Shown here piece by piece: positions 1 through 64,000 of a DNA stretch of 64,000 nucleotides; within the stretch, counting starts at the first letter, position 1, and each line of letters opens with the position of its first letter. The position numbers and the translations under genes were made by a program. A model generated the notes under the pieces. The model saw nothing but the letters and a program-made list of their open reading frames with translations. It was not told the DNA's origin and searched no databases. The DNA is from Sarea resinae. Its lineage: Eukaryota. The stretch spans positions 62,001 through 126,000 of the forward strand of contig JAPEUD010000007.1 of the NCBI GenBank assembly GCA_026026165.1, read 5' to 3'.

Positions 1-1175
1 GGACAGTTGCTGCACGCAAAGTTACCCTCGTCTGGGTTATTCAAAGTCCTGGTAAGCTACTGCTTTGATTGACTACATGGAACTACGATTGACGATCCAT
101 AGAACATTTGGAATGGATCAGACCCTGGATGACCGCCATACTGGCTATGGACAGACGACGAGAGATCCTTCGAATCCTCCTTTTCGTGACACGTCCGCGA
201 TCAACCAGAGAGATCCGGAGCCCCTCGGCCACGGTGCAGATGTTTCCCGGCAGACCCAATGTCGATACTCTTGTCGGGATGGAGGTCGAGAATAGGATCG
301 GCGCGATGGCGGTGACGGTCTGCGGGACTGGTTCTCTGAGCGACGACGTCCGGTCGGCTGTCCGGCGTCGGCAGACCGTCGCCAATCTAGACTTTATGGA
401 GGAGTCGTTCTCATGGTAAGGATGAGTTGACGATTACCTGTCATGAGATTGATGTTTATATGGAGAGCGACAACACGGTATTCTGCCATATGACTCATGC
501 AAGAGAGCCTCGATGTGTATGTGTGTCCAGGTTGGATAGATAGTCGCAAGAATCTCATGATGCTTGAATGAGTTATTATATCTTGATGATGGAAAAATTG
601 CTTCTGAGGTGGGTTGGTGGTAGTCTTGCTCAAGCCATTAGCGAAACAAGGGGTATTGTAGCGTAGTCACTATTGAGGATTTGCAATTCATCTACAAGGA
701 ATCAACATTATCACCACGTTGATACATTGAAGATTCTGGACCTCTCGTAGCCGATTGACACTAACCGGTCATGTAGGACGCTTCTCCAGACAGTGATCCT
801 GTTCTCAAAGAGCTCCATTGATGATTCTACCCTACGGTCCTCCCGCAACACTCTATATGCCCTTTAGACTTTCGCGCGAGCATTTGATTCCTACACCTTG
901 CATGAGATCACAGGTGACAGCTCTGCGCGATCTCGATCTCACAGGCTGACCATCATTCAGCTTCTATTCCATGTCCTCCCAAGCCGCGAAAGACACCCCG
1001 TTACCATGCTAGTCTATCAGCAAGCCGGCATACAGGCCAGTCAGTTGCCTTGCGAAGAGCCATCAGAGACGATTGTCACACTCAAAGTAGGTGCGACTTG
1101 GCTGCGACGGACTGCCTATCTGGGGTGTTCATCGACTTGAGTGCTCTGTCTAGTGAAAGAGGCATCCAGGCCCCA

Positions 1176-2720
1176 ATGCCTCTCTTGCGAGGTTCCGTTC
1201 CAAGAAGCCAGACCCTGTTCCTGATGTTATGTCTGCCCTTATTATCTATGTTGCTCATGCTCATATATCTGCTCGTGCCGCCTCCGTCCCCAATGTTCTG
1301 GATCAGACTCTCGGTATACATGCCTCTGCCCGGTGGGACGCCAGACGCGGACCTGTACGAGATCGCCGGCCTGATGGGCGAGTGGTATGAGCTCCTAGCC
1401 AAGATGCGATATTTCTCCCCCTCGGAGATCGCGTATCCGCCGCACGTCAGCCCCGCCATCAACACCAGTCTCGCGGCCGAGCTCGGCATGGGCCGCCAGG
1501 CCGTCTCGCTCCTGCAGCTTCTGCCCTACATGGGTTGCTGTCGCGGCGAAGACTGGCCCTTGATCTGCAGCGGTAGCTTTGCCGATTTCCGCGACGACGA
1601 CGACTTGGTCCGGAGTCGGGACCCGATGTTTAACGGACATGAGGATTACACGTCGGGCTGGGACTTGGAGACGGGCCCGTATATGCGGCCGTGGCATGTG
1701 GCATTGAACCAAATGGGCAACCACGGAGCCGTTCTTTTGCTCAATACACGAACGAGTGAGCCATAGATGTGGAATTGCTTTTGCTAGTCGAATGCTAATG
1801 AGGAGCGGCGCCCAGATATACTCACGCTTGAGGACCAGGAGTCAGGCGATACTTGTGACCCACTCTTTATAGAACACAAGGAACTCAAGACGCACTGGAA
1901 GAATCCGTCCAAAAACGCAAATTACTTCGACCATCTACCGGGTCGGCGCCCTATGGACGCTCTACGGGATTACATCGCGCGGCTTCGACGTCTGGAGTGG
2001 CTCCCAGGGGGGATCGAGCAAGGGTGGGATGAGGTGAGTGGCCCTTTTCTTTCCTCCCGCGACCGTGAAGGGGAAATATCAATCAAGTCCCCTTTGTGTA
2101 TTCGGGCCTCTTTAGCAACCACAGCCCGCATGAAGCGATAAGAACGGCCAGCTGACCATCTCTTTTCTTCTCACAAACAGTACGACGACCTCCGCGCCCT
2201 TTATCTCTCGCATGGCTGGCCGGACGCCTTCGACAGCGAAGCCTTTGCCGTCGCCAAATTGGAGCGCGAACACGCCGACGACTGGGAGACGCTAGGATCG
2301 ATGAAGTACGTGCTGTCGTGCGAGGCCTGGTGGCGTAGATGGCTATCGACGTGTCATGAAGCGAGGGGGACGAGGGAGGAATTTGCTGAGCGCTTGGCGC
2401 AAGATGGCGGTGGGGGTGGAATTTCCACCACTATGTCTTCTGCTGGTGGTGATGCAGGGGGTGACGATAATACTAACGACGGCCACGATACATCTACTTC
2501 TGAAGCCGGAAACGACGGTAACAACACCACGGAAGAAGAATCGCCTAGTCCAGCTCGCCGCCACCTCCTCCTCCAGCTATTGTCTCTAGAAAGCAACGAG
2601 CGCATCGCGTGTCGGCTGCTGACGGTCTCGGAGCGCAAGCTGATCGACGCCAAGCGCATGGCGCTGAGTAACGGGTCCAGTGTTGAGGAGGTCTTCAATT
2701 ATACCGCTGGTATCTGGTGA
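1176..2720 (+). CDS. Fungal hypothetical protein, 3 exons (introns 1756-1815, 2034-2180), possible N-terminal membrane anchor
   Basis: ORFs 1050-1766, 1953-2141 and 2259-2720 join in frame across GTGAG..GCTAAT..CAG and GTGAGT..GCTGAC..CAG introns; contains IAYPPH and LYLSHGWPDAF, motifs I recall from an uncharacterised fungal family. Start could instead be ATG 1320. Confidence 0.7.
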
Positions 2721-4220
2721 TGGCGTTTCTCTTTTAGGATGAATGGTCGAAGAAAAAAGAAGGGATATTTATTTGGTGGGTCGATGACTGGCTGGCACTG
2801 TTGTGTTAGGGAAGTCAATTGTTTTAGTTGAAGAGGAAAAGAGAGAGAGATCTTGTAGCTCGTGGATCGTGATTGTAATGTGCGTTTCTTGGTTAGAGTA
2901 TCATATTCAGGTTCAGTAATTATAGTAATTATATATCTGTGTTGATGTACTTAGTTACGTGGATCGTGTAGATGAATGATATGAGTTGTCTTTTCCATTA
3001 TAGAGACAGAGGTCGAGACAGAGACAGAAGAGAGAGAGAGAAACACAAAACTAAAAGAGCCAGCCCAAATCTAATAATTGTCTACCGACCTACCCTGCTC
3101 TAGAGTATCTCAAACCAATACGCCTGCGTCTAATTCTGCTTACTGCGCAAGGCATATCAACAAACACAACAAACCCGCGGCGCTGGCTATACACAAAGGA
3201 ATTCTAATTCCTTACCTACACACTCTCTGACCGTGTTATTATATCCGTCTCTCTCTATTTTTTTTTGGACTGTCGTTGTCCTGATAATATAATCTCTCTC
3301 TATACCTCCTTTGGCTAGGTAGGACCTTTGTGCCTTTCTCTCTCCTCTCTTCTTACCAGCTTCTTCTCTGCAGCTCTTTTCTGCCACCCTGAACTCGTGT
3401 GGCTATCCTATCCTATCTAAATAAATAGCCTTATCTACCTACTTACCTACCTCTCTTACCTAGCTACCGTATGTAGACAGTTCCAAGGTTCTTACATAAA
3501 CCCCCCTCCAATCTCATCATCACCTCGCATTACCTTACCTTACCCTCAGGTATTCCAGTGTCATCTCGTCGTATCTCGAGCCCGGGGGAAGACTACTGCG
3601 CAGTCGATACGATAGGTACGGTGAGGGAGTGTAGTGGACGGTGGGTAAGGTAAGGTATGTGATGGATGACGAGCCCACGAGCTCAGGGCTCGCCATTTCG
3701 CGTGCGCCGCGTGCGCCGCTTGCGCCATTGGGATCCACCCTCGCATCACCTAACAACACTCACTCCTATACGCTCCTAGACTTGTACACACATACTACTG
3801 TGCTTCACCTTGGCTTGCTTCACCTTGCCTTGGGTTGGATTCTATTGGCTTGGGTTCGTGTAGCACGTAATACACATCCATACGTGCTACGGACGGGAGT
3901 CTCTGAGGAGTTAATTATCTGAGGGAGTACTATCTGAGGAGGGCCATACGGAGTGCCATTCCTGGGTCCTTCTATCTACCTTATCTACATACCCCTACTC
4001 TACACGTTCCCATACACGTCCACCTATCTACCTACCTACATATCCCATGCGCCCGACGTCGAGAAACAGACAACAGACACCCCAAAACAGATAAACGGAT
4101 GGGCAATTACTAACGACTCTAATCCAGTCCAATGCGAATGAACCTAAGTAGCCTAGAGGTAAGGTAAGGTAGGTAAGTAATGGAATCCATGCAATGCCTG
4201 ATGTACTAACCTACCTACGC

Positions 4221-4221
<1 letters not shown>

Positions 4222-4273
<52 letters not shown>

Positions 4274-4275
4274 TG
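4222..4275. repeat. (TGCG)n microsatellite, about 13 units
   Basis: Perfect tetranucleotide run read directly. Confidence 0.95.
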
Positions 4276-4649
4276 GGTGCTGTGCTTGCTGGGGGATATG
4301 TGCGTGCTGGGGGATGGATGATGTGCTCTGCTCTGCTGTGCTCTACCTCTGTCCTACTAACTAACTCTGCTGTCTTCTCTTCCACTCTACCGCAGTACGC
4401 CGGCCTCTTCTACTCGAATCTACTCTAGGCTGGCGGAGGTGGCTTCCATACGTGAGGTGGATCCCGTATGTATGCGATGCACGTATGTATGTGATGCTAT
4501 TGCTATTGCTGCTGCTGCCATCCATGTGTAGGAAGCCGAGTCTGTACGAAGTAGGGCATCCAACGCGCTGGGCCAGGGCGGCGGCCGGGATCAAGGAAGC
4601 CGTTTTGTAAAAGTATAGGTAGTCTGGAGTAAATAAAAGCAGGCAGGCA

Positions 4650-4677
4650 GGGAGGGAGGGAGGGAGGGAGGGAGGGA
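4650..4677 (+). repeat. (GGGA)7 microsatellite
   Basis: Perfect run read directly, preceded by (GCAG)n. Confidence 0.9.
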
Positions 4678-5738
4678 AGGATAGAGTGGAGGGAATTGGT
4701 ATTACTCGATTCGACCCTCCTCTCCTCTGTCCTACTCTGCTTCTCTAGAGTACTACTCTTCTACTCTTCTCTGGTGATAAGCCATGGCAGCTGCGCACGG
4801 CGCGCCATTCCTTGACGAGCATCGCATACCTAGGTGTAGACTGATCGACTCTACTGTCATGATGGGTGTGTGGATGGATCGCGCGTGAGGAAGTAGTCGT
4901 AGATGAACGCCATGATCTTCTTCTTGACTGCCGATAAAACCACCACAGCAACTAACCAACCAACTACTGTACAGCGACAGGCTCTCCGGCGCCGATCATC
5001 CTCTCTTTCCCTAGCTACTCTCCCAGCCCTCCCAGCCTTCCCATGCTTTCTCTTCTCTTTCCATGCATCTTCGACGACACAACGTCCTTCCCACCCACCC
5101 ACCTACCCACACCCCCACCCCACTCCCGTACCCCGTTCCCCGTCGCCCTCGGGCGCCCAGACCTCCCCGGCAAAACCAAACGATCTCGCAAGACGCGGGA
5201 GGGATGATGGAAGCATGGCAGAAAAGTCCAGAAGAGCATACACTCTACGAGAACACGAGAATGCCAGGAGCCCCCCCTTCCTACCAGACACCCCCAAGAC
5301 CCCTGCGCCGTCGGGTGGAGAGTTAGTTTTGCGTTACACATTTATCCGGGACGGCGACCGTCTGTCTACCTTTTACCTGATGCCTTTGTCTCTCCTAGGG
5401 CCAGGTCTAGGTTTCCCGGTCTTGATCTAGACTGCCGCTGGCTGGCATAGAGTAGAGTACATGTGTGGGATTCCGCTGTTGACGCAATTCGGTCGGGTCG
5501 AAAACGTCGTTCGTCTTGTTTTGGCTATCTTTTGCCGTCATGTTGTGCTTGAGCCTCCCTTCACCTTATATATCTGCGGGATGCCAGAAGAGAAGAATGG
5601 CAGGAGTCTTATCATTGTATATCCAGGAGAGAGAGAGCGTGTGTGTATGTGTGAGTGAGTGAGGTTTGAAAACGAAACGAAAGGATACGACAACACAACA
5701 CGGCACGGCCTGATACGACATCATCCAACGCTGACACG

Positions 5739-7540
5739 ATGACGACGACGACGGCAACGAAGCCACTGGATTCTCAATCCGACAGCCATCACATCGGCAC
5801 CTATGAGAAACTTCGCCGATTTTATAGGGGCACCCTGTTCCAGGCCATTGTGCTTGGCTTGGTCAGTTTCACGCAGCCGGGCATCTGGGTGGCTTTGAAT
5901 AGTAAGTTGTTCTCGAAGAAAAATGGATCGGATTGATGGTGGAAGAGCCGTGTTGGTTGACTGTCTGTTTTGCTTGATAGATCTTGGGGCCGGCGGGAGA
6001 GCGAAACCGTACTTTGTCAATGCGGCAAATGTTATCACTTTCGTGTACGTGCTCATGGCCGTGGTCGTGGTAGTGGTCGTGGCATGCATGCATGCATGCT
6101 ATTGCCAATTACTTCCTCCTCATCCAATGGATATTCTGCATGCTAACTCCTGCTGAAATATAGTATCATGGTCATATGCTCGCCGCTCGCAGGCATGGTA
6201 GGAAACATTGTCGGACTCAAATGGGTCCTCGTACTGGGGACGTTGGGCTATGTCCCGTACTCGGCCGCGCTCTACTGCAACAGCGCATTCGGCACCCAAT
6301 GGTTCTTACTCTTTGGCGCTGCCACCTGTGGGATATCTGCATCAGCTCTCTGGACAGCCGAGTCGGCAATCGGTGTTGGATATCCGGAACCTGCTCGACG
6401 GGGATTGTATAGTATGTGCCCCTATTCTTCTAAACAATCCGTGGAAAGTTTTCAAGAATCACAGGCAATCGCAATAGCTGACCCATTGTCAAAGTCAGTA
6501 TCTGGCTCACACTCAACCAACTCGGCTCCGTCATTGGATCCTGCATCCTGCTGGGAATGAGTGTGGGAAAGGACGTAAAAGGAGGAATATCTCCGAACGT
6601 ATATCTCGTCCTCGTGGGCTTGCAATGCCTCGGCCTCCCCTTGTCGCTCCTCATCTCACCCGCCGACAAGCTCATAAGGACAGATGGGCAAAAGCCAGTT
6701 CTGACTGCGCGAAAGCGGACGCTGAAGTCGGAGTTGAAGGCTTTCTGGAAAATCTGCACCACCAAACGCATTGCCCTCCTCGTCCCCATCTTTATATCCG
6801 TGCAATGGGGACAGACGTACCAGGGGAATTATCTCGCAAAATACTTCACGGTTGAAGCTCGTGCCCTGGCTGGATTCCTCATCGCGGTCGTCGGAATGAT
6901 CGTCAGTCTGATCTTCGGCTGGATGCTCGACTTGACCGTGCTGCGACGTTCACAGAGGGCCAAGGTCAGCTGGGTCTTCTTGGTCGCTATATTCATCGGC
7001 ATCTGGATCTACAATCTCGTCGTCCAAGTTCATTATTCCAAGACGCATCCGACGATAGATATCCACTCGCACGAATTCTCTCGTGCCGTTGGCGTTTACA
7101 TTCTGTTTCGGTAAGTCATTCCACTGCATATCTTGCGAACGAATGCTCATTATTTGAATGACAGGATCGGCTATCAGGCCGGGAGTCTCTGGGTATACTG
7201 GATCCTTGGAACGTTCAACGTCGAAGTCGACAATCTTGCCTTGACCACTGGCCTGTTGCGGGCTGGCGAATCGCTCGGGAGCGCCTTCTCTTACACCGTT
7301 GGTGCTGTGAAGGCGGCTTCACTTCTCACGAATCTCATCGTTGCCGTTGTGGTGTTCATGGCGAGCGTGCCACCAACCACCTGGGCGGCGTGGCTCGTGA
7401 CAGACGACAAGACCGTGGGTGATCTCGAGGAAGAAGTCGAAGGTGAAGAAGTGACGATAGAAGCACCCAAGTCGGATCTGTCGGAGAAGACTAGAGACTC
7501 TGACCGGGGAGACTCGGACAGGATAGAAGTAGGTGAATGA
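5739..7540 (+). CDS. UNC-93-like MFS transporter (DUF895 type), 5 exons
   Basis: Spliced product reads LGLVSFTQPGIWVALNNLGAGG...LGTLGYVPYSAALYCN...GAATCGISASALWTAE...YWILGT...GLLRAGESLGSA; many hydrophobic helices; four GT-AG introns with branch sites. Confidence 0.88.
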
Positions 7541-8768
7541 ATGATGAGACTGGCACAGAAGAAGTTTGAATGAGCACACACTTCAGAGAAGAAAGCAGGG
7601 CCTCGGCCGGACCATGTTCTATACCCGTTTTTTCATGCTTCCATGGCTCAGGTTAGATAGATAGATAGCATGTTCTCAATAGATAGGAGCTAGTGAGCGA
7701 TAGACTAGGTAGGTAGAAAAGACCGATTCGCATAGGTAGCCATTTCTCGCGGAATGGTTTTTTTGTCCCAAATCTCGAAGACTTTCAAACTCCACAGGAA
7801 GAAGCGGACTCGAACAACGTAGAGTGAGTAGCACGACAGCCGCATCTTCGAGCCTTTGACGAAAGCGGACAGAATCGATGATATGATATGGTCGGGGTGC
7901 GTGCTGTTATGCAGTTACGCTGATGCCTCCTCGACCTCTAGTAGAGTACGACCTCCTGATAGCCCGTGACGATGCCGCCGCGCTAATTGACCTCTGATGC
8001 ATTGCATCGGATCCTAAGGTAGCTATGGTCTAAACCAAGGGTGCGAGATCCTTTGCATACTTAGATTCGAATAGTAAGGTAGACCCACGGATTCGCGGAT
8101 TCGCGGAACTAAAATGATGCGTCAGCAAATCGACTAGCCACCTACCTATGCTTTCTTGGCCATCAAGGGTCATGAGAATCAAGACGATAGATCGTGATCT
8201 ACCTACCTAGGTACCTGGTCAGTATCTAGATGGAAAGCGAATTCGTTGGCCGCAGAGAAAGAAAAGAGCACGGGAAGCCAAGCCAAACAAGCGTGTGGGA
8301 CGATCATGTATGTTGTGTTGTGGCAAAGTATGCCATGCCAGGAAGGTATATTCATATATGATATCATCGACGCTGGATCAGCAGAAACGCGGTCGAGAGG
8401 AAGAGGTGCAATATCAGGTAGGTAGGTAGATAGAGAGGTAGAGAGGGTGGAGGACATATTCTCTCTCTCTCTCTTTCGCTCTCTGGCGAGAGAGGACGTC
8501 CGTCCAGCCTGACCCCTCAATAAACACAACTCAAGTGGGGTATTTATTTACAGTTCCGACCGAGCTACAGCTGGAGACGCGTGCTCAAGGTCATCGTCAA
8601 CTCCGAGACGACAATTCAAAAACGCCGCCGCTCAGAAATCCCAAGTCCCATTGCCGTTGCCATTGCCATTTCCCAATACCGTTGCACACGCTGGCAATGT
8701 CCGATGCAGCGCCAGTCCGGTCCAGCCAACCATCCGTAAATGCCCCCCATGAAAACGCCCCGTGAATG

Positions 8769-10052
8769 TTAAACAGAACTCAGGCGAACCAAGGCTTCGA
8801 TAGCCTCGCGCTCCTGAGCATCGGATCCCGCCCCAAAGCCATCCAGATGCGAAAACCCCACCGAACCATGAACTTGCTGAAAATTATATGTCAGCGGCAT
8901 TGACTTTGCCAGTGCCGAAGACGCGGGACCGCCACCGCGGTCGCCAGAATATACATCGTTAGAAAGGTGATCAAAGCCGCCGCCCCCAGATGTCGGCACC
9001 GATGGCTGTCTGAGGGCGGCGGCGCCGATTCTGGCCCAGTCTTCTTCGTCCGTTATGTCCCCTACATCTTCGTCCATGACTGGACCTTCATCAGGTGCTT
9101 CCGAGGACGAGCAAGACTCGTCCCCATCGAGGGACATTTTGTCAGCCTCGTTCTCCAGCATAGTGATGTCTTCATGGTAGCCACTGTTCATATCCTCATC
9201 GTGGGAGAATACGGCAGCGTCTCCGTTCCAGCTGTCTCCAGTCCCATATCCCCAAGGCCGATTGTAGCGCGATGAGGCTTTGGGGATCTGCATCCCGTCT
9301 GAGGGAACCCCGTCTGCCGATAGAGCAGAATAGGATGAAGGGGCACTGGGCGGCGGTGAAAGAGTGTTGCCGTGTCCCCCGTTGGGCTGCATGCCCCGAT
9401 CCTCTCGAGACTGCTGTCCTTTGATCTTGGCGTCCCAACGACCCCAACCCACTTTCTCGAATTCGACGTCTCCGTTGACTCCGCCGCCCTCGCCGCCGTT
9501 TCCTCTGCCCTCTAGAGCTCCCACCACTAATCTTCGAGCCTTAGCGGGTGGTATGCTCGAGAATCCGGGCACCGAAGTTGTCAGATGACCCATGACGTGG
9601 CGGATGGCCAGTGGACCGTGGTCGAGAAGGATTTCGGGCAAGTGATGCTTCGCCAAAAGCCCAGGCGTGATGGCACCAGCCGCATCGAAGCCGACGGCGC
9701 TGCCGCGGTCGTCGGCGGTGGCAAAACCATGCTGAGGCTGTGACTGGCTCTTTGCATGATCGATCGCATCTTGCAAATCGATATCGGAATCGACGTTGAC
9801 CAGCGCGGTCGGTGTAGACGCGACAGGGGCTCTTTGACCACGGAAGCCATGGGGGGGTAGAGTGGGCGAGATGGAGTTCGGGGGAGTAGGAAGAGTATGA
9901 GGTTGCTTCGCTGCGGGAAGAGACTTCGCCGCAGCGTTGCCAAAGGTGTCTCGGCCAGCGAAGGCGTTATCGCGCGGGTTGGGGATGTCCACGGAGGCAG
10001 TCTTGCCAGCCAGTGCCATCGCAATACTGGAGACATTGCGAGAGGTAGCCAT
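8769..10052 (-). CDS. STB3: Stb3-family Sin3-binding / rRNA-processing-element-binding protein
   Basis: Single 427-aa ORF with ITPGLLAKHHLPEILLDHGPLAIRHVMGHLTTSVPGFSSIPPAKARRLVVGALE, FEKVGWGRW and TDEEDW, characteristic of fungal Stb3. Confidence 0.88.
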   Translation of the reverse strand: MATSRNVSSIAMALAGKTASVDIPNPRDNAFAGRDTFGNAAAKSLPAAKQPHTLPTPPNSISPTLPPHGFRGQRAPVASTPTALVNVDSDIDLQDAIDHAKSQSQPQHGFATADDRGSAVGFDAAGAITPGLLAKHHLPEILLDHGPLAIRHVMGHLTTSVPGFSSIPPAKARRLVVGALEGRGNGGEGGGVNGDVEFEKVGWGRWDAKIKGQQSREDRGMQPNGGHGNTLSPPPSAPSSYSALSADGVPSDGMQIPKASSRYNRPWGYGTGDSWNGDAAVFSHDEDMNSGYHEDITMLENEADKMSLDGDESCSSSEAPDEGPVMDEDVGDITDEEDWARIGAAALRQPSVPTSGGGGFDHLSNDVYSGDRGGGPASSALAKSMPLTYNFQQVHGSVGFSHLDGFGAGSDAQEREAIEALVRLSSV

Positions 10053-12162
10053 TCTGGAGACGGAATGTCTTCGATATGTGTCTCTGGAGAATCTAGATCG
10101 AGAGCAGAATCAGCAAACTGACCGAAGGCGAGGCTGCAACCGCGGACGGTGGCTCGAGTCGGGTGGTGAAAGTGGTGACGCGGTCTGCGTGTTTGTTGCG
10201 ATTACTCACAGTTGCGACTTTGGACAAGCGAGAGCACTTGGGATCGGCGCGACGGCTGATGGGATGTAGGTTGAAAGGCGATAACGGGCTTCTCAAAGGG
10301 CGATCGGTATCGATCGGCCGGTAAAGGATATAGATTCTCAAAGTAACGACGTGAACGAAACTCGACTGTTCAGATATAAGTTGACTGTGATGGTGGTTTG
10401 AATGTTGAAGGAGGTTGCGCAGACCGGGGAGGTAAAGACACCAGATATCAATCATCAGGGTATGGGATATCCGGTTACCAACTATGTACGGCGTATTGTC
10501 TTGGCCAGGCACGTTGACGAGGTACCAGTACCCACGCTCCCGCTTACACGAGCATTCAGTCGATGACTACGGAGTATGCAGTACGTCTTCATGGTATCAT
10601 GAGCACTCACTGATACGAAGTACCTCGGTCGGCTGCCTTGGTGCAGAGCGAGGTGAAGCGAGGTGAAGCGGGGGAGAGGTACTCGCAGTATGCAAAGCAC
10701 ACGGCGAGGATACCTGCCAGAGTGGATGAGAGAGATGATGATGGGAATCGTCGACGGAACCAGTGAGATACCGGTTCAGACGCATGCGGCCACGACGTAA
10801 TGCGCAGTAGACTCGGAGTACTGTGGCTTGCCCCCACGGCCGTGGGTACGAAGTATGGCGTACTCGAGGGGAGAAGTATCGGTACCGCGATCGAGTACCT
10901 CGACACCTGGAACAGCTGCAACACGCCCCGAGATACGCACGGGGTGGGGGGTGGCAGCTGATTCGCCCTGCGCGACCCCCAAGTCTCGAGAATGCTCTAC
11001 CACGAGAGATGGTCTACTCGTCGCCAAGCAGCACTCTACGACTACGGTACTCCGAGTACTGGGCACGGCCGTAGAGGTACTTGTCCACCAGCCGAGATCG
11101 GAAGTGGCCAGTCCTTGCTACTGTACAGAGTAGTCGACGGTCATCAAGTCAAGGCCTTGTCAAGACTCCCGTAATCATGAGCCACAGCACACTTGCCCAC
11201 CAACAGCTTACGAGACATACGAGACATGTCGGTTGTGACCGAGCTTATTGGCTTATCGACGCCCTTTGCTCATTGACACGCCCAACGAGGCATCTCCCCC
11301 GACCCTCAGGGTTTACCCAGCTCAGGAACGGAAGCCATGGAAGCAGTAGTGCGTCCTCTTATTGACCTCCTACCAATTAGTATGGAGGAGGATGGGTCTC
11401 GAGAAGCGCGCCTCCAATCTCCCATTGCTACCTCGTAGAAGACGGTACTATTCATTCCACTCTCGCATCTTCATCAGCTCTCTCGCTTCGCTGGGTGGAG
11501 GCACGCCGACCGTCGTTGGAATCCCACAAACGCCAGGGCCCGGTTCCAACCGATTAGTCCCACGAGGGGCACTCCATTCCTCCCATCCACTCAGCGTCTT
11601 CGCTGCATGAAACGTGCCTCCTCATGACAGGAGAGTCGTAGAAAAATGTTTGAAACGGATCGGATGCTCATGAGACCATTGTCCAATGCCGTGTAGGAGT
11701 GCGAGGCATTTCTGCTGATCTCGGAAGGATATCCTGTACAAGTGCAAGTCGCTCTTGAAGCTCACTTTCTCCCTCATTGGGAAAGCAGTTGCGCAAACCC
11801 TGTAGCCAAGATGCCATTTGTCGAGATGCATGTCGTGCATGATCACGGATAAGGGAAGGCATCCAATGATACTGAACTAGCGGGGTAGATGCCGAATGAT
11901 AGGGCAGCCCGAATGCCCCGCATCAGCGGTATTGTTCCGAGATAAACAGACCCCACCGATCAACCCGGACGACCGCTCGAGGGATAGCAATACTCACTGC
12001 GGCACCCAGCAGCCATCAAGCTCTTTCGAGAGCAGGTAATACGTAGGTCTTTGGTTGATGTCAGGCAGGCTACGTGCCAAGCGCCTCAGTGGAACCTTTT
12101 GATGCAGTTGCGTATCGAAACCGCAGCATTGGGCACGCCCACGATATGGCGCATTACTTACA

Positions 12163-14632
12163 TCAATCAACAACTCCGAACACATACCTCCTGCAGGCCT
12201 GACGAAGCAGCGTAGTCAGCATCTCTAGTCTGGAAGGGGCGATCTGAAAGCTTACTGCTTTGAGAACGTCAATCTGTTGGGATGTCCTGACAAAAACTTC
12301 CCTATATTGCTCCAGGCTTTCCTGGACGACGTCATTCCTGCTTTTCCTCCCCGCACAGATTTCTTTCATTTTCAGTTCCATCTGTTCGTCGTACGTCAAC
12401 TTGGAGCATGATACAAATCTACTAAAAGCGTCACTCACCTCTTTTCTGAGAAATGGTTTGCTAAGGCTTACGTCAAATCCAACGTTGTCGTAGCCAACGA
12501 TAAGTGCAACTCCAAGGGTGCTAGGGATGAACACTTGCGTCTGGTTGCCGCCTTCTCGGGAGGCCGTCTGAGCTCCACGTCCGGCACCTCGATCCATACC
12601 CCCTCTATTCGCTCTATTCGCTCTGCCACCTCTACCACCTCGACGACCTCCACGGACCTCTGCCCCATCACCATCACTCCCAGCACGGCGCCCTCCACTA
12701 GACTGAGTCATCACATATTCACGTTCCTTGATCTTCGCTATGTGTTCCGCCATCGTGGCATCTGTGCCTATGCCATTTGCATCCATTAAAGAGATGAGTT
12801 CTGGCTCGGTGAGGTAACCAGGGGGACTGGTTTTCCCTTCTGTCATGTTGGCCTCAGTAGGCTCAAATGTCTCTCCTGAGGTGAAGCGTGGTAGCTGCTG
12901 GCTGCTCTCCCATTTTTCGTAGGGGTAGACATCCAGATAGTTTCGTTCCAAGACCAAGAGTCCATTTGCGTGGAATTTCTCTTCTCCATACTCAATTTCA
13001 ACTGTCGTCATTTCGCCTTTAGCATCCTCCGAACAGCAGGCTAGGAATCGTCGAACGACGAATTCATACACTCGACGCTCATCGTTATTGAGCTTGTCGG
13101 GAGTTACATAGATGACAGGATGGATGGGTGGATGGGCATGGTCATTGTTGCGTCCCGATCGAGGCTGCTTGAAATTTCCGTTGTAAAGGCTATAGAATAT
13201 TAGCTGAGTCCAAAGCATATCTCTCTCAAACTGGCCGGCGTACTCTTGAGCAAAATTACCCCAACGGCTATCGTGGACCTGTTTCTCTACAAGCTTCCGT
13301 AGATCCATGTCTTTGTCAAATTGATCGGTCTCAGTCCGAGGATAGCTAATGAACCCTTTCGTATAGAGGTCCTCAGCAATCTGCCCTGGTCAGCATCCGA
13401 TATCCAAGAGACCTGTGTTGTCTCAATATAAGCCCTTACCTTCATGACTCTCTGGCTGTCCATATGCAAAAACCTGCTGCCATTCTTCTGAAGCTCAACA
13501 GTGGTCAATGGCAGAGGCTTCCACTTCGAAGTTGGCTTCTTTTGCATTTTTGACACCTTGGCCGTACGAGCTGTTAGACACCGTTCAAAGATGACGGTCA
13601 CTACCATCCTGTCAAAAAGGTGGACCCGATCCCAGAGAAAGTGGACATCGATCTCTTCTCGCCGATGAACGACCTTGATTGCCCAAAAGTTCTCCGGTTT
13701 AAAATTCTTCACACGAAAATATCGATCGACGACGAAGCCGAGCGTGGGGAATTGACATGATCCTATTCAAATCGAGTCAGAAGAAATTGCAGATCATTTA
13801 GCTGAGTTGTTAAAACCATAGCTGATGACTCCTTCTTGTAGCTGGGCGCCCAAGGTCTGAAGACTGAGCGTCTGCATCCTAGTAAAGGCAGCGCCAATGC
13901 GCAAATCCAGTTCGATTCTAGCGGCAACTGCATTGGCTTGAAGATCATCGAGGTTCACAGGGCGTCTTGCCGCTTGCATAACATGACTGGATGTAAATGT
14001 CAGCATATTGACTCCAAGAGCAGAAATCGTGACACGGACGCCCGTTCTATATTGCTGAATTTTGCCCTTTTGACTTCAAGTCGCGGATTGGCCTTGAGTG
14101 CGATCTTCCTGATCTCCGTGCCGATATGCTCACCCTCACGGTCACAATCGGTCCAAATGAACAGCGCCTTGGCATGACGTGCTTGCTGTTCTATGTTCTT
14201 GGCTATAGGCTGCTTATCCTACAAGTACTCGAATGCGTAAATATCTGGCGAAGCTGCTACCTGTGGCGAGGCGATATGTGCTCACCTTCTCAACAAAGCT
14301 CACCAGGGGAGCCTCGAACAACTGCCCTGGCGCGCAACTTTTCCACGATCGATAACGTTCTTCAAATTCTAGTCGATCGATATGGCCGGCGACGCTGGTC
14401 ATAGTCACCGCGCATTGCCCCCAGGGGGGGCCAAAATCAAAATTGAAGTCGTAGTTTTTCACCCAGTTGATTCCAGCCACATTGCGCTAGATTGAATCAG
14501 CAACGATGATCTGAAGGAGTCAATCTGGTGTTTTTATTGCCTCACCGGTGGAGCATGCCCTCCCGAGAGATGCTGGGCAACGGCCTTGGCTATAGATGGC
14601 TTTTCAGCTACGCAGAGCACTTTCACAACCAT
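12163..14632 (-). CDS. TOP3: DNA topoisomerase III (type IA), multi-exon
   Basis: Starts MVVKVLCVAEKPSIAKAVA (TOPRIM); contains MTSVAGH, IWTDCDREGEHIG, SYGSCQFPTLGF, catalytic GFISYPRTETD, AHPPIHP and GIGTDAT; ends ACRRYVFGVVD. Confidence 0.96.
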
Positions 14633-15304
14633 CTCAACGGCAGATGACACCGCAGTCCGAGTTTTGCAGATGCGTGCCTTTGAGTTCTCATGGCCACGGA
14701 CAATATGAGTCGCTCGATGGACTAGAGGGCGAAAGTGTTGAGCTAGAGCTAGAGCTGGGACATGATGAAAGCGTCATGTGTGGAAACACCAGCAGTAGCG
14801 GGCAAACGTGTTGTTGCTATTCTGGCGAGCTTTGGCGCGACCTTTCGCGTTCGATGTCCAGAGTCTATCTACTACAGTAATCTCTGGATCTACGCAGGAC
14901 TGGAACACTGACAGTAATCGCCAGCCACAGCAATTCTAAACCCATTGAACAACGATATGTGAACCATCGAAGGGGCCCCCGAGGGCATTCGAGATGTGCT
15001 ATTTAGTCTTGGATACTTTACGGAGGAGTAGAGTAGGCATCCATCTAGGTATGGATCCATGGATGGATCTCGCTAGATCTTGGACGGAATAACGAATTTC
15101 CTGCATTGTGTATGAGCGTCATCGACGTGCATAATTCCATTCTCGTCTGTCAATGTTTGTCTGTGCACCGGCCAGCGCTGTCTCTCGACCTCACCTCTCA
15201 GCTACAAGACCTATTCAGTCTTGTGGCCGCCACCGAAAAGGAACAGCATCATCCCACGACAATAGCGGTCTCTCTCGAACTGCGTGTTTCGTGTCTCGTG
15301 TCTC

Positions 15305-16603
15305 ATGTCTCTACCCGCCGTTAAAGAACTCGCGGACTGCGCCGACTTCGGCCGGACAGTGGCCGCCTACCTGCCGCAGCTCTTCGGATTGCCCAGCCAA
15401 ATCCTCGAGCACCTCTCGAGTCCGGCCGACCTCAAGCAGATCTACCTTGCCACCAATCCATTCGTCTCCGCACTCGCGCTCTCGCTGCTTCTCGCACCTC
15501 TGTTTCTCGTCGTTTCGGAAATCAACAGGAATTACTCGCAGGTGGATCGGCTGTGGAGCTTGCTGCCGACTCTGTATAATGCCCATTATGTGACGTGGGC
15601 GCATATGGCGGGCCTGCCGACGAACAGGCTCGACAATCTGATCGCCTTCAGCACCATCTGGAGTGTAAGGACTTCTGGATAATCTCCTCCGTCCGCAATG
15701 ACTGACGTTTGCAGTTGCGTCTCACATTCAACTACTGGCGAAAGGGCGGATATTCGATTGGCTCCGAGGACTATCGGTGGGCCATCGTCAAACAGAAGGT
15801 TCCTGCCGCCGTCTTCTTCATTTTCAACGTAGTCTTCATCTCCTTGATTCAAAGCGTAAGTTCCACGTCCTACAGCTACGCTACCTATGATGCTGAGCTG
15901 ACACCTTCACAAGCTCCTATTGATGGCGATCACGGCCCCAACCTACATCATGGTTCTAGCCTCCAGGCTCACAGGAGACGGGTTCACAACCGCCGACCTC
16001 GTATTCTCGCGAGGACTGATCTTGCTGGTCATTGCAGAGCTATTCGCCGACCAGCAGCAGTGGAGTAAGATCTCAACATGACTCATGCATCTGCCCGGCC
16101 ACGCAAGCTGACAGTCCACACCTCCAGGTTTCCAGCAAGCCAAGAAGCAATACCAGGCAACGGCCAAGGTTCCCGTCGGATACGAGCAAGCCGACCTCGA
16201 CCGCGGCTTCGTAGTGACGGGACTGTGGTCCTTCAGCCGGCATCCGAACTTCGCCGCCGAGCAAGCCATCTGGGCACTGGTCTACCAATGGGCCGTCTAC
16301 ACCACCGACACCTATTTCAACTGGACCATCGTCGGCGCCTTCTCATACCTGCTGCTCTTCCAGGGCTCGACCTGGCTGACCGAGCTGATCTCCGCCCAGA
16401 AGTATCCCGAGTATACGGAATACCAACAGCGCGTGCCGAAGTTTCTGCCAAAAGTGAGCGCGCTCTTTGGCGCTGATGCCGTGGACGACAAGACCACGCT
16501 ACCACCACCGCCGCCGCCGTCGTCTTCATCCTCATCGTCCGTTGTCGGCACCACGACGGAGAAGGAGAAGAAGAAAGCATCTCAGAAAGCGAGGAGGAGA
16601 TAA
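15305..16603 (+). CDS. DUF1295 / steroid 5-alpha-reductase-like membrane protein, 4 exons
   Basis: NYSQVDRLWSLLP, RLTFNYWRKGGY..EDYRW, ADQQQW, GLWSFSRHPNFAAEQ, STWLTELISAQKYPEYTEYQQRV after splicing three GT-AG introns. Confidence 0.9.
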
Positions 16604-17141
16604 AGAGATTTGTGTTTTTTGGGTTTGTTCAACGCAAGCATGTTCTCAAATCAGATATGAAACATTTTTGTCGTGTATTTTCGGTATCGTGGTGGATGCT
16701 TTGAACCGAAACCGTCGGGCCTGAGCAGATATATCTTAAGAATAATAATCGCAATACCCTCCCTCCCTCTCCCCCCCCCTCTCTCTCCTTCTGTCCTCTT
16801 TCTGACAATTATCCTCCTCCCCATCCTCCTCCCCTTCGCCGGCGTCACCGCCATGATCGTAAACCAGGTTTACAGGTACACAAGCCCCAAAACGCCCAAA
16901 CACCCAAACACTCAAACAGGCGCCACACCGCACAACAGAAATCCCTATTGCATACACTAGGTATATGCACTCGGACTCCCACCATCCTATATCCCTGTCC
17001 TATTCCTATCCTATCCTACCCTATCTATCAGATAGGAAATCCTTTCTCTTCTCACTTCCCGTTCTCCCTTTCTCTCCTGATCTGATATAGGACATGGGAT
17101 ATAAGATTATCTAGCTATGTAGACATGTCGACAGTTAGACA

Positions 17142-17300
17142 TCTCTCTCTCTCTCTCTCTCTCTCTCTTTCACACTCACACACACACAGAGAGAGAGAGG
17201 TGTCCGCAGAGAGACAGACACAGACAAGCTCAGTCACACAGTCACAGAGAGAGAGACAGTCACAGAGAGAGACACGGGCACACATAGACACAGAGAGGAG
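17142..17300. repeat. Compound (TC)n/(CA)n/(GA)n microsatellite tract between convergent genes
   Basis: Read directly. Confidence 0.85.
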
Positions 17301-17726
17301 ATAGTAGTACTATGGTTCAACTAATTGGACAAAATATCATCCGTAGAGTAAGATAGATGGCCGTTTCCGTCCCACATCCACGTCCACATCCACGTCCAGA
17401 TATCTCCATTGATCGATCCTTAAATGAATGCATGCATGCACGCAGCAGCAGCAGCAGCAACAGCGGTAGAGTAAGAAAAGAACCCTAAGGGTCCTTTTTT
17501 CAAGACATGCAATATATATACAGCTGCTCTATTGACGATATGGGGGGGGGGAAGGAGAGGCTCGGTAACAGGAGAGGCTCGGTAACATGAGAAGAGCGTC
17601 TTGGAATGAAAAGGGAAAATACAAAGGCCCCCATCCTCCCCAAGCTGAGCCAGGCCAGGCCCGGCTCTGCCTTGCCCTGCCCTGCCCTAGCCTGCCTACC
17701 CAGCTATTCAGCTTTTCAGCAACTCA

Positions 17727-20464
17727 TCATGCCGGATTGGGCATCTCAGGTGGGGAATCCTCGGTCCGCTCCGACGGGAAAGGCGGCGGGGCCTCAGTCG
17801 GGGGCACGCCACCAAAGTATTTGGTGAAGTCCTTGTTATCCTCAAAGGGGCGCTTGCCCAGGATCCGAACGAGGTCGTCGCGCGTGAGCACCTCCTTTGC
17901 GAGAAGCTCCTCGGCCACCTTGCCGACCTCGGCTTTCTTCTCCGTCAGCAGGTCGCGGCATTGGATGTAGGCCTCGTCGACGATGCGCCGCACTTCCGAG
18001 TCGATGTTCTTGGCCGTCTCCTCGCTGAACGGCTTGTGCAGCTTCTGGTCTTCCTCTTCAAAGTACAGATAGCCGATCTTGTTGGACATTCCCCACTTCG
18101 TGACCATGGCCGTCGCCATGCGGGTCACTTTGTTGAAGTCGTCGCTGGCGCCGCTAGTCACGGTATCGAAATGGAGTTCTTCAGACACGCGACCCCCTAG
18201 TGTCATGGCCATGCGGTCCATGAGTTGGTTGACGTTCATCAAGTAAGTGTCGCCAGAGGGAAGGTACTGCGCGTAGCCCAAGGCACCTTGCCCACGCGGG
18301 ATGATGGAAACCTTGAGGAAAGGATCCGCGTACTTGAAGTACCAGCCACAGATGGCGTGGCCAGCCTCGTGATACGCAACCGTCCTCTTCTCTTCAGGGG
18401 TGAGAACCAGAGACTTCTTCTCAAGACCTCCAATGACTCGCTCGATAGCTTGCTCGAAGTGAGTCATTGCGACTTTGTCGGCACTGGTACGTGCAGCTAG
18501 AATACCGTTATTAGCAGAGACTTGGAGAAAACTGGAGACTGAAAATTACCTATCAGGGCAGCCTCATTAACGCAATTAGCAATGTCAGCCCCAGAGAATC
18601 CAGGGGTGAGAGCAGCAAGCCGCCCAGCCAAAAAGTCCATATTCTCACTAGTCACGATCTTTCCGAGATGCACTAAGAAGATCTGTTTGCGTCCATCCAT
18701 CGTCGGCCGGTCAATGGCGATGTGCCTGTCGAAGCGACCAGGACGCATGAGAGCCTTATCAAGCACATCCGGCCTATTTGTACCAGCAAGGACCACAACT
18801 TGCTCAGACGTGTTGAAACCATCCATCTCCGTCAGGATTTGATTGAGTGTGCTTTCTCTTTCATCGTTTCCGCCTCCAAAGTTTTGTTTCGCTCGGGACT
18901 TTCCAATTGCATCAATCTCATCAATGAAAATGATGCAGGGGGTATTCTTTCTCGCGTTCGCAAAGAGGTCTCGCACTCTGGAAGGGCCAACACCAACAAA
19001 CATCTCCACAAATTCGGACCCGCTTACGCTGAAGAACGGCACCTGCGACTCTCCGGCGGTTGCTTTGGCCAAAAGAGTCTTACCTGTACCGGGGGGACCA
19101 GATAAGATTGCTCCTCGTGGGATTTTAGCGCCAAGCTTTTGATACTGCTCGGGCGTTTTTAAGAAGCTAACAAACTCCATGATCTCCTGCTTCGCCTCGT
19201 CCATCCCAGCAACATCCCGGAACTTGACCTTGATGTCAGTCTCGTGGTTGAACTTCTTCGCCCGACTCTTGCCAATGCCGAATATTCCGCTCTGGCCACC
19301 AGCGCCGCTAGATGCGCGACGTGAGAGCCAAAATACGGCACCGATGAGTAGGAGCGTAGGCCCGAAAGACAAAATTGTAGTGAACCATGAGATCTCATCC
19401 GTGTATGCGACTGGGATGCGCTCGGAACTGGGGATGCCGAGCTCCTTCTGCGCATCATCTAGTTTTCGCTCAAACGCCTCGACAGAGCCGATGCTGAAGT
19501 AATAGTGGAAGCCCCCTTGCACTGCTGGTGATTCTGGATACATTTGTGCCACAGACTCGCGATGAAGGTCGACTCTCACCCGCTGGCGGTTGACTACCGT
19601 GAGTTTGTCGACGAGGCCCTTGTCAAAGAAAGTCGTCCTGAATTCCTGCCAGGTAATCTCTCTTGAGTTTTCTCCAGGAACCATCATTCGGTAGAGGAGG
19701 TAGGCAACAAACGCGGAGATAAGAAAAGTTCCCGTGTCAATTTTGATGTCGACGAACTTGAAGTTTTCATCTTTCTTGTCGCCGTCCTTTGATCGCGAAC
19801 GCTTTCCACCAGGTGGTGGAGGAGACGCGCCTTTGTGGGAGCTCTCTGGTTCTTGCGCCGCTTTTGTGTCATTCTCAACGGCCCTCCTAGCCATTTGAGA
19901 CGTCATACGAACCAATTTTGCGGCCGTACCAAGATCCAACGGCGCACCACCTTTCAAGCTATCCATGATGTCTCTCATCTCCGTAGGGATGCCTTCCTTT
20001 TTCAGCGACGTGAAAGCTCTGTCGATATCCTTGGCCTGATCCGCTGGCAGACCCTTCTTCAATCTCGACATCAAGTCATCCAGAGCCTTCTCTTCGGATG
20101 CAGAAAGCTTCGAGTTCCCCGACGCCCCATCATCCTTTCCGCCCGAAGGGGGGGGCGAAAGAGGGTTGCCACTGTTGTAGAAACCCTCAAAGCCTTGAGG
20201 CGCCTTTCCCGGTTGCTTTTGGCCATCCTTCTCTACCGACTTCTCATTCTTCTTTGATCCTTCATCTTTTCCATCCTTGTCGTCCTTTGGGTCTTTTGGG
20301 TCACCAGGGTTGACGGTGGCATAATTCCTCGTTCGCTGACAGGTGAGCCTGGACGCTATCGATTTGCTGTTGAAACGAGGAGCAGCATATGAGCGGGAGA
20401 CGTTTTGGACGGCAGATCTAGAGACGCTAGCAAGACTGCCTGATCGTCGAATGAAGGTGCTCAT
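17727..20464 (-). CDS. AFG3: Mitochondrial inner-membrane m-AAA metalloprotease (Afg3/Yta12, FtsH family), 2 exons
   Basis: Arg/Ser-rich presequence [17 protein letters not shown], two TM segments, Walker A GPPGTGKT, Walker [27 protein letters not shown] zinc motif; one short intron near 18497-18550. Confidence 0.96.
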
Positions 20465-21207
20465 GATAGATGAAGTTAGGAGGCCGGTGGCGATTCGACG
20501 GTAACTCGTGTGAGCCACACGGCTTTGCCACGGGAAGAAAAGAAATTCAAAGTCTGCTGGTGATGCTGCTATGAAGGAACGGTAAGAGGATGATCTAGGG
20601 AAAAGGAAGATGTGTGATGGCAAAGTTCTGAGGCCCAACTCTACAGATGAAATGTGATAATTGAGCCGACTGAGAGAGAGGGCAGGGCAAAGTAGGTAAG
20701 GTAGGAGGCAGTTACTCGATGGCCAGATGAATGACGACTTCGAATATTGGGGCCTGTCGTTTACCGAACTCGGTCGAAATGCACCAGTGGAGTTCACGGC
20801 AGCTGTGAGGGAAAAGTCTTGGCGGAAACTTGCCCAGCCGAGAGAGCGAGCGCCGTTCTGACTAACCCCCTCGGCTGACTAATCGGACATATTTACTCGG
20901 AGCACCCTCCGTGAGCCGCCTACTGCTAGCCTCTATCAATCACTGGGAAACAAAGCACTGGCTATCTTCAAGCTGAGAATGTTGAGAATCATATGTTCAG
21001 AATCCCATCACCGCTAGACGACCTATGCATTATTGATACACCTCCCAATTAGGAGTCGACTCCGTTGCTGCTGCCCGACGATCCTAACGCCAACCCGCAG
21101 AAATGCTATGACATGAAAGAACCACAACACCGGATGTGTAAAACCCCATATCAAAGCGAGAGCTCCTGAAACGGCCGCTCTAGAGCATCTGTCCAACTGT
21201 AATTGCA

Positions 21208-24200
21208 CTACTGTTGGCCAGGGTGCTGCCGTTGCTGGTGCTGCTGCTGTTGCGCTTGTATCACTTCCTCATGCTCGAATGATGGGTATGCGCCTATTCC
21301 CGTCATATCAGCCCAGTCCCACTCTAATGTCATCGGCATCTGCCAGAGATCCTGAGGCACGAAAGGCTGGTGTATTGGGCCCATATTCATTGACGAGGAG
21401 ACTCCATTCGAATATTGCTGCATATCAGCGAGATCCGGAGCCAGATTGTTCGAGTTTGCAAGCAAGTGATTGACATCTCCGGAACTAGCCTCCGGTAACC
21501 ACGGCATTTCTGGGTTTTGGTTCACGTTGAAGCCATTTACTGGCTGGTTAAAAGCCTAGAAAGTACTGAGAATTAGCTGAGCCCTTGCGCAAAGAGATCG
21601 CGAGGTGATGCTTACCTGATGATTGAAATCTGTTGGAAAGCCAGGATTGAACAGTTCCGCGGGAGTATTAGCATTGTCGGCCACTGGAGAGCGAGTTGTG
21701 GTTGGCTGAGCGGCTGTCTGCTGCATCCTTATCTGGTCTTTCTCATCATTGCTCTTCCGTTTCCTCTTCGTCGACGACTCTTTGTCCGCTTTGTCCAGCA
21801 CGACTTTTGCTATCCGCTCAAACTCCGAACAGACCTTCAGCATACGCTTAGTACCAGTCTGTGTCGTTTCATCATTACAGAGTTTGCTGAGAAACTTGAC
21901 AACTGATTCCATAAGTCTAACATCGGAACGAGCTCTAGCATCCTGAGGATTTTGAAGGATGTTGGCAAATAGAGTCACCAATGCAGATACCGGGAAGTAA
22001 AGAACCAGCCTAGAACGTTAGCGGTAGCTCTGATTAAGCAAGTAGATGATACTAACCAGACACAAGCATAATCTCCTTGCGGGATGTACTTGATCAAGTG
22101 TATCGACGCTCGCGCCGCAGACACGCACAAAGCGGCTGAAGAGAACACTCGCGGATTGAGTGGTCTCGCGTTCAGACCTTGAATTGCGTAGTTTGAGAGA
22201 CGGCTCGTCCAGTACCCGTGGTGGACCGACATCCTGTGGATTGTCGTAAGGCAGTTGTAGTAAGCAAAGTGCAGGACGACAATGTGAAGTATCAGAGGGG
22301 TATGCCAAGCTTGAATCTCATGCTCCGGCCTGAAGTCAAGTGGTATGCTCTCTTTCCACCTCTCAAGCTCATGATCGAGATCGCCGATAGTGTTGAGAAG
22401 CTCGCCATCTGATTGCTTGGAGGCTTTGGTGGAGTAAAGTTGCTTATAAACCTTGCTCTCAATTATCGCAAAAGAGCACATTAGCCTGAAGAGATTAGTC
22501 TTCCCTTTCCCATCTGCGAGAGGAATATTTCCAATGTTGTCTTCCGGGTCATCACTAGGTAATTCGACGTTCATATCATCGTCATCTTGAGCTGGAGGTC
22601 GTCCTGAACGAAGGCAAATGCTGTACAACATTAGCAAATATGGGAACCCATCATACTGAGGCCACTCACTCCTTGTCAAGCATGTATCCGATCCAGAACA
22701 CACGCTTACGTTGCTCGATTTCGACCTCATTGAGATTAAAACCGGAACCCCGCTTGTGCAAACCAATACTATGTGAAAGTCTGATTGCAGCAGCTACTAA
22801 AAAGAATGTGGGTTGAGGATTAGGAGTGCCTTGTAGAAAGAGGGCCTGGTTATCAACGTCAGTGTATGTAGTAGAACATTCTAAGCGAGCATAAATACCA
22901 TTCCCAGCATAGCTTGGACACTGAGAAGATCAGTGTTTCGCATAGTCAGTTCCGCCAAGACCCCGAGGGCATTCTTCAAGAATCCCCATGCTTTCTGATC
23001 CTCGTCTTGAGGTACAAGATTACTCATGACTCGCAATCGATGAGCTATTGCGAGTGCAACATTCAAACTAGCCCACCACCCCGAACCTTCATAAGGATCC
23101 CGCGAATAGTGTTTCTCGACCAGATGCATAAACGTTGGCTCGTGAAACAGAGGGAACATGCAGTTGAAATTCTCGAAGAAGTCTTTAAGTAACGAGAGCG
23201 TCTCATCTTTTGGGGGGAGGGGCTTGAACACTCGGCGGACGAATATGTCGCTAAATATCTCCGGCTTCCAATATATCCATTTGTTGTCATCAACCGAGGC
23301 GGAGGAAATCATATCCTGGAATGATGTGTCGCCCGTCTTCTCGTTGACCCATTGGATGCCCTTCGGAGAGAAGATGGAGAAGCCAGACGACGAGCCTACC
23401 GGTGTCAGTGCTGACGATCTACTTAATCGTTTGGGATTCACAAAGCTTACCAATATATCGAGTCTCACCGCAATTGTTGGTGACCAACGAGCACATCATG
23501 TCTGAAAGAGCTTCCACTTCCTCCTCATTCTCCTTGGGAGGCTCTGGTGAGGCAGTCGCAGCACTTCGTGGACTTGACACGTTCCGTTGTTGAGGCGTGT
23601 TGTGGTATGATTCTGATGACGAGCGCCGAGGGGCAGAATTCGATCGATCTGATAGTTTCGAGGATACCGCACTATTGCTGACACTCTTATCGGCGAGTCG
23701 TTTCTCCAACGTTCCGAGATCCGTCTTTCCTCGATCGTCCTCAGACAGCAGTCCAGAAAGCTTCAGCAGTGATTCCATCCGCCCTAGACGGTTTTCGAGA
23801 CCTTCAATGTACTTGGCCCTAGACAAAAATGAGTTTCATTCTCATCGCACTTCCACGACGCAGACATACCCTTTCGGTGGATTCCGCTTCTTCTCTCCTC
23901 TTGTGAATATACATTCCGTCTTGTAATTTATACAATGTGTACACGATGGCAACTTCCCGTCACATTTTATCTTTTTCTTCCTGCACATGTCGCACGCCTA
24001 TTCCCCAAGTCAGCTCCGGCTCACAGGTCGTTCAACGAAGCTCTTCCTCACTCTTGCGATCCTCCGTCTCTTCGGGTCGTTGCTCTCGTCACCCATCAAG
24101 CTGCCTTGATCCTGAGTAAAGATCGGTCCAGGTAAGGTCGCAGTCACCGGAGAGCCATCCGACGAGTAGCTGCCAAAGATCTGGGGCGGTGGGTTCATCA

Positions 24201-24258
24201 GCGGCGGCGGTGGCGGTTGTCGCGATGGCCCATCCCGGCCGAATGATGGTGCTGCCAT
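21208..24258 (-). CDS. atrR: Zn2Cys6 transcription factor, AtrR-type (ABC transporter / sterol / azole regulator), multi-exon
   Basis: Spliced N-terminus [71 protein letters not shown] matches Aspergillus AtrR as I recall it; fungal TF middle homology region ([20 protein letters not shown]); C-terminal [19 protein letters not shown]. Confidence 0.88.
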
Positions 24259-25288
24259 CTAGCAGGGCGCTGGGAGGGCAGGCCAAGCAATTGAAACCCG
24301 TGGGAGGATGACGCAGACGTGTGAAAGGGAAGCGCGACCGCTGGGTCAGGGATGTCGCAGTACAGTCGGTACGAACTGAGATGCGTATTATTCCTTGGAG
24401 TTGATGATGACAGACGCGCGAGCGAGGCGATACCAGGGGACGGGAGGTAGGTAGGGAATAGCCGTGATGGTCTCTCTGATCGGCTCAACCTTTTTCTCTC
24501 CCTCGGGGCGACCACTGACGTTGGGGAAGAAGCACCACCGTGGGGAAGAAGTTCGTCGACAAGGATGATGAAGTAAAAGGGAATTACGTCGTCCTTGCCC
24601 TCGCCTTTCTTTTTTTTCCCAAGTCCCTTCTTTGAGAGCGCTACTATGATATAATACAACAGCAAAAAGGCAGAAGCCGAGGGGCAAATCCAGAAAGGAA
24701 CAGGCAGGCCTCGATCAAATTAGCAGCAGCAGCTGGCGGCAGCGGCTGTGAGCGATAGGGCCTGGAGGGTGATGAATAATTAAATCGGTGAAGAGGTAAG
24801 GTACGGATAGTTGGGACGAGACGTATCCTCCACTGCGCAGTACGATACTCTAGAGTACGGAGAACTTCGGACTATGGTACTATGAAGTACTGAATGGTAG
24901 GTAGGTAGGTACCAGGTCAGGTAGAGAGCGAACGGTACTGACTTTGCAAGATTCCGATTTGTACAATTAAGGTAAGGTAGGTAGGTAGTCATGACGGAAT
25001 GAGCAAGGCGGGCGCCCAAGCGTCTTTGGGCCCACCACCAAGTGAAAGGATTATGCAGCGAAGATATGGGATGGATGAGAGTCGCAAGGTCAGAGGACTG
25101 CGGAAAGATACTTTCATCGACCTGTGAGCGTGACCGTCAGGTACCTTACTCGTAGTCTCTCGAGTCCAGGCGGGGGGATGACAAAGGGATTCGACGGTCT
25201 TAGGAGGTGGACGGTGGATGGAAAGGTGCATTCAAGACGACTTTCGGCAACTCGGATTTACCACAACTTTATTCATCGACCTAAAGTC

Positions 25289-25306
25289 CGGACACGCTTC
25301 AGACCG
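25289..25306. promoter_or_regulatory. Candidate AtrR response element CGG-N12-CCG about 1 kb upstream of atrR
   Basis: Sequence CGG ACACGCTTCAGA CCG; spacer counted as 12 nt. Function inferred only. Confidence 0.4.
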
Positions 25307-26619
25307 CATTCCCAGACGGGCGCAGTCGCGCAGTCTTGGTGGGGATTTGGTGGCTTTAGGGACCTACCGGCGCATGGCGGATCGGTACGTACAGTTTCCA
25401 TGTACGAGGCAATGGATCTTCCATCTTCCTTTGTGCCATGGCCATCCATGGATGGATCCATGCTGATATGATAATACCGAGTACTTCCGTCACCTTCAAG
25501 TATCACCGCAGTCCGCAGTTTGGTAACGTCGACCACACATTAGGTACACACACATACGAGCATTGGAAGCCAATCAAGACGATGACTAAGGTGCTGGGCA
25601 CGGCCCATCCACGGCCCATCGATTCAAGGAGATTATCGTCGGATCTCTCAACGATGACTGCAAGAGGAACTCACTTCTCATTCCATCGATGCGGCGGGGC
25701 AGAGGCCTTGCCCTCCAAGTGGATTACTTTACCTCAGGCGTTTTACGGGGAACATTATCAGCCCTAGCGGCCGATACATATAGCCTGTATTGACTAGATC
25801 GATAAACTTAGATCCGTAGATGCTCCTTGTTTAGGTAATGCAAAAGGAGTAGAAGTCCGTGGAAAATGGATACTGCACAAATCAATAATGCAACAATAAT
25901 GTCTACTCCATATTACATAGTACTGTAGTAGACCACGCATGCCTATCAATTCGATCATCGATGCTGACTCGCACTACTAACACGAAAATGCCTCGTCGGA
26001 AGTCGTCGCCAAATCGGTCCGACTTCCTTCAAGCCTGGAGGTTGTCGAGCATTCGGCTTAGGACCATGCATCCTCCGGTGTCCGGGGTCCCAATGTGCGG
26101 ACGAGTCCCCGCTCTGCGGCCGTGCCTTACTAAGCGGCTGGAGCGATACGTGTTCTCCAGCGTGTACCTTTTGTGTATCCATACCAAGGAACTCACCGTG
26201 GAATTCAGAGAGCTCTCTTGACGAGCGCGGTCGATATTGAAAGTTTCGACTTATTCAAGTTATGTCGACATTGATTGGATCTTAATACAGGTCCAGAATT
26301 TCAATTTCCTTCTCAGGTTTCGGCCAAAGGCGAAAGCGGTGCAAACCCTTCTTCACGGTTCCTTCGTCTATGACACCTTGAGGAAATCAAAGAAGCCCGT
26401 CCAGTACCATAACGCCGGCGAATATGAGTGGGGTGAAATATCTCTAGGCGTAAAGGAATATATGGCCGTTAAATTGGTCAGAACACAGGCGTGTTTCTCG
26501 TGTAAATCGCTGCAGTGTATCTATGCTGTAGATGTCGTCTCAATCTTAAGACGCGATTGGCCTTGATCTTATCTCGTCCAGTGATACAGTCCATACGTGC
26601 AACAACGCATCGGTCTAAA

Positions 26620-27994
26620 TCAGCGTCTGCTGGCGGTGTCCAGGGCTGCAGTCTTGTTGACAAATGCCTCCAATACACGCTCAAATCTTTTCCGTTCCTC
26701 CACACACAGTACATGTCCCCTCCCTTCAAATATAACCACGGTGGTCCCCATTGCCTCGCCACCAAGTTCATTCACAAGTACCTGTCCATGGGGGGGCGTA
26801 ATCATACGGTCGATACTACCATACACAACCTGAATCCTGTCTCTTCCAACCCTGTCACCCAATTCCTTGATCTGAGCGGCACTCTTGTGGTGCCAGCCTG
26901 CGGCAATGGCCTGGAGAATAAAACCTTTACGTGTGAAGCCTTCGGTGTCTCTCCGCTTACGTAGCTCGAGGGCTGCGAAGCGGTCTCCTTTTGTAGGGAA
27001 GGCTTCGACGATGTATTCGTCATCTGCGGCATTGAGCCAGGCCTGGGAGAAGAGTTGTGCTTTGATGCTTTGCAATTGGATGTCAATGGGCCGTGGAATG
27101 CTATGGCACGCTGTTAGTGTTGTTTAGTCATTCACGATATGCCTATAGCGTACAACATGTTGATTCGAGAGCGAAGATTTTCGAAAAAGCCCTAGAAGTC
27201 GCTTAGTGTAATCGAAAATCGAATAGCAGAGAGGATGAAGCCTACTACGGTGTTAACCAATCGCGCTGCTGTGGAGGCCAGTGATAGCGAGGCAATTCTC
27301 TCCGGTATCAACAGCCCCTGCTCACGGTAAGCTTGAACATGCGTAGCGATTCAGCGAGGGCCATTAACCAATTCCTGCGCAATCATGCCCCCCATACTAA
27401 CACCAAGGACATGTAGCTGCCTCTGCTCCGTCCAACCAAGGTGGTCCAATAGCTCTTGTGTATCTCTGGCCATCTCAGAGGTAGAATATCGCGTTGATGG
27501 CTTATCCGATTCGCCGATACCCCTATTGTCAAAGACGAGACATGAATATTTAGAGCTCTGGTCATGACCCAGGTCCTTAGTCATTTGTTGCCATGCCCAT
27601 TTCATAGCCCCCAGGCCCATTACGAACTACCAAAAAGCGGGATATTAGGATCCTCGAAATCTCTCAATAGTTGGACTATGCGAAGCGGAGTTGAAGGTGT
27701 CCAGCCATAGGCCGTACTTACAACCAAGTGGAGGGGGCCTTCTCCATGAACCTCGTATGCGATATGAAACGGTCCTCCGGATCGGTCCCCGCCTACATAC
27801 GCTTTGCCCTTTTTTGTCGGCTTCAAATCGAGGAGAACATGTGAGAACTCTGGATGACTGATGATCTCGGCGGCTCTGAGCGGAGACCTGGCAAGTGCTT
27901 TGCATCAGCGGAAGATTGCATGATGTTGTATGGGTATCGAGAAGTGAGTCGCAAGGCACCCACGGATAGAGAGGGATGGAAACAGTGCGTACAT
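26620..27994 (-). CDS. Alpha/beta-fold hydrolase, multi-exon, start codon split by first intron
   Basis: IAYEVHGEGP, VFDNRGIGESDKP, nucleophile elbow HVLGVSMGGMIAQE, YGSIDRMI acid and GRGH histidine; introns with GTAAGT, GTTAAT, GTAGGC and GTACGC donors. Confidence 0.9.
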
Positions 27995-30292
27995 GTCTCT
28001 TACTGTTACCGTCCGAGGCTTGATAGCTGGAGGACTAATCAGGCCGATCCTTTCGACACAGGAGAGAGGGAAGTACAGAGTAGTTCAAGGTAGGTTGTTG
28101 TCACCTCATTCGGTTGTACCTTACCTAGCTGGAGCTTACCTAGGCAGGCGGGGGAAGCCGCAAAGCGATCTACTTCCCTTATCGATAAGTAGCCTGTCAG
28201 ATGGATACCTAAGGTACCTAGGTACCTTACTTCGTAGTACTCCGAGTAGTATTGGGCGATGACAAAAGGCTTAATACCCCCCACAGCCTTAGCGAGGCGA
28301 GGCGAGATTCAGAACTTTTGTCAACCCTCAGAATGTACGAAGTACGGGCTAGGACCTTAGCCCTGAGGCCCAGTAGTCCGGGTACCTAAGGGCAGATCCT
28401 CCCGGAGTAAATAAATGCCTGATCCTTAGGTCTTGATCGGAGACACTGATATACCTTACCTTACACCTCATATCCATGTAAGGCATTCCCATATCACCGT
28501 CCGCCATTCCGCGCGTACTCAAGATGTAGAGCCAGGGTAACCATCCTCCGAAGCAGACAGACACGTCACGAAGATCGACAATGATGTCCGGCTCTCCGCT
28601 TAGTCACCCAAGCTCAAGGTCATTGAGCAAAAATGTATCTAGGTAGAGTACTCTACGCCGGAGAACATCCGGAGAGCTCGATATGCTCCCTACCCCCACC
28701 CTTCTGTAGGGACCCATGTTTCTTTTATGGCGCGCTCATGGTCTCTCGAGCTCTTGCGAAAGTGTTCATTGGGTCTGAAACGACCGTACTTGATATAGTG
28801 ATGATACTCGACCTTCCTGCCTAAGCCGATGTTTTTCTCCGTTGTAGTTTCTGATACAAATTAAAAAATTCGAGTCTAAATTATTAGTAGTGTTATTTGG
28901 TTTCAGCCTTTGATCTCCTCTGCTGTCGAGACTATTTTCACTTGAAATCCTAATATTTACCTCTTTCTCTCCATATACTGATCATGTCTAATATGGGAGC
29001 TCAATATGGTAATAAGCTCGAAATGATATTTTCCCCTTACGACGCCCTCTAATTAGATATAATCGTATGTCAGTTCAGAGGACTATGCAAAGGATGTAGG
29101 ATGGAAACATAAGATAGCAGCCAAGCACAACCCGCCCCCCCACAATTGCTTCCGATGCAAATAGAAACGTGGGCGGGACCGGACAGACATTTGCATGATC
29201 TATCGTTGAAGATATAAGCTTAGAGAGTGGGAACGATTTCGAACGGATGTTCCCTCAGATGATCGAGGTCCTCAATTCTTATAGACTCATGCTGATGGCC
29301 GCGTTCTTCCAGAGAACCTCGAATTTAGCCCTCCCATCCTACAATGCGATTCCCTTGGCTTTTTGAGGGCGAAAATATCGGCAGTATTTGAGACAATTAA
29401 CAGATTCTACAGCATCGAGATCAACACCTGTAGGATAAACGTAGACATATCGCATGCGGACAGACCCCGGGATATTCGGGGAAATGGAAGTTATAGCAAA
29501 GTCAATTACTTTTCTTGAGGCGGCGTTCGAAGCACTACTCCCACCGGCTCGCAGCCAAAACATAGATGCGAAATCCAAATCCAAGGCTCTAGATAAGCCT
29601 CCTGCATGAGCCTAGGAACCCGATTCCACACCGTCTTCGATCTTGTTCGATCGATGAACGAAGCCGGCGACCGGTGTCATGGGTGCAAATTATTGAACCT
29701 CGAGCCGGGAAACTTGGCACCATGGAGTGCAGACGGGGCCTAGACTGAGATCAGAAAATTCTATGCCTTTATTAGGCCAAGTTTGCCTTGACGTTGATAC
29801 GAGCTGCCGAAGTAGATAGAACGTTAGGGAATTTGGTGGCATTCAGCACTGATGTCGAAGGTCCAAGCAAATCCGTCGAACGAGATATTATGCAAGGAGT
29901 GGGCGTTCGAGGCCTACTGTAACGAAGTTTCAAAGACCGTGCAGAGGCACTCCAATTCTATTAGTACAGCACATTACAACGGTTGATCTTTGCCGATATG
30001 AAGATCTTGACCGCAAAGGAAGAGAATAAAAGAGATGGTGCTCTCATGGCAATGAGGCTCTGTCCGTGACTTGGAATCTGATTTTGACCGTACTGTACAG
30101 CGACTTGAATGATCGAGGGCCGGGATCAGAGCGCAATGTGTCTCAGAACTCCTTTCAACGAATCGAGCACTGAGTGGCGATGTACCACAGAGTTCTCGTT
30201 AACGCCACGCTATGCAAAAACCCTCAGAACTCCTCGCAATCTGCGAGCGCATATCATACAACAAAACAATAGGGTTCACCCTTGCGAAGCCC

Positions 30293-30759
30293 TTAATTCT
30301 TCTCTAGGAACTCTTTCGCCTCGTTGACTTTCGTTGCCAGGTACGGACTTCCTCCTCGATCTGGGTGGTTGAGGAGCATCAGCTGTCGATGGTTTTTCCG
30401 AATCTTATCCTTGGTGAGGTTACGTTCACTGCAGCCGGGCCTTTTGTTAGCAATTGCCCTGCCTCGGCCCAGTCCATTTGGGATAATATAAGTACTCACT
30501 TCAACTGTAGAATGAGAGCAGCCTCTCTTTTGTTCATGCGCGGCTCAAAGCCTCCCTTGTAGAACGCCTTGCCCAGAGCTCCTGCGGCACCAGCACCTGC
30601 TTTGTATCTTCGCATTGCTACCAATCCTGCCCGACCCTGTTAAGGATGTGTCAGCATAAATTGTGCCTTGCCACCAGCTTCGCGGCATGTTCGATAGATT
30701 CCACGTACCAGAAAAGCGGCTGCGGCAATGCCAACACCGGCTGCAACAACTGCTGCCAT
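30293..30759 (-). CDS. PAM18: Mitochondrial import motor J-protein Pam18/Tim14, 3 exons
   Basis: [81 protein letters not shown] (HPD motif). Confidence 0.95.
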
Positions 30760-31105
30760 CGTAGCGCGAGTATAGAACAGGCGAACACGACTGTAAGGAA
30801 TTTTATATAGAGGTATGTGGTTGACGTTGAGACGGTCGTTGTCGCAAAGCAAAACGGGTAAGACTTGGGGAAATTTGCGCTTGTCCGGCTTCGATGATTT
30901 TCTCGGCAGTGATGGAATAATAAATGAAGGTCGAGGCTGATTGATCGTCGCCTCTCTCACACAAATCGATCCCTTGTACCTTCGTACCTTCACCACAACC
31001 AAACTCGGAAATTTCTCAAAAGTTCGAGATAACGATAACTTACATTTCACCTTGACCCTCAAGCCATCGCCCGTCAGCCCACGCAACAAGGGCTCGTTCG
31101 CAACC

Positions 31106-31888
31106 ATGAGGTATGCACTTGATTTGAAATGCCGTTTCATGGGATATACTGATCGACTCTAGGATTGAGACCTGCTACTTCTGCTCGCAGCCATGCTATC
31201 CTTCGAAAGGTTTGTGCGCCGGAACACTCAAATTTGCAACTTCATACTAACGTACGGTGAAGGCATCACTTTTGTGCGGAACGATGCCCGCGTCTTCAGA
31301 TTCTGCCGAAGCAAATGCCATAAGAATGTAAGGCCCTGGGCTGTCCCGAGCTTGATGTCTGCAGTCGCTAACAAATCGCAAACAGTTCAAGATGAAGCGA
31401 AACCCGCGCAAGGTTCGAATGCCGCCATATCATCCGCTTGCTTCTGTGAGCCCAGAACTAATTTCTCCCCTATTCAGCTCAAATGGACCAAAGCTTTCCG
31501 CAAGTCTGCCGGCAAGGAGATGGTTGTGGACAGCACCCTCACCTTCGCCGCCCGCCGCAACATTCCTACCCGCTACAACCGCGACCTCGTCGCCACTACT
31601 CTCAAAGCTATGCAGCGCGTGTCAGAGATCCGTGCTCGCCGCGAGCGGGTCTTCTACAAGAACCGCATGGCCGGGAACAAGGAGCGGGAGAGAGCGGCAA
31701 ACCGGAAGCTGGTTGCGGAGAACGAGCATCTTTTGCCCAAGGTCAGAGCGTCAGAGAAGACGGACGAGGAGGAATTGCTCGATGCCCAAGTTACGAGGGA
31801 GACCAACCGGATACCCCCCAAAGCCGCGAAGGCAAAGAGGAGACTGGTCGTTGGCAACGGCGTCGAGGACGAGATGGATATGGATTAA
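31106..31888 (+). CDS. RLP24: Ribosome biogenesis protein Rlp24, 5 exons
   Basis: [85 protein letters not shown]. Confidence 0.96.
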
Positions 31889-32235
31889 GCTCGCCTACCA
31901 CGTCTGTCTGGGTCTGGTCGTTTTTTCTGTGCGATGGGTACTTTTCAAGCGGCGTTCTACAGGGAAAAGTTCTGTGCTAGCATCACGAGGATACGAGCGC
32001 AGACGAATAGATGGCAAGGCCGTGAGAGATCTAGGTTGTGCCCCCGAGGTCCTCTTTATCGTCCTTCTCTCATAGTAAATTGCATCTCCGAATCAAAATA
32101 TGACGTATCCTAAATCAAAACATGGCAGTGAACATTGACCACCTTCTTTTTGAAAAAAGGCTTGCTTTCTAAAATGGGAGGAAAACACAGGATGGTATCA
32201 AAGATATAACCGCACAGCGAACCAGGTAGGCTAGT

Positions 32236-33046
32236 CTACGGACTCAAATGCGCGGGCGCAGGCGGAGTCAAGCCAGCCTCAACATCCAACACGGCCTTTT
32301 CATTAAGTCTGCCCGCGGCCGCCTCCCTCGCGCTCCTCTCAGGCTCCTCCTTCTCCTCGCCATGCGCAGCCGCCCATTCGTAATTGCCCGCGCCGCCGCG
32401 CCCGCGGTATCCCCTGCCGGCCTCAACGCCGCTCTCGGCCACGGGATTCGTGCCCTCGGCCGCCTCCGTGAACGTGCCCTTCTCCGCTAGCTCCTTCTCC
32501 GAGACCCAGTTGCCCGCGCCGCCGCGGCCCGTGTGGGCGTATTCGGCGCTCGATCGGCGCGGTGCTGCTTCTGCCTCTGCTGCCTCGTCGTTGGCGGCGG
32601 CGGCGGCGGCGTCGTCCGCGTGGCTGTGGTGGTGGGCGGAGCTCTTTTGTGCCTCGAGATCCTTTTCGAGAGGGGGCGGGATGCAATGTCAGTGAGTGCG
32701 ATTGACAGGTCGAATGCGCGTTGTTGGTGCAATATGAGTAAGGTAGGTAGGTGGGTAGTTGAATGGGACAGGTAGGTGATGCAGGTGGGTAAGTTCGAAA
32801 GTAGGGGGCGTTTGTGTTCTTCTGATTTACCTCTGCGGCGCGCTTCTCGGCGTCTTCAAGCTCTTTCTTGCTGTAGAAATTCCCGGCACCTGCCCAACAC
32901 ATAGCAGAACACAGGTTACTACATATTTCACATACATCCTATGGCCTGACGGAAAGCACGGGGCAAGCAAGCAAGCAAGATGGGAGCAGGATGGAGCATT
33001 TACCTCCACGCCCGACTCTGCGGAACTGCAGTCCTCCTGTAGACAT
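32236..33046 (-). CDS. GRGGAGN-repeat protein (DUF3602-like), 3 exons
   Basis: Spliced product contains VGRGGAGNF, TGRGGAGNW and RGRGGAGNY; both introns have GTAAAT donors. Confidence 0.82.
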
Positions 33047-36000
33047 GGTGGATGAGAGTCGATTGGTCTCGTGCGAAGCCTTGTGCAGTGGGGCTTTTGG
33101 CCGCGCGGATCATGAAAATCACAGCGATATCTGTTGGGAGGGGGCTCTCAGAAAGACAATTGCTGGATGAGAATGGAGATGATGATGGGATGCGGGTTTA
33201 GATTACTAACGGATTGGCAAGGTACTAGGTATGCTGAGTGTAAATGTGATTTTTGGTATTCATGAGTGAAGACAATTCTCCCGCCGCCAACCTTTCGGTC
33301 CTTGCCATAGCGCAAATGATGTCAGATTGTTTGAATCTCGTCCACCGCGACCACCGCCAGGTTCACTCGTTGTTTCGAGTCGCACGATCATTTCTGAATA
33401 CGTCGAGCTGGAGAATATATACAGTGCTGTTCGTTTTGCAATCGTATTGCTTGATCGCGAGGGTCTTATGAGAATATTTCCATAGCTTCTTATCATCTAC
33501 ATGCTCTTTTGCTGTCTATAGCAACTCAGGCAGGCTGCATCACGTGCTTCGGACGATGTTGGGAGTTTCGAGCGGCCACCTCGCCTACCTCAGTATCTTG
33601 AGAAGAGAGCTGGAGGAGGCCAGCGGATGATTACGGGATTCATGCTGCTTCCTCGCGAGATTGCTTGGTCAGCTATCTGGCAATTCTCTCCGAACCTTTC
33701 CCGCGGAGAGGAAGATGGCTCTACTCAGAGTATGTGAGCGGACCGGTCAAGGAAACAATTCAACATAATGGAAAAAGTGAAAGAGCAGATGCAATATATC
33801 AGGTGATGATGGGGGCGGCAATCAAGTACTTCGGACGAAGCTCTGAACGAAGTACGGAGATACCTGCTTGGGGTCTCTGGTCTCTGCGCGGATGACCGAC
33901 GGGATCTTCCACAGCCAAAGAGGGGCCCTCGGCGGAGAAACGTGGCTTGACCATGGCGTGGTGAGGGGGCTCTGTTGGTACATGGATAAGGTACCTGAAG
34001 GTGTCCTCCTAATGGAAGTGCAAGTGACTTGCAGCTCGCACGCATGCATGCGAATTGCCCCTAACCAGAAAGAGTGGTACAACATGGACAAGTCCCTTGG
34101 CCTCCCGGTCCATATCGCTACGTTTATTAGTGTGCGATTGCAGTTACGAACTCTCCTTACCTGCTTCTTTTATGCTTTCGTACTGTTGGGCCAGCCCGTA
34201 CCCTGATGCGAATTCTCTGGTGAGCCGAGCCCTGAGGGTTCTCTTTTCCGGTCCCATGGATGACGATGTCGATGACAGAAGGAGATACGTGGGCCATCAG
34301 CCCAGCCACGACTTACGCGTACAGAATTTGAAGGTATCGGTACAGGTATCTCTAGCTGTCAAGCTGTCAGAGTGGAAGTCCGAAGGCATAAGATTGTTGC
34401 GAGAGAAAAATAATAAGGTAGAAGAAGGTCTGGAGTGACGCACGATTGATCCCTTTCACGGCATTCAGGTACCTGCCGCATTCATCCTCGCCATCCCGCC
34501 GATCGTCGCCGTCTCTTACCTGACACGGCAATGGGCTACCAAACCGAGGAGGGAAAGGTGGCCGCTAAGTTGCCAGAACGGCGATTCCGCAATCTTTCTT
34601 CGAGTGGCAATGGCGTCGATCATCGCAAGGCCTGGCCGCTCTGTCTCCGCATACAAAGGCGGACGCTACAAGGAATGGCGTCGGCATGATTGCAGGAGAG
34701 GCCGAGGGGGGAACACTAACGTAGGAACCTTACTCCGTAATGCTCCATCCGTAACGCTGTCTGCCAGGTACACCATCGATGCCAAGGGGTATCGATGCAC
34801 TCTAGAAGAACCGATTTGCCGCAGCCATTACAATTCCCTCTGGCTGAGAGATGGCCATGCAATCAATCGGAAGAGAATAGAGAAGAAAGCAGATAGGCAG
34901 CGGTCGGATCATGGATGGGAAAGTTGCGCGATCTCGAAATGTCGCCATATTCAAATTACTTTGATTGACGGCCAGGCGGTCTATGCCACCTGTCGGATCG
35001 GATTCAGTTCATTCGCCTTCCTTCTGGAACTGCCATCAGTATTGAAGGGCGGCCAAAGCGGTTGCGAGTAATATGTTGGTTGATGGGGTGGGCGAAGCGA
35101 GAACGGAAGCCACAAACTTCGAAGGGACAGAGATTACAAAGTACCCTCGAGACGCCGCTCACTGTGGCGAGCACGCAATAATATCAAGGAGCAGAACGGA
35201 TGAGAAATCCAATGATACTATTACTATGTAGGTAGCAGCTATCAATGAGGATACGTATCAGGTAGAGTAATCTGGTGAGGTCAGGTCAGCTCGAAGACAG
35301 GCGCTCCTAGTAAGATAAGGTAGGGAGGTAGGTAGGTAGGTAGGTAACCCTTCTAATTCCCTACCGTACGGATACCGACTCTTCCTCTCCTAAATCTCAG
35401 AGCAATGGCACGATGGATCCATGCCTCGTCGGCCGACTGAGCAGTAGCTACGAACGCTTTCCAAGGATAGTCATCGTCCAAGGCGAAACCCCCAATCTGC
35501 CATGTTTGAGGACACGAAAACAGCCACCGACAGGTACAGATACATGTCCTTTACCTTGCCCAGCAGAATGGAGATCGGAATTATTGATTGAGAGATGGAC
35601 TGAGGACTAATCCCTATTGCAGAGTAGCGGGGGCAAGGTCACCAGTCACGCCCTCATTATCGACTAGTACGCAGCTACTCGGCTACAAGTCCCGCAGCCC
35701 TCCCACTGCTCTCCACTCCACTCCCACTCTACGCTCCAGCCTATCCTCCGCTATTCTCCATTCGCTTTGAGAGGAGCAGGCTGCAGATGACTTTCTACGA
35801 GCGGCTTTACCCCGTGCACTACTAAGGTTCTAGTACCCTCACACGTACATGGTAGCGGTTAGCAGTAATACCTCGGCGATTACGGAGGGGGTACAAGTGT
35901 CCAGGCCACCAGATGCCCGCACAGCCCGGTACCATCCCTCTCAACCAAACCCCTCCCCTCCTCGATGCTCCTCATACGGACTGGGAAGCTGCCATTCACT

Positions 36001-36778
36001 GAAGAATAATGTCAGTGCTCGGATCGTTGTTGCCTCGACTGGCGCGCGCGAGGGCAACTTTTTAGTTCAGGTCCCGCCTCGCGCTCACAGCTTTCTATGC
36101 TATTCGTAGCTTCGTACTCTACCTATTCGTACTCTGCCTATTCGTACATACCGGTAAACCAGCTCACGCTACCTACTTTCCCCGTTGTTCTACCTTACCC
36201 TTCTATTCAACTTTATCTTCCCTTACTCCAACTTTTTTTTTGGTTGGTCGTGTCCAGGTCAGAGAGTCCAATCCCATACATCCAGTATTTCTCTTCCTGG
36301 CCTGCCTGATCCTCTTCCGTTCACGCACCCTTCTGATATCCCTCGTATCGAAAGAGAGCACCTGCACCCACTCGCTGGAGCCTTGTCTGCGACACCTTGA
36401 TACCTACCTGGATCATTCTCTCGACTAAATCACCCGACAACACTCGAGTTCTCCGCAGGCCATCCCACGGGTCCCCCTCGTCCCTGCTGCGCCTCACCCA
36501 TTGGATCGATAATCGTTTCGCAGCTGTCAGCCCTTTTTTTTCTTTGAACGGACATCCGTAACGATTTCCATCCACGATCATTCGAACAACTCGGACGTCT
36601 AGAGTCATTTGTTCTCTTCCGTGTTAGGAATTACCGTCTCATACGAATATTCATTGATCGAGTCTCAGCGTGTTTCGGCGCGTTGCAAGCCCTCTAATCA
36701 TACAGTTCAGTATACCAAGGCTCTCAAAATCGTAGGCGCGCCGTGCTTTGACTTTTGAGAGCCTGCTTAACCAACAAC

Positions 36779-38411
36779 ATGGCATCTTCAAAGGTATGGG
36801 CATAGGACACATGGCCTTGTCTCCAAGGCAATACTACTCCTACATCTGCTGACCATTCCGACAGGACCCCCAACCTTCGCGGCCCATCAGCCAGCACCGA
36901 TCGTCAATATCGTCTGGAAGCCACAGTAGCTTACCCGTGCGAACACCACATGGGCGCCACCACTCTCATTCTATATCAGCGGGGTCTTTAAACCCAACAC
37001 ACCGCGTAACGCGAAGGAAGAGCATGTCATCCACAGCTGCCAACAATGTGGCAGCAATGGCAGCAGCTCTACAGGACGGCGGAGAGTCATCACCGGGGGT
37101 GCATTCGACGCGGCGTAGCTTAAGTTCGAAAGCGAGCTCGAGCTGGAAGACTTCAAGCTACACCCCAAGAAGTGGGAAGGGCGAGATCAACGGTTATCCG
37201 TCACCACCTAGCAGCCTTCCAAATAACCCGGACGAGATATCAGGCTCGAACAACGAAGCCTATTTTTCCAAAAACAATACCGCCTTGGTCGACGGGCCCC
37301 CAATTGCATCCAATGCTGCGGGCCAGTCCGCCCTTAGCAAGGCGCGAGCTAGACGAGCAAGTGAGGGGCAGCATCTCGTCAAAGGCGAGAGGAGGCCCAA
37401 CGGGAGTGAACTGAGATGCGAGAAGTGTGGCAAGAACTACAAGCATAGCAGTTGCCTAACCAAGCATCTGTGAGTACTTTCTGCGCCTCGCATTTCCCTT
37501 CCCTTCTCGCAGCTTCGAACAACCTACTTTCCAGCTCAGCAAAATCATTACCATCTGGAACTTTAAACTTCAACATTAGCTAACGTACGCTTTACAGATG
37601 GGAGCACACTCCAGAATGGTCTTACACGTCAAAGCTGCTAATCTCCAAGCATCAGCAAGTCCAATTGCTCGAGGCGGCTTCTGTTCTTGTGGCTATGAAT
37701 CAAGACGGTACCCCATCGACCGAAGCTGCAGCTAATGCCGACAGCGACCATTCGAGCGCCTCGCCTGCTGCATCTGGATTCTCTGGACCACATGACGGTT
37801 TGAGCTCCGCGGATACGACGCCGCCACCCCAAGCCGAGGAACAGGGCTCAATCCCTACAAAAGCTTCTCGACCGGGTCGTCCAAAGCGATACAGCAGCAC
37901 CATGAGCGGATATGGAAGATTCTATCAATCTGCTCCATCAGATTCTTTTCAATCCGGGAGTGCTCCGGCCGATGCGCATGAATTTTCTCATCATCGCCAT
38001 TCAAGTGCCGAGCAAGGCACCCCTGGAGCCGATCCCGTGGCGTACGGTAAAGGCATAAGCGAAGAAGACGAGGCCGGTCTAGCTGCGGCTTTAGAACTTC
38101 TCAGTTCCAGCTTCGGCACCCCACGGAGCGGGCCCGTCTTACTTCCCCCAGATGTCCCTCCCGTTCCTCCGCTTCCGGCTCGATTCTTGGGTCAGGACGG
38201 TCAAAGTATGTCTGGCAGCACGGCGACTCCGTCAAACCATCTCCCGTTCCAGAAAGCTTCGAACTCTATACTCAAGACCTCTGAAAATGACATTGAGATG
38301 AGGGAGAGTGAAGATAGTGTGGCCGACGACGAAGATTTCGATCAGCGCTCGTCTTCGAGGGACCGTAGCGAGGATGATGACGATGGAGTATTTGGTCAAA
38401 TGGAGGAGTAA
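36779..38411 (+). CDS. C2H2 zinc-finger protein, putative transcription factor, 3 exons
   Basis: MASSK| (intron 36794-36864) ... LRCEKCGKNYKHSSCLTKHL|WEHTPEWSYTSKLLISKHQQVQLLEAASVLVAM. Confidence 0.88.
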
Positions 38412-39245
38412 CATATGTGGATTTGCGATAATGCCGTTGGGTGACTCTTGCGAGGTATACGGATTCACGAGAGCTTACTCAGTCGTGAAAAGGTCGGGAA
38501 CAGCTTCAGCTTGAAAGCTCTTTCTCTTTAAAGTTCCTATGTATTGATGTGTTTATGAAGGCGCATGGGCACCTTCCATGGTATTAACGTCTCCGCAGCC
38601 GACCCTCAGCACCGAAGAGTGGGCCAAGTCATGATCCACGAGGTTAAAGTGGGGGTCGTTCTCGCGCGTCGAGCGAACACCATCATGTGTGGATGGGGAA
38701 GGCATTGGGCATTTTCTTTCAAGTCTCATGTGTAACTCGATAGGTGTCTTGGAGGAGGATCAATGTTCAATTCAGTCAAATGTAATCATGCCATTGCATA
38801 CAATATGATGACTGTGGCATGTGTGCGTCCTGTGTGCGCGTAATGTGTGTGCGTTCTTGTCGTGGATTAGAGATATTCCATTGAGACGTTTGGGTGGCTC
38901 TATCATCTAGACGACTTCCAGTAGATTGAGATGACAATCAGAGACGAGCGGGACCATTGAGTTGTACTTTATATGTCAACGGGGACACAGTGGAAGGCGA
39001 GAAAGGATGAAACACCAAAGACATCAGCGCGAGATCTGATCAGGATGTGGAAGAAGCTACTGAAAGCACGAGGACGGCGGGAACAAGAAAGGCAGGTCTA
39101 CGTCATAATCAACAGTCGCAACCCCCCTCCCCTTCCCCCTCCGCCCCCTCCAAAGCGACCTCCGAAACATACTAACCAGCTCTCCCGCATCCATTCCCTT
39201 TGACTCGATCGATCATGGCGCTCATGTAACTCTGCCTCTAGTAGC

Positions 39246-40258
39246 ATGGACGGTCCCCAACCGACTCCCAGTGGAGGTCCGGGCCCGGCGCCGTTGTCAG
39301 AGAGCCCGGAAGCCATGCAACAACACGGCAGCAGCAGCAGCAACAGTAGCTCCCGGCGCCCGCGCAGCCACCCGCCATCCGACCTGCCCGTGCTCGCCAA
39401 CTTCTCCAGCAGCAAATTGGTCCTCGGGGCGGGCGTCGCCATCTTCCACGTTGCTTCGGCTCGGGTGGTGCTCTGCTGGCATAGCAGAGATGAGTACTGG
39501 TTCCTGCCCAAGGGCCGCAGAGATGCGGGCGAGGAAAGCGGGGCTGGAGCTGAGAGGGAAGGGTTCGAAGAGGTGTGTCTGTCTGTCTCTGTCCCTGTGT
39601 CTCCGTGTCTACACATATCCCCTACAAATCTCTCTGATTTCCCCATTGATTTGCCTTTCGTCTGCGAAGTCTTTCATCAGCAAATTCTGAAAAACGAGAA
39701 AGAGAGAAGAAATTGAACATGGATGCAATGGCATTGAACTGATCACATAAAACCCAGTCCGGCTACCGCAATCGACTCCTGCCCCTCCCTCTGCAACACC
39801 GCCAGCCCCGGCCCCACAACCCCTCCTCCCATGCCGCTTCCCCCTTCGTCACCGAGCCCGTCTGGACGCAGCTGATGCCGCAGTCGGCGACGGCGCAATA
39901 CATGCTCTTCTGGTACATAGCGGAGACGCTGGCGCCGTCGGTCGAGGCCGAGCTGGACGCCCACACCCAAGCCGCCGCCACGCCCGAGAACCCCACCCCG
40001 TATCAGTACCCGCCACCCTATCCGCGAGACCTGACGTTCGCGGAGAGGAGAAAGCAGGAGCCCGGCGGTTACGAGCCCCCGCGTCATGAGGGCACCGGCG
40101 TCGATGAGGAGGAGGCCCTGTATCAGTCCTTTTTGCTGCCGGTCGAGGACGCGGCGAGGAAGGTGGCCGTGCTGCGGGATGGGGGCGTGCAGGCGGATGT
40201 CATCCGGACTGGCTGGGAGGCTATCTGTCTGAGGCGGAATATGGAGCGCGGTGGCTGA
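39246..40258 (+). CDS. Nudix hydrolase, 2 exons (intron 39573-39757)
   Basis: Splicing completes a Nudix box GRRDAGEESGAGAEREGFEE|SGY (GX5EX7REUXEEXGU), preceded by WFLPKG; downstream YMLFWYIAE. Confidence 0.88.
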
Positions 40259-41745
40259 GCGTGTGTGTGGCATGTCAAGGGATAAGAGCTCCATGTTTGG
40301 TCGTGAAGACTGTCTGTTGGAGATAGTAGTACAGTCGAACGCGCTTCTCGCACATCGGGCTAATTGGGCGGACAGAGTTGAAAAAGGGAAACCATCTTGG
40401 AAGGCTTATATATGGCAATAGGTATGTGGGGTCGAGAGGCGAGAGAGTCTTCCAGATCACCCAGCATCCATACCTGCCTGCCATGGGGAGACAATGTCAT
40501 CACATAGATGGCCACGAAAGCGTACATAGCATAGACTTCACAAGCATCACACATAATCACAGTATCACGAGACCAATCCTCATCGCCGAGAAAACCGTCC
40601 AGATGCCCATTAAGAAGAGTAGAAAGAACCCCAAATGCTGCCTTGTCATAATCCTGATACAAAAGTAAACGCGACCAACCCTCAATGAAAACCCACGACA
40701 ACAACCCCAAGAAAACACAAAATCCGATTCTCTTCCCAGAGGTCCGAAGACAAGATTCTGGACACCAACGACGACGGCACACATGACCCAACTCCCAGAC
40801 TCCACGGCCAAACAAGCACACCTACCAATCAACCGCCTCAAGCTCCCACATACACACGTTCACCCCAAGCACCGCGAAAACTCCCAAGGAAGAAAGCTCA
40901 GCCCCCCAAAGACCTCGAGACGCTAGGAACGGGGACTCGCTGCTCGGCGAACAAGCGCAAAACAAGCAATTCATCCCGTCCTTTCACGAATCGAGGCTGG
41001 GTTCGAGTCTTCTCCATGGGCGGCGGGCCGAAGCCACTGCCAGCTCTGCGGCTCTCTCAAGAGCCCTCGATCGAGCGCGGCTTCGCGGGCAAGCGGCGAC
41101 AAGCGCACGCGAGCGAGCTAGCACGCGGGACGACGGTCGGGAAGAGGAGGAGCGGAGCCTTCTGTTGGTGGGTGGGGATCAGTGCTATGTGGACGCTTGA
41201 AGGGAAGAAGAGAGGGTATGAAGGGCTGCGGGTGGTGTGGGAGGTTTGGGGTGACGGAGTTCGTTATGGGGCGTGTGAAGAGGGGAAGTAGTGCTGCGAG
41301 GAGAGGTAGAGATTGACGTGCGCGGGAAGAGGGTATGCCAAACATGAAGAACGACGATGACGGGAGCGTAGCTGTGGGCTTCGCGCAGCACTGTAGTGTT
41401 GTGACTGCTGGGCTGTCGAGAACGATCCCAAAAGAACAAACGAAAAGAAAAGCCGGGCGCACTACCTCTCGATAGGGACGAGGAGCGGATACAAAAACAA
41501 AAGCTGCCTGACGAACGAACGATGTGCGAGAAGACACTGGTTCGCGTTTTATTCGACGACCGTAAAGATGATCGGGAAGAGTGGGCTGCAGCGGATACAA
41601 AAGCCGGCGAAAGAAAACACAAAAGAAAAACACCATCCAATCGATCCATCGGACTATTAGATAGACAAGAGTTAGTTCAAGAATATCAGATTGATTGTTT
41701 CAGGATTGACTCACCACCCATCATCTGTCAGCTATCGCGAGGAAG

Positions 41746-44080
41746 CTACTCCTCTTCAGACTCTTCTTCCTCCTCCGCTGCCGGACTAGCCGGAGCTTTT
41801 CCCTTTCCCTTCCACTGTCCGCGAGGCTGCGGCTTTGGTAATGGTATATGCGTCCGAGGACGCGACTTCACCGCAGCGGGGGTCTTGGACTGCACGATCG
41901 GAGACTTGCTTTTCTCCTGGAGGGCCTCGATGCGCTCCTTCATCGATGGCGTTTTCTTGGCCGAGACGGGAACCACTTCCGCGTCTGGCTGCATCTCGGG
42001 AGCGGTCGAGGGACCCTCCAGGGCGGCCATCTTGGCCTTTAGAGACCTTGGCTGTCGAATGATCCGTGGCCAACTTGCCTCTCCGGATTCAAATCGGATC
42101 GGCGGCAGCGAGTCTGTCGTGGCAACTGGCATGGTAGGGGCTGGCGGGGTAGAGGAGAATGGAGGCACGACACAATCGTATGGATCAAGCTCGCTGGCGA
42201 GCGGGACCGCGAACGTGTCGATCGGATTCAGGCTTTGCGGAAAGAAAGCCTTTCTTTCTGCCTCGAAGGAAAATGCAGAGGACATCGGGCGGGCACGCGG
42301 CGTTTTGGCGGGACCAGCTGCGAGGAACGAGGCGGCGGTCACGGGCGCGGGCGCGAAGGGAAAATGCAACGAGGTCGGAAGAGGCGTTTGTGAGGGCGAG
42401 AGAAATGATGGGGGCGACAACGATCCTTTCTTCGAAGCTGGCTCTACTTCCTGCGTATGAAGTCAGTACACAAACGAGAAGGTCGGATTGCTATATCTAT
42501 ACATTACCTCTTGACCACTGGACGTCACAGCCTCCTGCAGAGGAACCCCAGATCGCTCTGGGGCCTGCAGGCCAGCTGTGGCGCCACGGGGCCCATCGAG
42601 GCTGTCCGCTTCCGATATGTGCTCCGTAGTGATTGCCTAATAGAAGTATAAGCAAGCAAGCAACAAACTCGAAGGCATCAATTTATCTTACCTCTTGGCC
42701 ACTGGACGCCACAGCCTCCTGCAGAGGAACCCCAGATCGCTCTGGGGCCTGCCGGCCAGCCGTGGCGCCACGGGACCCATCGAAGCCGGAGTCTTCGTCG
42801 TCTTTCGGTACTGATGCCGCAGGGAATGCCTGAGAAATGGGATTAGCAAAATACTTTGATCGAAGGACAGATGTATGTTACCTCTTGACCACTGGGCACC
42901 TGCCGTGGAACCTCAGATTGCTCTGAGGCCTGCAGGCCAACCGTGGTGCCACGGGGCCCATCGAAGCCGGCGTCGTCGTTCGTCGGTTCTGGTGCTGGCA
43001 CTTGCTCCGTGGTGAGTGTCTGAGAAATTGACAATTAGCAAGCTGGTCAGATTGTGCAGTAGCTGAAATTACCTCTTGACCACGGGACGCCACGGCTTCC
43101 TGCAAAGGAACCTCAGATTGCTCTGAGGCCTGCAGGCCAGCCGCGGCGCCACTGGGCCCATCGAGACCGGAGTCTTCTTGGTCGTCTTCGGCCTTCTTGT
43201 TCTTCTTCTTGCCTCTACGGCCGGCACCTCTTCCGCGCCTTCCAGAGCCATGTCGGGGCATCACTCCCGACTGCTCTTCAGGGAGCTCTTCGGATTTAGG
43301 GCCGTCGACCGTCACTGGTTCGGGTTCAGTGGGTTCAGTGGGTGAGGTGGGTTCGGTTGGTGAGGCAGGTTCTGGAGGGGGGCCATCGTCAGCAACCGGC
43401 AAGACGGGTTCAACAATGACAGAAGTCACGTCAGATGGTTCGAACGCACCGATCTGGGCAAGCACTAGAGATAGTGCTTCTTCCATGGCCGGTTGCTGGT
43501 GTGTAGATCTGAATTTCTCCATTTCCTGGTGTCCCCGGTTTCGAAAATAGTCTGCAATCATATTGATTGCCACCCCAACGAGATCGAGTGCCTTCAGCAC
43601 GGCCATCTCGATCCCCCCAATGACCCGATTCAAAAATGAGGTGAAGCCAAGGATAAGAATCATTAATACCCAAGCGACCGCAAAGATGAAGGCGAGGTGA
43701 GGGATTTGACTGATCAATCTGCTTCCCAAGTGGTAACCCAAACTGAACTCGAAGGGTACGGACGGCATAGGCGTTGTGTCTGGCGATTCGGTCGGCGAAA
43801 GTGGCTCTGTCGTTGAATCTTCCTCGTAAGGGTGGAGTCTCCCGTAGATATCGAGGTAGAGCGCCAATCCTCGGTCTGCGATGGCTTTCAGAGCTTCATT
43901 GTCGTACCCAGACACTCCATGTGAGAGCGGAGTGTCCGCCGGCTGGGGGGCCCCCAAAAAGAGAAACGGAACACCCTGAGTCAGACTATCTCTAATACTT
44001 AGAGAAGGCCCGTGGAAATGAGCGGAGAAGAGCAATGTCGTCACCAGGGCAAAGACATAAATGATGGCGTGGAAGAACAT
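41746..44080 (-). CDS. Unrecognised membrane protein (about 705 aa) with tandemly duplicated exons; exons 44080-43073, 43019-42882, 42829-42692, 42636-42508, 42450-41746
   Basis: Hydrophobic N-terminus, internal TM-like segment HLAFIFAVAWVLMILILGFTSFL, Pro/Glu-rich tail; four 52-57 nt phase-0 GT-AG introns join into one open frame. Confidence 0.75.
42503..43190 (-). repeat. Four-copy exon+intron tandem repeat, period 185-191 bp
   Basis: Recurring GATGGG(C/T)CC..GGC..CAGGCC.CAGAGC.ATCTG.GGTTCC..GG(T/C)CAAGAG|GTAA with exon ends at 43073, 42882, 42692, 42508. Confidence 0.92.
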
Positions 44081-44696
44081 GATGTCGAGATATCTTTTCG
44101 CACGGAAGAAGATAGAGTGCTGTGAGTTGTGGTATGAGAAGAGGCTTGTAGACAGCTGAATGAAGAAGTCTGAAGTAAAGAATCTGTCTGAAGTACGCGT
44201 CCGAAGTATGAGGGAAAGAGTTTTAGTTCATCTGAAGTACGCGGCCGAAGGATGAGGTAAAGGATCTGAAGATGAAATGGATTTGGAGGTGCAAGCTGGT
44301 TTTATGTGCGATTCGCTTGAAGATCAAACAGATAGTGAATGATGAAGTTGTCTGTCAACCAATAGAGTTGCCAGTCTTCCTAGACGAAAAGGGAAAAAAG
44401 GAGGGCGGGTTACGGTGAATAAGCATTCACAGGAAGGCTTCACCTGTATCAGCCTCGACTCTCTTTTTGTCAATAGAGAGACTGCTCAGCCGAATCCTAC
44501 GGGACGTTGGCTGATTCGAGGCCTGACTCTCCGCGTCGACAATGCATGAGAGATCTGATTCAACTTTAGCCCATGACTACTTGGGCATCTCCTTGCTTGA
44601 AATATCCATCCTGCTTATCCATCCTCAATTGGTCACTGGGCATCTCTCAAATCTCGCAGAAAGTTTTCGTGATGCAGCGTAGTCTGTTTTCTTTGT

Positions 44697-45232
44697 TTAT
44701 TTACTCGAGTTTTGCGCTGCCGTATCCTTTGTGTGTTCAATATACGTTCATTTCAGTCAGGACAAAGAGCTTACCAAATACACTTGATAAAAGTTCATCT
44801 TCACAGTCTCGCCAACTTTCACGAAATGTGCTCTTGCGGCCCAGTCTACTTCCACAGACCTTCCAATTTTCAAAACATATAATACCGTCCCATACAGCAT
44901 GACTTCATCGGAATTAGGTCCGAAGGGAAAGACCTTGAGCGGACTATGCTTCCGAATCGATACATGTTCCCACATGCCCTTGCGGAGCGTCAAGATCTCT
45001 AAAGCATGCAGTCAGATGCAGCCTGAATGAATGACTCCAAATTGAGAGGGAGATTACCCGAGCGCCCCTTAACCATCTTTGATGCCATGATCAACGTCGC
45101 ATCCTCGGTGAAGAACTCGGGATACTCATCATGAGCAGTGGGATTGTCTGATGTGGCATAGAACTGTTCGAAGAAATGTTTGATAGAAGAGTCAATTGGC
45201 AAATCGGGGTATGCTGAGGTATAGACGCTCAT
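44697..45232 (-). CDS. SnoaL/NTF2-like small protein, 3 exons
   Basis: FFEQFYATSDNPTAHDEYPEFFTEDATLIM..KVFPFG..EVMLYGTV..VDWAARAHF..MNFYQVYL|DTAAQNSSK. Confidence 0.82.
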
Positions 45233-45895
45233 GTTTAATGCTTGAGAAGAAAGAAGTCACAACGCTTTGGTCAAATTTGAGGGCTTGTAAGGCACTGCAG
45301 ATGCGGTTTCCACGGTCAAACGGCTTTAAAGCAAGCAATTAAAAGAACGCGAAAGAAGTATATTCGAGGGTAAAGTTATCAAAATGCTGAATATCGAGCG
45401 AGTCAATTGGCTGTGACACGATCCATGGATTGATTGACGTTATGAAATGCCATATCGATCGTTTCGTAGCCTGTACTAGGTAACGACGCAGCCATACGCT
45501 GTACTACACGTACCATAGATGCTATACGTCATGGAAATCCGGATAGACGAATAAGGTACCTTACCTCAAGGTAAGGTAGGTTAGGGAGTGCCTTCGTACT
45601 ATGTATGAATGAAATGGATCCCAGCATCGATGCATATCAAAATTACCAGGGCAGGTATCTTACAGTTCTCAAACTGCCTAGGATTCTAGGACTAGTATTT
45701 TCTGAATAACACTATGTGGTTAATTACAATGGTGACTTGAGAACCATTTTTATACACCCAAGTGGCCGGCGTCCACTGACCCTTCAAGGGCAGCGAAGAA
45801 GCACCGCTGAAAACAAGTCAAGTACTGCAATGAGCAGCTCGAATGAACAAAACAAGAGTCAGAGACAACTTTATGTACGCTCCACTAGTAGCCCT

Positions 45896-46622
45896 TTACA
45901 ATCTCGTTCCCAAAGTAAAGCCATACCAAACAGTGGCTACGATTGCACTGAGCTGGAGAAGACCGGATATGTCGTGGTACTTCTTGAAAGATTTGTTGAG
46001 AGCAGTCATCTCTGGAGACTTGGGACCGTCATCGTAACTCTTCTTGCCGTCTTGATTCTCTGTAGTAGGGTATTAGTTTCAACGTGAGCGGAGCAAGCCA
46101 ATTCGAGCTCAGCTCACCTTGCTTCCTTCTTTCAGCCATGACTTTCGTGGACGCTGGGAGCACGAAGAACCTGTTGACTAAGGCTGTGACCAGTACCGTC
46201 ACCAATGGGGCAAGCACGTGAAGACGGTTCTCCTCAGCTAGCAATCCAGCTGGTCCAACGTTCACGGTACCGAAGGGTGTCTTTTCGCCTGGGTAGGTAA
46301 GAGCAAGAAGGGCTGGCACCACGGCTTGCCACGCGAAGTAGACTGGGAAGGTGTTGGCCTGGAGCTTCGCGAACTCAGGTCGAGGAATAACGCGGAAGGC
46401 AATGATTCCAGCAACGGGCTACGCGCATGTCTAGTCAGCCCTGCCTGAGAGACATATTGCATTGACTGACCTGGAAGATCTGAGCTCCTAATAGAAGGCC
46501 ATAGCTGTAGCATGCTTGTTAGACTGGGATTCAAGACGGGTGACGGGCTCTCCGCGGTAAGCTACGACGCACTTGATGATATGGTACGGCCCAGGAGTAG
46601 CCGCCAACGAAAAGTCGACCAT
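45896..46622 (-). CDS. DUF4149 / TMEM205-like membrane protein, 4 exons
   Basis: PYHIISYGLLLGAQIFQ..GIIAFRVIPRPEFAKLQANTFPVYF..QENQDGKKSYDDGPKSPEMTALNKSFKKYHDIS. Confidence 0.85.
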
Positions 46623-47278
46623 CTTGGTTGTATGATGATGCTGCTTGGTTTGCCGGCGAGTAGGGGTGTGTATTTCTGGAGAAACTGTAGACTTCGGACT
46701 TTTTCAAGGGGAAATATGGGGTGTGGGGTATGGGGTAAGTTGTTGAAAGCTGGGGAAGGATGAAGAGCTGTCGTCAAATCGTCAAATGCGATATGTTCCA
46801 GGTTGGTTAGCAATACTTCGTAACAGAAGGGAGCTTAGCAATTTATGGGAGCCGTGGCGTGACATCAGCGATGGTGATCTACCTCGGGTGCAGGGCATGG
46901 AAGGGTAATTACTACAGTACTCCGTACTAGGACTGTACCATAAGAGGGGGCCAGCGGAAGGCGAGAATTATGATGGGAATTATGAAATATGAAAGCGACA
47001 GCTCAAGGTATGCAGGTACACATGACAGCGTGTTTCGCTTCGCGTAGAGCTCAGCATCCATCTCCAGCTTGACCGCGTCTGCCTGGAGCTAGAGATATAA
47101 ATCTACATGGCCTTGAATGTATCGGTTGAATGGTGCCTAACACCTCACTCCCATTCTTCGATATCGGATTCCACCTTCTGGTTCCATTCCGTCTTGATAT
47201 TATGATGACCTGAAGCTCTCTTCCTCATCGCCCATCTTCTCTTCTCTTTCGTTTCCTCCCCTTCTCCCTGCCACTATT

Positions 47279-49998
47279 ATGGCGGACAAAGAAGCTACTG
47301 TCTACATAGTAGACGTAGGACAGTCTATGACTCGCCAGCACAGCGGACGGGATGAGTCTGATCTTGACTGGGTCATGCGCTATGTCTGGGACAAGATCAC
47401 GAGTACTGTACGCTTAGACTGCGAAATTAGCCATCTCAATCGCAAAGGCTGATACAGTTGGCAGGTTGCCACTGGACGTAAAACTGCAACTGTGGGAGTA
47501 TTGGGATTGAGGACTGACGGTATGCATATAAGTTGTAATAACGACATCTCGTTGCTGATATTTCTGTCCAGATACATCTAACGAGTTGGAGGATGATGAA
47601 AGTTTTCAGAATATATCTGTGTATCAGCCAATCAGCCAGTATGTCGAGCTTCATATAGCCTCTGGCCGGGTTTTGCTAAACTCTGGTATAGAATCCTTAT
47701 GCCAGATCTAAAGATGCTACGTGAGAAGATCAAAGCAAGCAATACGAATGATGGTGATGGTGGGTTTGTCTGAATACATCTGTGAATTAATTTGCATCTA
47801 CTAATGGTCATTTTAGCTATATCTGCCCTGATATTGGCTATACATATGATTGGCAAATACTGCAAGAAACTCAAGTACCGCCGAAAGATCATCTTGATTA
47901 CGAATGGCCTTGGCCCCATGGATACGGACGGAGTAACAGAAATAACGAAAAAGCTAAATGAGGATGAAATCGAATTGGTCGTACTGTATGAAATTATGCT
48001 GGAAGCTCCGCTGTTGCTCAGAAAAATTGGCTGACCTCCCAAGTGGTGTGGATTTTGATGATCCCGAATTCAAGGTCAAGGAAGAGGCAAAGAACCCTAC
48101 AAAGGTATTGCTGGTTACTGATTGACAGTATCAATTATACTGATTCTCTTAGGCCCGAAACGAGAAACTGCTCAAATCCCTGACAGATGACTGTGACGGC
48201 ATCTTTGGGACAATCGAGCAAGCAATCTCGGAATTAGGCATTCCACGTGTCAAAAGCGTTCGGCCAGTGCCTTCTTACAAAGGACAATTAACTCTCGGTG
48301 ATCCGGAGCAGTACGACTCTGCCATGTGTATAGATGTGGAACGATATCCACGGACCATGGTCGCGAAGGCTCCTGGCGCAAGCCAGTTTGTAACGAAGAC
48401 TGGTTCTTCAGGTGCGAATGAGGAATCAAGTACTCAAGCCCCTAATACGGCCGCAGTAGATGGAGCAAGGGAGCATCATGAGCAGCAGTCTGGTCTCACA
48501 AGCGTCAAAAATGCTCGTACGTACCAAGTGCCAGATAAAGATGCCCCTGGTGGGAAACGAGACGTCGAGCGAGAGGATTTAGCCAAAGGCTACGAATATG
48601 GTCGCACCGCAGTACATATCAGCGAATCTGATGAGAATGTCACGAAACTGGAGACGACGGCAGGCCTGGATATTGTGGGTTTTGTACCAAAGCAGAAAGT
48701 AAGTAAGCCAACATCCTTCTATAAGTCGTGGGTCGTTTGACCAGCAGTGCAGTACGAGCGTTTCATGCAACTCTCAACAGCTTGCGTCATTATAGCCCAA
48801 AAGACCAACGAGAAAGCCGCCATGGCTTTATCATCCCTGGTACACGCACTCTTTGAATTGGAATCTTATGCAGTGGCCCGACTGGTGACGAAGGATGACA
48901 AGCCTCCTGTGCTGGTTCTACTAGCCCCGTCAATTGAGCCTGATTATGAATGCTTGCTCGACGTTCAACTTCCCTTTGCCGAGGACGTCAGATCATACAA
49001 ATTCCCTCCTCTAGATAAGGTGGTCACTGTATCGGGCAAGGTCCTAATGGAGCACCGAAATCTCCCAAATGACGCACTCAAAAAAGCAATGAACGACTTT
49101 GTCGATCAAATGGATCTTTCGGACTTTGGCAGAGATGACGAAGGGTAAGAGCCAAATTCCGCTCGGTCCACGGATAGAGCTGACCATGATGACAGGGAGC
49201 CAACGGAGTACATGCCGATGGAAGATACCTTCTCGCCAGTGCTGCATCGTATCGATCAAGCAATTCGATGGCGTGCTGTTCATCCAGAAGAAGCAATTCC
49301 TCCGCCATATGATATTCTCACCAAATACTCGAAACCTCCTGAAGGACTGCTAGAAAAGGCTCATCCTTCCCTGGACAAAATAATCGCAGCCGCCGACGTC
49401 AAAAAGGGTAAGTCTCGAGCAAAACAAGCGCGTCTAGATACCTACTGACGTTGAATGCTAGTGCCGCCTAAACAGAAAGGCCGTAAACGAGCTCGCGATC
49501 AAACGAAACCCCTCTCCGGACTGAACGTCGACGAGCTCCTGGGCCGCGAGAAGAGAACAAAAATATCAGCCGAAAACGCTATTCCGGAATTCAAGCAGAT
49601 GCTCGCTACAACCGAGGACCTGGGCGCCATCGAAGACGCCTCCAAACAAATGGCGAGCATTATTCAGTCCCAGATTAGACACAGCCTTGGCGACAGTGGG
49701 TACGGGCAGGCAACTGAAGGACTGCGAGTGATGCGGGAAGAGGTGACAGCCTTAGAGGAACCGGCTTTATACAACGATTTCATTACGGAGTTGAAGAAGA
49801 AGCTGTTAGCTGGCGAGCTCGGAGGTGATCGTAGGGAGATGTGGTGGCTGATTCGCATGAACAAGCTTGGTCTTATTGATGAGAAGTTGTCTCCCCTTTC
49901 GAGTGTCAGCGAAGAGGAAGCTAAGAATGTGAGATTTGCTGTTACAATCGCCTCTAGAAGCCTTACTGACAGGTGCATAGTTCTTATCTGCAAAATGA
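47279..49998 (+). CDS. KU80: Ku80, ATP-dependent DNA helicase II subunit 2 (NHEJ), multi-exon
   Basis: [14 protein letters not shown] vWA start, [57 protein letters not shown]; last exon FLSAK. Confidence 0.96.
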
Positions 49999-51260
49999 CC
50001 AGCGCTACCAAGCAAGTTTCACAGCGAACGAAGGCTATGATTCTGACGAATTGACGCATGTACAATACGGCATTAGCGGGACGGAGCTGGCGCATGGTCT
50101 TCCTTTGGAATGTGTTTCATAAATTGCAATCCCTATGTTTTACCTCAACGGCGACACATGGTAAATTCTCCCTTGAGGAAACAAATCTCGAGCAATAGCA
50201 GGCATACGGTTCTATACAGATTGATACATCTGCTCACATCTCAATAAAGATGAACCTAGATTCCACGCAATCTTCGTTTACCCTCATCAACGCAGCAATA
50301 GGACACTAGCCTGATTAATACATCATCAAGACTGTTAGCATATGAAATTCCATATATCAAGTAGGCAAAACGAAGCCTCGAACCCGCCGCGGCTCAAAAC
50401 ATCTCTTTAATTGCCTCCTTATCCTAGTTCCTTCTTCGAAATTGACTTTAACCTTGACTTTCAGTGTATCAACGAGATAGGCATTCTGTAACGACTCGAC
50501 CGCGTATTGAAATCAGAGTGCTGCCGAAGCAGTCGTGTTGAGAAGCTGGTGTATACAGTCATGTAAGGGATAGAGCTGTTGCGTGTAGAGCGGGCATCAT
50601 GGAACGAAACGAGGCCCGTATCGGTACCGAGAACCTACGCAAGTGTGCACGCATATCCCAACCTACCTCAGTAGTAACCAACCATCTTCCAAGCAGCTTT
50701 CAAGAGAATCAAAACATAACTATCTACCATCAATAATAAGAGTCACTCACAATTGCCTACTAGAAGCCATGTCTAAGCAGCAGCAGAAGCATCAAGCAAG
50801 CAAGCAGATGAATTGCAAGAAGTGAAGTTTTTAAAATGTTATTATTGACACAAAGCTTAGAAGAGTATTGGCGGCGTCTCCAACGACGATGATGACGATG
50901 ATGACCTGACATGGAAGACGACGATGGAAACATATTGACATGGGACGACGCGCTTGCTTTACACCGTGGGTATGCGATCCGGACCACCACCAAGTCGTTA
51001 CAATAAGATGAATTAGCCACTAACCACCAACCAATGCTACCACACCGCACACATGCAACAGCAACAACACCATCCTATGCTATCGCTCGCCCTTCTTCCC
51101 CTCACCAGGTCTCATCTGGTCTCGTTCCTCCAATCAATCATCACGTCCGCTAAACACAATACCCCGAAGAACAAAACACTTGATCCCCTCCCATCACTCC
51201 CTGCCTACCCGGCTAACATCGGTGAGGAAGCTAGCACAGGTGTCAATTCAAGCAATGAAT

Positions 51261-52228
51261 TTATGCGAGGAAGACGGCGGCGATGGCGGCGAAACCGGCC
51301 ACGGCGAACGAGGAGCCGACCGAGCTGGCGGCACCAGTGAAAGCCGGGGGAGAGCTGGGGGAGACGGGAGTGCTATTGATTGTCAGTCTACTGTATATTG
51401 ATATTTGTTAAGAAAGACTTACCTGGTGTTCTTGGGGGCGCCGGGGTAGCCAGTTCCAGATGGGATCAGGCTGAAGCCAGCGCTGGGGGTGGCAGTGTAG
51501 ACGGGAGCGACCGATGAGGGAGCAACGGGCTTGGGGGTGCCAGTCACGGTGACGGTCACGGTCGAGGCGGCGCAGCTGGCGGGGCAGACGGCAGCGGGAG
51601 CAGATGAAGCGGGAGCTGAAGCAGCGGGCGAAGAGGCTGGAACGACCGGGGCCGGGGTGCCAGAGACCGAGGCGGACTCAGCGGGGGCAGATGACGGAGC
51701 TGGGGCCGGGGCCAAAGGAGCGGGAGTGCCAGAGGGCGCAGCCGATGAAGAGGCCGGGGCAGACGAAGCCGGAGCGGAAGCTGGGCCAGACGAAGCCGGA
51801 GCAGATGAGCCCGGGGCGGAAGCCGGGGCAGAGGTAGGAGCAAGAGGAGCCGGGGTCGATGACTCGGCGGGCGAGGCGGAGCTCGACTCTGGGGCCGGGG
51901 CTGCCGGGGAAGCCGGAGTGCTGGAAGCGGCCGGGGCGGCGGAGCTGGACGAGGCCTGCTCAGATGCGACGGAAGCAGCAGAGGCGGAGCTGGCGCTCTC
52001 GGGGCAGAAGGTGGTTGAGCTGGTGACTTCCTCAGTGGAGGTCAGGGTGGCCAGAGGGGTGGTCGAGGCAGCGACGGGGGCGACGCTGGTGGAGTGACGG
52101 GCGGGGCAGCTGGTCACCTCTGGTCCGCAGGAGGTGATGGTGTCGATCTCAGTCGAGAGGACGGTGTCGGTGACTTGGCCGAGAACGGCGGTGGCAAAGA
52201 GAGCCGCGGTGGCGATAGTGAAACGCAT
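51261..52228 (-). CDS. GPI-anchored Ser/Ala/Pro-rich cell wall protein, 2 exons
   Basis: Signal peptide MRFTIATAALFATAVLG, TITSCGPEVTSCPA, low-complexity body; after a GTAAGT..CTGAC..TAG intron the final exon encodes a GPI signal PAFTGAASSVGSSFAVAGFAAIAAVFLA. Confidence 0.88.
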
Positions 52229-55200
52229 CTTGAAATATGGATTCGTGAAAAACCGAAAATTGTCTTTAAAAAGGGTTCGTTGGGGTGGTTGAAATTAAAA
52301 AGGTCGGTTGATGTTGACCAAGAGAGTGTCTTTAGTTGGTTTATTCAAAAGAATGTGATGACCGAAGTCGAGAGTTTAGATACAGCAGCGAAGACGAAGA
52401 GTTTGCTTGCAGTACGAATAGAAGGAAGGAAAGGGAAGAAGATCGAGTGGTGAGGGTTGGGGTTGGTCTACATATAGGGAATGGGAGATTAACCGGGCAG
52501 TCAGAGAGGGAGATGGGCCATCGTATTGGCGGCGGTCAAGGGCTTGGGGCCCATGGGGCTAAGCAGCGGGACCCTGGTGACTGCGTGGACGCAGAGTGAG
52601 TAGCCCCAGTGAATTAGGGGAGGGGGGGGGATCAGAAGTATCTCCAGGGAAAGGAGAGTGCGCACGGTGACTCTGTCTGTCCAGATCATCCAGTGAATAG
52701 GGAGAGGGGAAGGGCATGGGTAACCACACTGGGTCGGTAGGGCTAGTGGGAGGTGGATGGTGGTGTCGAGACCGGTGTCAGGGACAGAGAAGGGAGACCG
52801 GGGTCCTGGTCTCCACCATGCATAGAGCAGCGGGACTAGCGGGCTGGCAAGGGTGCGCTGCTCTCCTCTGCAGTGCTCGACGGAGCGGGCCCCCCTTCCA
52901 TTTTGCAGTAGAGGCTTGATGTTCCTGGCGCGATGGCTGCAGGTACAGAGCTAGAGGCGCCGGGGTGGGCTGTCTACGAGCATGGAGGGCTTGATGGATG
53001 GAGCTGGAGGTGAGATGGAGGTGCAGGTCAGAAGCGAAGTTGAAGTACCAGAGAGCTGTAGGCCGGGCCAAAGTCCTGTGTGGACGAAGTAGCCAGCGGC
53101 ATGATGCGACATCAAGAGCATGGCGGTACGACCTCGACGGCAGGTCAACAGTGGCCTTCTAGAATGGACTGGTAGACCCTATGTTCTCCTACTCTACTAC
53201 CCACTCAGGTAGCATCCGTACAACGTAATTGGTATTGGATTCAAATTCCAGATTTACCAACATGGCCTCATCGGCCATATCAATGGATGTAGTCTACTCC
53301 GTCCCACGATGAATGATAGCGTTCTCGGTCGCTTTGTCACGAATACGACAATTACAGACGTCCACAGATCGGCATCTCTCTCGGACGACCTGCTCGTACT
53401 CGTCGACTGCGGCTTCGCAAGACCAAAGCAGCAGCTGCAGCGACACATCATCTGTCCCCGAAGTGGAAACGGAAATATGGGGAAGGGTTACCGGATCGGG
53501 CCTTAGTCAGGGGTTTGGTGGCTGCGAAGTCACCCATGCTGTCATTGTCATTGGGTCGAGTACGCAGGCGGTAAGTGAGGTCGTTAGTGGCAGGCCCTCG
53601 GCCAAGTGTCGTGGTTGGCTCAGGGCCGATACCCTCGAATCTCTCTGCTGCCAGTACGCAGGACGCCGTCCCTGAGGTGCTTGAGGTAAGGTATCCGGCT
53701 CGACGTGGCTTAGCGTCAGGTACGAGAGACAGACAGAGACACGACCGACACCCACACACGACACGACGACGACAGCCGGACACGACCCACCGCTGGCTAC
53801 CTACAGAGCACGACTGTCAGGGCCAGGAGCCGCTGCACTGATCTGATTGCTTGGTCGTTTGATAGCCATCGACTACTCATACTCGTAGTACTCCGTACTC
53901 GCCATTCCGCTCTTTACCCTCTTGAGCACTCCGATTGCTGATGATGTTATCGCTTGCTCGACCGTACGCCGTAGAGTACCCTACTTCTCCTGTTCATCAT
54001 CATTTCACTAAGCCAGACATCCTTCCTAGGCTCGTCTTCTGTCTTGGTCGAGTACCTTTCTCACTACTCCCCCTTCAGGAGACAGACGAGGAGATAGCAG
54101 AGGGTAAAAATAGAGCAGAGCCAGCAGATTGCAATCAGCCGGGCCAATCGAGATAACCCAGACCGAATGAAGATGGATTATTAGTTACTTTCCATTCGAG
54201 CATGTATTGCTCGACCTTTGATTCTCTGCGTATGGGCCTTTCCATGGTCATTGTTGTCCGCTTGCTCCCTTCATTATTTACCGACGAGCCGCCGAGTTCC
54301 CACGCACCCTCGCACAGACAGTACACTTCCCCGTTCTCCTTGTGCTGTGCTCTTTGTTATTTGCATACTCGGAGTGCATGATTGGAACACAACATCAAGG
54401 ACTCCGTCACTACGCGCATACATCCGACAGTAAGCCTCATCGTTTGGTCATCCGTTCGTTCCCTTGATGCGCGAATATTGGGGAACGTGGCAGTGCAACC
54501 ACACTGATGTTAGTCCGAGTACCTGTCTATTCGTACTCTGCTCCATACCAATCTGCTCGTACGAGCCCTTTCTGGTAAATGCGTACATAGAATCACAGCT
54601 CACATCAGTGTGGAGAAAGGTAATGCTCTCCGTCCATACATATCAGCAACGACCTGGATAGCTCACGAATGACGAGAATAATCCCTCCAGCAATCCCATC
54701 TCATTGTCTCTGCCATCCATAACGAGCACAAGCCACTTGTTATTCGCGAATTGTGGAAAATGTATTTTGGAGTGTTTCCTCACCGCGCATGGCGACATGC
54801 TTTCGAGCCGACTCCCTTACGGTACCTTTCTTACTCCTTCGTACTAGCGCCCCTTATCTAATCCCACTTTCATTATCCTTCGTTATCCTACCAGCCATGA
54901 ATCACGTCACGCACGTCACACCTCGACGGCCCACATCCTTTAATCTCGTGTGTTTGTGTGCGCGCGCCCGCCGCGCAGCGGAGTGGCTCCCGTACCTACC
55001 TAAACAAGCGTGTGGGGCATCAACCTAGAGCAGACCATCACCACCACCACCACCGCCGCGCGCCGTCTTCTTCTGTGTCTGCCGCTCGTTTGTCCGGCAT
55101 TGAGGAAACTCGTGTGCTTGAGCACTAGCACTGAGCTTGGTCTGGAGCTACCATTTCCGTGTGTGCTGGATTTTGTCGCGGAGCGCAAAAGGAATCCATC

Positions 55201-55663
55201 ATGCTAATGCTGGAGTTGCAATCGCCTCTGCAGCGGCTTCAACGCGTATGTTTTGACCCCGGCAGCTTCATCTGCAGGGACCGACATGATGCCGCGGCTA
55301 GAGGTTTCTCAGAGATTTCCTTTCAAGATCATCGTATCCACCGGTATTTATCCGGGTGATGGTCGTGGCAAGTAGTGACGACTTCAATGACGGATATATT
55401 CTTGACACCTGCTATTTACAATACCACTCATGATATCTAATTGCACAACTCTGGTGCCGATACCGCTTTGCTCCATAAATTGTCTGGTGCCTGGTTCAAC
55501 TTTTTCCTGTGATGTTTCTCAACGAGAAACGTCGCCATCTCCGCCTCACCCTGAAATCATGGACCATGGCGCCGCGTTGTTGCTCCTCGTACGAGATTCA
55601 TAGATGGATCTTCCGTCCTCCAAATTGTGGCGCCGCGGGTTTTGTCGCGCAGACTTATTGCTC

Positions 55664-56488
55664 TCACTGAGCAAATAGCTTCATCACCACGACGCTGACG
55701 GCAGCCGCAAGAGCAGCAACGACGAGCAGCTCGACATTCCGTCCCAGAGCAGGCGCATTGACCTATTGACAGAGAATCAGCACCACTTCCATCACCCTCA
55801 ACGCGCGCACCAAGATGCAGGCTATTCTGCAACTCACCGTCTCATCCGTGACGCCCCTCGGAACGGACTTGCTGTCCCGATCGACAACGTAATGTCTGGC
55901 GAAGAGATCATTTTGAATCCAAATCAACTTGTTGAACGACCTCAGCACGTTCTCCTTATCCGACGGCGCCAAGTCCTTGTTCTCCAGCACGACCTTTAGC
56001 ACCAGATCGACGACGAAGCCCAGCAGAGCGCTCATATGGACCAACTCGACCCGCAGCTCGGGCCTCTTCTCGCGGTGCTTGAACCCGGGCAGGCCCGTGT
56101 GCATGACGCCGACCGTGTCCAGATACTGCCAGAACTTGCTGTCGTCGGACCAGTCGGCGTTGCTGACGAGGCGCTCGAGGTACTTTTGCAGGAAGTTCTG
56201 CCGGTAGCGGATCTGGGGGTGGTCGAGCGAGAGGTCGGCCAGCGACTTGGGGGCCTCGCCCGAGAAGTCGCGCTGGCGCGGCACAAAGGCCTTGGCGGTG
56301 ATGTCGTAGTTGAGGAGGTTGGAGTAGACGGCGTCGAGGATGGTGCGCATGTGCAGGGCGATCAGCGGCTTGGCCGATTGCACGTTGGCGCCATCTTGGG
56401 CGGTGAAGGACAGGAAGTCTTTGAGGTAGTGGACGCGGGTCGGGAGGTCGTTGAGCGACGTCGGGGGGACGTTTTGCATCTTCGACAT
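55664..56488 (-). CDS. Protoglobin-type (sensor) globin, fungoglobin-like, with C-terminal hydrophobic tail; intron 55837-55763
   Basis: YLKDFLSFT..D..ILDAVYSNLLNYDITAKAF..RQNFLQKYL..FWQYLDTVGVMHTG..VELVHMSALLG..FNKLIWIQNDLFARHY match fungal protoglobin-domain proteins. Confidence 0.85.
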
Positions 56489-56671
56489 GGTGGCGGTGGT
56501 AGCGTAGAGGTGAGTAGAATGAAAAGGCGGTCTTGTTTTCGATGATGACGGCGGTGACGACGGCGACAGTCCAGATGTATCACTGAAGAGAGGGGAGGGA
56601 AGCAAAGCAGAGGTAGGTCGATGTGATATATATGATCAAGCTACATTCTGATTCTCGGATCCGTCCCCGTC

Positions 56672-56679
56672 TTTATATA
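56672..56679 (-). promoter_or_regulatory. TATA box (TATATAAA) about 185 bp upstream of the globin ATG
   Basis: Consensus match at a plausible distance, followed by a CT-rich leader. Confidence 0.55.
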
Positions 56680-58418
56680 TCCTGTGCCAACTCCACGGCG
56701 ACTCCTCTCTCCATGGCATCTCCGATCACCATCTCCAACCGACTCGGGGAAGCATCTGACAGCATAACTTAGGCTAGCATAGCACATCCACGGCCGTCCG
56801 TCCGTCCGTTCATTCGTTCGTTCGTATCCAAGACCCAAACGAAGGCCTTTTTTTTGGTCTCTCACCCCATCTGTCTGCACCGCTAGAAGTCAGTCCATCA
56901 TGACATGCCGTTTCCCCCTTCGTTCTTTCTTTCCTCGCCGTGCGTCCCGCGTCCGCTGTCCGCTGTCCGCTGTCATCGGATGGCGGCCGGCCGGGCGGTC
57001 GGGGGTGGGGCGGAGCGAGGCGGCAGAATCGCGATTCGACATCGACGTCCCGCACGCGAGACGAATGGGAGCGGCTGCATTACACACTCATGTAGCTCGT
57101 ACATCTCGGGCAGAGTATGGTAGTAAGAAGAAGTGGTGGTAGTAGTGGTTGTTAGTAGTAGAAGCACTGAGTCAGTCATTCCCGTCGCTCGATCCAGTCG
57201 AGTCAAGTCATGGATGTCATGTCATGTCATCAGCTCCACAGCAGTACTCGAATAAGAGAAGAGAGTAAGTAAGCAAGAGCGAGCGAGCGAGCGAGCCTCA
57301 GGGACATCCGTTTCGAAACGAAACGAAAAGAATAAAGGCCGCGGTGGTGTATTTCCGAGGAGATGCTTGCCAGAAGATATAGGTGGCTGTTTCTCCGTGG
57401 AGAAGGAAAGGGAGTAGAATTATATATGTAAAGTTGGCGCGTCGGGTGGTGCCCTAGGGTGTCCTAGGGCGTTGGGTGAGCAGGGCGGTGGGCAGTGGGT
57501 GATGGGTCATGGGCGGTGGTGGTGGTGGTGGTGGTCGGCTGTGGGGCACTAACATGTACGTACGAACTAAGTACACAGTACCTGCCTTACCGCGCAGTAC
57601 ATACCTAGTACTGTGTACTGTGTACTGTGTACTCGTACGACTTCGTGCTGAGAGGACCGAGGTTCGAGGTTCGAGGTTCGAGATATGAGGTATTACTTGA
57701 CTCGACTCTACTACTAAGGTACTATACCTTCGCGGCTTTGCATAGGTAAGGTAGATATATGTGTACAGAGAGAGAATAGAGAGAAAGGATGTCTAGATAG
57801 AGAGGTAGAGAATAGAGAACAGAGAGGTAGAAGGGTAGAGAGATATAGAGAATATCATAAGGGAGAGCGCAAAGAATCAGAACAAGAAAAGAATCAACAA
57901 AACTACAATTTAAAAGCAAACAAACTAAAGAGCTAGAACAAGAAAAGAGAAGGAGAGATAACTTCTTAGAGATCTCTTATACACATAGATCTCTCCTGCA
58001 AGGAAAAGAAATTAAAATCAAAGGAGAAGTTAAAAGTCAAATCCTGCTTCTGAGTGAAATATCTAGTCATTCTTTAAAAAGGGGTGAATCTGCAGGATTT
58101 TGAGGACTTTAAGGATATTTGTATTTGTTGTAGGTAGGTAGGTAGTAGAAAAGTAGGTGGCTAGACAGGTAGGTTAATCTATCTACCTTTATCTAGCGGA
58201 GCTATATAGATAGATTGAGTGTATTACTCAAGGAGTCACAGGTATTAAAATCATACGATTGATAGAAGAAATCAGTCAAAAGATGTGGGATATAGTTATT
58301 CAACTCTCGTAAAGGGAAAATCGAAATGATTAGATATCTATTCGGCTACAAGGGATCAAGGATCTGTAGGTCCTGTTGTTATTAAAGACCTTCCCCCCTA
58401 TCGTAGCGGACCTTCCTC

Positions 58419-60668
58419 CTATCGTAGAAGGCCTCCCCCCATGCCCTCCCGGACCCATCCCTCGATCCTCTCCGTCACGTCGGTCACCAATTTCTCGTAC
58501 GTGGCGCTGGGGAAAAATAAGCCGCAGTGCGCGCCCACCTCGTCGACGCCGTCCATGTAGACGCGGATCCACGTCGGGTCGCGGTTGCCGTTCGACTTGG
58601 ACGGCGTGATGCAGAATTTGCGGTCGCGTTTGGGCTTCGCTGTGGGTGCTGGGTCGGCTGTCGGTCGTGGTGGTAGTGTTGGTGGGGAAGAGGAGACGGG
58701 GACGGGGACGGAGACGTCGTCTTGGGGGTGGGACCGGGACGCCGCCGTCCCATCAGGCGCTGCTTGTCCTTGGAGAGGGGAGGGTTCTGCCATGGCTTCG
58801 GTCAGACGGTTTTGCTGGTGCAATCTCTCCGCCGCGCTCTGCTGCTTCTCCTGCTCTCTCTTGGCGCCTCTCTCCTTTTCTCGCGCCGACTTCTCCTCGT
58901 CCTTCTGGCGTCTCTCGCGCCCTTTCCGCGCTTCCTTGTCGCGCTTGCTGACCAGTTTCTCGCGGTCCCGGATGGATTTCTCGCGGTTTTTGACCGCTTG
59001 CGTGTACGCTTTCACCACACGCTTGTGTTCTTTCTCCGCCACTTTGAGGATGTCTTTATCCGGGTAGATTGACGGGTCAAAGACGTCGGGTTCTTCAGGC
59101 ATAGGTAGGATCGGGGGAAACGTGTCGGCAATCGACGCCGCTTCCGAGGATGGTGCGGGCCGAGTGGGTTCAGGACTGTTGTTTTCGGCTTCGACTTCCG
59201 TGTATGGCTCTTCGTCTTCTTCCTCCACGGGGGTCGGATCGAGCTGTACGAATTCCTGTGTCTGCCCGGGCTCATGACTTGCGGGCTCATGACTTGCGGG
59301 CTCAGACGGATCCAGTTCTGGCTCTGCGTCCTCCTCGTGGTTTTCGGTGTGATTGCCTTCATCGAGGACAGTGTGGTCGTCATTCATTTTCTCCTCATTT
59401 TTCGCGTGGCTTTGCGAGTGCTCTTCGTCTTCGACGAGACTCAAATTCTCGACTTGCTCGTGAACTCTCTCAGCAGCGTCTTGCGTCTGAGCATCTCCCT
59501 CTGCTTCTTCCGTGCGCGGTTTAGGTGGATCGATCTTTTTCGGCCTTCCAGAGCTTGCGGTATAGTAATTGACAAACCTTACTCTACGCCGTGATCGTGG
59601 CCCGCCTTGTTCGGCCGCCTTGACATCCTCGAGGGCTCGGATGCGAGAATAGCGAGTTTGCAGCCCCTTGTAGTCAGCCAAGCAGCCCCCGAATTCGAGA
59701 TGCGACACGACGTATTGCTTTGTTGCTCTCGTCAGACCGTCCGAGTGCTTGGTCACAAAATGAAGCACGCTGTCCCAGCCAGTCCTCTCGGGAGTATGGA
59801 GGTCGTTGGGGAAGGGCGGGTTGTAGTTCGGGTCGTACCCCGGCGATAAAGACGAGAGTCCAGAGTGGGAGGAGCCCAGAGAAGGCCTTGGCAAGTCATA
59901 AGTAGAACTGTCCATCGACCCGATCCCTGGACTCGGGCTTTGCACTTCGTACAGAGAGCTTGCGGTGCTGTTCTCGGCTTCGAGAAAGCCATCGGGATTC
60001 CGCGGTGGTTCTGGAGCGGGGCGGAAAATACTACCGATGCCGCTCCAAACCACGCCCGGATGCATGCCGAGGAACGGGGTGTCGAAATTGATGGTGCCGA
60101 GTATGCGATGGCGCAACGGCTGTCCCGTACTCAAAGCGTCGGGAGGAAGTAGGACCACCTCTGCCGAGAGGATGCCTCCCATGCTGTGACCGAGGAGTAT
60201 CACATCTGTATTCGGGGACTCATGAGGAGCAAGCCTAAGTTGATATCAGTACGAGAAAGCCAAAGGATCTCAAAAGGGTGTTGCATGCCATTTGCTAAAA
60301 TCATCTCGGGCAAAGTCTATCGCCTTCCTGGACTTGTATCTCGGATAGATCTTGGTGTGGACGAGGTGGGTATCAGCGAGCGTGGCAGAGACGAGACTGT
60401 GCACATGCGCGGGGAAGCTCTGGAAGCTCATCTCGTTCCCCAAAAAGCCATGGATATAGATCAGCAGCAACGTCCTCTTGCCGGCTCTCGAGCTCTCATC
60501 GGGCAGGATGGAACGGGTCGAGCGTGAAGAGGAAGCGGCGCGAGCATTGGACTGGCGTGGTGGCAGCGGAGGCCTTGCCGCCGGCTGCTGGCTCATGGCG
60601 TCCAGATACGATGGCGGGGCATCATGTTCGGTGCCCGCTCCCAGTGGAGCCTTGCTGTCTCTTGACAT
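58419..60668 (-). CDS. Lipase-like alpha/beta hydrolase (DUF676-like) with long charged insert, 2 exons (GC-AG intron 60288-60235)
   Basis: LLLIYIHGFLG, VILLGHSMGG nucleophile elbow, GTINFDTPFLG, RFVNYYTAS, MDGVDEVGAHCGLF. Confidence 0.87.
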
Positions 60669-62257
60669 CTTGAAGCTGCATACGATGTCAATGAGAGGGA
60701 TGTGAAGGTTTGGCGATGATTGCAATAGATTTCATCTACGGAGGGAGAATCGCATGGTTCTCTGACGTTTTGCACATGGACGTCGACGCAAGCTTGCCGG
60801 TGGTCATTCGCGTCGGTAGAGGGGCAAACCAGCTTGCTGCCGGCCAACGTCACCGTGCTTGACCCCATCGGTGTTCGCCAGTGAGATGGTGGAGAGAGCA
60901 TTTGATACCGCGTCAGACGTCAGGAAAAAGGATCAAATGGGGTTGGCAACGGCACTCTACGACTTTCCCATTGCATCGTATGGAGGACCCTGAGAAATGC
61001 GGTGACGTCGAATGGATAAGATCCAACAGACATGCTATAAATCGGATCTGCGGCATCGAAGATGCTCGATGCGACGCTCTTCGGACTGGGGGTGGCATGA
61101 AGCAATGAAGAAATCACGGCCATGTCTGCCATGTCTGCATCATCTACTACGTAGGACGTGCCGTGGTGGTGTCGTTGTGGCATCCCCATTGCCCGGACTG
61201 CATCACTTTTACTTCGTCCCGTCTCTCGTGCGACTTTCCACTCTGGATTCCGCCGTGATAGTAGAGAGAGAGCGCAATCTCGCTTGATTGCCCATTGCCT
61301 GCCCATTGCCTGCCCATTGCCTGCTTGCGTTAGTGGATCCGCCTTGGGATACGAACCCGCATGGAGACCCTGGACCCTGGAACGAGTACTGTGGACTTGG
61401 CCATCCATACAACCCGCACCGCACCGGGCCGTACTCGCGACCGGCTGCTCCGTTCATCATGCACATACCTTCCCGTCGCACTCGACTACAGAGTACCTTA
61501 CTCTACAGTACCAACGCCCTGCTACACAGTACAGGGTCTGTCCTCTCCTGTCGCTCGCTTTCGCTGGCACTACTCGACGGGGTCTGTACTACAGAACGAC
61601 CACAGACGACCGCCCCCTCTTGGTCGCTTGGCCGCCGGGCTGCTTGGCTATTTGGCTCTTGGGCTCGAGTCTCTCCCACGCCCGCCTTCACGACTCCGTA
61701 CGCACCACCACTCCACCACCGCCATCCTCACACGACCCGAGTCTCGACGACGCGTGGATGAGTCTAGATGCGAGAAGGGGGAAGAGAAGTCGATCATGAA
61801 CCGTGCTGGCAATTGACTATCCTCATCGTCTTGTTTGGCCGTCACCGTGTTCGGCATTCACTCCTTTAGCCCGTTCTGCTGCCGTCAATCGATCGAATCC
61901 TCTGAGGCTGGGCGACGATTGCGACCGCGTCCACTCTTTGATCGTGCCCTCCGCATTGACCCCGAGATCAATTGAGATCAGTTGAGATCAATCGAGAGGA
62001 ACCCGTCACTCTTTTGGCTCTGTTGTCCACGGCGACGACTCAGTCTTCTTGCTCCCCACCGCGATTCGGCCCAGAATCATCACGCTCTTTCCAACATCCC
62101 ATCCGACCTCCGCCAACCATCTGTGCGGCACCAAACGCCGGCACACTCCATTCATGCGACACCGTCATATCCGTCTCTTGCTCCATGAATTCTGATCGCG
62201 ACACGAACAGCCCTCGACATCAACTGCGACACGACGTCTTTCGCCGCGATCGGTGCA

Positions 62258-64000
62258 ATGGAGTACTCCCCGGGGATGCCACATTCACGACACTCTCGGG
62301 TCGGCACTGGTAGCCTCTCGTCTGCCGTCTCGGACGATGACGACGAGGACAACCAAGTGAGCGAGCATGGCACTTCGCAGGTAGAAGCAAAGCCCGCCAG
62401 CCCTCCCCTGGATCTGCGCATACGCACACCACCACCGCCGCTGGTGCAGGAATGGTCGCAGGCGCGCAAAAGAGCTGTTGACAGCCATCATCGGCACATG
62501 CACAAACGACAGTCCGCCGACTCCGCCCAAGCAGCAGCACAGGTGTCTGTATCGGTCTCGGCGGATGGTAGCAGCAATGGTGTTGTTGTGTCCTTGCCCA
62601 CGATCCCTGGACTACCCACTGTCCCCGCTGTCCCTTCCTTCCCAAGTTTTTCCCCCCTGAGCGTTCCCGCGGTCCCTTCGTTGCTGTCCATACCCCCGGT
62701 GACTCTACCATCGGTACCGGCATACCCTTTTGCTACGTCTCTGGCATCTGCAGCTTCTGCTCAAGACAACAGCTCTTCTTCACTTTCGTCTGCTGTTGCA
62801 AGTTCAGCAGCCTCCACCACTGCTCCCGGCTTCTCATCCGTCGGTGGCACCAATTCCACGACGAGTTCAAGTAGCGCATGGAGTTCGTCCGGCTCCGGAT
62901 CGACGAGCTTGATATCCGCTTCGTCGAATTCTACCACATCTTCAGTCTCGACGACTTTGTCCAGTTCTTCCAATACGTCGTCTTCCAGTACAACCAGTTT
63001 GCTTTCATCTTCATCGACATCTTCGTCAATCTCTTCTTCGTCGATTTCTTCGTCGCTATCAAGTTCATCCAGTCACTCGTCCTCGACATCTCTCACGAGC
63101 ATCTCCAGCATTTCAAGTTCCACATCTAGCGCAGCTTCGAGTTCCGATTACAACGGTGTGTATGGAGGCTCCCCTACCTCTTCCACTGCCGCTCCTCCGG
63201 CAAGCTCGACGACCGCCGCGGGGGCCGGTGGAAGCAGAGATCAATCTCCCAGCTCGCCCAGCCAGCCCCATACCCCGGCAGTGGTCGGAGGGGTGGTAGG
63301 TGGAGTCGCCGGTCTGGCAGTCATCTTGGTCCTGGTCTTGTTCGCCCTGCGGTGGAAGAAGCAAAAGAACCGCTCGATGCAGCTCCTCTCCGAATCCGCC
63401 CACGAAAACAGCATCCAACCTCGAAGCAGCGCCGGCACCGCGAACCCCAACGACCTCTCGCAGGTGATGACGCAGCGATCGAGCCAAACGCCCATCGCCG
63501 CCGCCGCCGCCCTAGGTGCAGCCGGCTTCCTCAAACGGCTGCGACCAGCCTCGCAGCAGACGGCTACCACGACATCGGACACGGCTCCCAGCACCAGTCA
63601 GCGCGGCTTTGAGAATTTGGGCGGCAGGAAGTTGGCCTCGGAGTTTAGTCCTGGTGCGGTCCGTGGCGGTAGCGGCGGTCCGTTTGCGGGGTCCAATTAC
63701 AGCCGCGACAACCTCTCCGGCCACTCCTTTTACCGCGACGATCAAGGCTTCTACGGCGGCGGCGGCGGCTTGTCCGCTCGACCCGCTCATCCATCGTCGT
63801 CGTCGCCTCATCCACCGGCCTCGCCTTCGGCTCAGCAACATCCGCTACAGGACCAGCAAGCAAGATCGCCGACGTCCCCTTCTCCGATCGCCTCGAGCCC
63901 ACCCCTCTCGGACTACTCGGATGACCGAGACCCAAGACGCACGAGCGAATTCGCCGTCCTTCGGCCCAGTCCGGCCCGCACCCCGGTCACGTCACCGGGC
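62258..64000 (+). CDS. Ser/Thr-rich single-pass membrane protein (Mid2-like architecture), truncated by window end
   Basis: Frame read open from ATG 62258 with no stop found: long poly-Ser/Thr region, TM AVVGGVVGGVAGLAVILVLVLFAL followed by RWKKQK, cytoplasmic RGFENLGGRKL. Absent from the ORF track, consistent with no stop in the window. Start uncertain. Confidence 0.78.
   Translation, partial: MEYSPGMPHSRHSRVGTGSLSSAVSDDDDEDNQVSEHGTSQVEAKPASPPLDLRIRTPPPPLVQEWSQARKRAVDSHHRHMHKRQSADSAQAAAQVSVSVSADGSSNGVVVSLPTIPGLPTVPAVPSFPSFSPLSVPAVPSLLSIPPVTLPSVPAYPFATSLASAASAQDNSSSSLSSAVASSAASTTAPGFSSVGGTNSTTSSSSAWSSSGSGSTSLISASSNSTTSSVSTTLSSSSNTSSSSTTSLLSSSSTSSSISSSSISSSLSSSSSHSSSTSLTSISSISSSTSSAASSSDYNGVYGGSPTSSTAAPPASSTTAAGAGGSRDQSPSSPSQPHTPAVVGGVVGGVAGLAVILVLVLFALRWKKQKNRSMQLLSESAHENSIQPRSSAGTANPNDLSQVMTQRSSQTPIAAAAALGAAGFLKRLRPASQQTATTTSDTAPSTSQRGFENLGGRKLASEFSPGAVRGGSGGPFAGSNYSRDNLSGHSFYRDDQGFYGGGGGLSARPAHPSSSSPHPPASPSAQQHPLQDQQARSPTSPSPIASSPPLSDYSDDRDPRRTSEFAVLRPSPARTPVTSPG

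Follow-up and report, generated by a model that had tools for sequence, protein, structure and literature searches.

Structure of the gene

A gene of five exons (1008, 138, 138, 129, and 705 nt) lies on the minus strand of the analyzed window, starting at position 44080 and specifying a spliced open reading frame of 705 aa. The window is the whole 64-kb stretch G000:C111:62001-126000 of a Sarea resinae assembly of 25.5 Mb in 143 contigs; Sarea and Zythia are described as ascomycetes living in resin (PMC7451776, PMC7961326). NUDIX, DUF4149, and Ku80 genes neighbor the array gene in the window. One Ku80 exon matches a protein assigned by NCBI to Sarea resinae with 100% identity over 152 aa, the following matches being at 76-79%. 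Small intron-containing ORF pieces with no Pfam match lie between the array gene and the DUF4149 gene (44757-45256, minus strand). The gene is composed as follows.

43073..44080, minus strand: exon 1, aa 1-336, with a hydrophobic N-terminus, a transmembrane segment, an acidic Pro-rich linker, a basic tract, and repeat (hairpin) 1
43020..43072, minus strand: intron 1, 53 nt, phase 0
42882..43019, minus strand: exon 2, 138 nt, a 54-nt spacer followed by hairpin copy 2
42830..42881, minus strand: intron 2, 52 nt, phase 0
42692..42829, minus strand: exon 3, 138 nt, a 45-nt spacer followed by hairpin copy 3
42637..42691, minus strand: intron 3, 55 nt, phase 0, weak branch point
42508..42636, minus strand: exon 4, 129 nt, a 36-nt spacer followed by hairpin copy 4
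42451..42507, minus strand: intron 4, 57 nt, phase 0
41746..42450, minus strand: exon 5, aa 472-705 and the stop codon, a Pro/Ser-rich tail with two short motifs, both recurring among the fragments detected on C54 and C105

Re-derivation of this structure confirmed the preliminary description of the locus with respect to the 705-aa product, the sizes of the three internal exons, and the phase-0 introns of 52-57 nt. The four repeat peptides were recovered as quoted there, each ending at CAAGAG/GTAA (the slash marks the exon end). The splicing pattern is predicted from the sequence: all four introns are of the form GTAA..YAG, and the donors AAGAG/GTAA are located after positions 43073, 42882, 42692, and 42508 of the minus strand. 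A branch-like CTRAY motif is present at -17 to -20 in three of the four introns, intron 3 having the weaker GCTTAT. In silico, the internal exons can be skipped in frame, as had been proposed, in all seven possible combinations, generating products of 570-662 aa (570, 613, 616, 659, or 662 aa). Retention of a single intron leads to a truncated protein (482, 394, 430, and 485 aa for introns 1 to 4 taken in turn), and the reading frame of a wholly unspliced transcript stops at 400 aa. Every indel of the spacers, like the 9-nt deletion of copy 2, preserves the reading frame, from which we argue that the gene is translated.

Read-contig depth in the likely source run was 334-396 over the repeats versus 347-362 on the flanks. 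Because this depth is flat, the array is not an assembly collapse and the four copies are real in that run. No joint, gap, or variant was listed among the contig sets from three of the five listed sequencing runs, none of the five being an RNA run. Two small-share runs yielded only short unspliced contigs.

Two simple repeats were observed in and near the gene. A 44-nt tandem repeat (2.6 copies, 44165-44268) occupies a CT-rich region just 5' of the ATG and contains one ACGCGT word; such MCB-like words are not enriched in the window (32 matches versus 53 expected). A 9/18-nt tandem repeat in exon 1 (43329-43372) encodes the Pro/Thr/Glu/Ser-rich linker.

Encoded protein and search for relatives

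From its N-terminus, the protein consists of two hydrophobic segments (aa 1-24 and 122-157), the acidic Pro-rich linker, the basic tract, the repeats, and the Pro/Ser-rich tail. Three segments precede the first repeat.

44009..44080, minus strand: signal-peptide-like hydrophobic segment, aa 1-24, based on hydropathy only
43610..43717, minus strand: transmembrane-like segment, aa 122-157, within a long helix predicted over aa 114-194 (single-sequence model, pTM 0.36)
43193..43255, minus strand: Arg/Gly/Lys-rich basic tract, aa 276-296, immediately 5' of the first repeat, based on composition

The basic tract may be NLS-like or RNA-binding. With a pTM of 0.36, the single-sequence structure model is too weak to support a fold search.

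The hydrophobic segments agree with the membrane protein of no recognized family that had been proposed, and the homology search called for by that proposal returned no homolog. The 8000 best candidates of 589-2000 aa contained none for exon 1, nor did 4621 candidates of 411-2000 aa contain one for exon 5. Searches of Pfam provided only a sub-threshold MarC match for exon 1 and nothing for exon 5. The Atlas search provided no usable match for exon 1 and, for exon 5, Aim21-like clusters at 0.83-0.87, below the 0.9 lead level. Exact sequence look-up was negative (0/3), as were a metagenome scan (0/519 pattern matches confirmed) and a motif search of metagenome and viral contigs (0 matches). A search of 1.84 billion representatives with aa 1-200 provided one match (E 7e-4), and we dismissed it as an unrelated repeat of low complexity.

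Fragments of the gene were detected on two other contigs of the assembly. Contig C54 harbors pieces related to aa 20-61 (52% identity; L013 7821-7946) and aa 634-667 (65%; L013 1545-1646), located on the same strand about 6 kb apart amid decayed sequence. Contig C105 harbors a piece related to aa 587-619 (52%; L015 883-981), also in decayed surroundings. The repeat is absent from both. The C105 fragment adjoins what we take, by eye from its motifs, to be a copia-type retroelement remnant, and the C54 fragments enclose what is presumably a broken helicase-like piece. These N- and C-terminal fragments suggest a formerly larger family.

A predicted hairpin abuts each donor site

The 3' part of exons 1, 3, and 4 is predicted to fold into a long hairpin, of which copy 2, in exon 2, keeps the apical stem.

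43073..43165, minus strand: hairpin copy 1, 93 nt, GCAA loop, -58 kcal/mol, z -5.46
42882..42965, minus strand: hairpin copy 2, 84 nt, z -1.49; the 3' arm has lost 9 nt in frame, and the GNRA-capped apical stem is retained
42692..42784, minus strand: hairpin copy 3, 93 nt, GCGA loop, -54.2 kcal/mol, z -3.47
42508..42600, minus strand: hairpin copy 4, 93 nt, GCGA loop, -54 kcal/mol, z -4.07

From tip to base, the architecture comprises an 8-bp apical stem capped by a GNRA loop (GCAA in copies 1 and 2, GCGA in copies 3 and 4), a 4-nt bulge on the 3' side, two stems of 7 and then 12 bp separated by a small internal loop, and a weak stem at the base. The bulge and loops are common to all copies, and pair 13-82 is an A-C or C-A mismatch in every one of them. 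The basal helix reaches the last base of the exon, the hairpin thereby abutting the 5' splice site.

Shuffled sequences never attained the stability of copies 1, 3, and 4 (0/200 each) and did so in 12 of 200 cases for copy 2. In a merged composition-corrected list of 8522 windows of 93 nt drawn from the 64 kb, copies 1, 3, and 4 between them took ranks 1, 2, and 6, copy 2 falling outside the top 20. Synonymous recoding of copies 1, 3, and 4 did not reach the native energy (0/600, and 0/300 with matched GC content); recodings of copy 2, which has lost much of its lower stem, were as stable in 19 of 600 cases. The fold exceeds the constraints of composition and encoded peptide in three of the four copies and is marginal in copy 2.

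In the predicted pre-mRNA ensemble, local hairpins dominate, with pairing probabilities of 0.98-0.99 for the apical stems and 0.85-0.99 for the lower stems of copies 1, 3, and 4. The basal three pairs, which cover the exonic bases of the donor, are unstable in context (0.0-0.99). In the predicted spliced mRNA, copy 3 pairs with copy 4, and their own apical stems drop to 0.32. Duplexes between arms of different copies reach -62 kcal/mol and can match the stability of pairing within a copy. The intervening spacers are weakly folded (-3 to -8 kcal/mol). Folding is also strong on the antisense strand (z -4.35, -1.92, -2.20, and -3.64 for copies 1 to 4), and energies computed with DNA parameters are similar on both strands.

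Rfam provided four matches, the best with an E-value of 2.4 and none at the gathering threshold. A covariance model applied to the window and seven further loci (119,781 bases) retrieved just the four copies and their antisense echoes.

Three other structures were observed on the plus strand of the window: a GC-rich long hairpin on a 7-nt repeat (56926-57018, -57.3 kcal/mol, z -3.66), a hairpin of GTAC-containing microsatellite-like repeats (57556-57648, z -4.06), and a purine/pyrimidine long stem beside an AGGG repeat (4666-4758, z -2.62).

Sequence conservation among the copies

The copies belong to a 115-nt repeat family well beyond chance (67-86% identity to the reference), whose conserved block consists of the 3' 93 nt of exons 1 to 4. 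In ungapped comparisons of copies 1, 3, and 4, identity is 0.87-0.93 per 10-nt bin inside the block and 0.13-0.67 outside, dropping at both hairpin edges. In their first 24 nt, the coding 5' spacers share 13-16 positions, a divergence approaching that of the introns. Intron alignments have 48-61% identity, splice signals included; no more than two of the six pairs exceed shuffles, namely 1-2 (p 0.006) and 3-4 (p 0.04). The preliminary description had reported that the 3' halves of the exons and the splice sites were kept and that intron interiors had diverged, which these values bear out; the equal identity of introns and exons that it had named as contrary evidence was not observed (48-61% in the introns versus 87-93% per bin in the conserved block).

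Within the block, pooled rates were nearly equal at synonymous and nonsynonymous sites (pS 0.107, pN 0.128; pairwise ratios of 0.64-2.40 on few changes). Variable columns numbered 10, 6, and 5 at codon positions 1, 2, and 3, first positions varying most. Fourfold sites were identical at 12/14, 15/16, and 17/19 positions, and silent sites in the block are much more alike than the neighboring introns. With pS close to pN, no sign of purifying selection is seen on the repeat peptide. The exons are adjacent and homologous, introns of the same phase flank them, and the frame is kept, as in tandem symmetric exon duplication. Thus, of the proposal that exon duplication had occurred under selection, the tandem duplication and some form of constraint stand, although the constraint does not bear on the peptide.

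Only the four copies were found when the genome was searched for further DNA copies that would reveal a mobile element (MITE or introner). A genome motif search detected at least four other matches with two mismatches, versus at least three in the control.

Preservation of base pairing

Evidence for selection on pairing comes from one genome, in which four paralogous copies provide 22 inferred events; no ortholog was found. The null models start from the consensus of these same four copies. Pairing is maintained in 133 of 136 cells and the GNRA loops are preserved. Three pairs changed on both sides: U-A/C-G at 40-53, G-C/G-U/A-U at 24-72, and G-C/A-U at 19-77.

With the 22 events placed randomly on the tree ((1,2),(3,4)), 9.4 broken cells were expected versus 3 observed (p 0.003), and 0.39 double changes versus 3 (p 0.004), for a joint probability of 5e-5 in 20000 runs. 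Matching the substitution spectrum provided p values of 0.003 and 0.004 and a joint value of 1e-4. Variants of the matched null provided 2.5e-4 (core stems only), <1e-4 (other gap placement), and 2e-4 (copy 2 omitted). We also compared consensus energies, a test that is less circular because the structure is re-predicted for each simulated alignment. The sense energy was reached in none of the simulations (0/1500 and 0/800), and the antisense energy was unremarkable (p 0.18; 122/800). Among the 27 core pairs, G-U occurs in six and A-C in one (p 0.06). Five of the six G-to-A changes fall at positions tolerated by the RNA fold.

Two cruder comparisons were less decisive. Under a star-tree null, in which copies 1, 3, and 4 were mutated from the consensus and minimum free energies were summed, the sense strand was not favored (p 0.069 sense, 0.031 antisense). 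Column shuffles, which related sequences alone can exceed, were moderately exceeded (11/500, 69/500, 11/500, 274/500, and 11/500). Substitution among the paralogous copies is structure-preserving and specific to the sense strand under the tree-based nulls, which were significant; the star-tree null was not, and the column shuffles were moderate.

The main non-functional rival invokes a DNA quasi-palindrome, devoid of RNA function, whose core would drive local duplication and gene conversion, the latter holding the cores alike after the flanks have diverged. Template switching between the arms would generate the double-sided changes. The folding of both strands, the similar DNA energies on either strand, dN close to dS, and the non-significant star-tree result for the sense strand are all consistent with this explanation, as are the partial decay of copy 2 and the conflict of one of the four informative sites with the 12/34 tree. 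However, correction at the DNA level is strand-symmetric, yet retention of the structure is sense-specific (0/800 versus 122/800). The six-to-one excess of G-U over A-C, the bulge and loops common to all copies, and the location of five of the six G-to-A changes at places tolerated by the RNA fold also argue against it. We regard a purely DNA-level origin as rather unlikely, and selection of the hairpin structure as RNA as probable. Gene conversion may well add to the similarity of the copies under either reading.

Less likely alternatives: cleavage, exon skipping, and translational pausing

Rnt1 requires a G at the second position of the loop. This position is not a G in the hairpins of the array, which argues against an Rnt1-like cut within the main functional rival, namely cleavage of the nascent RNA by an RNase III of the Pac1/Rnt1 type, repressing the gene, or processing by Dicer of the hairpins, or of duplexes formed between copies, into small RNAs. 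With 27-36 bp, the bulged stems would be suitable substrates, and arms of different copies pair well (to -62 kcal/mol). The genome encodes a single-domain RNase III, the 374-aa C51 open frame, which among solved structures is most closely related to Ribonuclease 3 entries. Two more loci carry a pair of RNase III domains each, and one Piwi locus is intact. There is also a precedent in Schizosaccharomyces pombe, in which Pac1 cuts a stem-loop in the ORF of the transporter gene mfs2 (PMC8421224). However, these enzymes are general in fungi and uninformative on this particular substrate, and one site would be enough for RNase III. The hairpins sit in a coding sequence, which is an exclusion criterion for fungal milRNAs in PMC9757828, where hairpin small RNAs derived from coding sequences are treated as likely misannotations. 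Cleavage thus appears unlikely. A second Piwi-domain locus (G000:C66:93366-94380) has several stops inside its matches, corresponding either to introns or to a decayed Argonaute.

The preliminary description interpreted the locus as an array of cassette exons generating a length-variable protein through alternative splicing or copy-number variation. In the version weighed here, skipping could be steered by competing pairing of a 3' arm with the 5' arm of a later copy. In agreement with this model, all seven skips are in frame and inter-copy duplexes can equal the stability of the hairpins themselves; competing structures in mutually exclusive exons have also been proposed to arise by duplication of stem-loops (PMC9013439). 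However, phase symmetry is not evidence of skipping because a frame-keeping duplication of an intron-plus-exon unit produces it anyway. The repeat displays no constraint at the protein level, dN not being below dS, and the copy-specific double changes fit pairing within one copy. Moreover, introns of 52-57 nt imply intron definition, which dominates in fungi (PMC12861292), where skipped exons are reported to account for 3% of alternative-splicing events (PMC3925392). We consider this model very unlikely. Slowing of ribosomes downstream of the membrane anchor by stems of about -55 kcal/mol, recurring every 43-46 codons after the polybasic tract, is the least probable explanation: the stability and even spacing of the stems, the weak folding of the spacers (-3 to -8 kcal/mol), and the basic tract directly upstream would suit such a brake, but it needs neither the shared bulge, nor the GNRA loop, nor the donor register, and no slippery heptamer was seen before any copy upon reading the sequence by eye.

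Discussion

Our results suggest that the feature kept among the copies is an RNA hairpin before each splice site rather than a peptide, forming a hidden control signal in the coding sequence. On balance, we favor, by a modest degree, a reading in which the hairpins form a tandem array within the coding region, operate in cis on their own transcript, and most likely serve as repeated sites for protein binding next to the donors. The repeated peptide would largely be a passenger in a disordered tail.

In the proposed scenario, an ancient tandem duplication of an intron-plus-exon unit would have led to four copies, whose introns are now near random identity and whose coding spacers are 54-67% identical. 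Hairpins would fold co-transcriptionally as each donor emerges and would provide repeated binding sites for an RNA-binding factor setting the fate of the transcript. At the pre-mRNA stage, binding could affect the efficiency of the adjacent 5' splice site, retention of any one intron truncating the protein. The hairpins could also serve in localization or translation of the mRNA of this membrane protein because they survive splicing. In each case, the effect would be multiplied by the four copies.

Two yeast systems guide this interpretation. Coding-region localization elements of ASH1 consist of several stem-loops in one coding sequence and are bound by She2p/She3p. They resemble the array in their number per coding sequence, which suits multivalent binding, and differ from it in being dissimilar in sequence and not tied to introns. 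She2p (PF11435) had no match in the genome; the control genomes gave none either. Autoregulation of RPL30 involves a kink-turn structure at the 5' splice site that is bound by the ribosomal protein. There, as in the array, a structure reaching the donor could control splicing and persist in the mRNA, although RPL30 has a single kink-turn site with a ribosomal protein as binder rather than four GNRA hairpins. By analogy with ASH1 and RPL30, the bulge, internal loop, and GNRA cap shared by four copies with weakly folded spacers between them most resemble an array of protein-binding sites. The protein-binding mechanism, with its putative binder, is put forward tentatively.

We also considered that the exons could be RNA-regulatory cassettes providing one GNRA hairpin per 5' splice site, with the peptide as filler. 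The number of hairpin exons would tune the amount of full-length mRNA, possibly via feedback by binding of the protein's own Arg/Gly-rich tract to the hairpins. We view this possibility as doubtful.

Other known systems share parts of the arrangement. Dscam-type competing RNA structures (PMC9013439) likewise combine tandem duplicated exons with duplicated stem-loop arms, but their pairing arms are intronic and direct a mutually exclusive choice in animals, whereas each hairpin of the array is wholly exonic, coding, and closed within its own copy. The mfs2 stem-loop of S. pombe also lies in the coding region of a fungal membrane-protein mRNA and is conserved between paralogous copies, but it is one 37-nt stem-loop near the start of the ORF (PMC8421224) rather than four 93-nt hairpins abutting donors. 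Rhizophagus SP7-like effectors have a signal peptide, a basic NLS-like tract, and imperfect hydrophilic repeats in common with the protein studied here. Their repeats function as protein and terminate in conserved islands of amino acids (PMC11333574); the array gene differs in encoding a transmembrane segment and in showing no constraint on the peptide, and no match to them in sequence was found.

CNGCAG words in the repeat and a weak Rfam match on copy 3 recall the non-canonical Hac1/Xbp1 intron (RF04247). This candidate was rejected. The score was 18.6 bits versus a gathering threshold of 41 (E 5.8), and the Ire1-like stem has a pair probability of 0 in copy 4. Ire1 processing requires two 7-nt CNGCNGN loops flanking a frame-shifting intron; in the repeat, the words are 30 nt apart and in frame. 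With respect to RNA editing of the A-to-I type in fungi, the Tad2-Tad3-Ame1 interaction is placed in Sordariomycetes, editing being also reported in Pyronema (PMC11087585). We found no description of the arrangement reported here in a literature search whose coverage leaves out most subscription journals.

Repeated exons are commonly read as protein modules. The data presented here point instead to a duplication that amplified an RNA structure in the coding sequence of a fungus, its register with the donor site being fixed. If confirmed, the array would provide a compact natural test of the control exerted by exonic hairpins over intron-defined splicing or mRNA fate, in which four graded copies, one of them half-broken, would serve as built-in controls. 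It would also be a warning that a dN/dS ratio near 1 in repeat exons can mask strong selection at the RNA level.
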